Assembly: GCA_016932555.1 (NCBI GenBank) | Contig: JAFGCQ010000004.1 | Coordinates: 990 to 64,989, forward strand | Source: Candidatus Zambryskiibacteriota bacterium | GTDB taxonomy: Bacteria > Patescibacteriota > Minisyncoccia > Phycocordibacterales > WO2-35-19 | Direction: 5' to 3' | Length of the DNA: 64,000 nt | In this document: piece after piece, positions 1 through 64,000 of the stretch | Position numbering within the stretch: the first letter of the stretch is position 1 | Layout of the letters: each line of letters starts with the position of its first letter | Notes under the pieces: generated by a model | The model's input: only the letters and a program-made list of their open reading frames with translations | The model's database searches: none | Told to the model about the DNA's origin: nothing | Translations under genes and position numbers: made by a program

Positions 1-875
1 AAAGCGGTAAATTCATCAAAAATAACAGCCTTGCCTTCAGCCATAGCTTTGGACAAAGGACCGTAAATCTCTACAGTTTCAATAGTTCCACCTTTAGCTG
101 GACGGATACCGGTTTTACCCCAAACATTTGACTCTTTGGTTTGGGGACTACAATAAACCATTTCTGGATCTCTAGCAGTGAAATCTCCGGCCACAAGACG
201 AGCTAAAGAAGTTTTACCAGTCCCTGTCGGTCCATGCAAAAATATCGGTTTGCCAGTAAGCATCCTTTCACCGACAGCGTCAGCATTATTTTTAACACTA
301 GGAGTCATACAAATGTGTCCCGTTTCTGAAAGTTCCTCTTTATATTTTATAAGTTCTGTTTCTCTTAAAACTAGCGGATCCATTTCTGACATTTTCCCCT
401 CACTTGTCTTAATCTCACTATTAGCCATTTTTATAACATTTTCGTTTCTTTTCTTAGTAGAAAACGAAACTGTCGGATCCAAAATTTCAAATTGACGACG
501 CATTCTAAATCTTTTTAATTCATCAATATTTTTTATTTCCTTCAAAACTGGATCAATTTCTGGTTCTGTTTTCAATATCTCTTCATAATCAATGTTTGCC
601 CTATTACCCAAAATTTCGGATTCGTATTCTGTTTTTTGCTTTTTCAAGGTTTCTTTAGCTTCACCGAAACTTTCGTAATCTTCTATTTTAAATTCCCTTG
701 CTTTCGCATTTATTTCTTCCATTGGTTCTTTGTAAAACTTCTCAAAAATTGCACCATTAGAACTTTTGAGATCCGTAATGGCTTTCCTTAATTCTTTTCT
801 CTGTTCAGAAATTTCGTGAAAATTAAGAGATTTTTCACTTTCGTTTGGTAGTGTTGAATTAGGTATTTTTTCCAT
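1..875 (-). CDS. AAA+ ATPase, truncated by the window edge (C-terminal part missing)
   Basis: Absent from the ORF track because it runs off the edge. Reverse translation from the ATG at 873-875 gives a long charged N-region, then Walker A FLHGPTGTGKTSLARLVAG. Confidence 0.6.
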   Translation of the reverse strand, partial: MEKIPNSTLPNESEKSLNFHEISEQRKELRKAITDLKSSNGAIFEKFYKEPMEEINAKAREFKIEDYESFGEAKETLKKQKTEYESEILGNRANIDYEEILKTEPEIDPVLKEIKNIDELKRFRMRRQFEILDPTVSFSTKKRNENVIKMANSEIKTSEGKMSEMDPLVLRETELIKYKEELSETGHICMTPSVKNNADAVGERMLTGKPIFLHGPTGTGKTSLARLVAGDFTARDPEMVYCSPQTKESNVWGKTGIRPAKGGTIETVEIYGPLSKAMAEGKAVIFDEFTA

Positions 876-904
876 AGCGATATTTTATCACAAATTTAAA
901 ATCT

Positions 905-979
905 TGGAGCCGTTGGTGAGAATTGAACTCACGACCTACTCCTTACCATGGAGTTGCTCTGCCCCTGAGCTACAACGGC
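905..979 (-). tRNA. tRNA-Thr (anticodon GGT), CCA encoded
   Basis: Hand-folded cloverleaf: acceptor GCCGTTG/CAACGGC, anticodon loop ATGGTAA, T-loop TTCAATT. Confidence 0.85.
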
Positions 980-1001
980 TTATTTATTTTTATATCATAT
1001 T

Positions 1002-1928
1002 TTATTGAATCTTGCAGACTCTTTGAAGTTCCGCTAGATCTTCTGGGGTGAGATTCAGAGAAGTTTGATTATCGCCGCTTGATAGATAATACATAATCGA
1101 ATCTGGATTATCGACATGCTCTAAACCTAGGGCGTGACCAAATTCGTGTGTTAGAGCTAATATCAAGTCTTTTTTATTGCCATATTGATAAACATTTATC
1201 TCTTGACCATTATATTCGGCTTGGTTGAACTCTAGCCCTCTATCGTATCGTTTATTATAATCTCTGGCTATTTGATTGTATTCAGATGCTTTATTGTTGC
1301 GAGTCTTTAAAAGTGTATTTAATTCAACACCCATTTGGTTTACAGCAGAAGCTTCGGTGTTTAATCTTAAAGCTTCAGAGTTTAAATAATGTCTTTCTGC
1401 TTCCAAAGATTCAAATATGGCTTGTAAGGCACCTGCCTGCGCAGGCAGGCCGCCTCTACTATTCCAATCTTGGACTTCGGCTTCATAAGCTGCTTTGCGA
1501 CTTTGAAATATAGCTAAAGCTTTTTCATAAGCGGAAACTCGGCTTTCATATTGGTTTTTAAAACTATTGAATTCCTGATCCAATTTTTTAAAAACTTCTT
1601 CAATAGCTGAAAGACCAAATTCAGTTCTCTGTTTTTGCAAGGTAGCCAGCTGTCTTTCATCGTAAACTAAATTAACCTTAAAATCGGCTCCCTCTTCGTA
1701 AGAAAAAACATTTTTATTCAAGGCCCTCTCCCAAACTTCCTCGGCTTCAAACAAATAAATTTTAAATTCAGCTTCAGTAATACCAAACTCTGTGTCAAAT
1801 CGACCAATTTCGTATTTAAGAGCCCGATCGCAAGGGTTTAAAGTCTTTTCATAAACAAAGTAGCCTGAAGCGCCGATGAGCGCCAAAAGCGCTATTATCG
1901 CCAAGCCATTTCCCAGTTTTTTTAGCAT
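1002..1928 (-). CDS. Membrane-anchored matrixin-like zinc metalloprotease
   Basis: N-terminal TM helix, coiled-coil middle, HEFGHALGLEH zinc motif followed by an IMY Met-turn. Carries the palindrome insert (GLPAQAG). Confidence 0.75.
   Translation of the reverse strand: MLKKLGNGLAIIALLALIGASGYFVYEKTLNPCDRALKYEIGRFDTEFGITEAEFKIYLFEAEEVWERALNKNVFSYEEGADFKVNLVYDERQLATLQKQRTEFGLSAIEEVFKKLDQEFNSFKNQYESRVSAYEKALAIFQSRKAAYEAEVQDWNSRGGLPAQAGALQAIFESLEAERHYLNSEALRLNTEASAVNQMGVELNTLLKTRNNKASEYNQIARDYNKRYDRGLEFNQAEYNGQEINVYQYGNKKDLILALTHEFGHALGLEHVDNPDSIMYYLSSGDNQTSLNLTPEDLAELQRVCKIQ
1432..1449. repeat. 18-nt perfect GC-rich palindrome CCTGCCTGCGCAGGCAGG, in-frame inside a CDS
   Basis: Sequence equals its own reverse complement. 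Same core at 61388-61407, variant at 35063-35082. Confidence 0.9.
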
Positions 1929-2000
1929 AAATTAAATATATCATAAAAAAGCCGCCCCAATAAAAATAATTATCAAGGCAGCTCGCTTTTAAAAATAAAA

Positions 2001-2354
2001 CTAATGCACCTCTTTGGAAAAAACAAAGGACATAAAGAAATCTTGCTGCTCTTTTCTCGCTAGAGCATCTTTGATTGCTGGCCTTAGTATCTCAGACAAG
2101 GCTTCAGCCGCTTCAATAGTAAGTAATAATTTAATTCTTCTTTTACCGCCGCGCCTCACAAGTTCCAATTGCATAGGCTCAAGCTTGCCGTTTTTTACAT
2201 CTTGCGGTCCAATTTTTTGCTGGAAGACAAGTATTAAATCACTTGAATAAACTCCAGCTGGAAATACAGATACTTGTCGGCCACCACCAAGAAATCTGCA
2301 ATAAGCCATAGGTTTTTTGAGCATGTTGAAACAGTTAAAGAATGTTTTGAGCAT
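2001..2354 (-). CDS. Hypothetical protein
   Basis: ORF-track 2001-2396 trimmed to the internal ATG, which is preceded by a strong GGAGG Shine-Dalgarno. Confidence 0.45.
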   Translation of the reverse strand: MLKTFFNCFNMLKKPMAYCRFLGGGRQVSVFPAGVYSSDLILVFQQKIGPQDVKNGKLEPMQLELVRRGGKRRIKLLLTIEAAEALSEILRPAIKDALARKEQQDFFMSFVFSKEVH

Positions 2355-2477
2355 AAAGACCTCCTTCTGCCTTAGATAATACCCAAAATTTCGCAAAAAA
2401 CAATCTCCAACAAAGAAAAAAGGAGGAGGGCTCCCCTTCTCCTTTTTGAGTGTGGTCTAATATTTTTTACCTTGACA

Positions 2478-2507
2478 CAGACTACTTGTCCTGAGTTGAG
2501 CCGAAGG
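2478..2507 (+). repeat. GC-rich short repeat CAGAYTACTTGTCCTGAG..GAGYCGAAGG, intergenic copy
   Basis: About 26/30 identical to 6036-6065 inside gatA, same orientation. Confidence 0.7.
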
Positions 2508-2646
2508 AGTGGTTTACTATGAGCCTGTCGAATAGACGATGCCCGCCACGTGATAAATTGTGTAGCAATTTATTTTACGTGGTTAGAACTGCAATTATGA
2601 GTAACCACACGCATTTTCCTGAAATAATTTATGCTAAAATAACTTC

Positions 2647-3129
2647 ATGAAGAAAATCAATATTTATATTGATGGAAATAATCTTTATCGCAGTGCCAAA
2701 GAACTCGGATTTGAAATTGATTATAAAAAATTTAGAGGCTGGCTTCGCCAAAAATACAATCCGCAATTTGTTTATCTTTTCATAGGTCTCGTTCCAGAAA
2801 GGGCAAAATTCTATGAATATTTGCAAAAATCAGGGTTTATTTTGGTTTTCAAACAAACCGTATCGGTTGGAGAAAAAATAAAGGGAAATTGCGATGCAGA
2901 ATTAGTGTTAAAAACCACTTCTGATTTTTATACCAAAGCTTTTGATTCCTGTATTTTAATAACAGGAGATGGGGATTTCGGCTGTTTGGTAGAATTCTTG
3001 CAAGAAAATAAATCGATGAATCGTGTTATAGCTCCCGATGAAAATAAATGCTCTTTTTTATTAAGAAATAAAAATGTTGAGATAACATTCTTAAACGACC
3101 ACTACCACAAGTTTTCTAAAAAGATATAA
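2647..3129 (+). CDS. NYN/LabA-like domain protein (putative RNase)
   Basis: INIYIDGNNLY ... ITGDGDFGCLVEFL pattern typical of NYN/LabA domains. Confidence 0.65.
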   Translation: MKKINIYIDGNNLYRSAKELGFEIDYKKFRGWLRQKYNPQFVYLFIGLVPERAKFYEYLQKSGFILVFKQTVSVGEKIKGNCDAELVLKTTSDFYTKAFDSCILITGDGDFGCLVEFLQENKSMNRVIAPDENKCSFLLRNKNVEITFLNDHYHKFSKKI

Positions 3130-3250
3130 AAGAAAAAGCCCCCGGTGCAGACGAATCTACACAAGGGTCTTTTTCATAGTGATACCTAGAGTATATACCT
3201 AAAAAAATATCTGTCAAGCAAAGTTGTGGATGATGTTAGAACTGATATAT

Positions 3251-3288
3251 TAAAAAGAAAAAGCCCGTTGATATTATCTCTGGGCTTT
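3251..3288 (-). terminator. Rho-independent terminator downstream of 3334-3705
   Basis: AAAGCCC/GGGCTTT stem followed on the minus strand by TTTTTCTTTTT. Confidence 0.5.
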
Positions 3289-3333
3289 GTTTACCGAGAA
3301 GAGTTTTTAACCCAATCCTCCTCGCCCTTAACT

Positions 3334-3705
3334 TCATGCAGGGCTTTGAACACTGAGTGTTGAGTATATGTTTTCCAGAGATATTCGGTTTTCTATCCCT
3401 GCTGCACCAGGAGCATCTGCACTTCCACGAATTTCAGGATGCTGATAATGCCAGTTGCGAGTCCATTCTTTGTCAGTCTCAACAATAACTGCATCAACTG
3501 GTATTCCATGTTCTTTAGCAAAGACAAAAATACTCGCTACAGCAATCTGACCGTTCAAACAGAATGCTTTATTTCCCAAGTATTCAATAACCTGTTCAGC
3601 GTTATTGTTCAGATTCTGGCGCAAATAAAAATAAGAGTATTTTGGTGAAATATTCGTTGGCGCGACCGATGGGATTTGGTCAGGAATATCCCACCCTTCA
3701 GTCAA
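3334..3705 (-). CDS. Hypothetical protein, possibly a 5'-truncated gene fragment
   Basis: Only a TTG start, no internal Met. The first codons overlap a duplicated tRNA-Asp 3' end. Confidence 0.3.
   Translation of the reverse strand: MTEGWDIPDQIPSVAPTNISPKYSYFYLRQNLNNNAEQVIEYLGNKAFCLNGQIAVASIFVFAKEHGIPVDAVIVETDKEWTRNWHYQHPEIRGSADAPGAAGIENRISLENIYSTLSVQSPA
3660..3674 (-). repeat. Direct duplicate of the tRNA-Asp 3' end (att-like)
   Basis: GCGCGACCGATGGGA is identical to 3862-3876. The duplicate reads ...TCCCATCGGTCGCGCCA in tRNA sense. Confidence 0.7.
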
Positions 3706-3862
3706 GGGCGGGATTTCACGACCCTGGCTCGCCTGTTTTGATTGCTATCAAAACATAGCTGTGCCTTTCAAGTCACCAACGCAAGCCAGAGCAGTCTGGC
3801 TTGCTTCTGTTCCGAGCATAGACACAAAAATCACTAGCAGAAACTAGTGATTTTTGGTCTTG

Positions 3863-3937
3863 CGCGACCGATGGGACTTGAACCCACAACCTCCCGCGTG
3901 ACAGGCGGGTGCTCTAACCAAGTTGAGCTACGATCGC
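3863..3937 (-). tRNA. tRNA-Asp (anticodon GTC)
   Basis: Cloverleaf: acceptor GCGATCG/CGGTCGC, anticodon loop CTGTCAC, T-loop TTCAAGT. An AT-rich terminator hairpin follows at about 3820-3858. Confidence 0.9.
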
Positions 3938-4052
3938 ATTTTTATATATTTTTCAAAAATCTCTCTTTTCCTTTTTAGAAATAATTTTGAAAAACCTATC
4001 CTATTATACATAAAATCATAGAGTTTTAAAGACCCTATGCTATAATTTAAAC

Positions 4053-4256
4053 ATGCAACCAGAAGAACAAAATAAAATAGCCGAACTAGAGGCTAAGATT
4101 GACGCAATTTATAAGTCAGTCGAGAAAACTCGTAAAATAATGCTTTGGACGAGCATAATTACTGCAGCAGTCATCATTTTGCCACTAATCGGGCTCTTAT
4201 TCGTGATACCTTCGTTTATAGATTCTTACACTACTGCTCTAGACGGCCTTCTGTAA
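4053..4256 (+). CDS. Small single-pass membrane protein
   Basis: ORF with one clear hydrophobic helix; no recognised family. Confidence 0.4.
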   Translation: MQPEEQNKIAELEAKIDAIYKSVEKTRKIMLWTSIITAAVIILPLIGLLFVIPSFIDSYTTALDGLL

Positions 4257-4467
4257 GCTTATTCCTCATTTCTATAATCATAGTAGTAAACCAAGTTAAG
4301 AAAGAAGCCAGGCCAACAACAAAAAAAGTTAGAACATATTGCATGATAGTGTTTGGCCCTTGAGATGACTGCTCCATAGGGCCCCAAATAGCTATGAGCA
4401 TGAGAATAGCGGTAATCACCATGCAGGAAAGGAATATTCTTAATGTGGCTTTTTGTAATTTGCGCAT
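4231..4467 (-). CDS. Small two-helix membrane protein
   Basis: ORF with two hydrophobic segments; convergent with 4053-4256. Confidence 0.4.
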   Translation of the reverse strand: MRKLQKATLRIFLSCMVITAILMLIAIWGPMEQSSQGPNTIMQYVLTFFVVGLASFLTWFTTMIIEMRNKLTEGRLEQ

Positions 4468-4541
4468 ATTTTATTAAATTATTTTTAATGGCTTGTCATG
4501 TGGGACGTGAATTTGCGAAGTGAATTTTTACGTTCTTTACG

Positions 4542-4618
4542 TGGTGCCGACGATTGGACTCGAACCAATGACCTGGCGCTTATGAAACACCCGCTCTAAC
4601 CACCTGAGCTACGTCGGC
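4542..4618 (-). tRNA. tRNA with CAT anticodon (Met, or Ile2 if lysidine-modified), CCA encoded
   Basis: Canonical cloverleaf: acceptor GCCGACG/CGTCGGC, anticodon loop TTCATAA, T-loop TTCGAGT. Confidence 0.85.
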
Positions 4619-4716
4619 AATATATCCTTAAATTATCCACATTTTTGGTCATTTTGCAAAGCTTTGTTTCTTAATTTTTTTATGGTAAACTGCAATTTAC
4701 AGATTGGTTTTGTTAT

Positions 4717-4787
4717 TGCGGGGTAGAGTAATAGTAACTCGCAAGGCTCATAACCTTGAAATTTTGGTGCAAATCCAAACTCCGCAA
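4717..4787 (+). tRNA. Atypical tRNA-like gene with CAT anticodon
   Basis: Foldable cloverleaf (TGCGGGG/CTCCGCA acceptor, GAGT/ACTC D-stem, CAAGG/CCTTG anticodon stem, TTTGG/CCAAA T-stem). The D-loop AATAGTA lacks GG and the T-loop is TGCAAAT, not TTC. Confidence 0.5.
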
Positions 4788-4845
4788 CCGCGTAAAAGAA
4801 TTGCTGCGCAATTCTCACGCGGCTGCGCCAGCAAGCCGAGTGAAC

Positions 4846-4875
4846 AAAAACACCCATGTTGGGTGTTTTTGTTTT
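4846..4875 (+). terminator. Rho-independent terminator ending the tRNA-like transcription unit
   Basis: AAAAACACCC-ATGTT-GGGTGTTTTT followed by GTTTT. Confidence 0.65.
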
Positions 4876-4922
4876 AAGCGAGCCACGTTATGAGCGATAG
4901 CAAATTTTACATGGCCATGATT

Positions 4923-5597
4923 TTAAATAAGATAAAACTCTTTAAAGACCGCTTCATAGAGGGAGATGATGCGGCGAATTTCACGCTGATTGACCAAAAA
5001 ATCGTTGCCTTCGTGAGCAATCTTATTGCGCGCTTTATGAGCTTCCCAGGCTAAGTCTATGGTTACAAAATCGCTTTTTTCTACAACTTTCATTTTGTCT
5101 GCCATTGTGTCACCTGGCAGTTTAAGTTTTTCCAAGAGTTCATCAAGCATGATATCAGCTTCTATGATAGCAAGTCTCCAATCTGAAGAGTTTTCTGATT
5201 CTGAAAGTTTTACAATTCTTTCCCATTTTTCATTTTTTTTATCTTTACTTGAACTTTCCATTGGAATATTTGCTAGCATATCTGATGGATAAACTTTAGC
5301 TCTTTCTTCCCGTGAGATTCGATTCCATTTCTGGGTGAATACATAAGCAGCAAACATAGCAAAAAGAGCAATAATTAAACTAAGGATTTTCCACCAAAAA
5401 GCAGTGGATTTAAAGAAAGCTATTATACCAACTAGTTTAATACCATAAAAAGAAATTTCTCCAGAAATAAAATAATTTATGATATTTGGCACTATAGCGC
5501 CGACAATAGCGGTCAAAAATAAAAGTACTACCGTCATTTCTACAGCATCAAAATTCCAACCCTCTAACCAACTCTCTGATTCTTTGTCATTATTCAT
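4923..5597 (-). CDS. Membrane protein with a cytoplasmic helical C-terminal domain
   Basis: Three or four N-terminal TM segments; no recognised family. Confidence 0.45.
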   Translation of the reverse strand: MNNDKESESWLEGWNFDAVEMTVVLLFLTAIVGAIVPNIINYFISGEISFYGIKLVGIIAFFKSTAFWWKILSLIIALFAMFAAYVFTQKWNRISREERAKVYPSDMLANIPMESSSKDKKNEKWERIVKLSESENSSDWRLAIIEADIMLDELLEKLKLPGDTMADKMKVVEKSDFVTIDLAWEAHKARNKIAHEGNDFLVNQREIRRIISLYEAVFKEFYLI

Positions 5598-5609
5598 ATT
5601 TTAAAATTA

Positions 5610-7079
5610 TTAAGTTGTCTCTCCCAGAAAATTTTTGCCAATTTCGAATAAAACATTTTCATTGCCATGAGCAGACATAAGTTGTATGCCAATCGGCAGA
5701 TCTTTGTCATTTATTTTAGCAAATCCAGACGGGATCGAAATAGCGGGTATGCCGGCGATATTAGCTGTAACCGTAAAAATATCAGCCAGATAATTTTCTA
5801 AGGGGCTAGTTTTTTCTCCTATCTTCCAGGCTGGTGTCGGAGCCGTCGGAGTTAAAACTACATTTACTTCATTAAAAGCTTTATTGAATTCATTCTTAAT
5901 AACTTCTCTAGCTGCCATAGCTTTGCCATAATAAGCGTCATAATAGCCGGCTGAGAGCACGTAGGTGCCAAGTATAATCCGCCTTCGTACTTCCGGACCT
6001 AAGCCTTCACCCCTAGTTTTTTTGTAAACTTCCATCAGATTACTTGTCCTGAGCGGAGTCGAAGGGTTGCCGTCCAAAGATAAACCGTATTTGATACCAT
6101 CATATCTGGCCATATTTGATGAGACTTCTGCCGGCATAATTATGTAATAAATAGTGAGTGATTTGTCTATATTTGGTAGTTTAATATCTTTAATTTCAAA
6201 ACCCAAATTTTTTAATTTTTCTACTGATTCTTCAAAATTTTCTTTCACTTCTCTCGAAATACCATCCTGCTCAAGTAAATGATAAGGCACGCCGATTCTT
6301 AAATCCCGAGATGAATCTTGGAGTGACCCGACCGATTTGCCGTCATGGCGGACAGGAATATGCGAAGTGCTATCATACTTGTCCTGACCTTTTATAACAT
6401 TAAAAATTATTTCAGCATCAGCAACTGATTTAGTGATAGGTCCTATTACATCAAGAGATGACCCCATGGCCATAAGGCCATAGCGAGATACGCTGCCGTA
6501 AGTTGGCTTCAACCCTACACAGCCACAAAAGCTGGCTGGTTCCCTGATTGAACCACCCGTATCCGATCCTAAGGCTCCTAGAGCCATATTAGCCGCTACA
6601 GCGGCCGCAGAGCCACCAGAAGAGCCACCAGCTACTTTTTCCGGATCATGGGGATTTCTGGTCACTCCAAACGCTGAATTCTCGGTAGAGCCACCCATAG
6701 CGAATTCATCCATATTGGTTCTGCCTATAAATATTCCATTTTGTTCAAGAATTTTCTTCGCTGCAGTAGCTGTGTATGTCGCTTTGTAATTTTCTAAAAT
6801 CTTAGAAGCAGCGCTGGCCTTCTTGCCTTTTATTAAAATATTATCCTTTATAGCTAAAGGTATACCGGTTAAATCTTTGGAATCGCCTTGATCAATGATT
6901 TTTTGAGCCAATTTGGCTTGCTCTAAAATATCATCATAAACTTCCAAATAAATATTAAGTTCTTTATTTTTATCTTCAATCTGCAGAAGGGCACCTTCTG
7001 TAAGTTCTTTAGCCGAAATCTCTTTGCTATCTAGCAATTTTCTCGCTTCTTTAATTGTCAAATCTTCTATTTGTGTCAT
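5610..7079 (-). CDS. gatA: Asp/Glu-tRNA(Asn/Gln) amidotransferase subunit A
   Basis: Amidase signature GGSSGGSAAAVA and full-length GatA-like sequence, followed by gatC. Confidence 0.9.
   Translation of the reverse strand: MTQIEDLTIKEARKLLDSKEISAKELTEGALLQIEDKNKELNIYLEVYDDILEQAKLAQKIIDQGDSKDLTGIPLAIKDNILIKGKKASAASKILENYKATYTATAAKKILEQNGIFIGRTNMDEFAMGGSTENSAFGVTRNPHDPEKVAGGSSGGSAAAVAANMALGALGSDTGGSIREPASFCGCVGLKPTYGSVSRYGLMAMGSSLDVIGPITKSVADAEIIFNVIKGQDKYDSTSHIPVRHDGKSVGSLQDSSRDLRIGVPYHLLEQDGISREVKENFEESVEKLKNLGFEIKDIKLPNIDKSLTIYYIIMPAEVSSNMARYDGIKYGLSLDGNPSTPLRTSNLMEVYKKTRGEGLGPEVRRRIILGTYVLSAGYYDAYYGKAMAAREVIKNEFNKAFNEVNVVLTPTAPTPAWKIGEKTSPLENYLADIFTVTANIAGIPAISIPSGFAKINDKDLPIGIQLMSAHGNENVLFEIGKNFLGETT
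6036..6065 (+). repeat. GC-rich short repeat, in-frame copy inside gatA (encodes PSTPLRTSN)
   Basis: Matches 2478-2507. Local GC island in an AT-rich gene. Confidence 0.7.
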
Positions 7080-7107
7080 TCGTTTTTTATTTGTAATTAG
7101 TGTCGTG

Positions 7108-7395
7108 TTAAAGTATTTTTTTGACTTTCAAATAATCGCCTTCTCTCTCCGGAAATTCTCCAATGAGCTCTTCTCTACTATCAGGCTTCTCCGGATCAGA
7201 TTCGTCTTCACGCATTACATTTCGAATTTGATTTTCATCAAATTCGTCCCGCGAAGCTTTAGTGAAGTGGGAAATCTGGCCTATATAATCCAAAATGTCA
7301 TCAATTTCGGTACTGAGTTTCTCTATTTCTTTTTCGGTCATCTCTATCCTCGCCAAATCGGCCAGCTTTTTTATGTCTTCTTTAGAAATGCTCAT
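7108..7395 (-). CDS. gatC: Asp/Glu-tRNA amidotransferase subunit C
   Basis: 95 aa; N-terminus IKKLADLARIE...EKL is typical of GatC; sits directly upstream of gatA. Confidence 0.8.
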   Translation of the reverse strand: MSISKEDIKKLADLARIEMTEKEIEKLSTEIDDILDYIGQISHFTKASRDEFDENQIRNVMREDESDPEKPDSREELIGEFPEREGDYLKVKKIL

Positions 7396-7415
7396 ATTTG
7401 GATTATAGCATTTTC

Positions 7416-10052
<2,637 letters not shown>

Positions 10053-10056
<4 letters not shown>

Positions 10057-10628
10057 CCCACCCAATTTATTAGATAAGTTTTTAACATAACATTCCTAGT
10101 TTCAGAGCCTTTAGTGTAATAAACCCATACTGTGACTTCTATTTCTCTCCCATTGGGTAATTCTTCAATTTGAATTTTTCTATTAAAAGTGGTACTGTTC
10201 CCACCTAAGGATTGACTATAAATAAATTGGGCATTTTGTTGTAAATTTGGGCAATTTCCGGCTGGGCAAAGTACTAAATCCAATGTCCCATTAGAATTTA
10301 CATTAGCTCGGCAAAATTGACCCGTAGAACAATCAGCAGCTCCCGTTATTCCATCCAGCCAATTGCCTCCTCCACCATTTATTATTTTAAGTTGATTTGA
10401 ATCTCTTATGTTCCTCACTATCTCCATACCTTCTTGAGCTAAATAAAAAGCGGTAATTTCATCTTTAGCTATAATATTTTGGGACAAGCTCTGCCTGACT
10501 GCTCCAAAAACTGCAGTGATGGCGAGAGTGACAGCTAATATAGCCACTATGGCTTCAAGCACTGTAAAACCACCCTGCGGATTTATATTGAATATTGAAT
10601 ATTGAATATTGAATATTTTTTTAATCAT
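10053..10628 (-). CDS. Prepilin-type minor pilin
   Basis: GGFTVLEAIVAILAV N-methylation/cleavage motif after a 19-aa leader. Confidence 0.7.
10586..10617. repeat. Heptanucleotide tandem repeat TATTGAA x4.6 within codons 4-14 of the minor pilin
   Basis: Four full units counted, 10586-10613, plus a partial unit. Confidence 0.9.
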
Positions 10629-10632
10629 AATT

Positions 10633-11235
10633 TTATAAATCCAAAGTTCTCCTAGAAGCTACAGTCTGCAATGAAAATTCGGTTTTAGTGGTTGCATCTT
10701 CTCCGACATGGCCTTTTACGACAATGAGTACGTATGGTTGAATATCATCACCAGGATTACTACCATAAACATAAAATTTTAAATCATCAATGATGGCTTC
10801 TTGTGAAGTAATTCTTTCAAAATCTCCTCCATTGTAAGATTTTTCAATAGAATGTTTAATATCATTAAATTTATATTGTACTCTGACATTATTTGTTAAA
10901 TCGGTATCATAAAAAGTCACTGACAGCGTCCCACTTCCATCATTGTTAATATTGCAATCGCCCACATCAGGATCCGGACTGAGAGCACAATCATAATTTT
11001 TGCCAAACTTTATAATCCTGGCCATGTCTTCAACTACAATATTTAAATTGTCCACTACTGTCTTAGATGTCCTAGACTTTCGGTTAGCATCAATGATACT
11101 AATAATAGATCCAGCAGAAATAGCCACTACTAAAAGAAATAAAGTAATAGCTACCGTCATCTCTATCAGAGTAAAGCCCGCCCGCTTCGCAGGAATTTTC
11201 AATTTCCGATTTCCAATTTTCAATTTATTTCTCAT
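10633..11235 (-). CDS. Prepilin-type minor pilin (PilW/GspJ-like)
   Basis: AGFTLIEMTVAITLFLLVV motif. Start moved to the ATG just after the upstream stop (ORF track extends to 11268). Confidence 0.65.
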   Translation of the reverse strand: MRNKLKIGNRKLKIPAKRAGFTLIEMTVAITLFLLVVAISAGSIISIIDANRKSRTSKTVVDNLNIVVEDMARIIKFGKNYDCALSPDPDVGDCNINNDGSGTLSVTFYDTDLTNNVRVQYKFNDIKHSIEKSYNGGDFERITSQEAIIDDLKFYVYGSNPGDDIQPYVLIVVKGHVGEDATTKTEFSLQTVASRRTLDL

Positions 11236-11239
11236 AATT

Positions 11240-11860
11240 TTATTGTACTGAGACTTGACCGCTAGCATCTACCGTTATGAGAGAAGTTTTACTCCCACCT
11301 GCAGATTGCAAAGTAATTTTTACTGGTGGAAAATCTTTATCAATTCCTCCAACATTGGTTAAAAGAATTTTTGCTGCAGTATCAGGCCTAAAAAACCGAA
11401 TATCTGCTTGAAACAAAGATCCACCGCCTTCAAAACACCAATTTTTTACAGAACCACAAACGTCCTTAATTGTTATTCCCTTATCAAATTTTGTTGTTTC
11501 GATTTCTTCCCCTGCATCATATTTTTCATTATGATTTTTATCTGCATAAAAAATATATTTATCAGATAAACCTTGTCTCATATAAATCCCATACCCCACA
11601 TTAAAAATATCCCCCGCCACACCTAGTTGGCCTTTTACGCCTAAACTATAAATTTGAGCTTGGCGAATCATTAAAGCTAATTCATAAGCTTCGGTATTTA
11701 CAGCCAACTGTTCATCCCATTGCCTTTGTTGCATCACAAAAACAGTTATAATAATCATCGCTATAGATATAGAGACCAAAAGTTCTATCAGAGTAAAACC
11801 TCCACTTCGCTGAAGCTTCACAGGATAAGCTATTTTTAATTTTAAATTTTTAAAAAACAT
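11240..11860 (-). CDS. Prepilin-type minor pilin (GspH/FimT-like)
   Basis: GGFTLIELLVSISIAMII motif. Confidence 0.7.
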   Translation of the reverse strand: MFFKNLKLKIAYPVKLQRSGGFTLIELLVSISIAMIIITVFVMQQRQWDEQLAVNTEAYELALMIRQAQIYSLGVKGQLGVAGDIFNVGYGIYMRQGLSDKYIFYADKNHNEKYDAGEEIETTKFDKGITIKDVCGSVKNWCFEGGGSLFQADIRFFRPDTAAKILLTNVGGIDKDFPPVKITLQSAGGSKTSLITVDASGQVSVQ

Positions 11861-12689
11861 TTAAGAGAAATTTAATCTGAAAAATATCCAGATTTAATAA
11901 AAAGCTCAAAATAATTCCCAAAGAAAGGAAAGGGCCGAAGGGAATTTCAGATTTAATTGTAAAATTATTACTGAAAAGGGGCAAGTTTATATGTGATTTA
12001 ATTTTCTTAATTAATAAAACTAAAACTGAAAAAACCGCTCCTATCCAAAAAGCCAAAATTATCGCCGATAATCCCATCGCCGGCCCCAAGAAAAAACCTA
12101 AAACCGCTATGTATTTAACATCACCAAAACCGAACCAACGTCCTTTGGATATGAGAAATATTAACAGAAATGGGAGAGCCAGAATAATGCCCGTTACTAA
12201 ATTAAACAAGATTGCAGGCAAGCTTAGAGCTAAAAGCTTAAAGCTTAGAGCAAAAACAAAAAAGGCGATAAGAAAAGCGTCGGGGATAATAAAATGTTTG
12301 AGATCGTAAATAGAAATAAGTAAAATAATCGAAAATAAAGCCGTAATCAAAAGAAAACTAATTCCCATCTCTAAGCTCCAAGCTCTAAGCTCTAAGCTTA
12401 AAAAACCTGTCTCAAACGCCACTAAGACAACTAGAATACCCATGATTATCTCTATAATTATTGCCGATATTGGTATTTTAGCTTGACAGTATCGACATCT
12501 ACCTTTCAAAAATAAAAAAGAAAAAATGGGAAACAAATCTTTATTTTTAAGTTTAGTATTGCAAGAAAAACAAATTGAACGGCCCTTAAAAAAAGGTAAA
12601 CCCGTATTATACCGATCTGCTATAACACCCACAAAACTTCCTAAAGCAGTTCCAAATAGAAATATGACAACATCCCACAAATATAACAT
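11850..12689 (-). CDS. pilD: Prepilin peptidase (A24 family)
   Basis: Cys-rich CFSC...CRYC segment, multiple TM helices, IYDLKHFIIPD and GFGDVKY catalytic Asp motifs. ATG at 12689 preferred over the TTG at 12722. Confidence 0.8.
   Translation of the reverse strand: MLYLWDVVIFLFGTALGSFVGVIADRYNTGLPFFKGRSICFSCNTKLKNKDLFPIFSFLFLKGRCRYCQAKIPISAIIIEIIMGILVVLVAFETGFLSLELRAWSLEMGISFLLITALFSIILLISIYDLKHFIIPDAFLIAFFVFALSFKLLALSLPAILFNLVTGIILALPFLLIFLISKGRWFGFGDVKYIAVLGFFLGPAMGLSAIILAFWIGAVFSVLVLLIKKIKSHINLPLFSNNFTIKSEIPFGPFLSLGIILSFLLNLDIFQIKFLLNVF
12223..12250. repeat. Heptamer array CTTRRAG x4 inside pilD
   Basis: Inverted relative to the array at 12369-12396. Confidence 0.8.
12369..12396. repeat. 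Heptamer array CTCYAAG x4 inside pilD
   Basis: Reverse complement of the array at 12223-12250, 118 nt away. Confidence 0.8.
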
Positions 12690-12783
12690 TTTTTTATAAT
12701 CATACCATCTCGGCTCTCTCAAATCTATATGTCAAAGGCAATCTTTAAAATGCTTTGATAATTTTAATTCTTCTTTTATAACA

Positions 12784-12809
12784 CAAAACCCCGCGTATGC
12801 GGAGTTTTG
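12784..12809 (-). terminator. Terminator downstream of the pilin gene 12841-13302
   Basis: 11-bp stem with one mismatch, GTAT loop, T-run on the minus strand. Confidence 0.6.
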
Positions 12810-12840
12810 TACCCAAATTTTCTAAATAATTATGTAGTGA

Positions 12841-13302
12841 TTATGGATTGTTACAAGTAACATCACCATCGGGCTGGATAGCGTCTTGCTGTTTTGATGC
12901 TCCACTGCTATCTATGCACCAATACTTGCCACTCTGAGAAAGCAAGTTAGCCGATACTGCATAAGCGGGGGCTGCAGTGGTAACACATTTAAGTGTTACA
13001 CCGGTTGGGAACGAGTCTGTTCTTGTATAAGGGGTCAGAACCGCATCGGCAAACATAGCAAGAGCTGGCGCGCCGTCATTACATGCAGGATCATTTCCTG
13101 CAGCACCATAATTCCCATTAGTATCGTAATAAAGTTCTGCAGCTGCTCTTATACCAGAAAGCTGGGCTTTGACTTTAGCATCATTACCTCTACTTCGAGC
13201 AGTATTAAGTGAAGCTAAAACAACTGAGGAAAGAATACCAATAATAGCGATAACAACTAGAAGTTCGATAAGCGTAAAACCTTTATTTTTTAATTTAGAC
13301 AT
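12841..13302 (-). CDS. Type IV pilin (major-pilin-like)
   Basis: Short leader MSKLKNK, then GFTLIELLVVIAIIGIL; C-terminal Cys pair. Confidence 0.8.
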   Translation of the reverse strand: MSKLKNKGFTLIELLVVIAIIGILSSVVLASLNTARSRGNDAKVKAQLSGIRAAAELYYDTNGNYGAAGNDPACNDGAPALAMFADAVLTPYTRTDSFPTGVTLKCVTTAAPAYAVSANLLSQSGKYWCIDSSGASKQQDAIQPDGDVTCNNP

Positions 13303-13325
13303 AATTTTAAAAATAAACTAATTAA

Positions 13326-13343
13326 TTCTCTCTCGAGAGAGAA
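13326..13343. repeat. 18-nt perfect palindrome TTCTCTCTCGAGAGAGAA between the two pilin genes
   Basis: Self-complementary; 23 nt upstream of the start codon at 13302. Confidence 0.85.
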
Positions 13344-13431
13344 GCTTGTGTATTATCGACCAATCAAGCTTTACTTATATTATATAAAACTCTCATATTT
13401 TGTTAAATAATATGTGGATAACACTAATAAT

Positions 13432-13878
13432 TTAAGGACAAGAAGTGACAGGACCTCCTATTTCTTCACTTATTACTCTAGAAGCACCTCGGTTATCAAC
13501 ACAATAATACTCATTACCAGAATATAGAGTAGCTTTTACAGCGTAATCAACACTATTGGCTCTACATCTTATTTCTGTAAAATCAGGTAGATTGCCAGCA
13601 GCAATTAAAATACCGGGTTTACCATTATTTGGATCAAAATCATTAAATATACCCTGACTACAATTGTTTGCATCGCTGTAGTTACCATTATTAGCATAAT
13701 ACATACTAGCCGCTGTTCGAAATTGGCTTAGTTGGCTTTTTATTTGAGTATCATAAGCTCTTTCTCTTGATTTGGAAAGACTATTTAAAATAACTGAAGC
13801 AATGATGCCTATGATAGTTATAGATATCAGTAATTCAATTAAAGAAAAACCCTCTGAAAAATTTGAATTTTTAAACAT
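13432..13878 (-). CDS. Type IV pilin paralog
   Basis: GFSLIELLISITIIGIIASV prepilin motif. Confidence 0.8.
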   Translation of the reverse strand: MFKNSNFSEGFSLIELLISITIIGIIASVILNSLSKSRERAYDTQIKSQLSQFRTAASMYYANNGNYSDANNCSQGIFNDFDPNNGKPGILIAAGNLPDFTEIRCRANSVDYAVKATLYSGNEYYCVDNRGASRVISEEIGGPVTSCP

Positions 13879-13885
13879 ATTTTTA

Positions 13886-15094
13886 TCATATACCCGAAGC
13901 GATATTGTAAATCGGCATAAGCACCGAGGCTAACAAAACACCGACTCCAACGCCAAGCATCACGATCATTATCGGCTCAATCATACTTACCAAAGTATCA
14001 ACTGCTGCCATAACTTCTCTCTGATAGAATTTGGACATAGTTTTCATAATATTTCCCAACTCCCCAGTTTCTTCACCCACTTTTATCATTTGAGTAAGTA
14101 TATTGGGAATTTCTTCATTATCTTTCAAAGAAGCGGAAAGGGGTTGCCCGCCTCTTATTTTAATTTCTGCTTCTTCTAATATTTCTTTATATACTTCATT
14201 ATCTATAACTGAAGCAGTAACTTGAATGGCTTTTAACATTGGAATACCCGAAAGCACCATGGTGCTTAAGTTATCAGAAAAACGTGATAAATAAAGTTTG
14301 CGATATAAGTCGCCGACATAGGGTATGTAAAGTCTAGCGTTTGATATCCATCTCTTGCCCTCCTTAGTAGTACCATACCAAAACAGACCGCCAATTAAAG
14401 CAATTAGTCCAAAAACCATATACATCCAATAAGCGACAAAAAAATCACTTACCCAAAATACAATTTGAGTATAAAACGGCACTTCTTGAGCCGATTCTTT
14501 GATTATCAGGCCAATTTTCGGCACTATCACTGTAAACATGATGACCATAACTGCGATAAAGGTAAAGATAATAAAAGCCGGATATATGAGAGCATGTTTA
14601 GCTTTAGAACTAACTTCATAAGTACGATCTAAGTAATCAGCCAAGAATGAAAAAACTTGATCGAGATGTCCTGATTCTTCTCCTGATTTGACCATATTAA
14701 TATAGAAATTGGAGAAAACTTCGGGATGTTTAGAGAGAGCACCTGATATTGAAGATCCTGATTGTAAGTCATCAACTATTTGCAGTAAATGTTTTTTCAA
14801 AGCTGGATTTTCACTTTCGGTACCAAGTAATTTAAAAACTTTCAGAGCAGAAACCTGAGCCTCAAAAAGAGTGGACATCTGGCGAGATAATATGACAATT
14901 TCTCTATTGGAAACTTTGTTAAAAAAGGGAATTCTTTTGAGAATATCGCCATCACCTTCTTCTATTGGCTTTATTGAAGAAATAATTAAGCCTCTGTTTT
15001 GCAATGCAGAGATAGCGGCTTCCATACTGAAAGCTTCTACTTCACCTTCTTGTTTGATACCATTTCTATTAATTGTTTTATACGAAAAAAGCAT
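13886..15094 (-). CDS. pilC: Type IV pilus platform protein (GspF/PilC family)
   Basis: Two-repeat GspF architecture with three TM segments. Confidence 0.85.
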   Translation of the reverse strand: MLFSYKTINRNGIKQEGEVEAFSMEAAISALQNRGLIISSIKPIEEGDGDILKRIPFFNKVSNREIVILSRQMSTLFEAQVSALKVFKLLGTESENPALKKHLLQIVDDLQSGSSISGALSKHPEVFSNFYINMVKSGEESGHLDQVFSFLADYLDRTYEVSSKAKHALIYPAFIIFTFIAVMVIMFTVIVPKIGLIIKESAQEVPFYTQIVFWVSDFFVAYWMYMVFGLIALIGGLFWYGTTKEGKRWISNARLYIPYVGDLYRKLYLSRFSDNLSTMVLSGIPMLKAIQVTASVIDNEVYKEILEEAEIKIRGGQPLSASLKDNEEIPNILTQMIKVGEETGELGNIMKTMSKFYQREVMAAVDTLVSMIEPIMIVMLGVGVGVLLASVLMPIYNIASGI

Positions 15095-15097
15095 AGA

Positions 15098-16147
15098 TTA
15101 CAACATCTTTTCCAAAACATTTGGATTACTTGAGTAAAGGAAAGCGTTTTCTACACTGATATCTCCTTTATTTACCAGATTTACTAAACATCTATTAAAA
15201 TCAATCATACCCTCTTCCGAGCTAGTTTCTATCACAGTGTTTATCTCATGAGTTCTTTTATCTCGAACAAGATTTGCCACTGCTGTGTTGTTTATAAGAA
15301 GCTCATAGGCTGGTATTAAGCCCCCAGATATTCTTGGGATCAATCTTTGAGAAAAAATTCCAGATAAGGAGCTAGCTAATTGCAAGCGAATTTGGTTTTG
15401 TTGTTTAGAATCAAATGAGTCAATGATACGATCAACTGTTTGAGCGGCGTTATTAGTGTGTAGAGTCGAAAATACTAGGTGTCCAGTCTCAGCTGCTGAA
15501 ACTGCGGTAGCCATAGTTTCAGCGTCCCTCATTTCACCAACCATAATAACATTTACATCTGCCCTAAAAGAATCTCTAAGAGCCAAATTAAACCCTGGGG
15601 TATCTATACCGATTTCTCTTTGGTGAATAATAGACTTCTTAGGTGTAAATAAGTATTCTATTGGATCTTCTATGGTAATTATATTTTCCAATCTTTCGCC
15701 ATTTATAAGTTCAATTAAAGAAGCTAAGGTGGTAGATTTACCATGACCTGTAGGACCAACTACTAAAAAGAAACCTGATTTTAATCTAGCGAAGTTTTCT
15801 AAAGCTTTGGGTAGATTCAAATCAGATATAGAGAGTATTTCTTTGGGAATATGGCGAAGGCTTAAACAAATTCTTTTTTGTTCAACATAAACATGCACTC
15901 GAAATCTTTCTTTATTGTGTTCATAGGATACGTCAGCACTTTTCCTTTCCAGAAAAGATTTTTTCTTGGATTCTGAAAGTATTTTATCTAAAATGCTCTC
16001 TATGATTTCTCTAGAGAATTTTTCAATTTTGGAAATGGGCATTAAATGGCTGGCCACTCTAATATAGGGAATTCGACCTTCAGAAATGTGCAAATCAGAA
16101 GCTCCTTCTTTAACTAAAATTTCAATTAAATTGTCTAAATAATTCAT
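15098..16147 (-). CDS. pilT: Twitching-motility retraction ATPase
   Basis: Walker A GPTGHGKST, Walker B and His box of the PilT family; about 350 aa. Confidence 0.85.
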   Translation of the reverse strand: MNYLDNLIEILVKEGASDLHISEGRIPYIRVASHLMPISKIEKFSREIIESILDKILSESKKKSFLERKSADVSYEHNKERFRVHVYVEQKRICLSLRHIPKEILSISDLNLPKALENFARLKSGFFLVVGPTGHGKSTTLASLIELINGERLENIITIEDPIEYLFTPKKSIIHQREIGIDTPGFNLALRDSFRADVNVIMVGEMRDAETMATAVSAAETGHLVFSTLHTNNAAQTVDRIIDSFDSKQQNQIRLQLASSLSGIFSQRLIPRISGGLIPAYELLINNTAVANLVRDKRTHEINTVIETSSEEGMIDFNRCLVNLVNKGDISVENAFLYSSNPNVLEKML

Positions 16148-16149
16148 AA

Positions 16150-16548
16150 TTAATTTTTTGAATTTTTAATAATTCTCATAGTTTCTTCGACTACTTCAAG
16201 GGGCGTAGCAGCGGATTTAATAATATAAGCAGCAACACCTAATTCTTTAGATATATTAATGTCTTCTTCATTGTTTTGGTTAGTGAGCATTACTATCGGA
16301 ATACCCTCTCCCAACTTCTCTTTTCTCATCTTTTTTAGAGCCTCTATACCGCTCATATCAGACATAACTATATCTAAAAGGATAAGATCGGCTTGCAATC
16401 CTGATTTAAGTTTTTCTATGAAAGAAGTTCCCGAGTTGCAAGCCTCAACTTCAACACCAGAGTTATTAAACTTAGTAACATACATATTAACCAAAAAATC
16501 ATCGTCATCAACTAATATTATTTTGTATTTTTTCTCTTCATTAGTCAT
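16150..16548 (-). CDS. Single-domain response regulator (CheY-like receiver)
   Basis: DDD acidic pocket, LLDIVM phospho-acceptor Asp, conserved Lys region. Confidence 0.8.
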   Translation of the reverse strand: MTNEEKKYKIILVDDDDFLVNMYVTKFNNSGVEVEACNSGTSFIEKLKSGLQADLILLDIVMSDMSGIEALKKMRKEKLGEGIPIVMLTNQNNEEDINISKELGVAAYIIKSAATPLEVVEETMRIIKNSKN

Positions 16549-16596
16549 ATTTTTATATTGTTTATATTATATATTGAACTCATAAATACCACCATC

Positions 16597-18360
16597 TTAA
16601 AAGGTGTTAAATTCTTCGTAAGGGATAATTTTTTCAAAGGATTTTATCAAAGCATCATCTTTCATAGTCATCATACCTCTTTCTCTGGCATATTTCCAAA
16701 TAGATTGCTCTGTAGGATTTTTGAGAATTATCTCCTGCAAGCCCTTATCAACCTTCAATACTTCCATAATAGCAGCGCGGCCCTTTATACCACTTGGACA
16801 ATTAGGTGCTGGTGATATTTTATAAACTTCTTTACCAAAATTTATCTCCCCTCTAAATTGTTCCGGTAAATCTAAAAATTGTTTTTCTATTCTCATTCGT
16901 AAACTTTCATCTATTGGCATAGCTTCGCCAGCCCCCGGTGCTAAAGTCCTAGCTAACCTTTGGGCAATGGCCAAAATCAAAGTCGGAGCAATAAGATAAG
17001 GATCAACCCCCATATCAACCAAACGAGGAATAACTCCAATGGCATTATTGGTGTGAATAGTAGAAAACACCAAATGACCAGTTAAGGCTGCCTGAATAGC
17101 TAATTGGGCGGTTTCTTTGTCTCGAATCTCACCGACCATTATAATATCGGGGTCTTGCCTTAGAGTAGTGCGTAACCCTGAAGCAAAAGTATAACCAATT
17201 TCAGGCATTACTTGAGATTGACTCATACCTTCCATGTTATACTCCACTGGATCTTCAAGAGAAAGAACGTTTTTATGCTCTTTATCAACTTCATTCATCA
17301 TAGAATAAAGAGTGGTAGATTTACCACTACCGGTAGGACCAGATATTAAAATCAAACCATAATGCCTTTTTATGGCTTCTGTGATGTAATCTACATTTCT
17401 TTTGCTTAATCCTAAATCAATCAATTTACGAATACCCTTTTCCTGATCTAAAATACGGATAACTACCTTTTCACCAAAAGAAGTGGGAAAAGTAGAAACT
17501 CTGAAATCAATTTTCTTTTCATTTAATTTGGCACTAAATCTACCATCTTGAGGTTTTCTCTTTTCATCAAGGCGCATATTAGATATTATTTTAATCCTAG
17601 CTACTACTGCACTGTGGATTTTTGTCGGCAAGACAATACTAGTGTTCAAAATTCCATCTATTCTGAAACGCACTTTTACATTTACTGAGGTTGGTTCTAT
17701 GTGAATATCAGAAGCTAAACCGTCAATTGCATACCTCAAGATATTAGCTACTATTTTGGTAACTGGAGCATTTTCGATAACTCTGGTGCCTTTTTCTTTC
17801 TTAACAGTTAAATCAGTTTCGTTATCTTCTTCAATTTTAGTAAGTTTTTCTTGTTTTTCTTCAGATTTATTTTTATCTTTAGAATCAGAAGAAAATTCCA
17901 TCTCCAGTTCTGTCAGAGCTTTAGTCACTTCACCAGTAAGACCCTTATAAAGTTTAAGAACATCTTCAAAATCTTTTCTGGATATAAGAAAAGCTTTAAA
18001 AGGCATGTTTGCCTTAGAAGAAATAAAACTTAAAGCATCTCGAGCTAAAATATTATCAGGATCAACTATACCAACTTCCAAAACACCATCTTTGACAGCT
18101 AAGGGTACAAATTGGTAGTAAGCGGCAGATTCTTCTGCAATATAATCTAAAACTTTTTGATCTATTGAGGCTATTTCAACTTTTTTAACAGGGACAGTAT
18201 AATATTCTGATTTAGCCCTTAGAATATCTTCTTCGCTTATACCAAAAGAGACTAAAGCATCTTCAACATCTTCTTCTGAGTCGCTTTTCTTAATTTTTAT
18301 AGAAGAAAGATCTTTGGTCTCAATAACACCTTGTTTTACAAGAACATCTAATATACTCAT
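16597..18360 (-). CDS. pilB: Type IV pilus assembly ATPase (GspE/PilB family)
   Basis: Walker A GPTGSGKST and GspE N-terminal domains; 587 aa. Confidence 0.85.
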   Translation of the reverse strand: MSILDVLVKQGVIETKDLSSIKIKKSDSEEDVEDALVSFGISEEDILRAKSEYYTVPVKKVEIASIDQKVLDYIAEESAAYYQFVPLAVKDGVLEVGIVDPDNILARDALSFISSKANMPFKAFLISRKDFEDVLKLYKGLTGEVTKALTELEMEFSSDSKDKNKSEEKQEKLTKIEEDNETDLTVKKEKGTRVIENAPVTKIVANILRYAIDGLASDIHIEPTSVNVKVRFRIDGILNTSIVLPTKIHSAVVARIKIISNMRLDEKRKPQDGRFSAKLNEKKIDFRVSTFPTSFGEKVVIRILDQEKGIRKLIDLGLSKRNVDYITEAIKRHYGLILISGPTGSGKSTTLYSMMNEVDKEHKNVLSLEDPVEYNMEGMSQSQVMPEIGYTFASGLRTTLRQDPDIIMVGEIRDKETAQLAIQAALTGHLVFSTIHTNNAIGVIPRLVDMGVDPYLIAPTLILAIAQRLARTLAPGAGEAMPIDESLRMRIEKQFLDLPEQFRGEINFGKEVYKISPAPNCPSGIKGRAAIMEVLKVDKGLQEIILKNPTEQSIWKYARERGMMTMKDDALIKSFEKIIPYEEFNTF

Positions 18361-18372
18361 AACAAAATGCGA

Positions 18373-18666
18373 CTAAAAATTAGAAAATGGGTTATCGCGA
18401 CCGACTGGTATTGATATTAGGGGGGTAGCTATACTTTTTAGCGATTCAAATTTTTCATTTATTATTATATCCATATCAAAACTTACCACTTCAATTTGAT
18501 CTAATAAACTTTCCATTCTTTGGCTAGCTGTAACATTTTCATCAATAAGCAACGCCTCCTCTTGATCAGGCATATACATTACTTTATAAGCAATAACAAG
18601 AAGTCCGATGAGAATTATCAGCATAATCTGTGTTCGTATTTTGCTTTTTGCTTTTTGGTCAGCCAT
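18373..18666 (-). CDS. Small single-pass protein in the pilus locus
   Basis: One TM helix; the pilus role is suggested only by position between the PilO-like gene and pilB. Confidence 0.35.
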   Translation of the reverse strand: MADQKAKSKIRTQIMLIILIGLLVIAYKVMYMPDQEEALLIDENVTASQRMESLLDQIEVVSFDMDIIINEKFESLKSIATPLISIPVGRDNPFSNF

Positions 18667-18689
18667 TATCTTAATTTTTTAACAAATAA

Positions 18690-19235
18690 TTAATCAAACC
18701 AATAAGTTTCAAACTCCACGTCGTATGAATTTATGCCTTTGTTTGTAGTATTTAATTTCATGGATTTTATATCTAGTAACCTCAAACTTTTTTCAAGATC
18801 CAAGATGAAATAATTGAAATTCTGATGAGAAGTGTCAAAAGAAAAACCGATAATTGCAGATTTATAATTGTTTTGAACTATTGATTCATCCTCAGAATTC
18901 AGATTTTGAGATGTTTGAACTTCTATTAAACTTATCCCCCCTATTGATATACCGTACCTAGCTGCCACATCGGCGATTTGAGAAACCAGTCTCACAAAAT
19001 CTAAAGATTTTGGCAAAATAGTGTCTATTTTTTCCTTATCTTCATTTGATATTTTATTTAATTCGTCCAATAATTCCTGTTTTTTAATTTCAATATTTTG
19101 GGCCACACTTAGAGAATTTTCATAATCTTGCTTATCTTCTAAAGTCGCAAAAACATCTTGAACTGTCGGATAAGCAAAAAGATACCCAATGATTATGGCA
19201 AGCAGTATAAGTCCAAATTTAAAAACATTACTCAT
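18690..19235 (-). CDS. PilO-like pilus assembly protein
   Basis: N-terminal TM plus coiled coil; position after the PilN-like gene. Confidence 0.5.
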   Translation of the reverse strand: MSNVFKFGLILLAIIIGYLFAYPTVQDVFATLEDKQDYENSLSVAQNIEIKKQELLDELNKISNEDKEKIDTILPKSLDFVRLVSQIADVAARYGISIGGISLIEVQTSQNLNSEDESIVQNNYKSAIIGFSFDTSHQNFNYFILDLEKSLRLLDIKSMKLNTTNKGINSYDVEFETYWFD

Positions 19236-19250
19236 AAATAAACTGATGTT

Positions 19251-19823
19251 TTATGGCGAATAAATGGCAATTTCCGGATCAACTTCAATCTTTAAAGAAA
19301 AAGATACTCTACCTTTATCGGTTAAATTCAAGTTAGAAAAAGTTACTGATCTGAAAAATTCGTTTTTATTAAAAATATCTTCCTGTAAAGCCAAAGTGGC
19401 ATAGCTTGAAGATTCACCTTCCAGATCAGCAGTTAAGCCCCCCTGCTCAGACATATTATAACTGAAGTTATCAAACCAAACACGACTAACTGTTGTGGAG
19501 GAGAGATTCTCCAAAAAATTTGATACTACTTTATGTTTGTTAATCAAAGTTTTAGTTAAATCTAATTTTCTATCAAAAGCCAGTATTTCGTTAATAATTT
19601 CTTTATCCATGTTTTTCTCAACTTCAGCTAACTGGGCCTGCAAATCTCGAATTTCTTTATCTAAAGTAAATTTATAGAAATAAACAAATCCAGAGACAAT
19701 GAGAGTCGACAAAAATAAAGCTACTGATAAAACACCTAAAAAACCAGTACCTTTTTTCTTATAGGTCTTTTCAGTATTTACTGAACCCTTGGGTATAAAT
19801 GATGATCTAAACTCGGGTGCCAT
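19251..19823 (-). CDS. PilN-like pilus assembly protein
   Basis: TM plus coiled coil; position after pilM. Confidence 0.5.
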   Translation of the reverse strand: MAPEFRSSFIPKGSVNTEKTYKKKGTGFLGVLSVALFLSTLIVSGFVYFYKFTLDKEIRDLQAQLAEVEKNMDKEIINEILAFDRKLDLTKTLINKHKVVSNFLENLSSTTVSRVWFDNFSYNMSEQGGLTADLEGESSSYATLALQEDIFNKNEFFRSVTFSNLNLTDKGRVSFSLKIEVDPEIAIYSP

Positions 19824-19888
19824 ATTGTTTTAATTATACTCTATCTAAATATAAGAATAAAAATAAAATTGTTAATTACTTTTCATTT

Positions 19889-20992
19889 TTAAATCTCCTG
19901 TAAACACCGAAGTGCTGATCCAGTAGCCACAGTAAATTCTGGTCCAGTTTCTTTGAGAATATTTTCTAAAAATGCAGGCACTTCGACATTTTCAAAAGGA
20001 TTGCCAGAAATAACTTCTACTTTAAAATTTTCTGCTGCTAAATTTCTAAAACCCTTTAAAGCTGAACCGCCACCAATTAGAAATATACTTTTGATGTTTT
20101 GTTTATTTCTTTTTTGGAAATCAAACAAAAATCTGTTAGCTTCAGAAAAAATGCTGCCAGCTACGAGAGAGACTGATTCTGACAAGTCGATGCCATCTTT
20201 GGTTTTATTCATTCCAATAGATCTTTTTGCTATCTCCGCATCTTCCAATGAGACATTTAAGGTTCTGGCAATATTAGCCGTAATATCCTGAGAACCTCTA
20301 TTTATGATATGAGAATTATAAACTAAACCTCTATCTATAATGTAAAGTTTAGTAGTAGAAGCACCCATATCAAGTATCATGATTGGACCTTTAATTCCTT
20401 CCAAAACTGATCTCATAGAAGCAAAAACTTCTATCTCAAAAAATTTAGGGTCAAGGCTTGTTCTTTCCGATATTTCTTTATATTGATCAATAATATTGTT
20501 ATGGATAGCCACTAAAAGAATATCTACTGTTTTAATACTCTCTTCACCTTTAATTAGAGGTTTTCTTTCAGTATCTTTTCTAGGAATAATAGACCAATCT
20601 AAAGTCACCTCAGAAATAGGTACCGGAATATATTTTCTAGCTTCCATTTTAACCATATTATCCATTTCCTCTTCTTCAATTTCAGGAGTTTCCACCACAG
20701 ATAAAAGAGAGGCTTTAAATGGAATAGCTAAACCACAAGTGCGAGTAGTTAATGCTACTTCTTTTTCAGTTAATAAATCATTCATCGCTTGAACTAATTT
20801 CTCGGTTGACAAATTAACAGATTGGCCAACTGAAGCCCCTCCATAGGGACCTAAAGATAGCTCTCCATAAGTTTCAAGTATTGCTTTGTCTCCTTTTTTC
20901 TTAAGTTGAACTATCTTAATTGAAGAAGAACCAATATCAATACCTAAAGCGTTAACAACTTTTCTTTTAAAAAGATTGGAAAAAAAACCCAT
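19889..20992 (-). CDS. pilM: Type IV pilus assembly protein PilM (actin-like ATPase fold)
   Basis: GIDIGSSSIK and DMGASTT phosphate motifs. Confidence 0.75.
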   Translation of the reverse strand: MGFFSNLFKRKVVNALGIDIGSSSIKIVQLKKKGDKAILETYGELSLGPYGGASVGQSVNLSTEKLVQAMNDLLTEKEVALTTRTCGLAIPFKASLLSVVETPEIEEEEMDNMVKMEARKYIPVPISEVTLDWSIIPRKDTERKPLIKGEESIKTVDILLVAIHNNIIDQYKEISERTSLDPKFFEIEVFASMRSVLEGIKGPIMILDMGASTTKLYIIDRGLVYNSHIINRGSQDITANIARTLNVSLEDAEIAKRSIGMNKTKDGIDLSESVSLVAGSIFSEANRFLFDFQKRNKQNIKSIFLIGGGSALKGFRNLAAENFKVEVISGNPFENVEVPAFLENILKETGPEFTVATGSALRCLQEI

Positions 20993-21061
20993 ATATTAAA
21001 AAGTTATAAAGTTTTTAAACTTGCGTAAGACATTTTTTTGCCTTTTACTAATAATATCATA

Positions 21062-21727
21062 ATGTCTTTATTTAAATTAGTAAATAACTGGATAAAGAAA
21101 ACTAGAGAGTTAATTTTTGATATCATTGCGCCCCATAATCAAAATATTCACAAACTTTTACAGCTTCCTCCAGAAACAATGAGAGATCTTCTGCCAAAAT
21201 CGGCAGTTTTTATGAAAGATGTTTTTGTACTCTTTGATTATCAAAACAAATTGGTCAGATTAATCATCAAAGCTATCAAATATAAAAATAACAATAATTT
21301 ACGTAGACGCATTGCTGGTATTTTATATGAAGAAATAATGGTTATGGCTTCTGATACTTCATTATTTGAAAATTCAAAAATTGTCCTTTTGCCTATGCCA
21401 ATGAGTAAATTAGAAAAAAGAAAAAAAAATTTCAATCAATGTGAAGAGCTTTGTAAAGAAATCAAAAAATTAGATAACCAAAATATAGAAATTTCTTTTA
21501 ATACTCTTAAAAAAATCAGAGAAACTAAAAGACAAACCGAGCTTAGCCGTTCTGAAAGAGAAAAAAATGTTAAAAATAGCATGAAAGCTACTCTTCAACA
21601 AGATCAGAGTCGCGTAGTTATCGTCTTAGATGATGTCTACACGACTGGTGCCTCTTTCAAAGAAGCTCGCCGAGCTCTTCTTTCTGCCGGTGCTCAGAGG
21701 ATAATTGGCCTTTTTATCGCCCATTAA
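21062..21727 (+). CDS. comF: ComF-family phosphoribosyltransferase
   Basis: VIVLDDVYTTGASFKEA PRPP motif. ATG at 21062 preferred over the TTG at 21038. Confidence 0.7.
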   Translation: MSLFKLVNNWIKKTRELIFDIIAPHNQNIHKLLQLPPETMRDLLPKSAVFMKDVFVLFDYQNKLVRLIIKAIKYKNNNNLRRRIAGILYEEIMVMASDTSLFENSKIVLLPMPMSKLEKRKKNFNQCEELCKEIKKLDNQNIEISFNTLKKIRETKRQTELSRSEREKNVKNSMKATLQQDQSRVVIVLDDVYTTGASFKEARRALLSAGAQRIIGLFIAH

Positions 21728-22314
21728 TCTCTTTCGTAAATTCCTGTAAGACCACCGGAAGCGATAAGATGATTTCTTATAAATCCTTCGAGTTCATCGT
21801 TATTTGTCTCTACTGGCAAATCAAGTTTAGTATCTAAAGCATAAAATTTAAATAAATAATGATGACTACCCGATGGCGGACATGGCCCGCCATAACCAGA
21901 ATTACCGAAGCTGGTTTGACCTTCTATTGCGCCTTTGGGTACATTGCCTTCGGTTATTTTATTTATATTTGGATCAATATTCCAGACAGTCCAATGCACC
22001 CAAACACCCGATGGGGCATCAGGATCGTCAGCAATAAGAGCCAAACTTTTAGCTTCAGGTGGTATATTTTCAATTTTAAAAGGCGGATTTATATTTTCCC
22101 CATCACAAGTATATTTGGATGGGATTTTACCACCCTCTTCAAAGGCGACGCTGGTTATTTTTAATATTTTCATATCTCCAATATTAATCATATTTTTATT
22201 AGATTCAAAACTAACAATAAAATCTGCTAAAGGTTCTGACCAATATCCTTTAGTAAAAATTAATCCTAATCCTAAAACAATAATTAATAAAAGTATTATT
22301 TGTAATTTACTCAT
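21724..22314 (-). CDS. YbhB/YbcL (PEBP) family protein with signal anchor
   Basis: DDPDAP...HW...GYGGPCPP...HHY motifs. Confidence 0.8.
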   Translation of the reverse strand: MSKLQIILLLIIVLGLGLIFTKGYWSEPLADFIVSFESNKNMINIGDMKILKITSVAFEEGGKIPSKYTCDGENINPPFKIENIPPEAKSLALIADDPDAPSGVWVHWTVWNIDPNINKITEGNVPKGAIEGQTSFGNSGYGGPCPPSGSHHYLFKFYALDTKLDLPVETNNDELEGFIRNHLIASGGLTGIYERD

Positions 22315-22319
22315 AACTC

Positions 22320-22586
22320 TTATTTTGCGATAAAATTCTTAAAATTTTCAACTATTCCCTTTTCAGATTCAAATCTGGTAATCTTAGCTTGTTTAAAATC
22401 ACGCTGCAACCAATTTAAAAATCCTTCAACCGCTTCCTTTTTACCCTCAATTTCCATATAAACTGTATTATCCGGATCATTACGAATAAAACCTTTAATA
22501 TCAAACTTCCCAGCTTTAACTTTAGCCATATAACGTAGGCCTATGCCTTGTACTTCTCCCCAAATTTTTGCATTAATATGAATCAT
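22320..22586 (-). CDS. Acylphosphatase
   Basis: GEVQGIGLRY motif; 88 aa. Confidence 0.8.
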   Translation of the reverse strand: MIHINAKIWGEVQGIGLRYMAKVKAGKFDIKGFIRNDPDNTVYMEIEGKKEAVEGFLNWLQRDFKQAKITRFESEKGIVENFKNFIAK

Positions 22587-22665
22587 TTTTATTGGAAGAG
22601 TTGTCTGATTTTTTAAGCTCTTTTCTTACAATAAATAATTGAAGATTTGAAACAAGCTGTTTAAA

Positions 22666-23202
22666 TTATTTCTTCTTAAATGGGAAGCCGAGAGTTTTGA
22701 GGAATTCTAGAGTGTCAGATTTATTTTTGAGATTAGTGACAATAGTAACGGCAAAGCCGAAAACATCCTTGAGATCTTCGTCGGAGGTTTCGGGGAAAAC
22801 AGTATGCTCTTTGACAGCTAAAGTGTAATTGCCCATTTCATCAACAGCCCCGGAGAAAATACCCCTGAAATCTTTGGTTCGCGGCAAAGCTATATTTAAA
22901 AGACGATCCAAAAAACTCCACATCCTTTCACCCCGAAGAGTTACTTGGACGCCAACAATATCTCCTTCCCTAGTTTTGAAAGAAGCAATTGATTTTTTAG
23001 CACCTTTTTTAATCGGTCTCTGGCCAGTAATTTTAGAGAGTCGATCTATGACCACTTCTAAACGGTTTTTATCTTTCGATGAACCGGTGCCGGAGCTTAT
23101 AACTACTTTTTCAATCTTTGGTGCTTGCATAATATTCTTTAACTTGAATGTATCTTTCAAGTTTTTGTATGATTCTTTTGTTCTATCTTTCATCATTTTC
23201 AT
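22666..23202 (-). CDS. rplE: 50S ribosomal protein L5
   Basis: Family-typical sequence; follows L24. Confidence 0.9.
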   Translation of the reverse strand: MKMMKDRTKESYKNLKDTFKLKNIMQAPKIEKVVISSGTGSSKDKNRLEVVIDRLSKITGQRPIKKGAKKSIASFKTREGDIVGVQVTLRGERMWSFLDRLLNIALPRTKDFRGIFSGAVDEMGNYTLAVKEHTVFPETSDEDLKDVFGFAVTIVTNLKNKSDTLEFLKTLGFPFKKK

Positions 23203-23211
23203 GTCAGCTTT

Positions 23212-23433
23212 TTAATTTTTAATTCTTTTAACATTTGATACATGTATCGGTGCGGCTTGATCAACTATTTTACCTTTTTCGTTACTCTTTTTTCTGCGTT
23301 GATGAACTTTTTTAATATTTATTCCTTCAATTAAAACCATGTCTGATTTAGGAAAGGCGCGTAAAATTATACCAGATTTACCTTTATCCTTACCAGTTAA
23401 TACTTTTACTTTATCTCCTTTTTTTACATGCAT
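23212..23433 (-). CDS. rplX: 50S ribosomal protein L24
   Basis: [19 protein letters not shown] motif. Confidence 0.85.
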
Positions 23434-23437
23434 ACTC

Positions 23438-23537
23438 TCGAATATTACGAATAAGATCGAATAATACGAATCCTATTTTTGCTATTAATTTGATTGTTCT
23501 TTATTTGTAGCATTCGATTAAATTTGTGGTTATTCGC
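23438..23537 (-). repeat. 100-nt intergenic element, copy A (between rplN and rplX)
   Basis: 99/100 identical to 33287-33386. Contains four CGAAT motifs about 9-10 nt apart. Confidence 0.9.
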
Positions 23538-23914
23538 TAGATGACTTCTGAAGCTAATGAAATAATGGCCTGATGGCCGGCCTCAGCAATTTCTCGAGGA
23601 ATAGGACCAAAGATTCTTCCTGCTCTTGGAGTAATTTCACCCTTCTTCTTATCTACTACAACTAATGCATTTTCATCAAATCGGATATAAGAACCATCTT
23701 TTCTGCGTAGTGGTGTCTTTTGGCGAATTACCATTCCTAATAGTACTGCTTTTTTCTTTATTTCTTTGCGAGGTTCAGCTTTTTGAACTGAAAATTTAAC
23801 CAGCTCGCCAATTCTAGCATAGCGCTTTTTAGAAGAACCTAATATTTTAAAAACCCGGCCGATTTTAGCACCTGAATTATCTGCTATTTTAACTATAGAA
23901 TTTGGCTGAATCAT
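23537..23914 (-). CDS. rplN: 50S ribosomal protein L14
   Basis: MIQ...ADNSGAK start; full-length match to the family. Confidence 0.9.
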   Translation of the reverse strand: MIQPNSIVKIADNSGAKIGRVFKILGSSKKRYARIGELVKFSVQKAEPRKEIKKKAVLLGMVIRQKTPLRRKDGSYIRFDENALVVVDKKKGEITPRAGRIFGPIPREIAEAGHQAIISLASEVI

Positions 23915-23940
23915 AATTTATGTTTTTACGATTTTACTAT

Positions 23941-24231
23941 TTACTTAATTATTATAAAATGCTTATCTTTTGATATTGGTTTAACTTCCTTGATTTCAAC
24001 TTTATCACCTATTTTCTTAGTATTACCAATATCATGGGTTTTATATTTTTTATTTACTTTGTAATATTTTCTGTATTTTTTATGTTTAACAAATCTTATT
24101 ACTGAAACCGTGCAAGTATCTTTCATTTTGTCTGATACTACAATACCCTTCAAGATTCTCGATCTGATTCCATTTTTCTTCTCTTCTGTTTTTTCTATTT
24201 TTTTATCCATAATTCTTAATTCATTATTCAT
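23941..24231 (-). CDS. rpsQ: 30S ribosomal protein S17 (N-terminal extension)
   Basis: LKGIVVSDKMKDT...V..HKKY core. Confidence 0.85.
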   Translation of the reverse strand: MNNELRIMDKKIEKTEEKKNGIRSRILKGIVVSDKMKDTCTVSVIRFVKHKKYRKYYKVNKKYKTHDIGNTKKIGDKVEIKEVKPISKDKHFIIIK

Positions 24232-24406
24232 TATTTATCTTCGTCAAAATTCTAGCAATTTCTTTTTTCAGATTTTTCTGCCTTTTAACATCCTTACTTT
24301 TACTACCAGCTATACCAAATCTTATATCACGCAAGGCTAGCTTTTTTTCATCAAGCTCTTTTTGTAAATCTTGTGTGATATTTTTTTTTGGTTTTTCTTT
24401 TTTCAT
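24224..24406 (-). CDS. rpmC: 50S ribosomal protein L29
   Basis: 60 aa; helical Lys-rich; positioned between L16 and S17. Confidence 0.8.
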   Translation of the reverse strand: MKKEKPKKNITQDLQKELDEKKLALRDIRFGIAGSKSKDVKRQKNLKKEIARILTKINNE

Positions 24407-24417
24407 AATCGTCTTTT

Positions 24418-24434
24418 ATTCGTATTATTCGATC
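24418..24434 (+). repeat. 17-nt fragment of the CGAAT element, inverted orientation (rplP-rpmC spacer)
   Basis: ATTCGTATTATTCGATC is the exact reverse complement of 23455-23471. Confidence 0.7.
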
Positions 24435-24444
24435 ATATTCACAG

Positions 24445-24864
24445 TTATTGGCGAGTAACTATTTTAGTTTTTACTGGCATTTTACAGCCACCTTTACGCA
24501 AAGATTCTCGGGCAATAATTTCCGAAGTGCTTTCAGCTTCAAAAAGAACTTGACCCGGTAAAATTCTTACTTGGTAACCTTCAATATCTCCTTTACCTTT
24601 ACCCATTTTCACTTCCGCCGGCTTTTTAGTAAAAGGCATATCTGGGAAAATACGGACCCAAACTCGGCCAGTTTTACCAAGATTTCGGCTAATAATTTTT
24701 CTAGCAGCTTCTATTTGATTAGAAGTAACTCGACCGGCAGAAATAGCTTTAAGACCATGTGAACCGAAAGAAATTTCTATCCCGCGAGTAGCTGGGCTTA
24801 TCTTGTTTGGATTTTTGCGCATTATATGCCATTTCCGATATTTAACTTTTTTAGGGAATAACAT
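24445..24864 (-). CDS. rplP: 50S ribosomal protein L16
   Basis: MLFPKKVKYRK start; family-typical sequence. Confidence 0.9.
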   Translation of the reverse strand: MLFPKKVKYRKWHIMRKNPNKISPATRGIEISFGSHGLKAISAGRVTSNQIEAARKIISRNLGKTGRVWVRIFPDMPFTKKPAEVKMGKGKGDIEGYQVRILPGQVLFEAESTSEIIARESLRKGGCKMPVKTKIVTRQ

Positions 24865-24895
24865 GATTTTAGGTTAATTGGTCAATTAAAATAAT

Positions 24896-25558
24896 TTATC
24901 CTTGCTTAGTAAAAATCTCACCCTTATAAATCCAAACCTTGATGCCAACTTTGCCGAGAGGCAATTTTGCTTCATAAAAAGCGTAATCAATGTCTGCCCG
25001 CAAAGTTTGCAAAGGAATTTGCCCAACCTTTTTACTCTCTACTCTAGCCATATTAGATCCTCCTAAGATACCAGAAAGAGTAATTTTCACACCTTTAACA
25101 TCACGGTTAGCAAAAGCTTTATCAATAATTGTTTTCATCACCCTACGAAAAGGCATCCTTTTTTCTAATCCTTCAGCTACCATCTGGGCAGCAATCATTG
25201 CACTAGACTCGGGTGACTTAACTTCTTTAATATCAATTTTTAATTCTTCGTTTAGATTAAATTTTTTGCGTTTTATAAAAACTAATATATCGCTTCTAAG
25301 TTTCTCCAACCCTTCACCATTGCGTCCAATAATAAAGCCGGGTCTAGATGATTCAATAATTATTCTAAAAGTTTTCACGCTTCTTTCTATTTCAATAGAA
25401 TTAACAAAAGATCCTTTCAAGCGTTTATATAAATATTCGTAAATTAAAACATCGCTTTTTAAATTTTCTTTATATTTATCTTTTACATCAAACCAGCGAG
25501 ACTTCCAATCACGAATGATGCCCAATCTATGAGAATATGGATGTACGGTGTGAGTCAT
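24896..25558 (-). CDS. rpsC: 30S ribosomal protein S3
   Basis: KH domain and S3 C-terminal domain sequence. Confidence 0.9.
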   Translation of the reverse strand: MTHTVHPYSHRLGIIRDWKSRWFDVKDKYKENLKSDVLIYEYLYKRLKGSFVNSIEIERSVKTFRIIIESSRPGFIIGRNGEGLEKLRSDILVFIKRKKFNLNEELKIDIKEVKSPESSAMIAAQMVAEGLEKRMPFRRVMKTIIDKAFANRDVKGVKITLSGILGGSNMARVESKKVGQIPLQTLRADIDYAFYEAKLPLGKVGIKVWIYKGEIFTKQG

Positions 25559-25565
25559 AATAATA

Positions 25566-25913
25566 TTAGCTTTTAGTTTTTAATTCATCTGATAAAACAA
25601 GCTTAATTTTTGAGGTTCTTTTTTTGATGGGATGAGCAGCTCCATGAGCTACTGGGCGGCGCCTAAAAAGAGTTTGGCCTTTATTTACAGTGATCGATTT
25701 AATTTTCAAATTATCGGTTTCAATACCAATGTTTTTAGCATTAGCTAGAGCCGAATTTAAAAGCTTTTGCAAGGGGCCAGTGGTTTTTTTGGTAATAAAA
25801 TTTAGTCGATTTCTGGCTTCCTTTACTGACTTGCCTCGAATAGCATCTGCTACTAAACGGACTTTCCGAGGAGATTGGCGATAATTATTAAGCTGTGCTG
25901 CAACTTCAACCAT
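25566..25913 (-). CDS. rplV: 50S ribosomal protein L22
   Basis: SPRKVRLVADAIRGK motif. Confidence 0.9.
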   Translation of the reverse strand: MVEVAAQLNNYRQSPRKVRLVADAIRGKSVKEARNRLNFITKKTTGPLQKLLNSALANAKNIGIETDNLKIKSITVNKGQTLFRRRPVAHGAAHPIKKRTSKIKLVLSDELKTKS

Positions 25914-25918
25914 ATTTT

Positions 25919-26266
25919 TTATTTACCGCTAGTGTTTTCTGCAGCAGTTTTAGCAGCTTTAGCTTGATTTATTTCTTCTTCTTTCTTTTTAGCTTCAAGT
26001 TCTTTTTGCATCTTACCACCATGTTTGATGAATTTGCGGGTGGGAGAAAATTCGCCCAAGCGGTGTCCGACCATATCTTCACTGACTAAAACTTCGATGT
26101 GATCTTTCCCATTATGAACTCCAAAAGTAAAACCGACCATTTCTGGAGAAATTACACAAGATCTAGACCATGTTTTAATAACCTCGGTATCTTCCGGTTT
26201 TTTCCCTTCAATTTTTTTAAGAACCCTTACATCTACGTAAGGTCCTTTTTTTAGCGATCGAGACAT
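25919..26266 (-). CDS. rpsS: 30S ribosomal protein S19 (Lys/Glu-rich C-terminal extension)
   Basis: [11 protein letters not shown] start at the internal ATG (ORF track extends to 26332). Confidence 0.9.
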
Positions 26267-26343
26267 TTTTTCAATATTAAACCCGCCTGGCGGGAATAGG
26301 TTATATACTAACAAATTAGGCCTCAAAGTCAATCCTTTTCTTA

Positions 26344-28023
26344 CTACATCTTATCAGGAACTTTGATAGCAAGGAGATTGAGACCAAATTTTAGAATGTT
26401 ATGAGTAGCTCGAGTGAGAGCGATTTTATAAGGCGAAGATAGGTCTTTTTCGTTTACTATCCTTTCTTTACCGTAAAAACTGTTAAAAGCTCCTGCTAAT
26501 TCGGTGAGATAAGTCACAATGTAATGTGGCGCATACTCCTCACCCGCCCTTTTGACTACTTCTGGAAATCGATAAATATATCTCTCAAGTTCAGTAATCT
26601 CAAAATCTTCCGGCCTTTTAGTTTTGGAATTTAAGAATTTGAATATTGTTTTGAAATTTGGATTTTGAAATTTGGATTTTTCAAGCACGGAGTTGGCTCG
26701 AACCGCTGTGTATTGTAAATACGGCCCTGAATCACCTTCAAAAGAAATGGATTTGTCAAAATCAAAAATAATGTCCCCGCCAATGGCTTGTTTCAGTATT
26801 GAATATTTAATAGCGCCAATTGCCACTATTTCGGAAATTTGCTTCTTTTCTTCTGGAGAAAGCTCTCTGTCCTTTAATTTTTCTTCCACTTTCATCTTTA
26901 TTTGATTAATTAAACTTTCAGCCATAATCACTTCTCCTGTCCTCGAAGACATCTTGCCGCCAGGTAAGCGCAACATACCGTGAGAGAGATGTAGCAGCTT
27001 GCCTTTAAGCTCAGGGAAAACTTCACCAATTGCTACCTCAACAACATCAAAAAAAGAATCTTGTTCATTGGCAGTAATGGTGATTGATTTATCATATATG
27101 TATTTCTCCTTTTTGAGCTTAGCGAGCCCTATTTCTTTAGCTTCGTAAGTGGGAATACCATCTGTATTTACAAAAACTCGAGTATGGGTCTTGGGCTTGA
27201 AATTTTCGCCGCGAAAAATTACCGCTCCATTCGATTTTTCAAATATTTTTTTTACCCCGTCATCTACATTAGCAGATTCTTCGGGGGACATGTTTTTTTC
27301 TACAATTTTTTTGCCCACTTGCCCAGCCTCACTTTCATAAAAATGAAAATCAAATTTACTACCTAACTGCTCATAAATTTTTTCAAAAGAATTCAGAGAG
27401 AACTTTTTACCCTCTTCATATAATTTATTTATTTTCGGATCAGATTTTTCGTAAATTTTTTTATTTATTTCTTTTATTTCCTCTTTATGATTCTCGTAAT
27501 TTATGCCGCCATAAACATAAGCTCCGCTCCAATCCAGCTCTGGTTTTTGAATTTTGCCCCAAATAGTCTTGGCCACATGAAGTCCCATGTCGCCGTGATA
27601 ACTTACTGGTATAGTTTTTGCTCCACTGACCTCTAAAATGCGTGTTATTGATTCACCAATAGCATTGTTCATTAAATGGCCGATATGAAATTCTTTGAAC
27701 GGATTAGGTGCTGTGTGGTCAATTAAAATTTTTCCTTTGCCCGATGTAGCTTTAGCGAATTTAGGTCCTTCTTTATTTATTTCGTTAACAGAGTCAGTAA
27801 AAAATTCTTTAGACAAATAAAAATTTATAAAGCCACCGACCCATTTCACTTTCTCTATTTCCGGAATTTTATGGTAAGAGAGCGGTTTACCGATTTCCTC
27901 AGCTTTATCTCCTGCAAAAAATGAAAAATCGCCATTTTGTAAATCCTTGGGATGCATTAGGATGATCTCTTCCATTTTAAGTTCTTTTTTAATCCAATCC
28001 TTTATCTTTTTTTGAATTTCCAT
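26344..28023 (-). CDS. argS: Arginyl-tRNA synthetase
   Basis: Class I HIGH motif (FHIGHLMN); DALR-type C-terminal domain ending ...PDKM. Confidence 0.85.
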
Positions 28024-28145
28024 ACTTTTATATTACCAATTTTTGATTCTAAAATCTTGTCTCATTATAGTTGACTAATTGTTATTAATATGGAGAATAC
28101 TATACGGAATAGATATTTGAAATAGGATATTTGAAAGGAGAAAAA

Positions 28146-29099
28146 ATGACAATAATCAAATATAAACCTTATCAAGAAAGATTGCTGGATTGGCAATATC
28201 AAAATTTGCTTAGATTTATTCGATGTTCATCTGAAACTTATCTTGCTAAAAATCCATATCAGGATAGAGGTCGTTGGACAAATTTAGAAACACCAAGAAT
28301 GGTTTTTAAATTTGAAAACGGTTTTCCTATAATTACTGAAAGAAAAATTTCTTTCTGGAAAACTGCCATTACAGAAATTATTCTTTTTTTAAACGGCGCC
28401 CGCAAATTTGAGGATATGTTAAAAGCCGGGTGCGGTTGGTGGGCTGAATGGACCTCATTGGAAAAATGTAAAGATTTGGGTCTTCAAGTTGGAGATTTGG
28501 GTCCGGGATCATATGGTCCAATTCTTCATAATTTACCAAATTTCGTATGGGATCAGCAACCATATGGTTGTTCAAGTTATAAAAATCAACCTTTCAATCA
28601 AATAGAACATCTGATTCAATCTCTCAAAGATGGGCCTGGACTTAATACCCATGTGATATCTACTTGGTATCCGCCGTTTGATATGCAACACAGCAAATTA
28701 CAGCGCCAAGTTTCGGTAGCGCCCTGCCATGGCACCAAAATGCAATTTACAGTAATCAATGGCAAAAAGCTTGTCTATACCATGACTCAGCGCTCTGGTG
28801 ATGTGCCGGTTGGTGTTGTCTCAAATATCATTCAGCATGCAGCACTTTGTATTATGGTAGCTCATGTCTGTAGATACGAGCCTTACAAATACATTCATGT
28901 CGTTGATGACGCTCAGATATACGAAAATCAAATAGAAAAAGTTGATGAGCTTTTAGACAGAATACCCTTTCGTTTACCCACTCTTCAACTCACCAAAGAG
29001 GGCCAAGAAATCAAAAATATTTTTGATTTCAAGGCCGATCACTTTGAACTTTCTGATTATGAATGTCATCCAGCTATGAAAATTCCAACTACACTTTAG
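28146..29099 (+). CDS. thyA: Thymidylate synthase family protein (divergent ThyA-like)
   Basis: VAPCH catalytic Cys, QRSGD, SNI motifs. AGGAG SD before the ATG at 28146 (ORF track TTG at 28131). Confidence 0.7.
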   Translation: MTIIKYKPYQERLLDWQYQNLLRFIRCSSETYLAKNPYQDRGRWTNLETPRMVFKFENGFPIITERKISFWKTAITEIILFLNGARKFEDMLKAGCGWWAEWTSLEKCKDLGLQVGDLGPGSYGPILHNLPNFVWDQQPYGCSSYKNQPFNQIEHLIQSLKDGPGLNTHVISTWYPPFDMQHSKLQRQVSVAPCHGTKMQFTVINGKKLVYTMTQRSGDVPVGVVSNIIQHAALCIMVAHVCRYEPYKYIHVVDDAQIYENQIEKVDELLDRIPFRLPTLQLTKEGQEIKNIFDFKADHFELSDYECHPAMKIPTTL

Positions 29100-29110
29100 A
29101 AAGGAAAGAT

Positions 29111-29692
29111 ATGTTATTGGGAAAAACTATCTCAATTATCTTTACCGCTCCCGTTTATGCTAAAAATAATCGTCTGATTATTGGCAATGGTAAATTTATT
29201 CCTTGGTTAGGTAAAGTTTCTTCAGATTTAAAGAGATTTAAAAAACTTACCTTAAATCAAACTGTGATTATGGGACGCAAAACCTGGGACTCTTTGGAAC
29301 ACAAACCTTTGCCAGATAGACAAAACATAATTCTTAGCAGAAACCCAGATATAATCTTCGAACCAAGCGATATTCCACTCAAAGATTGGACTTTTCTAGA
29401 AATAGGAGTGACCAAATCTTTTGAAAGTGCTATTTTAATGGCAAAATCTCAAACAGTATGGATAATAGGCGGTGCTGAAATTTACAAATTAGCTTTGCCT
29501 TATGTTGATTATATTCACAGAACTCTTATTTCTGGAAGATTTGATGGAGACATCTTCTTTCCAGAATATAACCTAAATGAATGGAGAAAAGATAAAGAAA
29601 AATCTATCTTTTTAAAAGCCAAAGAATTAGAAAATACGATGGATGAATATGATTCTTTTTATGAAGTTTTTGAAAGAAAGGAGGTGATATGA
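29111..29692 (+). CDS. folA: Dihydrofolate reductase
   Basis: IPW...DLKRFKKLT...VIMGRKTWDS...IIGG motifs. Internal ATG with AGGAAAG upstream. Confidence 0.8.
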   Translation: MLLGKTISIIFTAPVYAKNNRLIIGNGKFIPWLGKVSSDLKRFKKLTLNQTVIMGRKTWDSLEHKPLPDRQNIILSRNPDIIFEPSDIPLKDWTFLEIGVTKSFESAILMAKSQTVWIIGGAEIYKLALPYVDYIHRTLISGRFDGDIFFPEYNLNEWRKDKEKSIFLKAKELENTMDEYDSFYEVFERKEVI

Positions 29693-30174
29693 CAGAAAAA
29701 AAAATAATGGAAATGATTCATGCCAGAGTCGATGCCCAGCGTAAAAAAATGGAAGAATGCATTCGTCTTGGTATATGTCCACTTTGTTGGGAAAATTTAG
29801 CAAAATGGCATAATGCTCCAATATTAAGATATGGAGATTTTTGGGCCATTACAGCTAATGATCATCCTTATGAAGGTACGAAAATTCATCTCTTGGCGAT
29901 TTATAAGCATCATATAAATTCAATTGACCAAGTAGAAGTAGCTGCAGAGAATGAACTTTTCAGACTTTTTTCTCTGTTCTGTAAAAAAAATAAAATTGTT
30001 GGTGCTTCGATATTAATGCGTACAGGTGAAATGAACTACACTGGAGCAACTTTGGCACATCTTCATGCCCATTTTATTTCTGGGGTTTCTAGAGAAGAAG
30101 TAGAGAAATTTTCAGAAATCAAATATCCAAATTCATTTATCATATCGGTTCTTGGTTACAAGATTCCGAAATGA
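29689..30174 (+). CDS. HIT-family (histidine triad) protein
   Basis: HLHAHFI triad; ATGA overlap with the folA stop. Confidence 0.7.
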   Translation: MTEKKIMEMIHARVDAQRKKMEECIRLGICPLCWENLAKWHNAPILRYGDFWAITANDHPYEGTKIHLLAIYKHHINSIDQVEVAAENELFRLFSLFCKKNKIVGASILMRTGEMNYTGATLAHLHAHFISGVSREEVEKFSEIKYPNSFIISVLGYKIPK

Positions 30175-30180
30175 AAATTA

Positions 30181-30220
30181 CCCCGCACTTTTTATAAAAG
30201 TGCGGGGCTTTTTATTTTTT
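30181..30220 (+). terminator. Terminator between convergent genes
   Basis: 12-bp stem CCCCGCACTTTT/AAAAGTGCGGGG followed by CTTTTTATTTTTT. Confidence 0.7.
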
Positions 30221-31060
30221 CACTTTTAATATTTTGACTTCAGCAGCTTTTAAAGTCTCGAAGCCTTTAAGCACACTGTAGCCCTGATTAAAGATTAATC
30301 TTTTGATTTGGCATTTAGCTAACATACGAGCACAATCAGCACAAGGAAAATCTGTGACGTAAACTGTTGCACCCTTAAGAGAAATACCCTCGCGAGCACA
30401 GGTTGCAATGATTCCTTTTTCGGCGTGAAGTGATAGATAAATTTCAGATCCAGCTATATCGCCTGCATCAAAATTTATCCGCGGATCACTAAAAATTGCG
30501 GTTTCGTATTCGTTTGGATAATGCTTATTGTAGGCACAGGCAATCATCTTCCCGTCACGAAAAGCCAGAGCTCCAATTTGTCGCCACCAATCTGGTGATT
30601 TTTTACCGAGGTTAAAAGCTGCTATCATACGAAGAGTGTCGATTTCTTCGTAAGTTATCTCCATATCCGGCATAATTGGTTCTTGCCTTTTGACTGCAGT
30701 CATATCCCACCTAGCCCAGATCGGCTCAAATTTCACCTCACAATCACAATTTTTGAGATATTTCTCGGCAAAAACATGAGAAATATCCTCATCCGGCATT
30801 AAACAATCCTCTTCTATAGATATAGAATCTTCCAGAAAAAAAATTTTGACGGAGTTTTTTATAGACGGATTTCTTTTAAGACCGGAAATTATAGTGTAGA
30901 CATCAACTGCAGGCAAAGCGCAGATATTCCTTTTTAATCTGGGAATAAGAGCTTCTGCCAAATCTTGAGATATAAGATGCAAGTGAAAGGGCTCGTGGTC
31001 CTTAAGCCAAAGAAGATATTGCCGATTTATAACCGGCATATAGGCAATGAGATTATTCAT
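30212..31060 (-). CDS. Fusion protein: unknown N-terminal domain (about 130 aa) plus dCMP/cytidine deaminase domain
   Basis: HAE...PCADCA zinc-binding deaminase motifs in the C-terminal half. Confidence 0.7.
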   Translation of the reverse strand: MNNLIAYMPVINRQYLLWLKDHEPFHLHLISQDLAEALIPRLKRNICALPAVDVYTIISGLKRNPSIKNSVKIFFLEDSISIEEDCLMPDEDISHVFAEKYLKNCDCEVKFEPIWARWDMTAVKRQEPIMPDMEITYEEIDTLRMIAAFNLGKKSPDWWRQIGALAFRDGKMIACAYNKHYPNEYETAIFSDPRINFDAGDIAGSEIYLSLHAEKGIIATCAREGISLKGATVYVTDFPCADCARMLAKCQIKRLIFNQGYSVLKGFETLKAAEVKILKVKK

Positions 31061-31646
31061 TTTTCACCCCGATTTCTTTCAGATGGTCATTGATAGTTTT
31101 TTGAATTTTTTCAGGTAAACCTTCAACTCCATCCGACATGAGTCGAAGAGTTTTGGCAGTAGTCGAAGTAGCTGCTTTAGCTTCCAGATGTTTTATTTCT
31201 CCGCAAAAAGCGCTCAGTTCTTTTTTGTCTTGATCTGTAAAAGAACTGGTGGTTTTAGACATAATAAGCACATCAGGTCGAACTAGTTTGATAAGATCAT
31301 ACTTATCTTGATCTGTATCTCTGCGAGTAATGACATTTACCGAAGAGAGCATCGAAAGAACTTCTATTCTTTCTTCAAAAATATCAAAAGGTCTCTTGGG
31401 GCCTTTCATTTTTCTGGTTAATTCATCAGAGTCAACTCCAACAATAAGTATATCCCCGTATGATCTGGCTTCGGCTAGATAGCGACCATGACCAACATGG
31501 AACATATCCCAAACACCTTGAGTTAAAGCGATTCTCCAACCACCTTCTTTGAGTTGTTGGACAATATTTTTTAAATCCTCAAAATTAGGTATGTATTTAT
31601 CATCTAAACGATTTTCACCCTGCAGAATACTCTTCAATGTAGACAT
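31053..31646 (-). CDS. Cytidylyl/adenylyltransferase-like nucleotidyltransferase (RfaE domain II/TagD-like)
   Basis: WDMFHVGHGRYL HxGH motif, ...STT near the C-terminus. GGAGGAG SD before the internal ATG (ORF track TTG at 31745). Confidence 0.65.
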   Translation of the reverse strand: MSTLKSILQGENRLDDKYIPNFEDLKNIVQQLKEGGWRIALTQGVWDMFHVGHGRYLAEARSYGDILIVGVDSDELTRKMKGPKRPFDIFEERIEVLSMLSSVNVITRRDTDQDKYDLIKLVRPDVLIMSKTTSSFTDQDKKELSAFCGEIKHLEAKAATSTTAKTLRLMSDGVEGLPEKIQKTINDHLKEIGVKNE

Positions 31647-31806
31647 AACTCCTCCTTTCAAATCAAAGATTATTTCAAAATAACTCCTATCCAGTTTTCT
31701 ATCATAAACACAATTAAAAGACAAACCCCGATTGCAAATCTGCAATCGGAGTTATTTTAGAGTCTTGTTACTACCCTAAGTTCTTTAAGGTGGTGAACTG
31801 GGTTGT

Positions 31807-32142
31807 CTATAGTTTTTTATCTTTTAACATTTTCGCCACTGCTATCAGTAAAATTTTTTCATCATCGTCAAATTGGCTATATCTCTCTTTGATTGTTTCT
31901 TCAATAGCAGTTGAGAGAGAAATAGGTTCATCACTCATGAGTTCTGTCAGATCACCCTCAATAATATTAATCTTATTGCAATTACCAAGTTGGCAAAATT
32001 TTTCAGGACGAAGATTAAATTGCCCCTCAGGATTACCGTAAGGACAATTTGAACCATCTACCCAACACTTTTGCTGTTCGTTACACTTGAGTTGTTGAAC
32101 AAAACTCAAAGACAATAAATGTTCCTTAATACTTGATTCCAT
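31807..32142 (-). CDS. Cys-rich hypothetical protein
   Basis: Five Cys within residues 20-55; no recognised family. Confidence 0.35.
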   Translation of the reverse strand: MESSIKEHLLSLSFVQQLKCNEQQKCWVDGSNCPYGNPEGQFNLRPEKFCQLGNCNKINIIEGDLTELMSDEPISLSTAIEETIKERYSQFDDDEKILLIAVAKMLKDKKL

Positions 32143-32208
32143 GAGAAACCTCCAATGAAAATAAAGATCAAAATTCCTTTTAAATTTTTAGCATACTACC
32201 CAAAAAAC

Positions 32209-32240
32209 AAAAAGACTTGTAGAAAAGTCTTTTTGTTTTG
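32209..32240 (-). terminator. Bidirectional terminator after rplK
   Basis: AAAAGACTT/AAGTCTTTT stem flanked by A-runs and T-runs. Confidence 0.65.
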
Positions 32241-32258
32241 TAATTTATTTTTGTTTTT

Positions 32259-32306
32259 CCCCTCTCCTGCATCTAGAGGAGGGCAACTTGTGAAGCAAGT
32301 GGGAGG
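32259..32306 (+). repeat. GC-rich hairpin-plus-tail element (family B) abutting the rplK stop codon
   Basis: CCCCTCTCC..AGAGGAGGG hairpin plus ...GTGAAGCAAGTGGGAGG tail. Same architecture as 58407-58451. Confidence 0.6.
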
Positions 32307-32726
32307 TTATCGCACTTCCACTCCCATACTCCTACATTGTCCAGCAATGATCTCTATGGCAGCATCGATGTTATTAGCGTTAAGATCTGGCATTTTAATT
32401 TGAGCTATTTCTTCAAGTTGTTTTCTGGTGATAGTGCCCACCTTTTGAGCTGGCGTTTTGCCAGCACCCTTTTCCAGACCTAAAGCTTTTTTAATAAGAC
32501 TTGAAGCTGGTGGAGTTTTTAATATGAAATCAAAAGTTCGATCTTCATAAACATTAAGTTCAGCCGGAACTAGACCTTCCATATTTTTGGTAGCTTCATT
32601 AAATTTAGTGATAAATTCACCGATATTGATACCAGCCGGACCCAAAGCTGTACCCACCGGCGGAGCCGGCGTAGCTTTTTTTGCTTCTATTACCAACTTT
32701 ATTTTTTTAACTACTTTCTTTGCCAT
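32307..32726 (-). CDS. rplK: 50S ribosomal protein L11
   Basis: [16 protein letters not shown] motif. Confidence 0.9.
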
Positions 32727-32736
32727 AATTGTTAAT

Positions 32737-33282
32737 TTATATCTTCTTTACCTGCAAAAAGTCAAGCTCTACTGGAGTTTCGCGACCAAACATTGGGACC
32801 AAAACTTTAACCTTACCTTGTTCTTCATTAACTTCACCCACCTTGCCTTCCAAATCTTTAAAGGGTCCATCTATAATCCTTACTGATTCATCAAGAGAAA
32901 GATCAATATTATGTTTTACTTTATCAGAATGCATCCTGTTAAATAGCTCCTCTATTTCTTTTTTATCCAAAGGTACCGGAAAAACTCCAGCGCCAACAAA
33001 TCCTGTTACTCGAGGAGTGTTTCGAACCACATACCAAGAATCATCAGTTACAATCATATCTACCAGTACATAACCTGGATAAATTTTTTCTTCCTCTTCA
33101 ACTCGTTTATTACCCTTTATCTTGATCTTTTTTTCAGTTGGGACAATAACATCAAAAATTTTATCCTCCATACCCAAAGATTCTATGCGCTGTTTTAGAT
33201 TTCTCATTACAGCATTTTCATAACCAGAATAAGTATGAACAGCATACCAATTTCTTTCGCTTCTTATTTGTTGTTTGCTCAT
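32737..33282 (-). CDS. nusG: Transcription antitermination factor NusG
   Basis: [17 protein letters not shown] domain and C-terminal KOW. Confidence 0.9.
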
Positions 33283-33286
33283 ATGA

Positions 33287-33386
33287 TCGAATATTACGAA
33301 TAAGATCGAATGATACGAATCCTATTTTTGCTATTAATTTGATTGTTCTTTATTTGTAGCATTCGATTAAATTTGTGGTTATTCGC
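33287..33386 (-). repeat. 100-nt intergenic element, copy B (between secE and nusG)
   Basis: 99/100 identical to 23438-23537, same orientation relative to the operon. Confidence 0.9.
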
Positions 33387-33389
33387 AGA

Positions 33390-33566
33390 TTAAATAAAGA
33401 AACTAAGAATTTTAGAAAATATAAAATCAAAAAAACCTAAAAATATAGACACCAAAATAGATATTACAACCACTACTATTGAAAAAATTATAGACTGTTT
33501 TCTAGTAGGCCAGTTAACATGAGAAAGTTCGTTTTTAGTTTCTTTTATGTAATTTGTTAAAGACAT
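33390..33566 (-). CDS. secE: Preprotein translocase subunit SecE (58 aa, below the ORF-track cutoff)
   Basis: Hand translation MSLTNYIKETKNELSHVNWPTRKQ plus one TM helix; directly upstream of nusG. Confidence 0.7.
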   Translation of the reverse strand: MSLTNYIKETKNELSHVNWPTRKQSIIFSIVVVVISILVSIFLGFFDFIFSKILSFFI

Positions 33567-33595
33567 AGTATAAATTTCTAATTTTAATTAATTCT

Positions 33596-33620
33596 ATCAA
33601 AAAACCCCGTCTGGGGTTGT
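33596..33620 (-). terminator. Terminator after 33707-34519
   Basis: AACCCC/GGGGTT stem followed by TTTTTT on the minus strand. Confidence 0.6.
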
Positions 33621-33706
33621 TTGATTATACTTCAATAATACACAAACCACAATTCTTGTCAAATTTATATTCATGACATTTGATCTCATTCACGGTTATT
33701 CGAGAG

Positions 33707-34519
33707 TTATTTGATTTCGTAAGTAATAGTTATATTAGAAGTAATCTTGGTTTCTCCGGCAGGCAAATCAGCCGCCATCGGTACCGCAGATACAGCCATC
33801 TCTTCCACTCCACCACCTCGGCCATAAGCTTCGTAAGGATAAACTCCATTTTCATTATAGTACATAATTTTACCTAAGCGCACTCCAAGTTGGTTAGCTA
33901 GAATTTTAGCTTTTTCTTTGGCTTTTTTGATAGCCTCTTCTCTAGCTTCTGCGATATATTTATCCCTATTATCAACAGTGAATTCCATTCCGCTTATATT
34001 TGAAACACCAATATTGCCGATTTTAGTTACTAAATTGCCAGCTTTATCAGTTTCTTTAATTTTAACAGTAATAGTTTGATTAACTTCATAGCCCACTAAA
34101 ACTTGTTTGCTAGTTGGGCAAGGGTAGGTAACGCAAGCTACTCTATTCCATTCATATTTAGGATAAACATTATAACCGATAGTTTTGATATCTTTATCTT
34201 CTATCCCCTCTTCCTCAAGAATAGACAGGGCTTTATTAATTTTTTGCTCAGCTTTCTCTTGAGCACCAGCTACAGTATCACTAATCTCAACTACAGAAAA
34301 ATTAAATGTAGCGATATCAGGAATAGCATAAGCTTCACCCTCACCAGAAACTGAAATTGTAGATTGAGGATAAAATTCATCACCGATAGTTGGTATAGTC
34401 TTAAGTTCACTTATAACTTTAGTTAAGAGAAAAGCCGAAAGCAACATTAAAGAAATAGCTGCCCACTTAGAGATTCTTTTAAATCCTTCTTCACCTAAAA
34501 ACTGATTAAACATATTCAT
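33707..34519 (-). CDS. SIMPL (DUF541) domain protein with signal anchor
   Basis: ISVSGEGEAYAIPDIATFNFSV start of the SIMPL domain. Confidence 0.7.
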   Translation of the reverse strand: MNMFNQFLGEEGFKRISKWAAISLMLLSAFLLTKVISELKTIPTIGDEFYPQSTISVSGEGEAYAIPDIATFNFSVVEISDTVAGAQEKAEQKINKALSILEEEGIEDKDIKTIGYNVYPKYEWNRVACVTYPCPTSKQVLVGYEVNQTITVKIKETDKAGNLVTKIGNIGVSNISGMEFTVDNRDKYIAEAREEAIKKAKEKAKILANQLGVRLGKIMYYNENGVYPYEAYGRGGGVEEMAVSAVPMAADLPAGETKITSNITITYEIK

Positions 34520-34544
34520 ATTTTTATAATTAATAAATGATAAT

Positions 34545-35363
34545 TTATAGATTATAGTAGCATAAATCTGATAAATTTTGAAATAAACAAGCTATAGTTA
34601 GAGGTCCGATACCTCCCGGTACTGGTGAAATTGCTTTTAATTTATTAACTAATTCAGTAAAATCAACATCGCCCACTATTCTATCTTTCATCTTGTTTAT
34701 TCCTACATCAATAACTACCTGTTCTGGATTTATAAATTTCTCCGTTATAATACCTGCTTTACCGACAGCTGAAATTAATAAGTCGCATTTTTTTGCAATT
34801 TTTTCCGGATTTTTGGTATTGATGTCACAGCGAAAAACTTTTGCACCTCTTTTTTCAAGCTCATCAGCTATAGGTTTACCAGCTAAAATTGACTGGCCTA
34901 TAACTGCCGCTTTTTTGTCTTTAATTTCAAAATTATAAAAATTTAACAACGATATAACTGCACGTGCTGTGGCTGGAATAATTCCACTTCCTGATACTAG
35001 CCCGTCTACATCTTTTCTTTTATCAATCAAATTTATTATCTTTTCTGAATCAAAACCTTTAGACCTGCCTGCGCAAGCAGGTAATGGTAACTGTACAATA
35101 ATTCCATCTACGCTTTTATCTCCATTTAATTTTTTAATCTCTTCTATTAATTCTTTCTCAGTAATATCTTCGTTAAAATTCTTTAACAAAACTTCTACTC
35201 CGATCTCCTCTCCAAATTTGCGCTTGTTTTTAATATAAATACTTGAATCCGGCCGATCTCCAACTTGCACAATGGCTAAACAAGGCTTGCAGCCCAATTT
35301 TTTTACCCTCCTTATTAAATCTTCTTTAATTTTCTCCTTAACAGGAGCCCCATATAAAATCAT
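34545..35363 (-). CDS. folD: Bifunctional methylene-THF dehydrogenase/methenyl-THF cyclohydrolase
   Basis: VQLPLP and GGIGPLT motifs; carries the palindrome insert ACAGRSKG after LPLP. Confidence 0.9.
   Translation of the reverse strand: MILYGAPVKEKIKEDLIRRVKKLGCKPCLAIVQVGDRPDSSIYIKNKRKFGEEIGVEVLLKNFNEDITEKELIEEIKKLNGDKSVDGIIVQLPLPACAGRSKGFDSEKIINLIDKRKDVDGLVSGSGIIPATARAVISLLNFYNFEIKDKKAAVIGQSILAGKPIADELEKRGAKVFRCDINTKNPEKIAKKCDLLISAVGKAGIITEKFINPEQVVIDVGINKMKDRIVGDVDFTELVNKLKAISPVPGGIGPLTIACLFQNLSDLCYYNL
35063..35082. repeat. 20-nt near-palindrome ACCTGCCTGCGCAAGCAGGT (one mismatch), in-frame in folD
   Basis: Variant of the 1432/61388 palindrome. Confidence 0.85.
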
Positions 35364-35366
35364 GAT

Positions 35367-35963
35367 ATGATGATATATATGGATCCCAAAGAAATCAAAT
35401 GGCAGAGATTAAAGAAAATTGTTTTTATTGCTTTTTTGGTTGCTATTGTTGCCAGTCTCATTATTTATTGGGTGTATGGTGAAAATTTTGAGCTGGAAAA
35501 TTTAAAATATCATATAAGCGAATTTGGTATTTGGGCGCCTCTTATTTTTATAATTCTTTTCACTATCAGCACCATTTTCATTCCCTCCACACCATTTATG
35601 ATAATTGGTGGTATTTTGTTCGGCTTTAAATTAGGGTTTTTCTATTCTATAACTGGAGGAATGGCAAGCGCCATTATAGTTTTTTACATTGCCAGAAGTT
35701 TGGGTAAATCAAATATAGAAAAAATACTGGAAAATAAATATCTAAAACCTCTAGATAAATATAACGGCCGTTTAGAATCAGGAGGAATTTGGGATCTTAT
35801 ATTCTTAAGGCTTTTGCCGATAATGCCTTTTAATGTTTTGAATATCTTAATGGGAGTTTCTAAAATAAATTTAAGGAATTATATAATAGGAACTCTCATA
35901 GGGTTCCTGCCAAATAATGCTTTAACTATTTATCTGGGAATTTTAGCTATAAAATTATTTTGA
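35367..35963 (+). CDS. TVP38/TMEM64 (DedA-related) membrane protein
   Basis: Multi-TM with family-typical IPSTPFMIIGGILFG segment. Confidence 0.65.
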   Translation: MMIYMDPKEIKWQRLKKIVFIAFLVAIVASLIIYWVYGENFELENLKYHISEFGIWAPLIFIILFTISTIFIPSTPFMIIGGILFGFKLGFFYSITGGMASAIIVFYIARSLGKSNIEKILENKYLKPLDKYNGRLESGGIWDLIFLRLLPIMPFNVLNILMGVSKINLRNYIIGTLIGFLPNNALTIYLGILAIKLF

Positions 35964-36353
35964 GTTATTACTATTTTTTCTATCTGCTTCGCCTATTACT
36001 CTCTCTATATCTTGAGCAATAGACTGCAAACTTTCATCTGACTTTATGACATAACCAACTGCACCCATAGACATTACATCACTTATCTTTTTAACGCTGG
36101 AAAGGTTTGAAGAAACCAAAATAGGCACTTTGGGCAAATCTTTTGACTCTTGAAGTTTTCTCAAGAATGCGGTGCCATCTAACTTAGGCATCATAAGATC
36201 TAGAATTATTAAATCAGGTTTTTCAGATTTAAGTTTTTCTAAGCCTACTTCTCCATCTTCCGCTACTAGTAATTCATATTTTTCCGCCGGCAAAGCTTTT
36301 TCTAAGGTTTTTGCAAAAAATTGATCGTCATCTATAACTAAAATTTTCTTCAT
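35955..36353 (-). CDS. Single-domain response regulator
   Basis: Receiver-domain motifs (DDD, ILDLMMP, K). Confidence 0.8.
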   Translation of the reverse strand: MKKILVIDDDQFFAKTLEKALPAEKYELLVAEDGEVGLEKLKSEKPDLIILDLMMPKLDGTAFLRKLQESKDLPKVPILVSSNLSSVKKISDVMSMGAVGYVIKSDESLQSIAQDIERVIGEADRKNSNNSK

Positions 36354-36389
36354 ATTGAATTATTATTTTGTAATATTTTTATATTAACA

Positions 36390-38165
36390 TTAACTGAGCG
36401 GGATAGTAAAGAAGAAGCTTGAACCTATACCTTCTCTTGAAACCACTCCAACATTGCCACTGTGAGCTTCAGCAATGCCTTTAGCAATTACCAATCCTAA
36501 TCCTGTACCTTTACTTTCATCGTCAATCTGATCCATCTTAACCTGCTTGTAGGTTTGGAATAAATCTTTTAAATGATCTTGAGAAATACCTATTCCCGTA
36601 TCTGAAACTACAACACAAAGAGACGGTTTTCTTATTCTAAAATTAGAAATTTCGGGAAAAACCTTAAATTTATCCTTGTTTATGTTTATAGAAAAATTGC
36701 TTTTAGAATCTAGAGTAAAAGCAGAAACTAAAATAGAACCACCTTGGGAAGTAAATTTCATAGCATTGGAAATAAAGTTATTCAGGATTTGTTTAACTGC
36801 TTGAGGATCGAATTTGATTATTTCTGGAATATTTTCACTAAGAGAACTTTCTAGAGACAAATTTTTACTGTTAGCTGAAATTTTAAAGAAGGTGATTCTA
36901 TTTTCTATCACATTTTTTATGTTTGCATCTTCTTTGTTTATCTCAAATTTACCGGCCTGCAATTTAGAGAGATCTAGAATATCATTGACCATCTCCAGCA
37001 TAGACGATGAGCTTTGATGAGCCATGTTCAAATATTCTTTATACTCATCAGAATCGGCTTTGATAGAACCAGCAACCATAAGTTCTATAATTTTCTTTAT
37101 GCTATCTAGAGGTGATCGGAGTTCGTGAACAATCATAGAAGTGAATTCTTCTCTGACTTTTTCAAGTTCTATGTCATGAGTAATATCATGAAAAACTACT
37201 ACTGCTCCAAGGTTTTTGTTTTTATTTTTTTCTGGAGAATGGACTACTGGATAAACGCCAATTTCAAAAAATGTATTATCAATTTCTATTCTTTTTGAAA
37301 TATAGGGCTCATTTTTAGAAATAGCTTCTTCTAAACGGCCATGAATATCAAATTTGCCCCCTAAATTATCTACAAAATCAAAAATGCTCAAAACTTTATC
37401 CTTTTCAGAATAATTAAAATTTATAATTCTCTTAACTGCCGGGTTGGCGACTACTATTCTATATTCCGGATCAACCATTAAAACTCCATCGCCCATACTT
37501 TCAACCATAGCATTCAATTTACCCTGCTCTATTTTAACTACTTCTTGCAACCTAGAAACTGCTTCTGAAGCTTGTCCTGTAATTTTGTAGAGGATAGTCA
37601 TATCTTCCTCTTTATAAAGACCGGTTTCTGTATGAGCAATAGTTAAAACACCAGCCACTTGACCACTAATAACTAATGGAATATTAAATAAGGAACCGAC
37701 TTTCTTTTTTACTTCATCTACGATAATAGCTCCCGAAATTACTTCATCAAAATCTGAAAGTTTTATATTTTTATTAGTTAAAGCAGAAAGAGAAGCCGCC
37801 ATGCTTTTTTTTATATCATTTAAAAACTTGTAGTTAACGGATTTTTCAATATGAATATTTACTTTTATCTTTTCAGGAGTAGTGACCGCATAACCCACAG
37901 CTGTGTAATCAATAAATTGAATGAGTGAGCCAGTAATAATTTGTAATATTTCTTCAACATTTAAAGAATAGCCCGCCCTTACACCTAACTCTTTAAGAAT
38001 AGACAGTTCATAAAGTCGGCGACTAGATTCTTCTCTTTCCTTAACAATAGCTTTTTTTTGGTTTATTAAATAAAAAATCAAATAAAAAACTAGGCCTAAA
38101 AGTACTAATAGGCCTACTAGACACGAAATTAGAGTGCCTGAAGAAAAAGCTAGCATTTTAGACAT
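36390..38165 (-). CDS. Sensor histidine kinase (TM, GAF-like, PAS, HisKA, HATPase)
   Basis: H-box HELRSPL; G-boxes DTGIGI and GTGLGL. Confidence 0.8.
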   Translation of the reverse strand: MSKMLAFSSGTLISCLVGLLVLLGLVFYLIFYLINQKKAIVKEREESSRRLYELSILKELGVRAGYSLNVEEILQIITGSLIQFIDYTAVGYAVTTPEKIKVNIHIEKSVNYKFLNDIKKSMAASLSALTNKNIKLSDFDEVISGAIIVDEVKKKVGSLFNIPLVISGQVAGVLTIAHTETGLYKEEDMTILYKITGQASEAVSRLQEVVKIEQGKLNAMVESMGDGVLMVDPEYRIVVANPAVKRIINFNYSEKDKVLSIFDFVDNLGGKFDIHGRLEEAISKNEPYISKRIEIDNTFFEIGVYPVVHSPEKNKNKNLGAVVVFHDITHDIELEKVREEFTSMIVHELRSPLDSIKKIIELMVAGSIKADSDEYKEYLNMAHQSSSSMLEMVNDILDLSKLQAGKFEINKEDANIKNVIENRITFFKISANSKNLSLESSLSENIPEIIKFDPQAVKQILNNFISNAMKFTSQGGSILVSAFTLDSKSNFSININKDKFKVFPEISNFRIRKPSLCVVVSDTGIGISQDHLKDLFQTYKQVKMDQIDDESKGTGLGLVIAKGIAEAHSGNVGVVSREGIGSSFFFTIPLS

Positions 38166-38595
38166 TCATTACGCCTTTGAGTAGTTTATTAGCACCAACA
38201 ACCATAAAAATATACCCCATTGCAAAAAAGGCGGTGCTTATAATATTAAACCAGATACCAGGGAACCAAGAGTTCATGAAAACCGCAATAGTGCCTAAGA
38301 CAATAAATAACATCCCCAAGCTGATAAAATTCAAGATAGAACCAAAAAGACCTCCTTTAAGCTTTTTAACTGCCCTAAAAACCAAATAAGTAGCAATAAG
38401 ACCAATAACAACAGAAAGTAATAACGAAAGATCACTAGTAAAACGAGAAGCATAAGCGATACCATCATTAGAAATGGAAAAATTAACTTGTTGGGCTAAA
38501 ACTAATTTCGGTGAGATGATTCCTATCATACTTATCAATAAAAACTTCTTCATTTTGTTAGAAGCCTTTATTTTTTTGTTTTTTTGCTTTTTCAT
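38158..38595 (-). CDS. Membrane protein
   Basis: Signal peptide plus three TM helices; overlaps the kinase start. Confidence 0.4.
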   Translation of the reverse strand: MKKQKNKKIKASNKMKKFLLISMIGIISPKLVLAQQVNFSISNDGIAYASRFTSDLSLLLSVVIGLIATYLVFRAVKKLKGGLFGSILNFISLGMLFIVLGTIAVFMNSWFPGIWFNIISTAFFAMGYIFMVVGANKLLKGVMNV

Positions 38596-38647
38596 TTTTG
38601 TTTAACCCGTTAGTTTTTTAGTCTCTAACGGGATTCATATTTTTTAT

Positions 38648-38920
38648 TTACTTATTAAATTGAATTGATGGATATTTTTCAAAAATAGAGTTGACAGCAT
38701 TTCTAACAATTTCACCAGAAAGCGCTACATATTCATCTATCAATTTCTGCAATATCGCTTGTTCAGAATCGTTAATCTCAGTTACTTCTCCATCGTCAGT
38801 AACTTTTAAACCCTGAATATTTCGAGCTTTAAGTACTGCAATTTGCGGACCCAAAATAACAATTTGTTTCTTGATAATTTCAGTCAATATTTGTTTGTAA
38901 TCTACATTTTGATTATCCAT
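38648..38920 (-). CDS. Hypothetical protein
   Basis: ORF only. Confidence 0.35.
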   Translation of the reverse strand: MDNQNVDYKQILTEIIKKQIVILGPQIAVLKARNIQGLKVTDDGEVTEINDSEQAILQKLIDEYVALSGEIVRNAVNSIFEKYPSIQFNK

Positions 38921-39024
38921 TCCGTTTTTAAATTAGGTGGTAATGTGTTATTTACATTATATCAAAATAATTCTCTTGCATTTTGTTGTTGTGGATTGCT
39001 CAAACAAAAATAGGGTCTATATCT

Positions 39025-39099
39025 TGGGGTGACTAGCCGGATTCGAACCGGCGAAGACGGCTCCACAAACCGTCGTGTTACCACTACACCATAGTCACC
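39025..39099 (-). tRNA. tRNA-His (anticodon GTG) with encoded G-1 and CCA
   Basis: Cloverleaf with the extra 5' G pairing with discriminator C; anticodon loop TTGTGGA. Confidence 0.9.
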
Positions 39100-39146
39100 A
39101 TAAAAACTTTAATATTCTGACACAAAAAACTTCAATTTGCCAGATT

Positions 39147-39779
39147 TTAAAGGTAATCCGGCGACTCTTCCGCAATACCTACTTTATGATTAGCATAGCG
39201 AGCCAAAGCGTAAAGAGCACTTGAAAGCCGATTGATATAAGCTTTAGTTTGTTTACTAATATGTTTTTTATGGTTTTCGGGCTTATTATCATTTTGGGAT
39301 ATTGGTAATTCTGGCTGTAATACTTCTTCCGATAAGGTAATTATTCTCCTTTCGGCCCTGCGAGCAATAGTGCGAGCAATATCAAAGAGAGTACTGAGCC
39401 CCGCTCCACCAAGCTGCCATTTGGTCATTTCTGCCGAACCACCAGCAATAAAAAAAGAATTTACTGGTGATAATTCTTTTTCAATTTCATCTATAATATC
39501 TTCTAGTTCTTTAACTTTTGTTTTATCAATTCTATTATTATTACCCCAAACTTCAGATTGGATTATGAAAAGATTCTTCTGCATTTCATGAACAATTTCT
39601 GCTAAAGTTCTTTTTCCCAATTTATAATCCAGATGGATAGACTGAACTTTACAAAGCCCTAAAAAAGAATTGATTTCATCTAATACACCAAGAGCTTCAG
39701 CGGTAGTTGAACTTTTAGCGATTCTTTGATCGCAACCCCAGTTCATTTTGCCATTATTCCCATTTTTTATGTAAAGCAT
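39147..39779 (-). CDS. PduO-type ATP:cob(I)alamin adenosyltransferase-like protein
   Basis: LGVLDEINSFLG and later helical-bundle segments. Internal ATG preferred over the GTG at 39797. Confidence 0.6.
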   Translation of the reverse strand: MLYIKNGNNGKMNWGCDQRIAKSSTTAEALGVLDEINSFLGLCKVQSIHLDYKLGKRTLAEIVHEMQKNLFIIQSEVWGNNNRIDKTKVKELEDIIDEIEKELSPVNSFFIAGGSAEMTKWQLGGAGLSTLFDIARTIARRAERRIITLSEEVLQPELPISQNDNKPENHKKHISKQTKAYINRLSSALYALARYANHKVGIAEESPDYL

Positions 39780-39841
39780 ATATTTAAATAAATCCACAAT
39801 TAAAAACCAGTAAGAAAATTTCTTATTAAATTTTGGAGTTA

Positions 39842-40081
39842 TTAAACTTTGTTAACTTCAGTCCCTTCCTTAACCAGATTATCTACCTTCATACCAACGA
39901 CATCACCAGCAGAAGCTTTCTCTACCGACTTGTGTTCAACCTGAAGTGAAGCTATTTCTTGCTCAAAATCAGCACCATGGCCCTCAAATTTGATTTTATC
40001 ACCAATCTTAATTGAAGCTTCAAGCTCGATAATAGCAACTCCAATATTATTAAAATAATGTATTACTTTCCCGACCTTCAT
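39842..40081 (-). CDS. Small translation-elongation-factor-like beta-barrel protein
   Basis: 79 aa, KVIHYFNNIGVAIIEL...GDKIKFEGH...; resembles stand-alone EF-Tu-domain-2-like proteins. Confidence 0.5.
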   Translation of the reverse strand: MKVGKVIHYFNNIGVAIIELEASIKIGDKIKFEGHGADFEQEIASLQVEHKSVEKASAGDVVGMKVDNLVKEGTEVNKV

Positions 40082-40122
40082 AATAAGTGATTATACCACA
40101 AAAATTGCATATGTGGTCTTTG

Positions 40123-40205
40123 TGCTCGGGACAGGACTTGCACCTGCACGTCTTACGACACACGCACCTCAAGCGTGCCTGGCTACTAAATTACAGCACC
40201 CGAGC
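40123..40205 (-). tRNA. tRNA-Leu (anticodon GAG), type II, atypical D- and T-loops
   Basis: Acceptor GCTCGGG/CCCGAGC, anticodon loop TTGAGGT, long variable arm. T-loop is TGCAAGT and the D-loop lacks GG. Confidence 0.7.
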
Positions 40206-40244
40206 ATTCATTTTAAAGTATAGCTACTTTCCCAGGTTTTTCAA

Positions 40245-40270
40245 ATTTAAAATCACCCCTCGGGGTGATC
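40245..40270 (-). terminator. Terminator after rplS
   Basis: ATCACCC/GGGTGAT stem followed by TTTTAAATTT on the minus strand. Confidence 0.6.
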
Positions 40271-40272
40271 CT

Positions 40273-40752
40273 TTATTCTGATTTTTCTTCAGTTTTTTCC
40301 TCTGTTCCATTATCTGCTTTAGCAGATTCTTCAGAATCATTTACTTTTGTTTGTGTGTTTGTGTCAAATTCTTCTTCTACTTCAGGTACTTCCTTGATAT
40401 TTCTCATTTGCCTTCTAACTTCCTTGGTTGCCTTTTCGCGGATATGATAAAGCTTGGCGCGGCGGACCTTAGATCTTTTTATCACTTCTATTTTTTCAAT
40501 AGCTGGAGAATAAATTGGAAATATTCTTTCTACTCCTACTCCGCTAGCCATTTTACGAATAGTGAGAGTACCTCCAGCTTCTTTGCCATGCTTTACTGCC
40601 AAACAAAGACCTTCAAAATCTTGCAGGCGAGTTTTCGGCTTACCGGTTTTTTTATCCTTTTCAACAATTTTTTGAGTCACACAAATAGTATCTCCAGAAC
40701 GAATATCTAAGTTTTTGCGTTTCTCTATGTCTATTGGTGATATCTTGATCAT
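40273..40752 (-). CDS. rplS: 50S ribosomal protein L19 with acidic C-terminal extension
   Basis: FEGLCLAVKHG...TIRK...GVGVERIFPIYSP...VRRAKLY core. Confidence 0.85.
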   Translation of the reverse strand: MIKISPIDIEKRKNLDIRSGDTICVTQKIVEKDKKTGKPKTRLQDFEGLCLAVKHGKEAGGTLTIRKMASGVGVERIFPIYSPAIEKIEVIKRSKVRRAKLYHIREKATKEVRRQMRNIKEVPEVEEEFDTNTQTKVNDSEESAKADNGTEEKTEEKSE

Positions 40753-40824
40753 AATTTTTATTTTAAGTTTTCGAATTATGAATCTTGAATTATGCTTAAT
40801 TCTTAATTCATACCTCTTGCCTGA

Positions 40825-41673
40825 CTAGTGTTTCTTCCCCACTTTTCTTCGACTGACGATAAACTTCTCTGAATATTTCTTGGGCGATCTGGTTTTTTGA
40901 CCTTTGCCAGTCGGTTTACCCCATTTAGAAACAGCTCTCCTTCGGCCGCGACCCTGTCTCCCCTCACCACCACCATGCGGATGATCAACCGGATTTTGGG
41001 CGGTGCCTCTAACAGTTGGTCTTATGCCTTTCCATCGGCTTTTGCCAGCTTTACCATAATTTTCAAGTTTTTTTTCTTCATTAGAAACTTCTCCGACACT
41101 GGCCCAGCAAGTTTCTTTAACCTTTCTAACCTCAGACGATGGCATTTTGAGATCTACCATTCCAGCGTCTTTAGCAATTACTTGAACGAAATTACCAGCA
41201 CTGCGAGCAATTTTGGCTCCACTTTTGGGTTTTAGTTCAACATTATAAATAAAAGTGCCAATTGGAATATCTTTAAGCGGCATTCGATTGCCCGTTTTTA
41301 TTTCTGCTCCTTCGGCTGTTAAAAACTCCTCGTTAAGATTTATACCTTTAGGTAAAAGTATATATTTTTTTTCACCATCTCTATAAATTACAAGACCAAT
41401 AAAACCAGTGCGATTTGGGTCATATTCTATAGAAGTTACTCTGTAAGGAATACCAATTTTGTTATATTTAAAATCAACTTCTCTAAAAAGCCTTTTGTTT
41501 CCTGACCCTTTGTGGCGAGTAGTAATCCGACCAGCATTATTTCTGCCAACTGCTCTTTTGCGTCCAAAAGTTAAAGATTTTTCTGGTTTGGTTTTAGTTA
41601 GTAAAGACTTATAAAACACATTGGCCATATGCCTTCTGGATTTAGTTTTTGGTTTGTATTTTTTGATGCTCAT
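40825..41673 (-). CDS. rplB: 50S ribosomal protein L2
   Basis: Full-length family match including NPVDHPHGGGEG. Confidence 0.9.
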   Translation of the reverse strand: MSIKKYKPKTKSRRHMANVFYKSLLTKTKPEKSLTFGRKRAVGRNNAGRITTRHKGSGNKRLFREVDFKYNKIGIPYRVTSIEYDPNRTGFIGLVIYRDGEKKYILLPKGINLNEEFLTAEGAEIKTGNRMPLKDIPIGTFIYNVELKPKSGAKIARSAGNFVQVIAKDAGMVDLKMPSSEVRKVKETCWASVGEVSNEEKKLENYGKAGKSRWKGIRPTVRGTAQNPVDHPHGGGEGRQGRGRRRAVSKWGKPTGKGQKTRSPKKYSEKFIVSRRKVGKKH

Positions 41674-41711
41674 TTTATTTTCTTATTTCGTAACTCTTAA
41701 CTCGTATCCCG

Positions 41712-41999
41712 TTACTCTATCTTATCTCCTTTTTTCAGATAAACATAAGCTTTTTTCACTCCTGATTTGGTACCTTTTTTACCTCGTATAAAAACTCGCT
41801 TTGTTGGATTCTTAACAATATTAATTTTTATAGGCTTAATTTTGTAAAAAACTTCAATAGCTTTAGCAATTTGGTTTTTAGTGGCCTCTGAAGAAACCTC
41901 GAAGGTATGGGTATTCGCTTCTGCAGCTAAATTAGCCTTTTCAGTAATTCTAGGTCTTAAAATAATATTTGCGTATTTTGCTTTTAAATCTTTCATCAT
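41712..41999 (-). CDS. rplW: 50S ribosomal protein L23
   Basis: ILRPRITEK...FEV motif; position in the cluster. Confidence 0.85.
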   Translation of the reverse strand: MMKDLKAKYANIILRPRITEKANLAAEANTHTFEVSSEATKNQIAKAIEVFYKIKPIKINIVKNPTKRVFIRGKKGTKSGVKKAYVYLKKGDKIE

Positions 42000-42008
42000 G
42001 TTTAAATT

Positions 42009-42677
42009 TTATTTAAGCTTTAAAGATAAAATTTCAATTGATTTTTTTGGATTAACAATAATAAGGTTCCTATATTGAAGCAAATCTAAAATATTCAAAT
42101 CTTTCACTTGTCCAATCTTCAGATTACTAAAATTACCGAAGCTCTTTAAAATATTGTTATCTTTTTCTCCCAAAATTAAAAAGCATGCATTTTTTCTTCC
42201 CTTCAACGAATCAAATCCTTTAATTTTAGTTAATGAAGTCAAGATGTTTTTAGCTTCTTTAGCTTTCGGCTCTTTAAAGACAAAATTGTCAATTAAAATA
42301 ATTTCGCCATCGCTAAGTTTTTTAGAAAGTATACTGAAAAGCGCTTTGACCTTCATTTTTTTATTTATTTTTCTAGAATAATTTTTGTCAGCTCTGGGTC
42401 CGTGAGCTACACCGCCGCCGATCCAGATAGGTGACCGGCGAGAACCATGCCTAGCTTGACCAGTACCTTTTTGTTTCCAAGGCTTCCTGCCAGTACCGGA
42501 AACTTCACCTCGAATCTTAGCGTGAGCGGTACCAGTACGTTTATTCGTCATCATGGAATCCACCATTTGACGAACCAGTCTTTCAGTTTTGGTATTCCAA
42601 GATAAACCAAAAACTTCTAGGGGAAGTTTTATTTCTCCTGTTTCTTTCCCTTCTTGATTGTAAATTTTTGCTTCCAT
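42009..42677 (-). CDS. rplD: 50S ribosomal protein L4
   Basis: GTGRKPWKQKGTGQARHGS motif. Confidence 0.9.
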   Translation of the reverse strand: MEAKIYNQEGKETGEIKLPLEVFGLSWNTKTERLVRQMVDSMMTNKRTGTAHAKIRGEVSGTGRKPWKQKGTGQARHGSRRSPIWIGGGVAHGPRADKNYSRKINKKMKVKALFSILSKKLSDGEIILIDNFVFKEPKAKEAKNILTSLTKIKGFDSLKGRKNACFLILGEKDNNILKSFGNFSNLKIGQVKDLNILDLLQYRNLIIVNPKKSIEILSLKLK

Positions 42678-42713
42678 AATTTTAATCTCGAGTTACGATA
42701 AACAAGTCAAGAG

Positions 42714-43346
42714 TTACGATTTCGAATTTCGTGTTTCGTTACTCACATTTTTTACTTCAACTAATGTTCCTCTTCTACCGGGTATTGCTCCAGAGACCAA
42801 TAAATTGTTGTTCTCCATATCAATACCTACTACTTTAAGATTTTTAACTGTTATTCTTTTACCTCCCATGCGACCAGCCATTCTAGTACCTTTAAGAACT
42901 CTTTGTACACCACCAACTCCGATAGAACCCGGTTCTCTTTCAGAATGTTTCTGGCCATGAGTACGGGGACCACCATGAAAACCATGTCTCTTCACAACCC
43001 CCTGAAAACCTTTAGCTTTAGATATGGCTGAAACAGCAACAGTATCTCCTATTTCAAAAATATCAGCTAAAATCTTTTCATTTTTTTTGAATTCTATATT
43101 TTCTACTCTAAACTCCTTAAGAACAGCTGGTTTTAATTCTCCCAAGTGGCCCTTAAGCGGTTTAGAGATTTTGTTCTCCTTGCGATAGCCGAAAGCGACT
43201 TGAACAGCATTATAGCCATCTTTTTCGTTAGTTTTGATGAAAGAGACTACATTAGGTTCCACGTTCAAAACAGTCACCGGAGTCACTCTGTTATCTTCCC
43301 CAAAGATTTGGGTCATATTTACCTTTTTGGCCAATAAAAATTTCAT
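42714..43346 (-). CDS. rplC: 50S ribosomal protein L3
   Basis: KKVNMTQIF start region; FQGVVKRHGF motif. ATG at 43346 preferred. Confidence 0.9.
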   Translation of the reverse strand: MKFLLAKKVNMTQIFGEDNRVTPVTVLNVEPNVVSFIKTNEKDGYNAVQVAFGYRKENKISKPLKGHLGELKPAVLKEFRVENIEFKKNEKILADIFEIGDTVAVSAISKAKGFQGVVKRHGFHGGPRTHGQKHSEREPGSIGVGGVQRVLKGTRMAGRMGGKRITVKNLKVVGIDMENNNLLVSGAIPGRRGTLVEVKNVSNETRNSKS

Positions 43347-43366
43347 GCTACAAATTTCCACAAATT

Positions 43367-43385
43367 AGATCGAATGATACGAATA
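43367..43385 (-). repeat. Fragment of the CGAAT element in the rpsJ-rplC spacer
   Basis: AGATCGAATGATACGAAT is an 18-nt exact match to 33303-33320. Further CGAAT/ATTCG motifs run to about 43430. Confidence 0.7.
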
Positions 43386-43460
43386 AAGACTTTTTTATTC
43401 GCGCGAATAAAAAATGCCGCTCGGCTCCGAATAAATTAACAAATATTCCGTTAAATTGCA

Positions 43461-43482
43461 AGCCCCCGCCGAGGCGGGGGCT
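43461..43482 (-). other. GC-rich stem-loop between rpsJ and rplC
   Basis: AGCCCCCGCC-GA-GGCGGGGGCT; 10-bp self-complementary arms, 6 nt after the S10 stop. Confidence 0.6.
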
Positions 43483-43488
43483 TAAGAG

Positions 43489-43914
43489 TTACATTATCTT
43501 TACATCTATGTTCACCCCTGAGGGTAAAGATAGATTGGTCAGAGAGTCCATTATTTTAGGAGAAGGATTGATAATATCAATCACCCTGCGATGAATTCGC
43601 ATTTCAAACTGTTCTCTCGCATTTTTATAGATAAATGGCGAGCGATTAACGGTATATTTCTTAATTTGAGTAGGTAAAGGGATAGGCCCCACTACCTGAG
43701 CATCATAACGCAAAGCGGTATCTATAATCTGCTTTACTGAAATATCAAGCACTTTGTATTCATAAGCCATTACCCTGATACGAAGCTTAGAAATTAAGTC
43801 TTCTTTCTTTTTTTTAGAAGATTTTTTTGCAATAGTTTTCTTCTCCTTTTTATCTTTTTCTTGCCCGACTTTGTTTTTCAGGCGGGTTTCTTTTTTTAAT
43901 GTGCTCTCTGCCAT
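43489..43914 (-). CDS. rpsJ: 30S ribosomal protein S10 with Lys-rich N-terminal extension of about 40 aa
   Basis: Core KLRIRVMAYEYKVLD...; no alternative start nearer the core. Confidence 0.85.
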   Translation of the reverse strand: MAESTLKKETRLKNKVGQEKDKKEKKTIAKKSSKKKKEDLISKLRIRVMAYEYKVLDISVKQIIDTALRYDAQVVGPIPLPTQIKKYTVNRSPFIYKNAREQFEMRIHRRVIDIINPSPKIMDSLTNLSLPSGVNIDVKIM

Positions 43915-43928
43915 ATCAATAAATTTTA

Positions 43929-45131
43929 CTAGGCAACAATTTTGGTTACTACTCCAGCTCCAACAGTCTTGCCTCCTTCACGAATAGCAAATCTTTGCTG
44001 TTCTTCAAGGGCCACTGGAGCTACTAATTTTACTTTAAAAGTAACAGTATCACCCGGCATTACCATTTCCACTCCTTCAGCAAGAGTAACTTCACCGGTT
44101 ACATCAGTAGTCCTGATGTAAAATTGAGGTTTATAGCCAGTAAAGAATGGAGTATGTCGACCGCCTTCTTCTTTCTTTAATACATAAACTTCAGCTTCAA
44201 AATCGGTATGAGGAGTGACAGTACCCGGTTTAGCAATAACTTGGCCACGATGGACATCTTCTTTTTTGAGACCGCGTAAAAGAATACCAGCGTTGTCGCC
44301 ACATTGACCTTCTTGAAGTTGTTTATTGAACATTTCTACACCAGTAACAGTAGTTTTCTGGGCATCTTTAAGCCCAATAACTTCAACTTCCTCACCAACC
44401 TTAACAACACCTCTTTCTATCTTACCAGTAACTACAGTACCTCTGCCTTCAATAGAAAATATGTCTTCAATGGGCATAAGAAATGGTTTATCTAGATCTC
44501 TTTCAGGAGTCGGGAAGTAAGTGTCAAGGGCATTGACCAATTCCATAATTTTTTGCGCCCATTCATCACTAGCATCTTTAGCTTCTAAAGCTTTAAGGCC
44601 AGAACCTCTAATAATCGGAGTATTCTTACCATCATACTGGTTTTTGTCCAAAAGCTCTCGGATTTCTTCTTCAACTAAATCAATTAAATCAGCTTCTTGA
44701 ACCATATCACACTTGTTTAGAAAAACGATAATTTTTGGTACACCCACTTGGCGGGCCAAAAGGATATGCTCTCTGGTTTGAGGCATCACACCATCAGTAG
44801 CGGCAACTACTAGAACAGCCCCGTCCATTTGAGCCGCCCCAGTAATCATGTTTTTGATATAGTCGGCGTGTCCTGGAGCATCAACGTGAGCATAGTGTCT
44901 AGTTGGGGTCCAATATTCACTGTGGTGCAGAGCAATAGTAATACCTCTAGCTTTTTCTTCAGGAGCATTGTCAATATTACTAATATCTTCCACCCTAGCT
45001 CCATAACCCTCATCTTTTTTCATATCAAGAATCTTGAGGATAGCAGCTGTTAAGGTAGTTTTACCGTGGTCAACGTGGCCCACAGTACCAACATTTATAT
45101 GTGGTTTTGAACGATCAAATTGTTCTGCCAT
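43929..45131 (-). CDS. tuf: Elongation factor Tu
   Basis: [18 protein letters not shown] motifs; 400 aa. Confidence 0.95.
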
Positions 45132-45274
45132 AATTTTTGATTAAAATTTATTATTAATTTATTTTTTAAAATAAGCGTTAAAAACGCAACTCGCAATCCT
45201 CCCACTTTCGCGGGCAAGCGAGTCTTTTATTTCAATAAGTTAAATATTAACAAATCTACAAAACAAGTCAAATT

Positions 45275-45847
45275 TTACCAACAATTTTCCAGTGGAACGG
45301 CTTGGCAGCCAATAGGATCATTTGTTACGGCAGGATTACTAGTTATTTGCCAAGACCAAATTTCGTTAGTCGCGGGAATATATCTGTGATAATCAAAAAA
45401 TTTAGTTCCATAAGCAGGCCAACTATCTGCGACACTTTCTATTATGAACTTATAATTAAATCCATCAGAACAATATAAATAACCACTCCATTCGACAGTA
45501 ATCCCCGAGGGGTCAACTGGTAATTCTGATATGTAAGTTGGGGCAAGGTCTGGTATATAACCATTTAGTCCGCTAGTATTTTTAAAAGCATCGGGACAAA
45601 GATTACAAAAACCATACCAATCTTTGTCTGGAAGCTGACAAGCGCCAGTAAAGGGGTATGATCCATGATCTAAATGATAAAGCTCTAGAGCAGTTTGTAT
45701 TGCTAACATATCTTCTTTTCTTTTGGCATCTCTAGCGTTACCCTTAACTTCATCTAGATTTGCAATTGTAATACTGGATAAAATACCAATAATGGCAATA
45801 ACTACCAGAAGTTCCACTAATGTAAAACCCTTTTTATATTTTTTCAT
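45275..45847 (-). CDS. Type IV pilin-like protein (third paralog, outside the main locus)
   Basis: MKKYKK leader, then GFTLVELLVVIAIIGIL. Confidence 0.7.
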   Translation of the reverse strand: MKKYKKGFTLVELLVVIAIIGILSSITIANLDEVKGNARDAKRKEDMLAIQTALELYHLDHGSYPFTGACQLPDKDWYGFCNLCPDAFKNTSGLNGYIPDLAPTYISELPVDPSGITVEWSGYLYCSDGFNYKFIIESVADSWPAYGTKFFDYHRYIPATNEIWSWQITSNPAVTNDPIGCQAVPLENCW

Positions 45848-46119
45848 TGTTTCGGTTGAATAAAAGGCGGACCCTGATTATAAATAACTTCATATCCGGC
45901 GGGTGCTTTAATTTCTAAACTAGGACCCATAACTCTTTTTATGAAAAAAGAACCAATGAGAACTAGAGTGGCTATTAATACTAGTATTGTCAAAAATGAT
46001 TCTAAATTCAATTTAGAGAAAAAACTTCCATAATGCTTTTTTTTGATTTCTGGTTTATTTGGTCTACCGCCTATTTTTATAGCAGGATACTCAATTTTCT
46101 CTTCATTGTTATTAAACAT
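45844..46119 (-). CDS. Single-pass hypothetical protein
   Basis: ORF with one TM helix; 4-nt overlap with the pilin-like gene. Confidence 0.35.
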   Translation of the reverse strand: MFNNNEEKIEYPAIKIGGRPNKPEIKKKHYGSFFSKLNLESFLTILVLIATLVLIGSFFIKRVMGPSLEIKAPAGYEVIYNQGPPFIQPKQ

Positions 46120-46154
46120 AAAATTAAGCCGCTTTTTGTAAACGATTATTTCTA

Positions 46155-46985
46155 TTAATAGCCATAAGATGTTCGCCTAAACGCTTGGTTAAATTTTACC
46201 TCTTTATTAGTTGAATCTGTTCTTAATTCCGGAGTTTTATTAATCTTTTTTATTAAACTTTCATCAGCTATTAATTTAAAAGCTGGTTTCTCGGTTTTAA
46301 TTTCAACTGCAGTTTCTGGTTTAGGATTTAATATTTCAGGCACTTTATCTTCAATTAAAGCTTCATTGGGATGAGCTTTGACCCAATCTGAAATTTTTCT
46401 GTCATTCTCTAAATCGATATCTTCTCTAGCGCTGCCGGGTTTTATTATATCCCTAGCTTTTTGCAGTAGATTATTTATTTTATCTGCATCCCTAAAAAGC
46501 TCGGATAAATCAAGTTTATTGCCTACTCTTAAAGTATCACCACCCAAACCATATTTGGCCGGATCTTGAAATAATTTGTTTGTTAGTGCCCTTAACGTGT
46601 ATGATTTTTGGGTCTCCGTTAATTCGCTAAATTTTTCAGTAAACTCATTTAAATCTTCTTTCAAAAAATTCCATACTGAGTCTCCTGACACTACCTTATG
46701 CTCAAACGAAGACTTTGGCGAAGCTTCAATTTGACTTTCTTCTAAAACAGGCTGAAAACTTTGTCTCGACAGCAATCTATTTTCCGTAAAGTTAGGTGCT
46801 TCTTTTCTTTCTTCCTGAGATTTAGAGATTTCTATACCATTTTCTAAAGTAGATTTTGGTTCAGATTCTATTTCTTCAGATATTATAGAATTTTTCTGCT
46901 CTTCTAACCATTTTTGCTTATCTTGAATGCTCCAATTCTCAAAATCTTCGGGGAATGATTTTTTATTTTGGGATACAGATTCCAT
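46155..46985 (-). CDS. Hypothetical protein
   Basis: ORF only; acidic and low-complexity. Confidence 0.35.
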   Translation of the reverse strand: MESVSQNKKSFPEDFENWSIQDKQKWLEEQKNSIISEEIESEPKSTLENGIEISKSQEERKEAPNFTENRLLSRQSFQPVLEESQIEASPKSSFEHKVVSGDSVWNFLKEDLNEFTEKFSELTETQKSYTLRALTNKLFQDPAKYGLGGDTLRVGNKLDLSELFRDADKINNLLQKARDIIKPGSAREDIDLENDRKISDWVKAHPNEALIEDKVPEILNPKPETAVEIKTEKPAFKLIADESLIKKINKTPELRTDSTNKEVKFNQAFRRTSYGY

Positions 46986-47023
46986 ATTTAGATTATAAAT
47001 TAAAAAACCGATAAATTAAACTC

Positions 47024-47052
47024 TTGACTTGTTAATTACTCAGGTATATAAT
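47024..47052 (+). promoter_or_regulatory. Sigma70-type promoter upstream of nusA
   Basis: TTGACT, 17-nt spacer, TATAAT. Confidence 0.6.
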
Positions 47053-47073
47053 AGTTGTAATACTGAAAGATAG

Positions 47074-47103
47074 AAATTCCGCTTAACCCGCGGAATTTTT
47101 ATT
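47074..47103 (+). terminator. Terminator-like hairpin in the nusA leader (possible attenuator)
   Basis: AAATTCCGC/GCGGAATTT stem followed by TTATTT; about 15 nt after the predicted transcription start. Confidence 0.5.
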
Positions 47104-47182
47104 TCAAGTTTTTATTCATATCATTCGACTTGTCCGTTCGTAGTTTTAGTGAAGTTGAATCTTATCCGTAAAATTCACAAAC

Positions 47183-48319
47183 ATGTTTGATTTGAAAGTT
47201 ATAAATTCGGTTCTAGACCAATTAGAAGAAGAGCGCGGTATACCAAAAGAGAAAGTCATCGAAGCTATCGGGGAAGCTTTAGCTTTTGCCTACAAAAAAG
47301 AGTATGGTAAACGTGGACAGATTATTCGAGCCAATTTTGACATAAAAACCGGTAGCGTAGAAATGAATCAAATTAAAATTGTAGTCGACAATTCCAAAGT
47401 TTTTATGAACAAAGAAGATCTGGAAAAAGCCATTGAAACTGCTGAAGAAGATGATGATGATCGAGTACTTTTTAATACTGAACATCATATCCTTTTGCCT
47501 GACGCTAAAAAGATCAAAAAAGATGCCGTAGTTGGAGATGAAATAATTTTCCCACTTGAATCCAAAAACGACTATGGCCGTATTGCTTCACAAACAGCTA
47601 AACAAGTTATTATTCAAAAAATTAGAGAAGCTGAAAGAAATTCGGTTCTTAAAGAATTTGGGGAAAGAGAAGGCGATATTATCACTGGCACTGTCCAGAG
47701 GATAGAAAGAGGAAATATTTTTATAGATGTTGGCCGAGCTGTCGGTATTTTGCCTTACGAAGAACAAATACCCGGAGAAAGATTCGGTCAAGGTGAAAGA
47801 ATCAGATCCTATCTCTATAAAGTAGAAGATGGCCCCAAGGGTGTAGCTCTGAGACTTTCACGTTCTCATCCGCGTTTTCTTATAAAACTCTTTGAGAATG
47901 AAGTTCCGGAACTCAGCAGTGGTGCCATTGAAATTAAATCTGTAGCCAGAGAGGCTGGTTCGAGATCTAAAGTAGCTGTAGTTTCTAACGATGATTATAT
48001 AGACCCAGTAGGATCATTAGTTGGACAAAGAGGTGTCAGGGTAGCTACAGTTACAAGTGAGCTTGGTGGTGAGAAAATTGACATTATTGAATGGTCTCCC
48101 GATTCAGCTGAGTTCATAGAAGATGCACTCTCTCCGGCTAAAATAGTTTCTATTAATATAGATGAAGAAAATAGACAAGCTAGCGTAGTGGTAGCCGAAG
48201 ATCAACAATCATTAGCTATTGGTAAAGGTGGCCAAAATGTACGCTTAGCTGCTAAATTAACTGGTTGGCGAATAGACATTAAGTCAATTGAAGGTGAAAA
48301 ATTAGAAACTGCCGTATAG
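47183..48319 (+). CDS. nusA: Transcription termination/antitermination factor NusA
   Basis: N-terminal domain, S1 and two KH domains (GKGGQNVRLA). Confidence 0.9.
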   Translation: MFDLKVINSVLDQLEEERGIPKEKVIEAIGEALAFAYKKEYGKRGQIIRANFDIKTGSVEMNQIKIVVDNSKVFMNKEDLEKAIETAEEDDDDRVLFNTEHHILLPDAKKIKKDAVVGDEIIFPLESKNDYGRIASQTAKQVIIQKIREAERNSVLKEFGEREGDIITGTVQRIERGNIFIDVGRAVGILPYEEQIPGERFGQGERIRSYLYKVEDGPKGVALRLSRSHPRFLIKLFENEVPELSSGAIEIKSVAREAGSRSKVAVVSNDDYIDPVGSLVGQRGVRVATVTSELGGEKIDIIEWSPDSAEFIEDALSPAKIVSINIDEENRQASVVVAEDQQSLAIGKGGQNVRLAAKLTGWRIDIKSIEGEKLETAV

Positions 48320-48427
48320 TAAAAATTATTTAATAAAAGATATCAAGGTATTGGAATATTGATCTTGATTTTTTGTGATATAATAATAAGCGTAGAATTT
48401 GGAATTAATTACAAATAATTTAAAATT

Positions 48428-49150
48428 ATGAAAAATAATATATTGGTTTTTATTGCTTTTATTTGTTTATTAGTTATACCAGTTTCGTTATTAGCCGTCA
48501 CCGTTAACAGTACGGGTACTCAAAATCAAGAACAAAAAGCGCCAGCTGAATCTGTTAGTGCTATCAAAGAGCAAGAGAGAAATCAAGTTGAAGAAATGAA
48601 GAGCGAAATAGAAGGCCAAATAGAAACTATCAGAAACAGGATAGAGGCGAAAAAAGAAGAATTAAAGCAAGAAATGGAACAAAAAAGAGAGGAGATTAGA
48701 AATTCTATTGAAGATAGGAGGCAAAATATAGCTAACCAGATTCAAAGTAATCTTAATCAGTTTATAGAAAAAATTATTGAGAGATTTGATGCCGCAATAG
48801 AGCGTTTAGAAATCTTAACAATCAGAATTGAATCACGAATTGAAAAAATAGAAGCTAGGGATATTGATGTCGAAGAAGCCAAAAGTTTGTTAGATATTGC
48901 CAATGATAAAATCGATACAGCTAAAGTTAGTGTTACTATTATTGGCTCCACACTTGAAAATGACGGAGTACCGACTACAAACACCGCAAAAGCTGAATAT
49001 GAGGCGTTTAAGATCCAAATTGCCCAAGCCAAATCTGACATAAAAGCAGCCCATACGTCACTTATAGACGTAGTAAATAGTCTCAAGCCGGGTGCTAACA
49101 AATTGAGAGAATTAGAAGAAGATACTCCAAACGAGATCTCTGATGAATAA
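48428..49150 (+). CDS. Secreted coiled-coil protein
   Basis: Signal peptide plus Glu/Lys/Ile-rich heptad sequence. Confidence 0.4.
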   Translation: MKNNILVFIAFICLLVIPVSLLAVTVNSTGTQNQEQKAPAESVSAIKEQERNQVEEMKSEIEGQIETIRNRIEAKKEELKQEMEQKREEIRNSIEDRRQNIANQIQSNLNQFIEKIIERFDAAIERLEILTIRIESRIEKIEARDIDVEEAKSLLDIANDKIDTAKVSVTIIGSTLENDGVPTTNTAKAEYEAFKIQIAQAKSDIKAAHTSLIDVVNSLKPGANKLRELEEDTPNEISDE

Positions 49151-49188
49151 TCTTTGAAATTTATTATTTATAATTTAAAATTAAAAAT

Positions 49189-49497
49189 ATGGATACATTC
49201 AACCCAAATCAAATGCCCCCGATTCAAGATAATCCTGAAAAAAAATCGATTGGGCCGCTTATCTCTGTTATTATAATTTTAGTGCTAATTATAGTAGGAG
49301 GTTTATATTTTCTAAAAACCAGATCTGAACGCAATGTTTATATTCCAAATACAGAAGAAGGCGCTGATTCTGTAGTTGAATCCTTAAAACAGCAAGAAGA
49401 ATCTGATGAGTTAGATTCTATAGAAGCCGACCTCTTAAATACTGATCTGGATAATCTCGATCAAGACGCCGCAGCCATAGAAGCAGAGTTGGAATAA
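49189..49497 (+). CDS. Single-pass membrane protein with acidic tail
   Basis: ORF with one TM helix. Confidence 0.35.
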   Translation: MDTFNPNQMPPIQDNPEKKSIGPLISVIIILVLIIVGGLYFLKTRSERNVYIPNTEEGADSVVESLKQQEESDELDSIEADLLNTDLDNLDQDAAAIEAELE

Positions 49498-49514
49498 ACA
49501 AAATAAAAAACCGA

Positions 49515-49543
49515 AAAAACCCCGTAATTCCCGGGGTTTTTTG
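49515..49543 (+). terminator. Rho-independent terminator
   Basis: AAAAACCCCG/CGGGGTTTTT stem with T-run. Confidence 0.7.
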
Positions 49544-49588
49544 ATTAGTTATCTTGATTTATAAGCATTTTTAAGTTAGACTGCTAAA

Positions 49589-50692
49589 ATGAGGTACGAG
49601 ATAAAAATAGAAAAATTGCCAAAATCTGAGGTAAAACTGGAAATATCACTTCCAGCCGAATTTTTAGATGAAGCTAGAAAAAAAGCAATAAGGAAATTTT
49701 GCGCTGAATTGGAGGTACCGGGATTCAGAAAGGGTAATGTGCCGGAAAATATCGCCATCGAAAAAGTCGGTGAAAACAAAATATTACAGGAAGCAGTGAA
49801 TATCCTCCTACAGGAACATTTTCCAAAAGTGATAGAACAGGAAAAACTTGATATAATTGGTCGACCGAATATTTCTATAACTAAGCTAGGACTCGGCAGC
49901 CCAACAGAATTTAAGGTTGAGTTCGCTACTCTGCCCGTTTTCAAATTGCCAGATTATAAAGAGATAGCAAAAAAATTAAGAATTGCGAATAACGAATCAA
50001 GAAAAGAAAAAAAGATAGAAGTCACTGATAAAGAGGTTGACGATGTACTTTTACAAATCCGGAAAAATAAGGCTCATTTTGATTGGCATAAAAGTCATCC
50101 AGAAGAGAAATCCGCCCAAGGCGGATCCGCCTTGGACGGAGGCCACAATCATCCAGAAATAAGAGATGAGGATCTGCCGCCACTGGATGATAAATTAGCA
50201 GAGGAAGCTGGTAATTTCAAAAATTTGGATGAACTTAAGGCCAAAATCAAAGAAAACATAAAATTCGAAAAAGAAAATAAAGAAACCGAAAAATTAAGAG
50301 CCGAAATTATGGAAGAATTATTAAAAGCGACCAAAATAGAAGTTCCAGATATATTAATAGAGAGCGAAATCGATAAAGCTTTAGCCCAGATGAAAGGTGA
50401 TATTGGAAGAATAGGTGTTAAATTTGAAGATTATCTAAAGCAGGTCAAAAAAACTGAAGAGGATTTGAAGAAAGAATTAAGTAGTAGCTCAGAAAAAAAA
50501 GCCGGCATCCAGCTTATCTTTAATAAAATTGCCGAAGCTGAAAAACTTGAGCCTAACAAAGAAATTTTAGAAAATGAAATTAAACACCTGATGGAGCATT
50601 ACCCCGACGCCTCCGAACAAAACGCCCGCATTTATGTTACCACCATTCTCCTAAACCAAGAAGTATTAAAACTTTTAGAAAATCAAAAATAA
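49589..50692 (+). CDS. tig: Trigger factor, apparently lacking the PPIase domain
   Basis: N-terminal ribosome-binding domain (GFRKGNVP) joined directly to the C-terminal arm domain through a short linker. Confidence 0.8.
50111..50140. repeat. 30-nt near-perfect GC-rich palindrome, in-frame in tig
   Basis: TCCGCCCAAGGCGGATCCGCCTTGGACGGA. The central 18 nt are perfectly palindromic; one mismatch in the outer arms. Confidence 0.85.
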
Positions 50693-50696
50693 AAAT

Positions 50697-51290
50697 ATGA
50701 AAAACGAAATCAAAAATCAAATATTAGTACCGACAGTGATTGAAAAGACCCACCAGGGCGAAAGAGCTTTTGATATTTACTCAAGACTTCTTAAAGACCG
50801 CATAATCTTCCTGGGCGGGCCAATCGAAGATACTATGGCCAACCTTATTATTGCCCAGTTGCTTTTCTTGCAGTCTGAAGACTCCAAGAAAGATATTTCC
50901 ATTTACATCAACTCCCCCGGCGGCGCCGTTACTTCAACTTTAGCTATTGTGGATACTATTAAATATATTAAACCGGATGTAGCCACTTACTGTGTGGGCA
51001 TTGCTGCAAGCGGCGCCGCTTTGGTGCTTTCGGCTGGTTCTAAAGGCAAAAGATATATTCTCAAAAATGCTGAGGTGATGATACATCAGCCCATCGGTGG
51101 CGCTGAAGGTCAGGCTACTGATATTGCTATCACTGCTAAACACATTTTAAAAACCAAAGAAAACTTAAATAAAATGCTGGCTGAAAATACCGCCCAGCCG
51201 CTTAAAAAAATCGAACAGGACGCCGAGCGTGATTACTTTATGTCAGCCGAGGAGGCAAAAAAATATGGCATCGTGGACAAGATCTTATAA
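50697..51290 (+). CDS. clpP: ATP-dependent Clp protease proteolytic subunit
   Basis: Full-length family match with the GxASG serine site (GIAASGAA) and MIHQP. Confidence 0.9.
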
Positions 51291-51293
51291 AAT

Positions 51294-51322
51294 TTGCGAA
51301 ATTTAGATAAATTTTGTATAAT
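51294..51322 (+). promoter_or_regulatory. Sigma70-type promoter upstream of rny
   Basis: TTGCGA, 17-nt spacer, TATAAT. Confidence 0.6.
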
Positions 51323-51476
51323 AGTTTTGTTAATCATTATTTAATTTAAATTTCGTAATTTCGTTTAAGAAAAAAGGGTGCTAAAAAACTAAAATGTCTT
51401 TGTTTTTCAATACAAAAGTGAAACTATTGAAATAAATTTCACCGCTCTAAATTAAAGCGGAATTACAACAAAATAT

Positions 51477-53006
51477 ATGTCATTAAAAATAGCAATGCTA
51501 CTCGCGGGGCTGGCAGCTCTTATTGGTGTAGGGTTCGGGTATTTTTTGCGATGGATTATATCCCTAGGCCAGAGAGGATCAGTAGAATTACGCATAAAGC
51601 AGATGGAACTTCATGCTCGAGAAGAAGCCAAGAGAATCACTGAAGAAGCAGAAAAAAAAGCTGAAGAGACTATCAAAGAAACCCGTAAAGAATTTAAAGA
51701 AAAAGAAGAAAAAATCAAAAAAACTGAAGATCGACTTATTAAAAAGGAAGAATTTTTAGACAAAAGACAAATTGATATCGACAAAGAAACTGAGCAAATA
51801 AAAGAAAAAATCACAGAAATAAAAACTATCAAGAACAGAGCTGAAAAATTAGAAAAAGAAAAAGAAGAAGAATTGCAAAAAATTTCAGGATTATCTGAGG
51901 AAGAAGCTAAAAAAACTTTAATCAAAGAAATGGAGAGGAAATATGAAGAGGATATAAGTGTAAGATTGCAAAAACTTGAAAACGAGAGCAATGAGAAAAT
52001 AGAAAACCGAGCTAAAGAAATACTTACCACTTCTATCCAACGCTTAGCTAACTCAGTCTCTTCAGAAGTTTTTTCCACTACAGTTACTATACCCTCAGAT
52101 GAAATTAAGGGTAAAATTATCGGTAAAGAGGGCCGAAATATCAAAGCTTTTGAAAGAGTTTCCGGTGTGGAAATCATTGTTGATGATACGCCCGGACTCA
52201 TCACCATCTCATCTTACGATTCGGTAAGAAGACAGGTCGCCAAAGTAGCTTTAGAAAATTTGATAACTGATGGTAGAATTCAACCGGTCAAAATTGAAGA
52301 AATGGTAGAAAAGGCTAAACAAGAAATTAATAAAATAATTAAAGAAAAAGGTGAACAAGCTACTTATGAATGTGGAGTATTCAATCTCGACCCTCGGATT
52401 ATTTCGATTCTAGGCAGACTGCATTTCCGTACTTCATACGGCCAAAATGTTTTACAACATTCAATTGAAATGGCTCATATTGCTAGTATGTTAGCCACCG
52501 AAATCGGCGCTAATGAAAATATTGCCAAAGCGGGTGCCCTACTTCATGATATTGGCAAAGCTGTGGATCATGAAATTTCTGGAACTCACGTAGAAATTGG
52601 CCGCCGAATTCTTCAAAAATTCGGTGCTGATGAAAGAATAATACGAGCTATGGAAGCACATCATGGCGAGCATCCTTACACTTCTTTGGAATCTTACATT
52701 GTTCAAGCCGCTGATGCTATTTCTGGTGCCAGACCTGGAGCTAGACGCGACAGTGTAGAAAATTATTTAAAGCGTTTGACTGAACTTGAAGCTATCGCCA
52801 ACAGTTTTGAAGGTGTAGATAAATCTTATGCCCTGCAGGCCGGCCGCGAAATCAGAATCTTTGTCACTCCAACTGAAGTCAATGATTTACAAGCTAAAGA
52901 TATGGCTCGTGAAATTGCAATTCGCATTGAAAATGAACTTAAATACCCAGGCGAAATTCGTGTGGTCGTCATCCGTGAATCTCGCAATATCGAATTTGCG
53001 AGATAG
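51477..53006 (+). CDS. rny: Ribonuclease Y
   Basis: N-terminal TM, coiled coil, KH (IIGKEGRNI), HD (LLHDIGKA). Confidence 0.9.
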   Translation: MSLKIAMLLAGLAALIGVGFGYFLRWIISLGQRGSVELRIKQMELHAREEAKRITEEAEKKAEETIKETRKEFKEKEEKIKKTEDRLIKKEEFLDKRQIDIDKETEQIKEKITEIKTIKNRAEKLEKEKEEELQKISGLSEEEAKKTLIKEMERKYEEDISVRLQKLENESNEKIENRAKEILTTSIQRLANSVSSEVFSTTVTIPSDEIKGKIIGKEGRNIKAFERVSGVEIIVDDTPGLITISSYDSVRRQVAKVALENLITDGRIQPVKIEEMVEKAKQEINKIIKEKGEQATYECGVFNLDPRIISILGRLHFRTSYGQNVLQHSIEMAHIASMLATEIGANENIAKAGALLHDIGKAVDHEISGTHVEIGRRILQKFGADERIIRAMEAHHGEHPYTSLESYIVQAADAISGARPGARRDSVENYLKRLTELEAIANSFEGVDKSYALQAGREIRIFVTPTEVNDLQAKDMAREIAIRIENELKYPGEIRVVVIRESRNIEFAR

Positions 53007-53030
53007 AAAAAACGCCTTTAGGCGTTTTTC
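53007..53030 (+). terminator. Bidirectional terminator
   Basis: AAAAACGCC-TTTA-GGCGTTTTT. Confidence 0.7.
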
Positions 53031-53095
53031 TTGAAAAAATCATCAACATTTTGGACGATCGTCAAATTTGTCAATGAAAAATTATATGATAAGCT

Positions 53096-54535
53096 CTAGA
53101 GTAAATCATAAGATTTTTCCTCCTTCGGATATACTGCATCAACATTCAAATAATCTTTAATGCGCTGGACTAAGAAAAGTGAAGATTTCGGCTCGCCCAT
53201 TATAACAAATACGCGCTTAAGTTTACTCTTTTTCTCCCTCTCCTTCGCAAAGAGAGAGCTACGTGTAGTGAGGGATGAGGTCGCTACCTTTTCTACAAAC
53301 TCCAGCAAATGCTCTGAGTCTTTGTGTGATGAATAACCAGTGATATTTTCTATGGTAGCCCTGACTTTCACTGCTTCTTTTTTCTTATTACCACCAGTGT
53401 TAATAAAAACTTTTTTTACTCCATCCTGTAGTGCTCTGCCCAAAGACCCGATAGATTGATAACCCACTAGAATAATTGTCGCTTTAGGATCAGGCAAATA
53501 ATTTGCCTCATGATTTACAATTCTACCCCCTTCCGACATGCCTGAACCGGCCATGATTATTTTAGTTCCTTCAGTTTTTTCTATTTCTTTGGATTCTTCA
53601 AAATTTTTAATAATTTTTAACCCAGGAAAATTAAAAATGTTATCACCTTGTTTAATTTCTTTTTGGATTAAATCTTTGAAATCAGAGGAATATTTTTGAT
53701 AAATAGCAGTTACCTTTTCAGCTAAAGGTGAGTCCAAAAATACCGGCACTTTGGCAATTTTTCCACCCTCTATCATCTCATTAAGTTCATAGAGTAAAAC
53801 TTGAGTTCTTTCTATGGAAAAAGCCGGTATAATAATCGCACCGCCTTTCTTTATACCTTCTTCTAGAGCTCTTTTAAATTTTTTTCTTCTGTCTTTTTTG
53901 TTTTCATGATTCCTATCGCCATAGACACTTTCCATAACAAGATAATCAACTTCTTTGGGAAATTCAGTATCAGGTAAAAGTAGTGATGGTGAATTACCTA
54001 AATCTCCAGTGAATGTTATTTTTGTTTTTGAAATCGTAACACTCAAAATAGCCGAACCTAAAATATGCCCGGCATTTTGCATTTCTAAAAAACAATCATC
54101 AAAAAGTTTTATCTTCTCTCCATATTTTTTACCTTCCCAAAAAGCAAAACTTCTTTCAATATCATTTTCATTAAAAAGTTCTTGTTTAGGGTATTTTGAA
54201 CGCATAACTTTAAGCGCATCTTGAAGCATGAGCTTCGCTAATTCCATTGTTTCTTTGGTAGAAATTATTTTGCCTTTGAAACCTTCCTTCACTAATTTTG
54301 GAATTCTACCAATATGGTCCATATGGGCATGGGTGATAAGTAAGAAATTTATACCTATCGGATTGTATTTAAAGGGTTTAAAATTTTTATCCTCGGCATA
54401 TTTTGTTCCTTGAAAAAGACCGCAATCAATCAGAATTTTTCTTTGATTGCATTCTAGCATTATATTAGCACCAGTAGTAGAACCTACGCCGCCAAAAAAT
54501 CTAAGTTTTTGGTCATCATTCATATTTTTCTTCAA
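53096..54535 (-). CDS. MBL-fold beta-CASP family RNA-metabolising hydrolase
   Basis: HAHMDHIGRIP motif; beta-CASP layout; C-terminal ...IMGEP. Confidence 0.8.
   Translation of the reverse strand: MKKNMNDDQKLRFFGGVGSTTGANIMLECNQRKILIDCGLFQGTKYAEDKNFKPFKYNPIGINFLLITHAHMDHIGRIPKLVKEGFKGKIISTKETMELAKLMLQDALKVMRSKYPKQELFNENDIERSFAFWEGKKYGEKIKLFDDCFLEMQNAGHILGSAILSVTISKTKITFTGDLGNSPSLLLPDTEFPKEVDYLVMESVYGDRNHENKKDRRKKFKRALEEGIKKGGAIIIPAFSIERTQVLLYELNEMIEGGKIAKVPVFLDSPLAEKVTAIYQKYSSDFKDLIQKEIKQGDNIFNFPGLKIIKNFEESKEIEKTEGTKIIMAGSGMSEGGRIVNHEANYLPDPKATIILVGYQSIGSLGRALQDGVKKVFINTGGNKKKEAVKVRATIENITGYSSHKDSEHLLEFVEKVATSSLTTRSSLFAKEREKKSKLKRVFVIMGEPKSSLFLVQRIKDYLNVDAVYPKEEKSYDLL
53236..53280 (+). repeat. 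Family B GC-rich element, degenerate copy, in-frame inside the beta-CASP gene
   Basis: CCCTCTCC..GAGAGAGCTACGTGTAGTGAGGGATGAGG aligns with 58407-58451. Confidence 0.6.
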
Positions 54536-54956
54536 CTTTATAATTTTCTAACTTGAATCTTTTTAACTCTTTTATATAAGCGTAAAAACACATAACAGTT
54601 GCTCCTAATACACCCATAATAAGATCCAGAACGGTATCAAAAGGATATTTAGGGCCAAGCATTACAGCTTCTCCGATTACTAATTCGTAAATTTCCCACA
54701 TTAAAGCTACAGCTACTAAACCCAAGATAGAAATTTTTAAAAATTCTATTAAATTTCTTTTTTTTGGTTTAAAAAGCTCCGTAAAGAAATATAACAAAAG
54801 AGAAAGAGCGCCTAAAGCAGTTCCAGCTAAAAAATGAACTAAGCTATCAAATTCCCAAACTGTCCAATAGAGATCATAATGATAAGCTATCTGATTTAAA
54901 ATCCCCACCAGAGCAAATAAAACAAACATTTCCCTAAAAAGCGGTTTATTTATCAT
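54516..54956 (-). CDS. Membrane protein (four TM helices)
   Basis: Hydrophobic ORF. Confidence 0.4.
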   Translation of the reverse strand: MINKPLFREMFVLFALVGILNQIAYHYDLYWTVWEFDSLVHFLAGTALGALSLLLYFFTELFKPKKRNLIEFLKISILGLVAVALMWEIYELVIGEAVMLGPKYPFDTVLDLIMGVLGATVMCFYAYIKELKRFKLENYKVEEKYE

Positions 54957-54995
54957 TTAATAATATAATATCATAAAAACTTAAAATCCCATTTA

Positions 54996-55026
54996 AAAGC
55001 GCTCGCCGCAAAGGCAAAGCGCTTTT
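54996..55026 (-). terminator. Terminator at the end of the spc/secY/adk/map/ndk block
   Basis: AAAAGCGCT/AGCGCTTTT stem. Confidence 0.6.
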
Positions 55027-55182
55027 GTAGGATTGTTTGTGATTATTCCCTAATTGCAAAAATTAAGGTGGGTGACCTCAATTGTATTGATTAGTTCTCG
55101 ATTGTTATCGAGCATCACCTCTTTACAAAGATATTGGTCTCCCTAAAAAAGTTCAAACTAGAAAATATCCAAACAATCCTAC
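55027..55182. repeat. 156-nt unit bounded by a 13-bp perfect inverted repeat, in the ndk 3' region
   Basis: GTAGGATTGTTTG (55027-55039) and CAAACAATCCTAC (55170-55182). Confidence 0.7.
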
Positions 55183-55194
55183 TTTAATTATACT

Positions 55195-55803
55195 CTATTC
55201 CAGTATTCCATCCAAGTTTACATCATACAAAATCTGTTCGGCAATTAAACGATAATTTACAAGCTCATTTTCCTTAAACCAAAGTTTTATCTCTTTATTT
55301 GCCTCCTCAGTCGAACCAGAAGCGTGTATCAAGTTGCGAACTGCCCGACCATCAGTGTCAGACACTATATATGAATCCAAAACAAAGTCTCCACGAATAG
55401 TGCCCACATCTGAAGTTCGGGGTTCTGTTCCACCAGTTACTTTACGCACCACTTCCACCGCGTGCGCCCCTTGCCAAACTAGCGCTACCACCGGACCTGA
55501 AGTCATATATTTAATTAAAGTTTCCAAAACTCTGTTTCCAGCTTCTATTGGGTTTTTTAAAGGGGGCTCTATGCCCTTTTTTTGATAGCTAGCGATAGCT
55601 TTTTCACCAGCTTTTTTTTGCCATTCCGGATCAACCGTGTAGTGTTTTCTTACAAAACTTGCATCAGGAACAACCATTTTTATCGCAATCATTTTTAAAC
55701 CCATCTTTTCATACCTTTTAATAATTTCGCCAATAAGGGATCTTTGTACACCATCGGGCTTTATAATTACTAGCGTTCTCTCTTTACTTGGATGATTATT
55801 CAT
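55195..55803 (-). CDS. ndk: Nucleoside diphosphate kinase (long form)
   Basis: ERTLVIIKPDGVQR start and NLIHAS active-site region. Confidence 0.8.
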   Translation of the reverse strand: MNNHPSKERTLVIIKPDGVQRSLIGEIIKRYEKMGLKMIAIKMVVPDASFVRKHYTVDPEWQKKAGEKAIASYQKKGIEPPLKNPIEAGNRVLETLIKYMTSGPVVALVWQGAHAVEVVRKVTGGTEPRTSDVGTIRGDFVLDSYIVSDTDGRAVRNLIHASGSTEEANKEIKLWFKENELVNYRLIAEQILYDVNLDGILE

Positions 55804-55838
55804 GATTCTAATGACTCTAAAATTTTTAATTTTTAAAA

Positions 55839-56633
55839 CTATCTTGTCAAAACTTCTATTCCATTCTTTGTAACCGCTACTGTATGCTCAAAATGAGCAG
55901 AAAGAGATTTATCACGAGTAATAAAGGTATAGCCATCAGAGAGACGCTTGATTTCACGACTACCTAAAGAAAACATCGGCTCAATAGCAATAACTAGCCC
56001 TTCTCTAAGTTCCGGCCCTTCGCCCCTCTCGGCTCGATTGGGTACATACGGTTCTTCATGGACACTATAACCTACCCCGTGACCTGACAAGCCTTCTATT
56101 ATGCCCAAATTGTATTTCATAGCCACTTGCATAATAGCCGCCCCAATATCACCTATATGGCCACCGATTTGCATAGTGTTAATGCCTTTTTCTAAAGCTT
56201 CATAAGTCGCTCTAATGAGAGTCGCGGCATCATCGCTAATTTTACCAACTGGTACAGTAATGGCTGCGTCAGTAATCATGGGTCTTACTTGTGGTGAACC
56301 AGTCAAACTATAAGTAAAACCCATATCCAAAGAAACGATATCTCCTTCAAATAAAATCCGATTGCCGTCATGATTTGGAATACCGTGAACAATTTCTTCA
56401 TTTATGGAAACACAAAGCGAGGCCGGGTAGGGTTTTGAAGCATCATCAGATTGATAGCCAAAAAAAGAGCCGACGCCACCCGCTTCATCGATAAGTTTTT
56501 CGGCGTAATCATTAAGCTCTTGAGTTTTAACCCCTGCTTTAACTTTTTGGGCCACTTTTTTTAAAATCTTCGCGTGAATCTTACCTCCTTCCCGCATCAC
56601 TGCTATTTCTTCTTCTGTTTTGTATTTGATCAT
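55839..56633 (-). CDS. map: Methionine aminopeptidase type I
   Basis: Family-typical metal-ligand segments (D..D..H..E..E). Confidence 0.9.
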   Translation of the reverse strand: MIKYKTEEEIAVMREGGKIHAKILKKVAQKVKAGVKTQELNDYAEKLIDEAGGVGSFFGYQSDDASKPYPASLCVSINEEIVHGIPNHDGNRILFEGDIVSLDMGFTYSLTGSPQVRPMITDAAITVPVGKISDDAATLIRATYEALEKGINTMQIGGHIGDIGAAIMQVAMKYNLGIIEGLSGHGVGYSVHEEPYVPNRAERGEGPELREGLVIAIEPMFSLGSREIKRLSDGYTFITRDKSLSAHFEHTVAVTKNGIEVLTR

Positions 56634-57220
56634 AATCCAATTTTGCTTATTATCTCTTTATGAACTTCATCGATTGTTTGTTCGCCGTTTATTTCTATAA
56701 ATTTATAATAGTGATTGTTTTTGAGATATTCCACAGTTGGTAAAACTTTTTCTTTAAACCAATCTAGCCTGTTTTTTATATCTTCTTCATTGTCATCAGT
56801 CCTGCCTCTATCTTTCATTAGCTTGGTAACCCATTCATTTGAAGCATTTATCGAAATAACCATTGGGTTCTCTCTTTCATAAAATTTTAAAGCATCACTC
56901 AGTATATACGCTTCACCAAGTTTACGAGGTGTACCATCAAAGAAAATAGTCACATCTGGAGAAAGCTCTTCAACCAAGCGCTTAGTCCAAATGTAGATAG
57001 GCATAAACTCAGGAACTAATTCACCCTGATCTAAAATTTTTTTGACTCTTTGGGATGTGAAAGATTGGGTTTGGGTAAGTTTTCTAAATCCTTCCCCAGT
57101 TTCTATATAGATAATTTTTTGCTCAGGATATTTTTTCTTAATTTCTTCCTGTAGGAGCTTAGCTTGGGTACCCTTACCGCAACCAGATGGCCCTAAAAAT
57201 ATGAAAGTTTGCGGTTGCAT
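56630..57220 (-). CDS. adk: Adenylate kinase
   Basis: P-loop GPSGCGKGTQ. ATG at 57220 preferred over the ORF-track start at 57247. Confidence 0.85.
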   Translation of the reverse strand: MQPQTFIFLGPSGCGKGTQAKLLQEEIKKKYPEQKIIYIETGEGFRKLTQTQSFTSQRVKKILDQGELVPEFMPIYIWTKRLVEELSPDVTIFFDGTPRKLGEAYILSDALKFYERENPMVISINASNEWVTKLMKDRGRTDDNEEDIKNRLDWFKEKVLPTVEYLKNNHYYKFIEINGEQTIDEVHKEIISKIGL

Positions 57221-57240
57221 GAAATAAGTATAACATAAAT

Positions 57241-57285
57241 CCCCCACTCGGGACTAGTCCTCGACCTCCCCTTGATCAGGGGAGG
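57241..57285 (-). repeat. Family B-related GC-rich element (hairpin CCTCCCCT-TGATC-AGGGGAGG)
   Basis: Shares both ends with 57657-57702; direct repeat flanking the DUF559 gene. Confidence 0.6.
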
Positions 57286-57305
57286 CAATGCGCGATAATT
57301 AGGAA

Positions 57306-57656
57306 ATGACAAGAGTTCATAATATCCGCAAACTTTCAGATCGCAGGAAAGAATTACGAAAAAACCAAACAAAAACCGAAGAAAAACTCTGGTGGTATTT
57401 GAAAGATAAGAGGCTGGGAATTAAATTCAGAAGACAGCACAGTATAGGAGGATATATTTTAGATTTTATATGCAAAGAAAAGAAATTGATTATAGAAATT
57501 GATGGTAGAGTACATTTGAAAAAAGATAATAAAGAATACGATAAAGTTAGAGACAAATATTTTGAAGAGTTAAATTATAAAGTTCTGAGATTTACGAATG
57601 ATGAGGTTGAAAATGGGGTTAAAGAGATTATTGATGTTATAAAGCGGTATCTTTAA
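57306..57656 (+). CDS. DUF559 (Vsr-like) endonuclease-domain protein
   Basis: TEEKLWWYLK...FRRQHSIGGYILDF...IEIDG..H...D..RD..L...GY.VLRF pattern. Confidence 0.8.
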   Translation: MTRVHNIRKLSDRRKELRKNQTKTEEKLWWYLKDKRLGIKFRRQHSIGGYILDFICKEKKLIIEIDGRVHLKKDNKEYDKVRDKYFEELNYKVLRFTNDEVENGVKEIIDVIKRYL

Positions 57657-57702
57657 CCCCCACCCCTCAATTCGTGTAGCCCTTCTCTTGATCAGGGGAG
57701 GG
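57657..57702 (-). repeat. Family B GC-rich element, inverted copy
   Basis: Its reverse complement aligns along the whole length of 58407-58451 (about 80 percent by eye). Confidence 0.75.
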
Positions 57703-57724
57703 AAAACCAAAATCATACAAAAAG

Positions 57725-57748
57725 AAAACCGCCATTCAGCGGTTTTCG
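57725..57748. terminator. Bidirectional terminator between convergent genes
   Basis: AAAACCGC-CATTCA-GCGGTTTT with T-runs on both strands. Confidence 0.6.
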
Positions 57749-57770
57749 GTTGAAAATCATTGAAGAGCGA

Positions 57771-58322
57771 TTATATCAAAATCCTCCCATTATACTCATG
57801 GAACCCGATTTCTCCACTGGTAGCCGTGAAAAAAATATGCTCCATTCCAGCAAAATTTTCGAATCCGCCCCCGAGAAAAATAGTGTTTTCATACTTAAGA
57901 AGGTTTTTATCATAGTTTCCTACACGAGTATCATTATAAAAACCGTGTGTAGCTAAACCTCGTCCACCATGGAATTCACGTTGTTTGTAGGCGTAATTAA
58001 GCGCCATTTTCAAAAAACTGATCACTTCCTTAGGATAACATCCAGAATAAGACATCCACCACACGGCCATCCATCTTCCTCTGGGTCTGAACCTATAAAA
58101 GATAGTGGTTGTACCGGCGGAAAAATCTGAAAGCGGTGTCACACAATAGTGATCTACCACTTTGTAGTTACCGGATACAAAAGTGATTCTTTTGTATCCG
58201 CTAGATTCTATGACTTTAACAGAATTCTTTTTGTTTCCAGCATATCCGTCAAGCATAGCATCGAAGAATACTTTTTCTGCTTTTTGAATGATTTTCTTTC
58301 TCTGTTTGGACTCTAGTTCCAC
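57771..58322 (-). CDS. Hypothetical protein, DUF5680-like (tentative)
   Basis: Pattern ...AMLDGYAGN...W.MSYSG....EVISFLK.AL...FHGGRG recalls DUF5680. From memory only. Confidence 0.4.
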   Translation of the reverse strand: MELESKQRKKIIQKAEKVFFDAMLDGYAGNKKNSVKVIESSGYKRITFVSGNYKVVDHYCVTPLSDFSAGTTTIFYRFRPRGRWMAVWWMSYSGCYPKEVISFLKMALNYAYKQREFHGGRGLATHGFYNDTRVGNYDKNLLKYENTIFLGGGFENFAGMEHIFFTATSGEIGFHEYNGRILI

Positions 58323-58406
58323 TGTTGGCTCCTTTCACCCATTAGGTCTGACTCAGGTTATACAACAATATAAAAATTAAAGCAAGAATAAAAAATACCG
58401 CGCGTT

Positions 58407-58451
58407 CCCTCCCCCGTCCAGGGGGAGGGCTACACGAAGTGAGGGGTGGGG
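58407..58451 (+). repeat. Family B GC-rich element abutting the secY stop codon
   Basis: CCCTCCCC-CGTCC-AGGGGGAGGG hairpin plus CTACACGAAGTGAGGGGTGGGG tail. Confidence 0.75.
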
Positions 58452-58452
58452 A

Positions 58453-59724
58453 TTAATATTCTCTTGCAGAGATTTGAGCATCAACTTTTTTAACGAGATC
58501 AAGAACCACTGAAACTACGATAAGAAGTCCTGTACCGCCTATAGCCACTGCGCTGATACCAGTAGCCGCCCTTACTATTAAAGGCAAAACAGCAATTAAT
58601 CCCAAGAAAATAGCGCCAATCATGGTTAAACGGGAAAGGATTTTGGCTATATATGAGGAAGTCGAGGAACCGGGTCGAACTCCCGGAATAAAAGCACCGC
58701 CTCTCTGTAAATTTTTGGAAAGATTCTCCGGATCAAAAGTAATAGCTGTGTAGAAATAAGTAAAAACAAAAACTAATAAGAAGTAGGCAATGCCATAAAA
58801 AATCTGGTTAGAAAGCAAAGCAAGTAGAAATTCAGAAATCTTTTGGATTATAGTATTGTCTACATTAGCTAAAAAGCGGATTATCATTTGAGGAAAAAGT
58901 AATATGGAAAGAGCAAAAATTATAGGAATCACCCCAGCTTGATTAACTCTTAAAGGTAAATAAGTGGAAACTCCACCATACATTTTATTACCTCTAACTT
59001 GTTTAGCGTAAGTTATCGGTATGGGTCTTTCTGCTTCAGTAATAACTACTACACCCCAAATCACTGCTATGGCAGCCGCCAGAAAGCCAATATACATCGG
59101 CAATTGAGATGGATCAAAAGCAAATAAAAGCTGGCTAGTCGCACTGGGTAAAATAGCAACAATGCCGGCAAAAATGATAAGCGAGACTCCGTTACCAATA
59201 CCAAATTCAGATACTAACTCACCAAGCCACATAAGAAGCATTGAACCGGCAGCAATTACTATAAGATTTGTTAGCAATTCAAAACCAGCAAGTTTACTTA
59301 AAACATTCTGATTTTGAAGAAGAATAATAAAAGCATAACCTTGCATTAAAGCTAGAGGCACAGTCAAAAATCTTGAATATTGAGAAAATTTTCTGCGTCC
59401 TAATTCACCCTCTTCTTGATACATAGCCTTGAGTTTAGGAAACATAACAGTCATAAGCTGCATAATAATAGAAGCGGTAATATATGGCGACACACCGAGC
59501 ATAATAATTGAAAGATTAGACAAACCACCACCCGAAAAGATATTTAAAAGTCCAAAGAAATCATTATCAGACATAAACTGCTCTAATTTAAAAGTATCAA
59601 TACCGGGAATTGGGATAGAGGCCATCAAACGGAAGAGAGCCAACATTACAAGGGTAAAAATTATTCTCTTTCTTAAATTTTTATCCCCTAAGACTAATTT
59701 TATTTTGTGAATAAAATTTTGCAT
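58453..59724 (-). CDS. secY: Preprotein translocase subunit SecY
   Basis: Ten-TM SecY sequence; follows rplO. Confidence 0.95.
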   Translation of the reverse strand: MQNFIHKIKLVLGDKNLRKRIIFTLVMLALFRLMASIPIPGIDTFKLEQFMSDNDFFGLLNIFSGGGLSNLSIIMLGVSPYITASIIMQLMTVMFPKLKAMYQEEGELGRRKFSQYSRFLTVPLALMQGYAFIILLQNQNVLSKLAGFELLTNLIVIAAGSMLLMWLGELVSEFGIGNGVSLIIFAGIVAILPSATSQLLFAFDPSQLPMYIGFLAAAIAVIWGVVVITEAERPIPITYAKQVRGNKMYGGVSTYLPLRVNQAGVIPIIFALSILLFPQMIIRFLANVDNTIIQKISEFLLALLSNQIFYGIAYFLLVFVFTYFYTAITFDPENLSKNLQRGGAFIPGVRPGSSTSSYIAKILSRLTMIGAIFLGLIAVLPLIVRAATGISAVAIGGTGLLIVVSVVLDLVKKVDAQISAREY

Positions 59725-59729
59725 TCAAT

Positions 59730-60149
59730 TTATTTGCTTAAATTTTTGACCTTTTTTGAAGTTTCAATATTTTCAAAAATAAAGTTTTTCTTTATTTCTT
59801 TATCAGCTAAAATTTTTGCTTTCGGAATTCGGCCGTTCTTTTTATTTATAATACCTTTTTCTAACAAAACTTGATGATTTATCTTATCTCCTGCAGAAAA
59901 ATTTTTATCTAAAATGGAAAGCTTTATTGGCATAGCTTTTTCAAGTCGAGACTTAAGAAAATTTTTACCTCGACCTCTTAATTTTGGTAATTTTTTAATT
60001 ATATCACGCATTTCTGGTCTTTTTTTCCTGCCGGCCCTGGCATTTTGGCCTTTGGTGCCGCGACCAGAAGTCTTGCCGCGTTTACCCCCCCGACCAATTT
60101 TTTTGGCTTTCCGATTAGTTCTATTTTTTTTTAAATTATGGAATTGCAT
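59730..60149 (-). CDS. rplO: 50S ribosomal protein L15
   Basis: GRGGKRGKTSGRGTKGQ motif. Confidence 0.85.
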   Translation of the reverse strand: MQFHNLKKNRTNRKAKKIGRGGKRGKTSGRGTKGQNARAGRKKRPEMRDIIKKLPKLRGRGKNFLKSRLEKAMPIKLSILDKNFSAGDKINHQVLLEKGIINKKNGRIPKAKILADKEIKKNFIFENIETSKKVKNLSK

Positions 60150-60177
60150 TGCACGAATATTACTAATAAGATTAAGT

Positions 60178-60789
60178 CTAAGAATTAATTTTTACTTTTT
60201 CTTTATTTTTCTCTTTCAGTTGTAAAAGAGCTTTTACCGCAGCTCTGGCAATATTAAGCTTGTTTTTTGATCTGGAAAGAATTTTTGAAGAAACTTCTTT
60301 TATCCCAGCCAGTTCGAGAACTACTCTCACTGCACTGCCAGCAATCACTCCTTTCCCAGGAGCAGGATTAAGAAATATTTCAGCACTAGCGTATTTGGTA
60401 TTTACCGGATGAGCAATAGAGCCTTTGTCAGTTAAAGATACTTTAATTATATGTTTTTTTGCGTCTCGGATAGCTTTTTCTATGGCAATAGGAGTATCAC
60501 CAGCTTTACCAATACCCACACCCACTCTGCCTTTTCTATCGCCAATTACTACCACAATACTAAAACTGAACCTGCGACCACCGGCAACTACTCTGGTTAC
60601 TCTTCTAATGTCTATTATTTTATTATCAAACTCTTGTTTAACCCTTGCCGGACGTCGAGAAGGTCGGCGTTCATTTTTTTGTCGAAATTTAGTTTTATTT
60701 TCATTTTTAAAATTGTTGTTTATTTTAGTTTTTTTATCAGTTTTTTCAACTTCTTTTCTATCTTCTTTTTTTATTTCTTTTTCTTCCAT
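60178..60789 (-). CDS. rpsE: 30S ribosomal protein S5 with Lys/Glu-rich N-terminal extension of about 55 aa
   Basis: RVTRVVAGGRRFSF...GVGIGKA core. Confidence 0.9.
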   Translation of the reverse strand: MEEKEIKKEDRKEVEKTDKKTKINNNFKNENKTKFRQKNERRPSRRPARVKQEFDNKIIDIRRVTRVVAGGRRFSFSIVVVIGDRKGRVGVGIGKAGDTPIAIEKAIRDAKKHIIKVSLTDKGSIAHPVNTKYASAEIFLNPAPGKGVIAGSAVRVVLELAGIKEVSSKILSRSKNKLNIARAAVKALLQLKEKNKEKVKINS

Positions 60790-60800
60790 AATAATTTTAA

Positions 60801-61148
60801 TTAAAACTCTAAACCAGCCTTCCTGGCACCCTGGGCTAAAGCAGCAATTCTACCAGTATAAAGATAGCCCTCTCTATCAAATACTACTTTAGTGATTTTT
60901 TTGGTTTTAGCTTGTTTAGCGATTTCTGCCCCAACTTCACCTGCTTTATCTAAAACCGATTTACTTTTAATGTTTTTGCTAGAAGCAAAAGCTAAACTTA
61001 CACCTTTTTCATCATCAATAAGTTGAGCAGAAATATATTTATTCGATCTAAAAACAGAGAGTCTGGGTCTTTCTGCTACACCAAAAATTTTAGCTTTTAT
61101 ACGCTTTTTTCTCCTGTTTCTTTTTTCTGTTTTTAATTTAGTATTCAT
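60801..61148 (-). CDS. rplR: 50S ribosomal protein L18
   Basis: [20 protein letters not shown] motif. Confidence 0.9.
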
Positions 61149-61153
61149 AACTT

Positions 61154-61705
61154 TTAAACTGTTTTCTTACCTTGTTTTCTTCTTATAATTTCATTCTCAT
61201 AACGAAAACCCTTGCCTTTATAAGGTTCCGGTTTTTTTAAGCTTCTTACTTTGGCAGTAAAAGCTCCGACTAACTCTTTATCAAAACCAAATATAGTAAT
61301 GAGATTCTTTTCAGCTTTTACTTCCAAGCCGTCAGGGATTAGAACTTCTACCGGATGGGAAAAACCCAGAGAAAGAATCAACTTATTGCCTGCCTGCGCA
61401 GGCAGGCCATTAACTTGGGATTTAAAACCTACGCCTTCTAATACTAATTTTTTTTCAAAACCATCATTAACTCCTTTTATCATGTTTTTTATATGAGAGG
61501 CATAAGTACCCCATAGAGCCTTAGTTTGATTATTTTCTTTGGGTATAGAAAGATTGATATGATTTTCTTCAATTTTAATTACTACATCATCACGAAATTT
61601 TCTTTCCAATAAACCTTTTGGACCTTTCACAAAAAAAACGTTATCTTTTAAGGAGACTTCTGTACCTGGTAGTATCTTTATTTCTTTTTTACCTATTCTT
61701 GACAT
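61154..61705 (-). CDS. rplF: 50S ribosomal protein L6
   Basis: MSRIGKK start; two L6 repeats; carries the insert GLPAQAG before [12 protein letters not shown]. Confidence 0.9.
61388..61407. repeat. 20-nt perfect palindrome GCCTGCCTGCGCAGGCAGGC, in-frame in rplF
   Basis: Self-complementary; same core as 1432-1449. Confidence 0.9.
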
Positions 61706-61731
61706 AATTATTTATAGTGAGCGTAGTCGAA

Positions 61732-62124
61732 CTACCAAATATTAAACAAATGTTCTCCTCCTAAATTTTCTTTTTTAGCATCAACATCGGTTCTAATACC
61801 TTCAGGAGTCGAAAAAATCGACATGCCAAAACCTTTCTTAAAAATTTTTATGTCCTTAGCTTTAGTATATAAGCGTCTTGATGGCTTAGAAATTCTTTTA
61901 ACTTCAGAGATTACCGGTTTTCCATCCTCTTGATATAATAATTCTACCTCCAGAGATTTTGTGCTGCCGCGACTTTTTTGACTTACATTACCAAGATAAT
62001 TTTTAACAGACAAAAGTTCAGCAATAGCAAGCTTTAAATTGGAAAAAGGCACGGAAACTTTTTCCTTTTTCATAATACTTGCATTCTTCACTCTTATTAT
62101 AAAATCTCCTATTGGATCGTTCAT
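61732..62124 (-). CDS. rpsH: 30S ribosomal protein S8
   Basis: MNDPIGDFIIRVKNA start. Confidence 0.9.
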   Translation of the reverse strand: MNDPIGDFIIRVKNASIMKKEKVSVPFSNLKLAIAELLSVKNYLGNVSQKSRGSTKSLEVELLYQEDGKPVISEVKRISKPSRRLYTKAKDIKIFKKGFGMSIFSTPEGIRTDVDAKKENLGGEHLFNIW

Positions 62125-62163
62125 ATATTTTCTAGGCAGTATCCTGAGCGTTAGCTGAAGGAC

Positions 62164-62349
62164 TTACCAAGAAGCTTTTTTAACTCCTGGAATTCTTCCT
62201 TCGTTAGCAAGTTCTCGAAAACAAATCCGACACAAATCAAAATCTCTCATATAACCTCTACTGCGACCACATTTAAAACAGCGTCTTACAGCTCTGGTTT
62301 TAAATTTAGGCTTTTTTTGAGCCCTTGCTATAACTGAAGTTTTTGCCAT
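62164..62349 (-). CDS. rpsN: 30S ribosomal protein S14, type Z (zinc-binding, 61 aa)
   Basis: [10 protein letters not shown]...CRICFRE Cys motif; ends KASW. Confidence 0.9.
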
Positions 62350-62364
62350 TTCTATTATTAAATC

Positions 62365-62384
62365 CGTCCGTCAGCCGACGGACG
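62365..62384 (-). other. Stem-loop between the RT stop and the rpsN start
   Basis: CGTCCGTC-AGCC-GACGGACG. Confidence 0.5.
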
Positions 62385-62419
62385 AGACCTTCTAAAACTA
62401 ACAAATATATTAAAAAAAA

Positions 62420-63424
62420 TCAAGCGCTTTGCTGTCTTGAGATAACAACGAAGCGTTTACCGTGTCTATTTTTTGGAATGTTTCTATTTAGTTTTTGCAG
62501 TAGTTTAATTTTTAAATCTCTGGAACGGCAGTGATGTAAAAGACCGTTATAAGATGAGAAATTTTTGTCAGTCACCCTATTAAATATTCTTCTTTTAGTT
62601 TTAGTTCTCAAAACTCTATGGTACGGGAAGCAAATATAACCCAAATAATCGATGCCGCTGGCATATGTTTTAAGGATAATTTTTTCAGGGTGGATTTTTA
62701 GCTTCAAATTCTGCCAGCAAAAATCTCGAATCTTAGGTATGCAAGATTCCAGAAAATTTTTATCAGGATGCATCAAAACAAAATCATCAGTATATCTAAT
62801 ATAGCCCTTTACTTTTAAATCATGCTTCACGAACTGATCAAATTTGTTCATAAAAATATTGGCAAATATTTGAGAAGTCAGATTGCCAAGAGGTATGCCG
62901 CAATTGAAACTTTCAACAATGTCCTTGGTTAGGATGATAAGCTCTTTATCAAAAGTCTTTTCCTCTAATATCCGCAGAAGCTTATTATGATCGACAGATT
63001 CAAAAAACTTTCTTATATCCAACTTCAGCACCCAGATAGTTTTGCTGTTATTTCGGGAAATTTTGAGTCCTATTTTGTGGAGTCTTTTAACCGCAGCATG
63101 AGTGCCTTTATATTTTCTGGAAGACCAAGAGTCAAAGATAAATTTTTTATCCCACATTGGCTCTATGACTCTGATTATGGCATGGTGCAAAAGTCTGTCT
63201 CTAACGCTGGCTTTGTTAATGTGCCTCCTTTTGGGATCACTTATATAGAAAGAAAAATATCCGCCATGCCTGTAATTACCGCTTTTCAAATCCTCATGCA
63301 GTTTGAAAATGTTATCTTCCAAACCAAGCTCGAATTCCGCCACATCTTTCTTGCCTCGCTTATCCTTGCGAAACTCAGCCCAAGCGTCGAAGAGATTTTT
63401 TAATGAAATAATTTTTTCAAACAT
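62420..63424 (-). CDS. Diversity-generating-retroelement-type reverse transcriptase
   Basis: RT motifs 1-7 readable: DPKRRHINKASVRDRLLHH, LKLDIRKFFESVDH, GIPLGNLTSQIFANIF, YTDDFVL, GIDYLGY. Start set at MFEKIISLKNLFDAW. Confidence 0.85.
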   Translation of the reverse strand: MFEKIISLKNLFDAWAEFRKDKRGKKDVAEFELGLEDNIFKLHEDLKSGNYRHGGYFSFYISDPKRRHINKASVRDRLLHHAIIRVIEPMWDKKFIFDSWSSRKYKGTHAAVKRLHKIGLKISRNNSKTIWVLKLDIRKFFESVDHNKLLRILEEKTFDKELIILTKDIVESFNCGIPLGNLTSQIFANIFMNKFDQFVKHDLKVKGYIRYTDDFVLMHPDKNFLESCIPKIRDFCWQNLKLKIHPEKIILKTYASGIDYLGYICFPYHRVLRTKTKRRIFNRVTDKNFSSYNGLLHHCRSRDLKIKLLQKLNRNIPKNRHGKRFVVISRQQSA

Positions 63425-63808
63425 ATGAATAGAAACAACAATAATAAAACAGCGGAGCAAACACCATTCTTTCAAGCAGTTTATAAATTGTATCTATCAT
63501 GGTATGTCAGATGCGGACAACTGCCAAAGAAAGACAGGTTTACCATTGGACAGAAGACGGAAAACTTGCTTCTGGAAATTCTCCTGTTAACGGTGACTGC
63601 CTACCACACAAGCAGCTTGGATTTAAAGAGACAATCATTACTCAAAGCCAATACTACTCTTGAATGCGTTAAAATCAGCATTAGATTGGCAAAGGACATC
63701 AAAGCTCTGGAGCAGCATTGGTACATAGATTATCAGAGAAGAATCCAAGAGATGGGCAAGATGCTCGGCGGCTGGATTGCCAGCACTTACAACAAAACGG
63801 GCAAGTAA
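63425..63808 (+). CDS. avd: Avd-like four-helix-bundle accessory protein
   Basis: LPKKDRFTIGQKTENLLLEIL ... IQEMGKMLGGWI pattern; adjacent to the RT. Confidence 0.75.
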   Translation: MNRNNNNKTAEQTPFFQAVYKLYLSWYVRCGQLPKKDRFTIGQKTENLLLEILLLTVTAYHTSSLDLKRQSLLKANTTLECVKISIRLAKDIKALEQHWYIDYQRRIQEMGKMLGGWIASTYNKTGK

Positions 63809-63822
63809 TTTGCCCGTTTTGT
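63792..63822. terminator. 13-bp perfect hairpin with the avd stop codon in its loop
   Basis: ACAAAACGGGCAA-GTAAT-TTGCCCGTTTTGT. Confidence 0.6.
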
Positions 63823-63839
63823 CTGCATGAGAGCGACTT

Positions 63840-63979
63840 CGGAGGGAAACGACACCGAGATTGTCATTCCGATTGTCGGGGTTATTGCCATTGACGTTCA
63901 CGCCATTACGGTCAGCATTGCCGACATACACCAGATTGCCGTCAGAGGCGAGAGTCGTTTCTGCATCACTCCATCCGGA
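63840..63979 (-). repeat. Candidate DGR template repeat (TR; VR not excluded)
   Basis: On the RT strand: aat gct gac cgt aat ggc gtg aac gtc aat ggc aat aac ccc gac aat cgg aat gac aat ctc ggt (NADRNGVNVNGNNPDNRNDNLG). An in-frame TGA at 63980-63982 lies just upstream. Confidence 0.45.
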
Positions 63980-64000
63980 TCAAAGGCCGTAACCGGACAG

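What the first reader, a model, noticed from the sequence alone, without database searches (positions are those of the whole stretch)
35063..35082. folD copy of the palindrome is read in a different frame (PACAGR) and has one arm mismatch
Seen: ACCTGCCTGCGCAAGCAGGT lies inside folD, giving LPLP-ACAGRSKG-FD. The L6 and protease copies are read as LPAQAG. Typical FolD continues from the LPLP motif directly into the helix preceding KDVDG, so about 7-8 residues look extra (by eye). Use of two of the three possible frames by one nucleotide element supports a nucleotide-level origin rather than a conserved peptide motif. The single mismatch suggests an older, decaying copy.
Basis: partly seen in the sequence, partly recalled or inferred. 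Interest (0 to 1): 0.55.

Follow-up and report, generated by a model that had tools for sequence, protein, structure and literature searches.

The report
18-bp palindrome inserted into folD
The odd stretch in folD is one copy of an 18-base perfect palindrome that has been pasted, always in frame, into many genes of Patescibacteria (CPR bacteria), and that also sits beside a small GIY-YIG nuclease gene at tRNA-Gln, which may be what spreads it.

Summary
Window 35063-35082 lies in folD (minus strand) and reads LPLP-ACAGRS-KGFD.

- **Core:** the element is 18 nt, CCTGCCTGC|GCAGGCAGG (35064-35081). Its one substitution at 35076 is a synonymous GCC>GCT on the coding strand.
- **Insertion:** it adds exactly six codons. 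They are missing from all 119 nearest FolD homologues and from E. coli FolD. They form the only low-confidence loop of an otherwise confident model.
- **Other window copies:** those in rplF (L6) and in an M10-like peptidase are also private six-codon insertions.
- **Distribution:** the exact 18-mer occurs in at least 120 genome loci, 71 of them named as Patescibacteria lineages.
- **Insertion mode:** filled and empty sites within single loci show insertion of exactly 18 bp with no target duplication. A purine precedes the insert on at least one strand.
- **Frames:** in low-GC coding copies the frames are LPAQAG 35, PACAGR 8 (the folD frame) and CLRRQ 1. The element is therefore defined by its nucleotide sequence and then filtered by which peptide is tolerated.
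- **New lead:** the palindrome is a constant part of a cassette, [tRNA-Gln nt 1-10]-palindrome-[nt 11-24]-GIY-YIG ORF-[intact tRNA-Gln].

How the palindrome moves is inferred, not shown. I found no description of it in the searchable literature.

The parts
35064..35081 (.). 18-bp palindrome copy in folD (CCTGCCTGCGCAaGCAGG on the + strand). One substitution at 35076. Read on the minus strand as P95-A96-C97-A98-G99-R100.
   Evidence: Six-residue gap in all 119 homologues and against PDB 1b0a. Low-pLDDT loop.
34545..35363 (-). folD (bifunctional methylene-THF dehydrogenase / methenyl-THF cyclohydrolase), host gene of the insert.
61389..61406 (.). Perfect 18-bp palindrome copy in rplF (L6), read [10 protein letters not shown].
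   Evidence: Six-residue gap against PDB L6 chains. Only one of the 119 nearest homologues carries LPAQAG. Empty site AAT GGA AAC in the nearest relative L147.
61154..61705 (-). rplF (ribosomal protein uL6), 183 aa here against 177 aa in relatives.
1432..1449 (.). Perfect 18-bp palindrome copy in an M10-like metallopeptidase gene, read RGG-LPAQAG-AL.
   Evidence: Six-residue gap in all homologues aligned; none of the 150 library representatives carries the peptide.
1002..1928 (-). 308-aa membrane-anchored Peptidase_M10-like protein (HEFGH motif), host of the third copy.

Best explanation
**Shown.**
- The folD segment is one copy of a dispersed 18-bp perfect palindrome, CCTGCCTGC|GCAGGCAGG, here called PAL. 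PAL has been inserted as DNA into many unrelated sites of Patescibacteria genomes.
- Insertion adds exactly the 18 bp, without target-site duplication.
- The base 5' of the insert is a purine on at least one strand.

**What follows for folD.** PAL is 18 nt long and has no stop codon in any of its three frames (LPAQA(G), PACAGR, CLRRQ), so it can never break a reading frame. What survives is decided by whether the six extra residues are tolerated. In folD, PAL landed between codons and reads PACAGR, in the loop after the QLPLP strand. The enzyme very probably stays functional with a six-residue surface loop.

**Age.** Copies are nearly always perfect. This fits young, mildly deleterious insertions that are continually made and purged. 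The folD copy has one synonymous GC>AT change, so it is at most slightly older than average.

**Inferred.** The source or engine of PAL is a small mobile cassette found throughout these bacteria: [tRNA-Gln nt 1-10]-PAL-[tRNA-Gln nt 11-24]-GIY-YIG nuclease ORF (about 82 aa, catalytic domain only)-[intact tRNA-Gln]. I propose that this nuclease, or a companion enzyme, cuts DNA with low sequence specificity, and that the palindrome is excised or copied as a hairpin or blunt duplex and joined into the break. I put this last step at about 0.3-0.35.
For: **Insertion in folD, L6 and the peptidase.**

**Nucleotide-level family.**
71 are named as Patescibacteria lineages, and all have different flanks.
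- 72 metagenome loci carry PAL fused to the tRNA-Gln D arm.

**Exact 18 bp, no duplication.** Filled and empty sites occur side by side in the same locus. Examples are tRNA-Gln (L027: GCCGGGTCG|PAL|TCTAATGG against GCCGGGTCGTCTAATGG), tRNA-Thr fragments, and tandem repeats.

**Purine rule.** Flank classes in low-GC loci are RY 51, RR 21, YY 17 and YR 0, of 89.

**Frame filter.** Observed LPAQAG 35, PACAGR 8, CLRRQ 1. Expected from R|Y availability at the three codon boundaries: 15.5, 8.6, 19.9. p=6e-10.

**Youth or purging.** In 673 kb of low-GC loci there are only four 1-mismatch copies and none with 2-3 mismatches. The peptides are never encoded by non-PAL DNA.

**Loop location.** pLDDT is below 50 only at residues 96-98 of a model with mean pLDDT 95.

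**Cassette link.**
- A GIY-YIG ORF (Pfam PF01541, E=1.4e-14) lies within 120 nt of PAL in 45 of 72 loci.
- The reciprocal test started from the protein. 8 of 23 close homologues show LPAQAG, PACAGR or a close variant in a miscalled N-terminal extension. 5 of 5 others looked up on their contigs have exact PAL 18-25 nt upstream of the ATG. Four of those five are followed by a called intact tRNA-Gln; the fifth contig ends inside it.
Against: **Mobility not demonstrated.**
- No enzyme has been shown to move PAL.
- The window itself has no GIY-YIG gene and no tRNA-Gln. Whole-genome co-occurrence could not be tested.
- Apart from the tRNA-Gln cassette, no gene family recurs near PAL in the 8-kb loci.
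- Other PAL sites do not resemble the tRNA-Gln site.

**Points that favour selection on the sequence.**
- The near-absence of decayed copies would also fit selection on the sequence itself.
- So would the presence of exact PAL at the same L6 codon in a lineage only 72% identical, while a 77% relative lacks it.

**folD-specific ambiguity.** The junction cannot be placed to the base. The ancestor was either TTA|TCT (LPLS) or TTA CCT, with a 2-nt register ambiguity.

**Sampling limits.** Coding status was assigned by the longest spanning ORF.
Confidence: 0.75

Rival explanations
1. PAL is a functional palindromic site kept by selection. It could be a binding site for a dimeric DNA-binding protein (as with parS, Noc or matS sites, which can lie inside genes), or an mRNA or DNA hairpin with a regulatory or structural role. 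On this view copies are recruited because the site is useful, and the folD copy is one such site.
For: - Copies are almost always perfect, with no tail of decayed copies.
- The identical 18-mer occurs across many Patescibacteria classes.
- Exact PAL sits at the same L6 codon in two lineages 72% identical.
- The folD substitution keeps a G.U pair in the sense RNA: hairpin -8.3 against -11.0 kcal/mol.
- Spacing in the window is fairly even: 1432, 35064, 61389.
Against: - Sites are not conserved between homologues: 0 of 119 FolD, 1 of 119 L6, and 0 of 150 peptidase representatives carry it.
- Copies lie in pseudo-tRNA fragments, tandem repeats and unrelated genes.
- Creating a site by an 18-bp insertion still needs an insertion mechanism.
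- The strong peptide-frame filter shows that copies are a burden on proteins.
Confidence: 0.12
2. PAL is a REP-like hairpin moved as single-stranded DNA by an HUH/Y1 transposase (RAYT or IS200/IS605-type). It is excised at the foot of the hairpin and inserted 3' of a short target on one strand, without duplication.
For: - Insertion is exact, with no target duplication.
- The purine rule is one-sided: the YR class is 0 of 89, and the counts fit a strand-specific target.
- The hairpin is stable.
- PAL clusters with other GC-rich palindromes in intergenic DNA.
Against: - There is no conserved GTAG or CGTC head, and no guide sequence next to the hairpin; the flanks are unrelated.
- Many copies are intragenic.
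- No transposase-like family recurs in the loci.
- The only gene consistently linked is a GIY-YIG nuclease.
Confidence: 0.12
3. PAL is not itself mobile. It is a repair scar: breaks made by the GIY-YIG nuclease (or another nuclease) are patched with filler DNA copied from the palindrome next to the nuclease gene. A solo PAL then marks a past cleavage.
For: - PAL is a constant neighbour of the GIY-YIG gene.
- PAL sits at fixed positions of tRNA-Gln, at nt 10|11 and in the anticodon loop, in copies next to that gene.
- The symmetric structure equals the same 9 nt added to both 3' ends of a blunt break. This last point is inference from the sequence.
Against: - There is no homology between break sites and the cassette to guide templated repair.
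- The insert is always complete and exact, with no partial fillers.
- In L037 an unrelated Cys-rich ORF occupies the place of the GIY-YIG gene.
Confidence: 0.15
4. The segment is an assembly or library artefact, or alternatively a convergent peptide motif.
For: An 18-nt stop-free insert keeps any frame automatically, so being in frame proves nothing on its own.
Against: - The same 18-mer is present in about 200 contigs from many projects and assemblers, including cultured isolates.
- It obeys a flank rule and a frame bias that an artefact would not produce.
- Three different frames, and non-coding copies, exclude a peptide motif.
Confidence: 0.02

Closest known systems
Rickettsia palindromic elements (RPE), selfish DNA inside protein-coding genes
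   Same: Both are a palindromic repeat inserted in frame into unrelated and even essential genes. Both add a peptide segment that is tolerated on the protein surface. Both have a nucleotide-level origin. (Own knowledge; RPEs are discussed in PMC1779305, which appeared but which I did not read.)
   Different: RPEs are about 100-150 bp, are confined to one genus, and diverge between copies. PAL is 18 bp, nearly invariant, and spread over a whole phylum-level radiation. PAL has no target duplication and has a linked nuclease cassette.
Yeast mitochondrial GC clusters (for example GC42) and other organellar hairpin elements (sponge RHE; Neurospora 18-nt PstI palindromes, the last from memory)
   Same: Both are short GC-rich hairpin-forming repeats that multiply in a very AT-rich genome. 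In both the stem is under constraint or the copies are young. In both the mobilising mechanism is unknown (PMC4478555 read; PMC2800124).
   Different: GC42 is 42 nt, is flanked by a duplicated AG target, and is mostly intergenic. PAL is 18 nt, has no duplication, and often lies inside genes.
REP sequences and their RAYT transposases
   Same: Both are small GC-rich palindromes dispersed in many copies. Movement as a hairpin without target duplication is the accepted model for REPs.
   Different: REPs carry a GTAG or CGTC head, are extragenic and are species-specific (PMC3733652 abstract). PAL has no head, is often intragenic, and is the same sequence across classes.
MITEs
   Same: Both are non-autonomous short repeats presumed to be moved in trans.
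   Different: MITEs have terminal inverted repeats around an internal segment, are at least about 50 bp, and make target-site duplications. PAL would be nothing but two abutting 9-bp arms, and it makes no duplication.
Free-standing GIY-YIG homing-endonuclease cassettes
   Same: Both involve a small GIY-YIG ORF placed in or next to a highly conserved gene, here tRNA-Gln (a relative sits at tRNA-Ser). Both come with duplicated pieces of the target.
   Different: Known GIY-YIG homing enzymes carry a DNA-binding domain and leave no dispersed palindromes. This ORF is the catalytic domain alone (about 82 aa), and its cassette always includes PAL.
Mobile mini-introns of archaeal tRNA genes (Thermoproteales; from memory)
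   Same: Both are very short (tens of nt) near-identical inserts at several tRNA positions, including the anticodon loop.
   Different: The archaeal inserts form bulge-helix-bulge motifs and are spliced. PAL is a perfect helix and occurs in bacteria. Its stop-free frames and frame bias indicate translation when it lies in mRNAs. PAL-bearing tRNA copies usually sit beside an intact copy.

Membership tests
FolD (methylene-THF dehydrogenase/cyclohydrolase) | Both FolD domains, and full-length similarity to solved FolD enzymes | tested here: met
   PF00763 and PF02882 are precomputed for the identical protein P0001. E=5.2e-51 to 3p2o and 5e-45 to 1b0a over residues 5-268. AF2 mean pLDDT 95.2.
FolD (methylene-THF dehydrogenase/cyclohydrolase) | Conserved QLPLP and KDVDG motifs at the usual spacing | tested here: not met
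   Both motifs are present (Q91, L92, P93 and D118 are invariant). The spacing is 6 residues longer than in all 119 homologues. The gene is still FolD; only the spacing departs.
REP / RAYT | Conserved GTAG or CGTC tetranucleotide at one end of the palindrome | tested here: not met
   The flanks of 89 low-GC copies share only a purine at -1 on one strand.
REP / RAYT | Extragenic location | tested here: not met
   All three window copies, and at least 44 copies in other low-GC loci, lie in long ORFs.
REP / RAYT | A RAYT (Y1 transposase) gene in the same genome | not testable with these tools
   Only 8-kb loci and one 64-kb window are available. No such family recurs in them.
MITE | Target-site duplication flanking the element | tested here: not met
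   Filled/empty pairs in L027, L110, L037, L094, L081, L092 and L133 show exactly 18 bp added.
MITE | Terminal inverted repeats around an internal segment derived from a transposase-encoding parent | tested here: not met
   The element is two abutting 9-nt arms with nothing between them. No longer parent bounded by these arms was seen in CPR loci.
Yeast mitochondrial GC clusters | Duplicated AG target dinucleotide; size 30-50 nt; mostly intergenic | tested here: not met
   PAL is 18 nt, has no duplication, and is often intragenic. The GC42 features come from PMC4478555.
Rickettsia palindromic elements | In-frame insertion of a palindromic repeat into unrelated protein-coding genes | tested here: met
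   folD, rplF and the peptidase here. Elsewhere, proteins I recognised by eye as EF-Ts, NusB and a pilin, among others.
Rickettsia palindromic elements | Sequence homology to RPE families, 100-150 bp length | tested here: not met
   Length is 18 bp. Rfam gathering-threshold scans of 23 PAL loci found nothing over PAL.
GIY-YIG nuclease cassette at tRNA-Gln (described here) | PAL flanked by tRNA-Gln nt 1-10 and 11-24, followed by a GIY-YIG ORF and an intact tRNA-Gln | tested here: not met
   This holds for 45 of 72 metagenome loci and for 5 of 5 reciprocal look-ups. The folD copy is a solo PAL. Its flanks only weakly resemble the tRNA site (right flank TCTAAAGG against TCTAATGG, 9 of 14 overall, which controls also reach).
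Uptake-signal or parS-like selected sites | Sites arise by substitution within existing sequence and are positionally conserved among relatives | tested here: not met
   All three window copies are insertions absent from relatives.
Archaeal-type tRNA mini-introns | Bulge-helix-bulge motif at the exon-intron junctions | tested here: not met
   PAL folds as a perfect 7-bp stem with a 4-nt loop and no bulges. The flanks differ from site to site.

The most novel reading that the evidence does not exclude
PAL is the smallest mobile DNA yet seen: an 18-bp perfect palindrome with no target duplication. It would be moved in trans by a minimal, catalytic-domain-only GIY-YIG nuclease whose own cassette lives at tRNA-Gln and always carries PAL. 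On this reading the pair is active across Patescibacteria and keeps adding six-residue loops to essential proteins such as FolD, uL6 and EF-Ts, with selection on the encoded peptide deciding which copies persist.
Probability: 0.3. Interest if true: 0.85.

Novelty: new variant of a known kind. Interest (0 to 1): 0.72.

Why it matters
**A minimal mobile element.** If real, this is a case of selfish DNA reduced to its limit. It is short enough and stop-free, so it can enter essential genes of bacteria with tiny, gene-dense genomes without killing them.

**Practical use.**
- It explains otherwise puzzling six-residue indels in CPR proteins, and N-terminal extensions such as ...RLPAQAGLMVG... on miscalled genes.
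- It gives a ready marker for recent insertion events in uncultured lineages.
- It points to a specific, testable enzyme-substrate pair: a mini GIY-YIG nuclease and an 18-bp cruciform-forming palindrome.
- It warns alignment-based and structure-based annotation that such inserts are not lineage-specific functional loops.

Tried and rejected
- **Rfam.** Gathering-threshold scans of 23 loci carrying PAL found only ordinary tRNAs and nothing over PAL.
- **Viral contigs.** 25 hits, mostly in 50-67% G+C contigs where the 18-mer may be chance or another repeat. Uninformative.
- **A second window palindrome.** CCAAGGCGGATCCGCCTTGG at 50116-50135, in the trigger factor gene, was tested as a second family. 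It is absent from all other loci, so it was not pursued.
- **A gene family recurring near PAL.** An all-against-all search of ORFs from the 121 loci found only common housekeeping families.
- **A shared target motif.** Testing for a motif like the tRNA-Gln site gave only the purine/pyrimidine effect: mean 5.0 against 4.5 matches of 14.
- **Complementary outer flank bases.** I considered whether the outer flank bases extend the hairpin. They are no more complementary than chance (29 of 88 copies overall; 29 of the 51 with a purine on the left and a pyrimidine on the right).
- **The DGR-like pair as an engine.** The reverse transcriptase/Avd pair at the window's end was considered. Nothing links it to PAL.
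- **Literature.** Searches for the 18-mer, for LPAQAG, for GC-rich palindromes in CPR, and for GIY-YIG with CPR and tRNA found nothing relevant.
- **The Cys-rich ORF in L037.** I read it as HNH-like, but it has no Pfam or NCBIfam hit, so that label is unconfirmed.
Full report
**1. The observation.**
- The + strand at 35063-35082 is ACCTGCCTGCGCAAGCAGGT.
- It lies in ORF 34545..35363 on the minus strand. The ORF is FolD: the identical database protein carries PF00763 and PF02882, and it matches solved FolD chains at E=5e-51.
- On the coding strand the stretch reads CCT GCT TGC GCA GGC AGG TCT, which is P95 A96 C97 A98 G99 R100 S101.
- Perfect copies of CCTGCCTGCGCAGGCAGG lie at 1432-1449 and 61389-61406. 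One is in a Peptidase_M10-like ORF and the other in rplF. Both are read LPAQAG.
- The window has about 35% G+C. Shuffles give 0 expected matches.
- Names attached to the identical database proteins place the organism in Candidatus Zambryskibacteria, within Patescibacteria.

**2. It is an insertion of exactly six codons.**
- In an alignment of the 120 best FolD matches, every one of the other 119 has a six-column gap between LPLP and the K/E-x-F/L-D that follows.
- E. coli FolD (1b0a) aligns with the same six-residue gap.
- An AlphaFold2 model built on 63 sequences has mean pLDDT 95.2. The only residues below 50 are 96-98, inside the insert, which lies between strand 87-91 and helix 106-110.
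- So the insert is a loop that the model cannot place. It begins five residues after the invariant Gln91 of QLPLP, which is not far along the chain from the substrate pocket. I could not measure the distance in space.

**3. The other two window copies are also private six-codon insertions.**
- uL6 is 183 aa here and 177 aa in nearly all of its 119 nearest homologues. PDB uL6 chains align with a six-residue gap in a beta-turn.
- The closest relative with DNA available (L147, 77% identical) has the empty site AAT GGA AAC.
- The peptidase homologues read WNxRGGAP/L followed directly by the next helix, where the window protein has RGG-LPAQAG-AL. None of the 150 library representatives carries the peptide.

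**4. The 18-mer is a dispersed family.**
71 are named as Patescibacteria lineages: WWE3, Microgenomates, Paceibacterota/Parcubacteria, Saccharibacteria, Dojkabacteria and others.
- The rest are Bacteroidota, some MAGs labelled Gammaproteobacteria, and high-GC genomes where chance is possible.
- The flanks are unrelated from copy to copy.
- In Bacteroidota MAGs the 18-mer is the core of longer genome-specific repeats. In CPR genomes it is solitary.

**5. How it is inserted.** Several loci hold a filled and an empty version of the same site.
- L027 has GCCGGGTCG|PAL|TCTAATGGTAGGAC about 300 nt from GCCGGGTCGTCTAATGGTAGGAC of an intact tRNA-Gln.
- The same is seen for other tRNA-Gln loci, for tRNA-Thr 5' fragments, and inside tandem repeats.
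- In every case exactly the 18 nt are added and nothing is duplicated.
- Among 89 copies in low-GC loci, the base before and the base after PAL fall into classes RY 51, RR 21, YY 17 and YR 0. This fits a rule that one strand must have a purine immediately 5' of the insert; that rule predicts 44/22/22/0.
- No wider target motif appears.
- For folD this model implies an ancestral TTA|TCT (LPLS, as in a few homologues). An ancestral CCT with a 2-nt register ambiguity cannot be excluded.

**6. Frames.** PAL has no stop in any frame and is a multiple of three, so being in frame is automatic and is not evidence of selection. The choice of frame is such evidence.
- In low-GC loci with a spanning ORF of at least 150 aa, the counts are LPAQAG 35, PACAGR 8 and CLRRQ 1.
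- The frequencies of purine|pyrimidine at the three codon boundaries of this window's genes predict 15.5, 8.6 and 19.9. p=6e-10.
- Insertions that would read Cys-Leu-Arg-Arg-Gln are therefore lost. The folD frame occurs at about the expected rate.
- In the LPAQAG frame the split codon is usually GAY or GGY, so the original Asp or Gly is kept.

**7. Age.**
- In 673 kb of low-GC loci, beyond the exact copies, there are four copies with one mismatch and none with two or three.
- The peptides are never encoded by diverged DNA.
- Steady neutral decay in an AT-biased genome would leave many decayed copies. So copies are either young and purged, which is the usual fate of mildly harmful insertions, or constrained.
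- The folD substitution (GCC>GCT, Ala96) is synonymous, runs GC>AT, and leaves a G.U pair in the sense RNA. The hairpin is -8.3 against -11.0 kcal/mol. It makes this copy at most a little older than most.
- One unexplained point: a JGI contig (L146) whose uL6 is only 72% identical carries exact PAL in the same Gly codon (GTC GG|C...GG|G TAT), while nearer relatives lack it. Either the same tolerated turn was hit twice, or PAL is conserved at the nucleotide level.

**8. The link to a nuclease cassette.**
- Five genome loci showed PAL between nt 10 and 11 of a tRNA-Gln 5' fragment next to an intact tRNA-Gln. A small ORF often lay between them.
- A metagenome scan for PAL+TCTAATGG gave 72 loci. 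The usual layout is [tRNA-Gln 1-10]-PAL-[tRNA-Gln 11-~24]-ATG of an approximately 82-aa ORF starting MWYVYIL-stop-[intact tRNA-Gln].
- The ORF is a GIY-YIG catalytic domain with nothing else (PF01541, E=1.4e-14).
- It lies within 120 nt of PAL in 45 of 72 loci. Several of the rest are cut by contig ends.
- A second layout is [intact tRNA-Gln]-[GIY-YIG]-[full tRNA-Gln with PAL at 10|11 and a second PAL, or a 2-mismatch variant, in the anticodon loop].
- Deleting PAL in silico restores a callable tRNA-Gln in 12 copies. Eight of these have a second tRNA-Gln call with the same anticodon in the same contig.
- I then started from the protein rather than from PAL. Of 23 close homologues, 8 show LPAQAG, PACAGR or a close variant in an N-terminal extension produced by gene callers.
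- All 5 others that I looked up have exact PAL 18-25 nt upstream of the ATG, in different gene neighbourhoods. Four of the five have a called intact tRNA-Gln after the stop; the fifth contig ends inside it.
- A more distant GIY-YIG ORF sits after a tRNA-Ser with a 13-nt duplication of the tRNA 3' end and no PAL.
- PAL is thus a fixed component of one family of tRNA-targeting GIY-YIG cassettes.

**9. Mechanism.**
- Shown: a nucleotide-defined 18-bp insert, no duplication, the purine rule, peptide-level filtering, and the physical link to the cassette.
- Inferred: the cassette copy is the source, and the GIY-YIG nuclease (or a partner) makes low-specificity breaks into which the palindrome is joined, as a hairpin or as a blunt self-complementary duplex. 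I put this at about 0.3-0.35.
- Rivals, set out above with their evidence: a REP/RAYT-like single-strand route, a templated repair scar, and a selected binding site or RNA hairpin.
- The window has neither a GIY-YIG gene nor a tRNA-Gln, so the link cannot be checked for this genome.

**10. Comparison and novelty.**
- In behaviour PAL is closest to the Rickettsia palindromic elements and to organellar GC-rich hairpin elements.
- It fails the defining tests of REPs (no GTAG/CGTC head, intragenic), of MITEs (no duplication, no internal segment) and of yeast GC clusters (no AG duplication).
- It is far shorter and far more uniform than any of them.
- Full-text searches found no paper containing the sequence, the peptide, or the cassette. 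This does not prove that it is undescribed.
- I file it as a new variant of a known kind: small palindromic selfish repeats that invade coding sequence.

**11. Limits.**
Copy numbers, taxon shares and the frame and flank statistics are therefore samples, not censuses.
- Coding status was assigned by the longest spanning ORF.
- No whole genomes, reads or expression data were available.

Noticed in passing
window 62420-63808: A reverse transcriptase (RVT_1, E=1e-24; ORF 62420..63475, minus strand) overlaps head-to-head with a bAvd-like accessory protein (PF22296, E=2e-16; 63425..63808, plus strand). This is the core pair of a diversity-generating retroelement. It sits directly beside the ribosomal protein genes and is cut by the window end. 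A GC-rich hairpin, CGTCCGTCAGCCGACGGACG, lies at 62365-62384, just 3' of the RT gene.
   Followed up: partly
window 57265-58429: A DUF559 (Vsr-like endonuclease fold) ORF at 57306..57656 and an ORF with a weak, below-cutoff DUF5680 match at 57771..58322 are wedged between an adk-like and a secY-like ORF (both identified by eye). They are bracketed by GC-rich hairpins CCTCCCCTTGATCAGGGGAGG (57265-57285) and CCCTCCCCCGTCCAGGGGGAGGG (58407-58429). Similar CCCTCTCC...GGAGAGGG hairpins flank PAL in other loci (L015, L107).
   Followed up: partly
window 50110-50135: Two overlapping GC-rich palindromes, ATCCGCCcaaGGCGGAT and CCAAGGCGGATCCGCCTTGG, lie inside the trigger factor gene. They sit in the linker between the Trigger_N and Trigger_C domains and read [15 protein letters not shown]. 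This may be another palindromic insert or a local template-switch product. It is not found in any other fetched locus.
   Followed up: partly
L146 29-580 against window 61154-61705 and L147 925-1545: Exact PAL occupies the same Gly codon of uL6 in a lineage only 72% identical to the window protein, while relatives at 77% lack it. This means either recurrent insertion at one tolerated beta-turn or nucleotide-level conservation.
   Followed up: partly
L177 800-890; L184 (minus strand) about 1650-1750; L181; L209: Some tRNA-Gln copies next to the GIY-YIG ORF carry two inserts: PAL at nt 10|11 and a second PAL in the anticodon loop, at or near the canonical 37/38 intron position. In L181 and L209 the second insert is a 2-mismatch variant. 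Removing both in silico restores a normal tRNA-Gln.
   Followed up: partly
L066 2079, L097 7450, L105 4962, L107 5737, L112 5470: A second GC-rich palindrome, TCCGCCAGCTGGCGGA, recurs within 40-200 nt of PAL in five loci from different taxa. This suggests clusters of several hairpin families in intergenic DNA.
   Followed up: no
L094 4643 and 6119: In a Saccharibacteria MAG, PAL sits between nt 9 and 10 of duplicated tRNA 5' fragments. One fragment lies 17 nt upstream of an intact tRNA-Thr. No ORF lies between them. This is the same arrangement as at tRNA-Gln, but at a different tRNA.
   Followed up: partly
L225 573-980; L009 6567-6918: More distant small GIY-YIG ORFs sit immediately next to tRNA-Ser genes. 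In L225 the last 13 nt of the tRNA are repeated after the ORF. Small GIY-YIG cassettes seem to target tRNA genes generally in these bacteria.
   Followed up: partly
proteins P0241, P0242, P0246, P0249, P0250, P0254, P0255, P0263: Public gene calls for the GIY-YIG protein start too early and translate the tRNA fragment and PAL, for example MPGRLPAQAGLMVGLS-MWYVY. One record is named 'Excinuclease ABC subunit C'. This is an annotation artefact caused by the stop-free palindrome.
   Followed up: yes
L037 3560-3940: In one Parcubacteria locus a 106-aa Cys-rich ORF (CMDCG...DH...CANCH) takes the place of the GIY-YIG ORF between the PAL-bearing tRNA-Gln fragment and the intact tRNA-Gln. It looks HNH-like by eye but has no Pfam or NCBIfam hit.
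   Followed up: partly
L131 5704-6377 and L132 5599-6272 (viral contigs, about 60% G+C): Two PAL copies 656 nt apart have flanks that are reverse complements of each other (PAL-tgtttcgcggg ... cccgcgaaaca-PAL). This looks like a longer element bounded by PAL-containing inverted repeats.
   Followed up: no

Follow-up and report, generated by a model that had tools for sequence, protein, structure and literature searches.

A 30-nucleotide palindrome in the gene for a PPIase-less trigger factor belongs to a dispersed and apparently mobile repeat family of Patescibacteria

The 64-kb stretch of DNA analysed here (the window) carries a tig gene with nusA on one side and clpP/RNase Y on the other (Table 1); the ClpP gene follows directly (50697..51290), giving the tig-clpP gene order. 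The tig product is an exact match to JW740_00520 of the NCBI MAG Candidatus Zambryskibacteria and scored 204.4 bits against TIGR00115 (NCBIfam, tig; cut-off 180.2), in two separate stretches. The first-pass annotation had described this product as lacking a PPIase domain, and a Pfam scan confirmed it: Trigger_N and Trigger_C were found only 58 residues apart, and FKBP_C gave no match in the protein even at E ≤ 10. The corresponding domain limits in E. coli trigger factor are 1-149 (N), 150-245 (PPIase) and 246-432 (C) (PMC4626277). Residues G45, F46, R47, K48, G49 and P52 are invariant across 30 homologues. An AlphaFold model of the protein (pLDDT 85.9) found its best PDB matches in the solved trigger factors 3gu0, 2vrh and 1w26; the N-domain superposes on 1oms/1p9y at 2-3 Å rmsd, the all-helical C-domain matches 3gu0, 2vrh and 1w26, and the two are joined by coil, without a beta-rich head.

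Table 1. Positions of the trigger factor gene, its domains and the palindromes within the window.
Feature	Coordinates	Strand	Description
tig, PPIase-less trigger factor	49589..50692	+	ORF of 367 aa; TIGR00115 above cut-off
Trigger_N, ribosome-binding domain with GFRKGNVP	49598..50050	+	aa 4-154; Pfam E = 1.5e-31, 110 bits
Interdomain linker	50051..50224	+	aa 155-212; replaces ~96-aa PPIase head; conserved His-rich motif HFDWHxxHP..GHNHPE
30-nt GC-rich palindrome	50111..50140		in-frame 10-codon insertion, aa 175-184; 29/30 copy of TCCGCCCAAGGCGGATCCGCCTTGGGCGGA
Trigger_C, C-terminal arm/cradle domain	50225..50617	+	aa 213-343; Pfam E = 1.6e-25, 90.5 bits
18-nt palindrome, perfect	1432..1449		in frame in M10-type metallopeptidase ORF, reads GLPAQAG
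18-nt palindrome, 1 mismatch	35064..35081		in frame in FolD, reads PACAGR after VQLPL
18-nt palindrome, perfect, CCTGCCTGCGCAGGCAGG	61389..61406		in frame in ribosomal protein L6, reads GLPAQAG

The missing domain is a property of the lineage. All of the 120 best tig homologues (335-371 aa) carry PF05697 and PF05698 only, the best 150 clusters at 50% identity almost all fall between 330 and 390 aa, and FKBP_C is absent from 10/10 distant cluster members sampled. Because homologues at all three levels lack the domain with few or no exceptions, the FKBP-type PPIase head appears to have been lost long ago and lineage-wide in the trigger factors of Zambryskibacteria/Paceibacteria. The protein would act as an N-domain plus C-domain chaperone held together by a short, conserved His-rich linker. 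A search of open-access papers turned up no description of a natural PPIase-less trigger factor. An engineered E. coli trigger factor without the PPIase domain has the same N-domain plus C-domain architecture and reportedly retains chaperone activity (Gupta et al. 2010, cited in PMC4626277). That form is a laboratory construct, whereas here the architecture occurs naturally throughout a very large clade, whose proteins have a conserved His-rich linker of their own. The PPIase-less state as the rule in such a clade amounts to a natural experiment on the dispensability of the PPIase head.

Within the linker lies the near-perfect, GC-rich palindrome that had been noted on first reading, and our analysis upheld it: the sequence TCCGCCCAAGGCGGATCCGCCTTGGACGGA consists of two abutted 15-nt arms, complementary at 14/15 positions, with no spacer. 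It is 70% GC, compared with 35% for the window, in which no other zero-loop palindrome is as long or has as many GC pairs; assuming uniform base composition, we estimate that chance alone would yield ~0.003 palindromes of 15 pairs with one mismatch or none per 64 kb. Neither a second occurrence of its 15-nt arm nor another copy of the 30-mer was found in the window. Folded as RNA, it reaches -20.5 kcal/mol (z = -4.6; 0/200 shuffles fold as well), compared with -27.7 kcal/mol for the consensus TCCGCCCAAGGCGGATCCGCCTTGGGCGGA, from which it differs solely by an A at 50136 where the consensus has G. An Rfam search gave no match at the palindrome; sub-threshold matches fell only on a terminator upstream of tig.

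Alignment with 35 related tig genes places the palindrome as an exact gain of 10 codons between ...GAGAAA and GGCCAC..., with borders that coincide exactly with the gap in the relatives. This gain is absent from 35/35 of them, which shows the palindrome to be an insertion and supports its later entry into an already reduced linker. The site is empty in 31/35 relatives, and the remaining 4/35 carry different insertions whose peptides are unrelated, all of them GC-rich and mostly hairpin-forming. The palindrome had been taken for a replacement linker, which it is not: the real linker, as judged from the alignment, is the conserved His-rich stretch HFDWHxxHPxEK-GHNHPEI, which the palindrome splits. 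Residues 176-186 are the only segment of the AlphaFold model with pLDDT below 50. We considered a 10-nt direct repeat, TCATCCAGAA (50095, 50149), as a target duplication and rejected it; it encodes the two HPE motifs that flank the palindrome, and the region is present in relatives without the insertion.

The 30-mer is one copy of a dispersed family, which the first-pass annotation did not foresee, nor its translation and its link to small nuclease genes. The consensus TCCGCCCAAGGCGGATCCGCCTTGGGCGGA is made of two inverted 15-nt hairpin units, TCCGCCCAAGGCGGA followed by TCCGCCTTGGGCGGA. A metagenome scan with the central 20-mer, in which 10 of the 30 bases were not required for a match, found it on at least 120 contigs, with the 30-mer at no fewer than 108 non-redundant, unrelated sites. 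Among the matches listed, 92/108 sites hold a perfect 30-mer with sharp borders, and the flanks are AT-rich and unrelated to one another. The element lies in housekeeping genes of Magasanikbacteria, Parcubacteria and other Patescibacteria MAGs, including those for AlaRS, CysRS, HisRS, LigA, PyrG and UvrD. Since 30 is divisible by three and none of the frames contains a stop, the element would simply be translated. Of the copies among the matches listed, 71/108 (66%) are inside ORFs of at least 150 aa, and these use the three frames in a ratio of 57:8:6 in favour of the decapeptide frame in which the window copy also reads (binomial p = 6e-16); the identical 30 nt also occur, among the same matches, in intergenic DNA and in the other two frames. 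This frame bias in long ORFs suggests that the element is translated and filtered by selection, surviving in genes mainly in one decapeptide frame.

No excess of direct repeats was found at the borders of 103 copies among the matches listed. The flanks are nonetheless not random: among the matches listed, T occupies position -2 in 79%, T at -2 and A at +2 occur together in 60/88 copies, and only 2/88 perfect copies have neither. The tig copy, with its single mismatch, is atypical in this respect, having neither preferred base (GAGAAA^GGCCAC). At orthologous sites with flanks 61-84% identical, the 30-mer is kept at 30/30 positions, synonymous ones included, which could reflect a functional constraint at the nucleotide level. 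Decayed variants, solo 15-nt hairpins and mixed dimers exist, CCTGCC-type palindromes were found inserted at the centre of the 30-mer, and some copies are near contig ends. The element is rare in Zambryskibacteria: 35 related loci (~580 kb) contain no full copy, only one solo 15-nt half and one variant (loci L005 and L028). With no matches in viral IMG/VR and none in plasmid PLSDB, we rejected a viral or plasmid origin. Open-access papers yielded no description of the element. Our best reading is that it is a selfish, recently mobile repeat of Patescibacteria, many copies of which are translated inside essential genes.

Alleles that are 83-99% identical differ in the presence of the 30-mer. 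In a PFOR-beta pair (83% nucleotide identity), the filled allele has a clean gain of 30 nt without duplication; CysRS and AlaRS pairs are 97.7% and 99.3% identical, respectively. All 14 substitutions of the AlaRS pair fall within ~36 nt on one side of the element, a cluster that looks like a repair or conversion tract. The existence of filled and empty alleles argues that the 30-mer is mobile, and such alleles could serve as strain markers.

Palindromes of these types are physically associated with genes for GIY-YIG nucleases. The 82-aa GIY-YIG gene of locus L060 (6559-6807) has a 30-mer 25 nt upstream, set within a second, partial copy of the neighbouring tRNA-Ser that comprises its 5' part. 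In a family of small Patescibacterial GIY-YIG genes, 19/20 over-extended ORF calls read through a 30-mer-like palindrome in one of three frames, and all four independent loci checked as DNA have hairpins just upstream of the nuclease gene. In L060, L165 and L166 this is a double hairpin within a tRNA-like 5' fragment, and in L163 it is the 15-nt half-unit TCCGCCTTGGGCGGA, matched exactly. The 30-mer adjoins these genes on their 5' side only and does not contain the nuclease gene. A different arrangement occurs in a tig homologue (P0209), in which an in-frame GIY-YIG domain at the start of the C-domain is bounded by inverted repeats starting CCTGCCTGC; cassettes of this type are also found in MsrB, HsdR and other proteins, and one adjoins a 39-nt miniature of itself. 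In the window, a search with a narrow two-subfamily HMM detected no GIY-YIG gene, so nothing local ties the tig copy to a nuclease.

The window also contains three copies of an 18-nt palindrome that form a family separate from the 30-mer. Its sequence, CCTGCCTGCGCAGGCAGG, is what results when the outer 9 nt of the two inverted repeats around GIY-YIG cassettes of other genomes are placed end to end, a relation seen for the 18-mer family only; the 30-mer is found beside GIY-YIG genes. Compared with solved L6 structures, the L6 copy inserts 6 residues (alignment to 7nhn_K has a 6-residue gap in the target). The FolD copy may be an insertion or a replacement, since alignment to solved FolD is ambiguous, and we dropped it as a clean insertion. 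No exact 18-mer occurs in the other loci analysed; the families therefore differ between genomes.

Taken as a whole, we think it rather probable that an old loss of the PPIase head was followed by insertion of a selfish 30-mer whose spread is linked to GIY-YIG nucleases. The loss and the palindrome are two unrelated, independent events superimposed in tig. A single 30-nt GC-rich palindromic micro-element would have landed in the linker much later than the loss, adding a flexible Ser/Ala/Gly-rich decapeptide; because this decapeptide falls in a disordered surface loop, the insertion would be tolerated. The element would insert without target duplication, preferring T at -2 and A at +2. From its company we infer that small GIY-YIG nuclease cassettes either gave rise to it as a gene-less miniature or have it as a companion module, and that nuclease-made breaks repaired from an element-carrying copy would spread it. 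Such spread would be homing-like, with occasional ectopic insertion; the 30-mer would thus probably be a miniature palindromic selfish element propagated by nuclease-driven repair. Insertion at non-homologous sites would need an additional, unexplained step, and GIY-YIG enzymes are not known to act as transposases.

A more specific version, which we put forward tentatively, would have the 30-mer serve an undescribed class of GIY-YIG homing cassettes as the module that moves or that confers immunity. These cassettes would sit beside class II tRNA genes, each with a tRNA-like copy of its target interrupted by the palindrome. The nuclease would cut look-alike sites and repair would copy the 30-mer alone, leaving translated 10-residue 'scars' scattered through essential genes, and a sister family would be translated in frame, nuclease included, within host proteins such as trigger factor.

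Other explanations of the 30-mer appear less probable. It is unlikely, but deserves consideration, that a MITE- or REP-like element is moved in trans by a hairpin-recognising transposase (Y1/HUH, of the IS200/IS605 or RAYT type), with the GIY-YIG genes as mere neighbours or targets. Hairpins and insertion without duplication beside a short preferred flank are typical of single-strand HUH transposition, and the element matches this with two tandem hairpins on either strand, no target duplication and a short preferred flank; the solo hairpins, the mixed dimers and the CCTGCC-type palindromes inserted into its centre fit as well. Its flank bias is two-sided, however, in contrast to the one-sided targets of IS200/IS605, and REP/RAYT repeats are extragenic and high-copy in one genome, whereas the 30-mers are mostly genic, low-copy and common to several lineages. 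No transposase of this kind was noticed at the loci inspected. We regard as improbable a selected nucleic-acid signal, such as a dif- or lox-like site bound or recombined by a dimeric protein, a DNA-uptake signal or an mRNA hairpin that stalls ribosomes or is cleaved by RNase III, by which the tig copy would regulate tig or domain-wise folding. The conservation at orthologous sites, the strong hairpin and the shape of a 30-bp perfect palindrome, like that of a dimer-binding site, speak for a signal, but the 30-mer is absent from all 35 related tig genes, varies in presence between 99%-identical alleles, has no Rfam match and is already degenerate in the window. Its copies are moreover sparse and lie in unrelated genes and intergenic DNA, and the one copy in this 64-kb window is far too few for an uptake signal. 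We also rejected an intrinsic terminator, since the flanks are T-rich upstream and A-rich downstream, the reverse of what a terminator has.

Retention for the sake of the protein, with a flexible Gly/Ser/Ala decapeptide lengthening a linker left too short by the PPIase loss, seems very improbable. The bias towards one decapeptide frame, the position in a disordered interdomain loop of the AlphaFold model and the presence of some linker insertion in 5/36 tig genes would suit it; yet 31/36 have none, the other linker insertions share GC-richness and mostly hairpin formation rather than a peptide, and the copies of the 30-mer are identical as DNA, not merely as peptide, with some in intergenic DNA or in the other two frames. 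The first-pass annotation had left two alternatives, a palindromic element at the junction of a PPIase deletion or an element inserted into a reduced linker. Alignment with the related tig genes spoke for the latter, and it accords with relatives that are already PPIase-less and mostly have an empty site. The palindrome does lie in the interdomain linker, where full-length trigger factors hold the PPIase domain, but its origin in place, by template switching or inverted duplication at the deletion junction, is refuted by a loss that predates it by a wide margin, by a surrounding linker conserved in relatives that lack it and by identical 30-mers at 100+ unrelated sites; we give this origin almost no weight. 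Least credible of all is an assembly or sequencing artefact (an adapter, a linker with a BamHI site or an amplification chimera). The core is indeed a perfect palindrome centred on GGATCC, and the copies near contig ends might suggest one, but others lie inside contigs of many independent projects, built by different assemblers, reading frames are kept open with a strong frame bias, decayed variants exist, and filled and empty alleles both assemble cleanly.

If the reading of a selfish, nuclease-linked insertion is correct, essential genes of Patescibacteria, bacteria with some of the smallest and most streamlined genomes known, can harbour a selfish element hidden as ten extra amino acids. 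At 30 nt, it would be unusually small for a mobile element that inserts in frame, given that the Rickettsia palindromic elements (RPEs) measure 100-150 bp, and would link palindromic repeats, gene-less miniatures of mobile elements and homing nucleases, which are usually treated separately. Together with its sister families, it produces recurrent GC-rich insertions of 6-16 residues that mislead alignments, phylogenies and the annotation of domains in CPR proteins, as well as spurious ORF extensions in MAG annotation; because its copies are near-identical, they also break metagenome assemblies.

Several known systems resemble the 30-mer in part. RPEs are reportedly selfish repeats that lie in frame in many unrelated, even essential, genes. 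They are translated as extra peptides at permissive surface positions, encode no transposase, measure ~100-150 bp, are imperfect and are confined to Rickettsia. The 30-mer is likewise palindromic, in frame in many ORFs and translated, but it is a perfect palindrome of 30 nt that adjoins GIY-YIG genes and occurs in several Patescibacterial lineages; length and host phylum set it apart from the RPE families. The GC clusters, or ultra-short palindromic elements, of fungal mitochondria are GC-rich mobile sequences of ~30-50 nt in very AT-rich genomes that also hold homing-endonuclease genes, and they too are occasionally in frame in coding sequence. They are organellar, fall into many classes, usually generate a short AT-rich target duplication and are in some cases bypassed rather than translated; unlike them, the 30-mer has a fixed consensus and no duplication.

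Among bacterial repeats, REPINs consist of two inverted REP units, and MITEs are gene-less derivatives of longer elements. REPs are extragenic, high-copy in one genome and largely vertical in descent, and MITEs measure 50-500 bp with target duplications. The 30-mer resembles a REPIN in being a short hairpin-forming repeat of two inverted 15-nt hairpins, and the series of 18-mer, 39-mer and GIY-YIG cassette resembles a MITE family in comprising gene-less derivatives of a longer element; bacterial MITEs include Correia elements and Coxiella QMITEs (PMC3184786, PMC5896051). The whole 30-mer consists of two inverted 15-nt arms, in the manner of the terminal inverted repeats of MITEs, but at 30 nt it is shorter and has no target-site duplication, either at the 103 copies among the matches listed or in the clean filled/empty pairs. 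It also differs from REP/REPIN-RAYT systems, with most copies among the matches listed (66%) in long ORFs and no GTAG head.

Free-standing GIY-YIG homing endonuclease genes, such as the seg genes of phage T4, occur near tRNA genes, and in classical homing a single cognate site receives a copy of the nuclease gene. The Patescibacterial loci share with them small nuclease genes beside tRNA genes, a duplicate of the presumed target with an interruption in it, a tract beside the recent AlaRS insertion that resembles conversion, and presence that varies between near-identical alleles. They differ in that a gene-less 30-nt palindrome occupies 100+ sites, and in that the nuclease of a related family is translated in frame in host proteins.

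The tig product of the window is recognisably a trigger factor: Pfam found Trigger_N (residues 4-154) and Trigger_C (residues 213-343) but no FKBP_C, even at E<=10, and the NCBIfam tig equivalog passed its 180-bit cut-off with 204 bits, the match split into two stretches. nusA precedes the gene, and clpP and RNase Y follow it. An AlphaFold model built with 30 homologues as input (mean pLDDT 85.9) had the solved trigger factors 3gu0, 2vrh and 1w26 as its best PDB matches, and its N-domain alone superposed on solved trigger factors at 2-3 Å rmsd. The first-pass annotation had described a PPIase-less trigger factor with a GC-rich, in-frame palindrome in the replacement linker, and was right in every detail of that observation. 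A passage of PMC4626277 places the PPIase head of E. coli trigger factor at residues 150-245 and refers to engineered PPIase-less versions (its reference 35); our literature search found no description of natural ones.

An identical protein is encoded in a Candidatus Zambryskibacteria MAG, and the 120 best homologues, which share 59-69% identity and span 335-371 aa, all consisted of N and C domains only. When 1.84 billion cluster representatives were scanned in full with HMMER, 735 matched at E<=1e-30; the best 150 of these, down to 34% identity, were nearly all 330-390 aa long, and FKBP_C was absent from ten of ten distant homologues sampled. We conclude from these homologues that loss of the domain is ancient, clade-wide and nothing particular to this gene. 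Where the head would be, the protein has a linker carrying the conserved His-rich motif HFDWHxxHPxEK-GHNHPEI, whose histidine cluster may be a candidate metal-binding mini-motif. The pattern HFDWHxxH...GHNH is found in PPIase-less trigger factors, and in the window gene the palindrome divides it.

Compared codon by codon with 35 tig genes of GTDB species representatives, the window gene has gained exactly ten codons, those of the palindrome, between ...GAGAAA and GGCCAC.... The position was empty in 31 of these genes, and the remaining four carried different linker insertions there, GC-rich and able to form hairpins; insertions also occur elsewhere in tig, such as two tandem hairpins in the relative L018. 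The palindrome has 70% GC (window, 35%), is translated in the preferred frame of its family, and coincides with the sole segment of the model with pLDDT below 50 (residues 176-186). Since linker insertions are varied and disorder is confined to the insertion, the linker is a permissive site that has been repeatedly colonised. Of the origins proposed earlier, an element inserted into an already reduced linker is the one supported. The insertion probably has no effect on trigger factor, adding ten loop residues modelled as disordered.

A search for the palindrome found no second copy in the 64-kb window; in public metagenome contigs it revealed dispersed copies. All counts for this 30-mer rest on one exact-match scan with its central 20-mer, among the matches listed. 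At least 120 contigs matched, where our own rough estimate of chance expectation is about one. Among listed matches, the perfect 30-nt palindrome TCCGCCCAAGGCGGATCCGCCTTGGGCGGA was present at 92 of 108 non-redundant sites, although 10 of its 30 bases lay outside the query and were free to vary; the window copy deviates from consensus by a single base, A at 50136. Borders were sharp, flanks unrelated and AT-rich, and host contigs mostly 31-45% GC. Host genomes, from the few named clusters only, were Magasanikbacteria, 'Parcubacteria group' or 'Patescibacteria group' MAGs. The 30-mer had no matches in IMG/VR or PLSDB, matched no Rfam family, and was found in no paper when the literature was searched by sequence. 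These results, with the allele comparisons below, show that the palindrome entered tig secondarily, as a copy of a repeat that is dispersed and was mobile recently.

Among the matches listed, 71 of 108 copies lay in ORFs 150 aa or longer, including those for UvrD, PyrG, CysRS, AlaRS (two different sites), HisRS, LeuRS, LigA, MiaA, UvrC, TypA, SMC, FolD and PFOR-beta. Frame use was strongly skewed (preferred decapeptide 57, PPKADPPWA 8, RPRRIRLGR 6; p = 6e-16), showing that the 30-mer is translated and filtered by reading frame. We found no target duplication at its borders; T was favoured at -2 (79%) and -3 (55%), with the mirror image on the 3' side. Filled and empty PFOR-beta alleles (83% nucleotide identity) differed by a clean 30-nt gain at ATC^GAA, and CysRS alleles (97.7%) by a complex change within an older palindromic insertion. 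Two AlaRS alleles (99.3%) were set apart by the 30-mer plus one codon, and all 14 substitutions in their 1,956 nt were packed into ~36 nt on one side of it, a cluster resembling what error-prone repair or a short conversion tract would be expected to leave. Variant forms of the 30-mer include decayed copies (SAQGGSASGG), solo 15-nt halves, mixed dimers and nested palindromes.

A second family, the perfect 18-nt palindrome CCTGCCTGCGCAGGCAGG, occurs three times in the window, with none expected, each time in frame. Its halves, CCTGCCTGC and GCAGGCAGG, respectively begin and end the DNA of a cassette bounded by 22-nt imperfect inverted repeats. In P0209, a PPIase-less tig homologue of 447 aa, this cassette adds a GIY-YIG nuclease domain, read in frame, where the C-domain starts. 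MsrB, HsdR and other proteins (P0321-P0329) contain related in-frame cassettes, always bounded by LPAPRP...RQAG, and locus L161 carries a complete cassette followed in tandem by its 39-nt miniature. Given this miniature and the equivalence of the 18-mer to abutted cassette tips, the family forms a series from full cassette through miniature to 18-nt tips.

Palindromes of the 30-mer type are likewise physically tied to GIY-YIG genes. In locus L060, a 30-mer and a free-standing GIY-YIG gene of 82 aa are 25 nt apart, the 30-mer being upstream and embedded in a second copy, 20 nt long, of the 5' end of the downstream tRNA-Ser gene. The corresponding family (325 matches, ~80 aa) spans Falkow-, Azam-, Vogel-, Magasanik-, Buchanan- and Nomurabacteria and Paceibacterota; of 20 ORF calls that extend too far, 19 do so by reading through a palindrome resembling the 30-mer, in one or other of its three frames. 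At the DNA level, such hairpins lay just upstream of the gene in four of four independent loci: within a tRNA-like 5' fragment as a double hairpin in L060, L165 and L166, once as a tandem cassette pair, and as an exact 15-nt half-unit (TCCGCCTTGGGCGGA) in L163. In the three tRNA-associated loci the gene is preceded by a copy of the first ~20 nt of the tRNA, broken after about nucleotide 12 by the 30-nt double hairpin, and in L166 the whole unit is duplicated in tandem. A subterminal hairpin fragment of another small GIY-YIG locus, L147 (ATCCTGTACTTCGTCAGGA), also adjoins the 30-mer within the CysRS insertion of L059.

In the mechanism we consider most probable, nuclease-made breaks are repaired from element-bearing copies, and the palindrome would thereby spread like a homing element, landing now and then at ectopic look-alike sites; it might also shield the cassette's own target copy from cleavage. 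Against such nuclease-driven spread, no GIY-YIG gene was detected in the 64-kb window with a two-subfamily HMM, the 30-mer flanks the nuclease gene instead of enclosing it, and the window copy has atypical flanks, lacking the preferred bases. GIY-YIG enzymes, moreover, are not known as catalysts of transposition. The main rival, a hairpin-specific transposase moving the 30-mer in trans, we consider unlikely. At orthologous filled sites the 30-mer was conserved at 30 of 30 positions though flanks were only 61-84% identical, so that either the 30-mer has recently spread laterally from allele to allele or its nucleotide sequence is constrained; because of this conservation we retain, as a distinctly improbable alternative, a functional DNA or RNA signal.

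Directly beside the genes for ribosomal proteins S8 and L6, a reverse transcriptase and a divergently oriented bAvd-like gene form a putative diversity-generating retroelement. A small gene for DUF559, a Vsr-like endonuclease, resembles a further nuclease cassette ending in GC-rich hairpins. In many related genomes the hairpin CCCCTCTCCTTNGCAAGGAGAGGGG (read as TSPPTPLLAKERG) recurs within an ORF of ~480 aa that lies a few kb beyond tig on its downstream side; a hairpin scan found none of this type in the putative window counterpart, a ~480-aa beta-CASP/metallo-beta-lactamase ORF at a similar distance.

Positions of the features discussed, in the window and in loci from other genomes
Feature	Source	Position	Strand	Description
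tig ORF	window	49589..50692	+	367 aa
tig palindrome	window	50111-50140		two abutted 15-nt arms, 14/15 complementary; in frame
tig linker	window	50075-50160		aa 163-190; H163, H167, H186, H188 conserved across 30-36 homologues
Linker insertion	L001 tig			36 nt
Linker insertion	L016, L031 tig			~45 nt element common to both
Linker insertion	L032 tig			includes CCCTCCCCAAAAGGGAGGG
18-mer, ribosomal protein L6	window	61389-61406		clean 6-residue insertion vs solved L6
18-mer (one mismatch), FolD	window	35064-35081		in frame
18-mer, M10 peptidase	window	1432-1449		in frame
P0209 gene	L160	71-1414		GIY-YIG insert between ...AQSLG and NFK...
AlaRS, filled	L148	1462-3450		33 nt longer
AlaRS, empty	L159	2001-3956		
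Nested insertion	L129	5590-5650		CCTGCC...GGCAGG palindrome splits 30-mer at its centre
Mixed dimer	L142	971-1000		TCCGCCCAAGGCGGA + CCAGCCTGGGGCTGG
Solo 15-nt half	L005 (Zambryskibacteria)	15494-15508		intergenic
Small GIY-YIG gene	L166	780-1700 (region)		directly upstream of class II tRNA gene
Small GIY-YIG gene	L165	800-1260 (region)		directly upstream of class II tRNA gene
Small GIY-YIG gene	L060	6490-6900 (region)		directly upstream of class II tRNA gene
Small GIY-YIG gene	L147	6130-6580 (region)		between perfect 16-nt inverted repeats CTGTCATTGCGAGGAA
RVT_1 reverse transcriptase	window	62423-63475	-	
bAvd-like gene	window	63425-63805	+	
GC-rich hairpin	window	62365-62384		just downstream of reverse transcriptase
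DUF559 gene	window	57306-57656		opposite strand to neighbours; near secY
DUF559 hairpins	window	57240-57703		CC(C)TCCCCTTGATCAGGGGAGG(G) on both sides
~45-nt homologous unit	window	58393-58450		hairpin + ctacacgaaNtgaggggtgggg, inverted; brackets second small ORF
CCCCTCTCCTTNGCAAGGAGAGGGG hairpins	L006, L012, L019, L023, L025, L029, others	14279, 15696, 14250, 15010, 7753, 13993 and 14810		
beta-CASP/metallo-beta-lactamase ORF	window	53099-54535		

Among known systems, the 30-mer has some features in common with MITEs and other gene-less transposon derivatives, but differs from MITEs in target duplication and size, and it does not share the extragenic location of REP/RAYT elements. It is associated with homing-endonuclease genes. 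Its closest functional parallels are the Rickettsia palindromic elements and mitochondrial GC clusters, likewise selfish palindromes tolerated in frame, although its size and host set it apart from the Rickettsia elements.

Follow-up and report, generated by a model that had tools for sequence, protein, structure and literature searches.

Few gene junctions in bacteria are as conserved as that between secY and adk, which raises the question of what the 1.2-kb, two-gene segment separating them in a Zambryskibacteria genome is, and how it came to lie there. We analyzed a 64,000-nt stretch of this genome (the window), in which the secY-adk spacer, at 57241-58452, holds in order repeat A, a DUF559 nuclease gene (+), repeat B, a terminator, a DUF5680-like passenger gene (-), and repeat C. 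We think it probable that this segment is a foreign cassette, in which repeat and DUF559 gene form a selfish unit that carries a passenger, is inherited mostly vertically, and relocates occasionally. The features of the locus are as follows.

56630-57220, minus strand: adk (adenylate kinase), downstream flank; Pfam ADK, E = 2e-23.
57227-57235, minus strand: extended -10-like box TGTTATACT, 6 nt before the adk ATG; read from the sequence.
57241-57294, plus strand: repeat A, outer cassette end on the DUF559 side; hairpin of -11.2 kcal/mol.
57306-57656, plus strand: DUF559 (Vsr-like PD-(D/E)XK endonuclease) gene, 116 aa; PF04480, E = 9.5e-34.
57657-57705, plus strand: repeat B, degenerate solo copy of the C subtype, right after the DUF559 stop codon; inverted match to repeat C.
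57724-57747, no strand assigned: bidirectional intrinsic-terminator-like hairpin between the convergent genes; -9.5 kcal/mol, z = -3.8.
57771-58322, minus strand: DUF5680-like gene, 183 aa, the passenger; Pfam, homologues and profile.
58323-58397, minus strand: DUF5680 leader/promoter region, TATTTT..TTGCTTT..; conserved with contigs L005 and L006.
58398-58452, minus strand: repeat C, outer cassette end next to DUF5680, directly adjoining the secY stop codon; hairpin of -12 kcal/mol.
58453-59724, minus strand: secY, upstream flank; Pfam SecY, E = 1.3e-100.

An earlier note on this DNA had placed two genes between secY and adk, and its coordinates and gene calls held when the open reading frames were re-checked; the adk ATG at 57220 yields the usual start MxxxFIFLGPSGCGKGT. 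An independent Logan assembly, L001, was 100% identical to the locus over 6327 nt, so the locus is not a binning artefact. Because the DUF559 gene and the 183-aa gene are convergent, they do not form an operon. The terminator hairpin between them is also kept in the cassettes of L005 and L006. Rfam gave no match at the locus; across the window, 5 tRNAs were all that it reported at the gathering threshold.

The DUF559 protein scored 116 bits against PF04480 (cut-off 20.6), covering profile positions 3-106 of 109, and matched the solved structure PDB 3HRL with an E value of 6.5e-17. NCBIfam PRK09767 was matched at 5.9e-22, below the equivalog cut-off, and PADLOC returned a weak "homing endonuclease" match (E = 8.7e-4). 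Residues D53, E64, D66, H70, D83, and R95 were invariant in 44 homologues. The protein is thus a PF04480 member with a predicted nuclease fold and catalytic-type residues. Homologues numbered 648 at E≤1e-10, the best of them 78% identical.

The 183-aa protein scored 22.3 bits against DUF5680 (PF18931), just below the cut-off of 25, and 8 of its 9 homologues (45-59% identical) carry this domain; a profile built from these homologues matched 1193 cluster representatives. Its AlphaFold model had a pLDDT of 91 and no significant structural neighbours, and neither PADLOC nor NCBIfam gave a match to the protein. Like searches returned more than 640 DUF559 homologues versus 10 DUF5680 homologues. DUF5680 was found without DUF559 in L002, L003, L004, L007, and a tatD-linked contig (5 contigs in 4 neighbourhoods). 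Relatives carry DUF5680 at a place about 4.7 kb away, the rny/beta-CASP junction, and in the window genome this slot is without it.

The repeats were related to one another by formal alignment, with global scores well above those of shuffles for every pair (A/B, 17.5 versus 4.3 ± 1.9; A/C, 23 versus 5.0 ± 2.0; B/C, 31 versus 3.6 ± 1.8). Repeat A consists of a C-rich tail (57241-57247), a mini-hairpin (57248-57264), a pyrimidine/purine hairpin (57265-57285), and the inner motif CAATGCGCG (57286-57294). Repeat C, read on the plus strand, runs from CCGCGCGTT (58398-58406) through the hairpin (58407-58429) and the mini-hairpin (58430-58442) to the G/T tail GGGGTGGGG (58443-58451). A and C align at 47 of 54 positions in inverted orientation and are terminal inverted repeats. 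The earlier note had bounded the two genes by the pairs A/B and B/C. The true ends are A and C. Repeat B is an extra 66-nt insertion, with no copy at the homologous place in the L005 and L006 cassettes. Its claim that A and B are direct copies of one hairpin element stood insofar as the tail and main hairpin are common (44 of 57 aligned positions), but the two belong to different subtypes and share only these parts. Likewise, the inverted copies of about 45 nt that it saw in B and C are indeed a 52-nt inverted repeat (57653-57704 and 58405-58456, 85% complementary), but B is degenerate, with 2 G-T mispairs in its stem and no stable DNA hairpin (z about 0). B is a later solo insertion that has decayed. 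No further copies of the repeats were found elsewhere in the 64-kb window. The inner motif AAYGCGCG occurred in 7 of 138 elements, in the closest relatives only, which rules it out as a general feature of the repeats.

The earlier note had described these elements as hairpins. They proved to be more than that, because the C-rich tail mirrors the pyrimidine arm of the pyrimidine/purine hairpin. The outer repeats are inverted copies of an element of about 50 nt that combines a C-rich tail with two hairpins, one small and variable and the other, the main one, pyrimidine in its 5′ arm and purine in its 3′ arm; across 134 elements the tail was the mirror image of the pyrimidine arm. In 107 of 131 asymmetric arms the mirror register gave a better fit than the direct one, and the mean tail/arm match was 0.935, versus 0.836 ± 0.007 with shuffled partners. 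Tail and arm covaried class by class, down to a G interruption with its mirrored counterpart in the tail. The G-rich strand begins with the pyrimidine arm, continues with the purine arm, and closes with a G/T tail antiparallel to the latter, and the mirrored tail gives the triplets G.G-C, T.A-T, and A.A-T, which is the rule of TM/PIT motifs. Those motifs are defined by triplets C-G.G, T-A.T, or T-A.A and stems of 6-15 nt with at most 1 mismatch. ViennaRNA folding covers Watson-Crick hairpins only, and we aligned the strands of the window repeats by hand: the tail of repeat C mirrors the purine arm for 8 triplets, the rule holds through the purine arm in repeat B, and it is only approximate in repeat A (about 6 triplets, with a one-base slip). 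The three-block triplet pattern of TM/PIT is thus present in the window repeats. Their first loop is 5 nt, and the second is 13-17 nt with its own covarying mini-hairpin, longer than the 1-6 nt taken in the published search; short-form copies with a second loop of 2-5 nt are present in relatives. By the sequence rule, then, the window repeats are of the intrastrand triplex (TM/PIT) type with a long second loop.

Like TM/PIT motifs, the elements carry a pyrimidine arm, a purine arm, and a G/T third strand mirroring the purine arm, all on one strand. They are also GC-rich, intergenic, multi-copy, without strand bias, and near locally variable regions of the genome, and the short form in relatives and Bacteroidota has the E. 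coli layout CCCTCTCCCC-ttt-GGGGAGAGGG-tta-GGGTGAGGGG. Besides the longer second loop, the window elements differ in being the inverted ends of a cassette and in being tightly tied to a DUF559 gene. Intrastrand triplex motifs were earlier named PIT elements (Hoyne and Maher 2000/2002, cited in PMC4666352). The E. coli motif folds as a triplex in vitro by NMR, and no stable triplex was detected in vivo (PMC4666352). We considered whether the G/C tracts form a G-quadruplex or an i-motif. Such folds leave the mirrored A/T and G interruptions of tail and arm unexplained, and the NMR data on the E. coli motif pointed to a triplex. An RNA-level role, as a 5′ UTR structure or terminator, is likewise disfavoured: the repeat lies upstream of DUF559 in either orientation (44 forward, 24 reverse), which points to a DNA-level feature.

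DUF559 genes of the window's clade almost always lie inside triplex-type repeats. Among the metagenomic loci, a hairpin was present within 100 nt upstream of 60 of 77 DUF559 genes, compared with 7 of 196 other open reading frames (Fisher p = 1.5e-36), usually 6-30 nt before the ATG. Repeat density was 6.8 per kb near the ends of DUF559 genes and 0.26 per kb elsewhere. Distant repeats were more similar to the DUF559-adjacent repeats of their own locus than to those at other loci (5.3 versus 7.05 ± 0.31). The one constant neighbour of related DUF559 units was the repeat, and no host sequence was constant. A genome-contig scan with a single DUF559 protein yielded 11 distant loci (39-53% identical) and exposed Bacteroidota insertions, in which leuS and metH contain an in-frame repeat-DUF559-repeat unit and their own frame reads on through it. 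In E. coli, the DUF559 gene ycjD has triplex-motif copies at its 3′ end, clear copies being confined to the downstream side, and 3343 of 5426 genomes have it between sapF and fabI; in Nissle, which lacks ycjD there, the slot holds an RND efflux operon. Published work places eefRABCD in this slot wherever ycjD is missing, infers at least 2 independent replacements, and does not regard ycjD as belonging to a repeat-associated element (PMC12817139). The E. coli locus (sapF-ycjD-fabI versus sapF-eefRABCD-fabI) is like ours in pairing a DUF559 gene with motifs in a slot that is filled otherwise elsewhere, and unlike it in having no passenger gene and clear motifs only downstream. Our literature search on Vsr, DUF559, or ycjD together with REP, homing, or triplex found no paper tying DUF559 to triplex-type repeats; the link is widespread, and we could not find it described.

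We compared the secY-adk junction across relatives, and the proposal in the earlier note that the cassette is an insertion was supported: L100 has a spacer of 14 nt, that of L002 measures 138 nt and lacks the element, L103/L104 contain a solo long-form repeat in a spacer of 171 nt, and L101/L102 show a synteny break at the junction. Both filled and empty states of the site therefore occur, although at 83-85% SecY identity between the window and these closest relatives they are not true alleles; at that distance the empty sites are imprecise, and insertion and spacer replacement look the same. The empty spacers have no conserved target in common beyond the adk -10 box. This box lies at a like distance (6-8 nt before the adk ATG) in L002, L100, L103, and L004, with or without an insertion, and is probably adk's own promoter, likely leaderless. 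Since adk has its own box in the filled genome and in 4 relatives, the spacer was already a transcription-unit boundary. The concern that operon transcription must read through or terminate here is in this way resolved: secY transcription probably enters DUF5680 and ends at the common terminator, and adk would be transcribed from its own predicted promoter.

A search for other repeat-bounded units found the gene pair elsewhere, between yebC and ruvB (L006 and a JGI contig) and next to DUF378 and MacB (L005), so that the DUF5680-DUF559 pair with like leader, terminator, and repeat ends occurs in 3 unrelated neighbourhoods; the two genes are adjacent in at least 4 contigs. When the window was aligned with L005 and L006, homology began and stopped at the outer repeat tails. 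The ends appear constrained: repeat A is identical to the DUF559-side end of the L006 cassette at 61 of 65 nt, with homology stopping at the tail, compared with less than 80% DNA identity between the DUF559 open reading frames, and the two ends of the L006 cassette are identical to each other at 51 of 58 nt. Passengers differ, with a deaminase in L029, a 130-aa open reading frame in L033, and DUF5680 in the window. The empty junction in relatives and the occurrence of the pair in other contexts make a selfish or mobile nature, as the earlier note had proposed, the best reading. Movement must be rare, because many related DUF559 units keep their gene neighbourhood across diverged genomes, as in the metG-tatD slot of L029/39/43/47/48. 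Among 83 units, none at least 90% identical occurred in different contexts, bar one duplicate contig, and no two sites shared a near-identical cassette; the closest DUF559 protein was 78% identical. There was no target-site duplication at the flanks (...ATAAA|T and A|TTAAT in the window, CAAAA| and |TTTAC in L006), and neither cassette open reading frame contained a transposase domain or recognisable recombinase. Of the hallmarks of an IS or MITE, the cassette thus has the terminal inverted repeats and lacks the duplication and the transposase gene, which makes transposase chemistry unlikely.

Several known systems share part of this organization. In REP/REPIN and RAYT systems, a nuclease-type gene that is usually single-copy lies between short structured repeats, repeat subtype tracks gene lineage, the RAYT gene is mostly vertical, and solo REP repeats are scattered in intergenic DNA. 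RAYTs are HUH/Y1 enzymes akin to IS200/IS605 transposases; a REP is a simple palindrome that includes a conserved tetranucleotide. The DUF559 units resemble them in having repeats that flank a nuclease gene, a subtype that goes with gene lineage, mostly vertical descent, and solo repeats elsewhere. They differ in that the window gene encodes a Vsr-like PD-(D/E)XK nuclease, alone incapable of strand transfer, and the repeat is a three-block triplex-type motif; the cassette holds no gene for an HUH/Y1 (IS200/IS605-like) enzyme. Rickettsia palindromic elements are in-frame selfish insertions in protein genes that carry no gene. The Bacteroidota units in leuS and metH are like them, with a continuing host frame, except that a whole nuclease domain is embedded, and the window copy is intergenic. 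Vsr-fold homing endonucleases such as I-Bth0305I (PDB 3R3P) share a structural clade with DUF559 (PMC3424549) and likewise invade conserved genes or junctions with presence/absence polymorphism; unlike them, the window gene is framed by repeats, occurs at many sites, and involves no intron or intein.

The likeness to homing endonucleases, together with the weak PADLOC match and the invasion of highly conserved genes or junctions, could suggest a classical free-standing homing endonuclease gene with one specific target, in the empty secY-adk spacer or another host site, and with incidental repeats; I-Bth0305I is after all a proven group I intron homing endonuclease (PMC3424549). We consider this improbable, since related units occupy many different, unrelated sites, their only constant neighbour is the repeat, and the relatives' empty spacers offer no common target besides the -10 box. 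Even less credible, and in our judgement very improbable, is a two-gene defence or toxin-antitoxin module in which DUF559 is a toxic nuclease and DUF5680 its partner or inhibitor. The adjacency of the two genes in several contigs and the pairing of a nuclease with a small unknown protein, a layout common for such modules, fit that idea. The genes are convergent, however, with a terminator between them, each is found alone (nearly all DUF559 genes lack DUF5680), and PADLOC returned nothing for the 183-aa protein; we therefore set aside the defence module that the earlier note had entertained.

A more substantial alternative, though still unlikely, involves no dedicated mobility at all: fragile, recombinogenic repeats would have shuffled resident genes locally, DUF5680 having come from the rny/beta-CASP region, DUF559 would be a housekeeping Vsr-like repair nuclease, and the repeats would be regulatory or terminator sequences. 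The secY-adk junction is variable in the clade, synteny break included, and many DUF559 units are vertically inherited. Holder et al. 2015 (NAR 43:10126) tied the motifs to local genomic instability and found no mobility-related genes nearby and no common flanking function (PMC4666352), and a Caulobacter DUF559-domain protein is a Vsr-like nuclease tied to cytosine methylation (PMC12907096). The window's DUF559 gene, however, has no cytosine methyltransferase gene next to it, and the motifs had neither promoter nor terminator activity in E. coli (PMC4666352). Local shuffling is, moreover, insufficient for a cassette with like parts in 3 unrelated neighbourhoods, and the in-frame units in leuS and metH also speak against it.

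We therefore prefer the selfish cassette. The repeat plus DUF559 gene would be a selfish element kept mainly by vertical descent, and its occasional relocation would drag a neighbouring gene along, here DUF5680. Landing sites may be AT-rich gene boundaries or pre-existing repeat copies. Recombination or gene conversion at the structured repeats, stimulated by the nuclease and resembling homing, would be the means of movement, with DUF559 nicking or cutting at or near triplex/hairpin DNA.

A wider reading, which we put forward tentatively, is that DUF559 proteins, YcjD among them, are the enzymes, long missing, by which TM/PIT repeats are created, maintained, or spread. In that case the two would form a partnership like that of REP and RAYT, built instead on a Vsr-like nuclease and triplex-forming DNA. 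Passenger transport, the splitting of operons, and in-frame residence in essential genes might then be its consequences in Patescibacteria, Bacteroidota, and Proteobacteria. Each of two orphans would then account for the other. Surveys have listed intrastrand triplex repeats in hundreds of bacterial genomes; the repeats fold in vitro and are tied to instability, and no protein partner, origin, or mode of spread has been found for them so far. DUF559 nucleases are very common, and a structure has been solved for the family, to which ycjD of E. coli K-12 belongs, but they have no known role. The tight link between them across phyla makes both questions testable in E. coli. For the locus studied here, it means that the highly conserved secY-adk junction can be split by such a unit with expression probably intact, because adk has its own predicted promoter in this lineage.

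Two genes and three related repeats separate adk from secY, as the earlier note had read from the sequence alone, and this arrangement held up in gene calls, in shuffle tests and in an independent Logan assembly of the locus, which was 100% identical over 6.3 kb. The repeats are G+C-rich in AT-rich DNA (window G+C, 35%).

56630-57220, minus strand: adk, one flank of the cassette
57241-57294, plus strand: repeat A
57306-57656, plus strand: DUF559 gene, 116 aa (PF04480, E 9.5e-34)
57657-57705, plus strand: repeat B
57724-57747: strong bidirectional terminator-like hairpin
57771-58322, minus strand: gene for a 183-aa protein (DUF5680, 22.3 bits, slightly under the cut-off of 25)
58398-58452, minus strand: repeat C
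58453-59724, minus strand: secY, the other flank

The two cassette genes are convergent and have the terminator-like hairpin in common. Repeats B and C together make up an inverted repeat of 52 nt (85%), and the A/B, A/C and B/C alignments each scored above every shuffle. Pattern, BLAST and hairpin scans found no further copy in the 64-kb window.

The nearest SecY proteins among 5.8 billion sequences were just 83-85% identical, so a strain-level comparison was impossible. In these relatives the secY-adk spacer is 14 nt in locus L100, 138 nt without any of these elements in L002, and 171 nt with one solo element in L103/L104. An element lies immediately upstream of adk in L004. Synteny breaks off after secY in L101/L102, which makes the secY-adk junction a point of rearrangement in this clade. 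L101 and L102 represent one close relative (SecY 84% identical), where the gene after secY is not adk; it encodes a 318-aa protein without a Pfam match (L101 4357-5313; L102 2894-3850), and unrelated genes come next. L004 has further insertions between map and adk (4801-4965 and 5140-5195), namely an ORF of 54 aa, a GC-rich hairpin resembling a terminator, and a solo triplex-type repeat; the solo repeat begins right after the adk stop codon, and another repeat, of the short form, is found at the contig end, upstream of adk.

A few homologues of the 183-aa gene were found elsewhere. In L002, L003 and L004 it stands by itself between the RNase Y and beta-CASP nuclease genes, about 4.7 kb from adk, a slot that measures only 89 nt in the window. 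In L005, L006 and one JGI contig it is convergent with a DUF559 gene, in contexts that differ from that of the window: the pair lies between yebC and ruvB in L006 and the JGI contig, and adjoins DUF378 and MacB transporter genes in L005. When the window cassette was aligned with L006 and L005, homology covered the two genes together with the terminator and the leader of DUF5680, and its limits coincided exactly with the C-rich outer tips of the end repeats. Repeat A matched the DUF559-side end of L006 at 61 of 65 positions, while the DUF559 ORFs shared less than 80% DNA identity; the two ends of the L006 cassette were 51/58 identical to one another. These alignments show end repeats more conserved than the cassette genes. 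No target-site duplication was present in the flanks of the window and L006 cassettes. Repeat B is a 66-nt additional insertion directly 3' of the DUF559 stop codon that is missing from L005 and L006, and it has decayed, with G-T mispairs at two positions and without a stable hairpin as DNA. Because homology ends at the outer tips and B is an extra, decayed insertion, the cassette runs from A to C. Flanking by repeats, as first described, thus stands for A and C as bounds, but not for A and B around the DUF559 gene or B and C around the 183-aa gene. Both ends of the three homologous cassettes also carry an inner motif, AAYGCGCG, 3' of the purine arm (window 57286-57294 and 58398-58406; L005; L006), which is rare among other elements (7/138); the left end of L006 has GTGCG where all others have GCGCG, a C-to-T change at CpG.

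We then considered the structure of the repeats around relatives of DUF559 (42-74% identical) in 80 metagenomic loci. A hairpin with an all-pyrimidine 5' arm and an all-purine 3' arm lies 6-30 nt before the DUF559 start codon in nearly all of them, and many have another 3' of the stop codon. The full element consists, in order, of a C-rich tail (for example CCTCACCCC, CACCACCCC or CCCCACCCC), often a small second hairpin, and the pyrimidine/purine hairpin. The second hairpin covaries (CTCAC..GTGtAG versus CTCGC..GCGtAG; GGTC..GACC versus GGCC..GGCC). Tail and pyrimidine arm mirror each other, as in CCCCTCCT with CACCACCCC, CTCCTCCT with CACCACCTC, CCCTCTCC with CCTCACCC, and CCTCCCCC with CCCCCTCC, and even a G interruption is mirrored (CCCCGCC with CCGCCCC). 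Among 134 distinct elements there were 131 asymmetric cases, of which 107 fitted the mirror register better than the direct one; the mean tail-arm match was 0.935, compared with 0.836 +/- 0.007 for tails matched with the arms of other elements. The G-rich strand runs from the pyrimidine arm through a loop to the purine arm, then through a spacer to a G/T tail that is antiparallel to that purine arm, giving the triplets G.G-C, T.A-T and A.A-T. By hand alignment, repeat C has 8 regular triplets, repeat B fits the triplet rule through the purine arm, and repeat A has about 6 triplets with a one-base slip. The original label of "hairpin element" is too narrow: repeats A, B and C are triplex-type motifs, with the triplex itself predicted.

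This architecture matches exactly that of the known intrastrand triplex motifs (TM, formerly PIT) (PMC4666352). The E. coli motif, CCCTCTCCCC-ttt-GGGGAGAGGG-tta-GGGTGAGGGG, forms a triplex in vitro by NMR, although a stable triplex was not detected in vivo; it has been linked to locally rearranged genome regions, no promoter or terminator activity has been reported for it, and its authors never found mobility functions near TMs (PMC4666352). The published search used loops of 1-6 nt, whereas the second loop of the window repeats is 13-17 nt with its own mini-hairpin. The window copies depart from the definition in this loop only, and short-form copies in relatives fall within it.

Using a strict hairpin detector on the 100 nt upstream of each ORF, with other ORFs of the same loci as controls, we found a hairpin at 60 of 77 DUF559 genes versus 7 of 196 other ORFs (Fisher p 1.5e-36). 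Distant solo repeats are closer to the DUF559-adjacent repeats of their own locus than repeats of other loci are. In Bacteroidota MAGs, repeat-DUF559-repeat units sit in frame inside leuS (L008, L009, L012) and metH (L013, L014), at locus positions around 3900-4450 (2350-2900 in L012), and the host ORF stays open across about 150 added codons; several DUF559 proteins are labelled "leucyl-tRNA synthetase" by JGI for this reason. In E. coli K-12 (L099, NC_000913.3 1351040-1351830), the stop codon of the DUF559 gene ycjD is overlapped by a degenerate hairpin of the triplex type, followed by a partial duplicate of the ycjD 3' end and a complete E. coli motif. Of 5426 complete E. coli genomes, 3343 are collinear over sapF-ycjD-fabI. 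Among the others, strain Nissle (L105) has an RND efflux operon and a TetR-family regulator upstream of fabI, and its collinearity with K-12 returns about 40 nt past the position of the K-12 motif. A recent survey places eefRABCD in the sapF-fabI slot wherever ycjD is absent, and concludes that at least two independent events left ycjD "in place of" eefRABCD (PMC12817139). This class of repeat was known before, and the cassette itself is a new instance; the tight DUF559-TM association, the passenger capture and the long-loop variant appear to be new. No paper tying DUF559 or ycjD to intrastrand triplexes was found in the literature searched, outside which a description is possible.

The passenger gave a confident model (pLDDT 91), a large antiparallel sheet with two helices packed on it, with no significant structural neighbour in PDB or BFVD and no match in a PDB sequence profile search, PADLOC or NCBIfam. 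Its family is genuine though of modest size, with 1193 representatives at E<=1e-3, and its members wander: nine contigs with homologues showed six different neighbourhoods. Contexts, structure and domain searches revealed no functional tie to DUF559.

An extended -10-like box, TGnTATAMT, lies 6-8 nt before the adk ATG in five Zambryskibacteria genomes: the window (57227-57235, minus strand), L002 (about 10772-10785), L100 (4273-4286), L103 (about 4425-4443) and L004 (about 5786-5805). It occurs in filled and unfilled spacers, so adk would have its own promoter either way; its mRNA is probably leaderless, and the box suggests that, in this lineage, secY and adk belong to separate transcription units. 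Repeat C adjoins the secY stop codon with no T-run after it, so secY transcription most likely enters the DUF5680 gene and would stop at the shared terminator. Nearby, at 55026-55182 (minus strand) between ndk and a DUF2238 gene, is a probable divergent 6S RNA, with an Rfam RF00013 match below threshold (32.1 bits versus a gathering score of 46.4, E 4e-5), a TATAAT box before it and a terminator-like hairpin after it. The same long rod-like fold is conserved in L100, L103, L002 and L004, and 8 of its pairs have compensatory changes.

An inserted selfish cassette, one of the readings first offered, is the best supported, given the same repeat-ended gene pair in other contexts and the bare junction in relatives. 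The defence module proposed beside it found no support, the 183-aa protein being without a PADLOC match. The cassette is bounded by repeats, with constrained ends, no target duplication and no transposase. The DUF559 protein is a Vsr-fold nuclease with conserved catalytic-type residues, and DUF559 shares a structural clade with one proven homing endonuclease (PMC3424549). We propose that it may recognise or nick the repeats, either as the non-B DNA that they form or as duplex sequence, and that recombination or gene-conversion repair between repeat copies would move the intervening DNA to repeat-bearing or AT-rich boundary sites. Such a model would require a landing site like the solo repeat in the L103/L104 spacer, which has the orientation of repeat C but arms of another subtype.

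The DUF559 unit would be only moderately mobile. Related units are often syntenic across genomes with flanking proteins 55-90% identical, as in the metG-tatD slot of L029, L039, L043, L047 and L048, and in L034/L058 and L059/L073; other similar pairs lie in unrelated contexts, and among the related units compared none turned up as near-identical copies at two sites. The content of the repeat-bounded slot varies from genome to genome: DUF559 alone (L047), with a cytidine/dCMP-deaminase-family gene (L029, 3350-3796), with a 130-aa ORF without a Pfam match (L033, 465-857) or with DUF5680 (the window), and, in another contig, DUF5680 alone upstream of tatD. The L029 deaminase gene overlaps the DUF559 stop by 8 nt; whether by coincidence or not, this puts a deaminase beside a nuclease of the Vsr-like (T:G mismatch) type. 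Judged from these comparisons, the behaviour is that of a putative long-lived selfish unit, inherited mostly vertically, rarely relocating and able to take a neighbour along, closer in this to the REP/RAYT partnerships than to an active insertion sequence.
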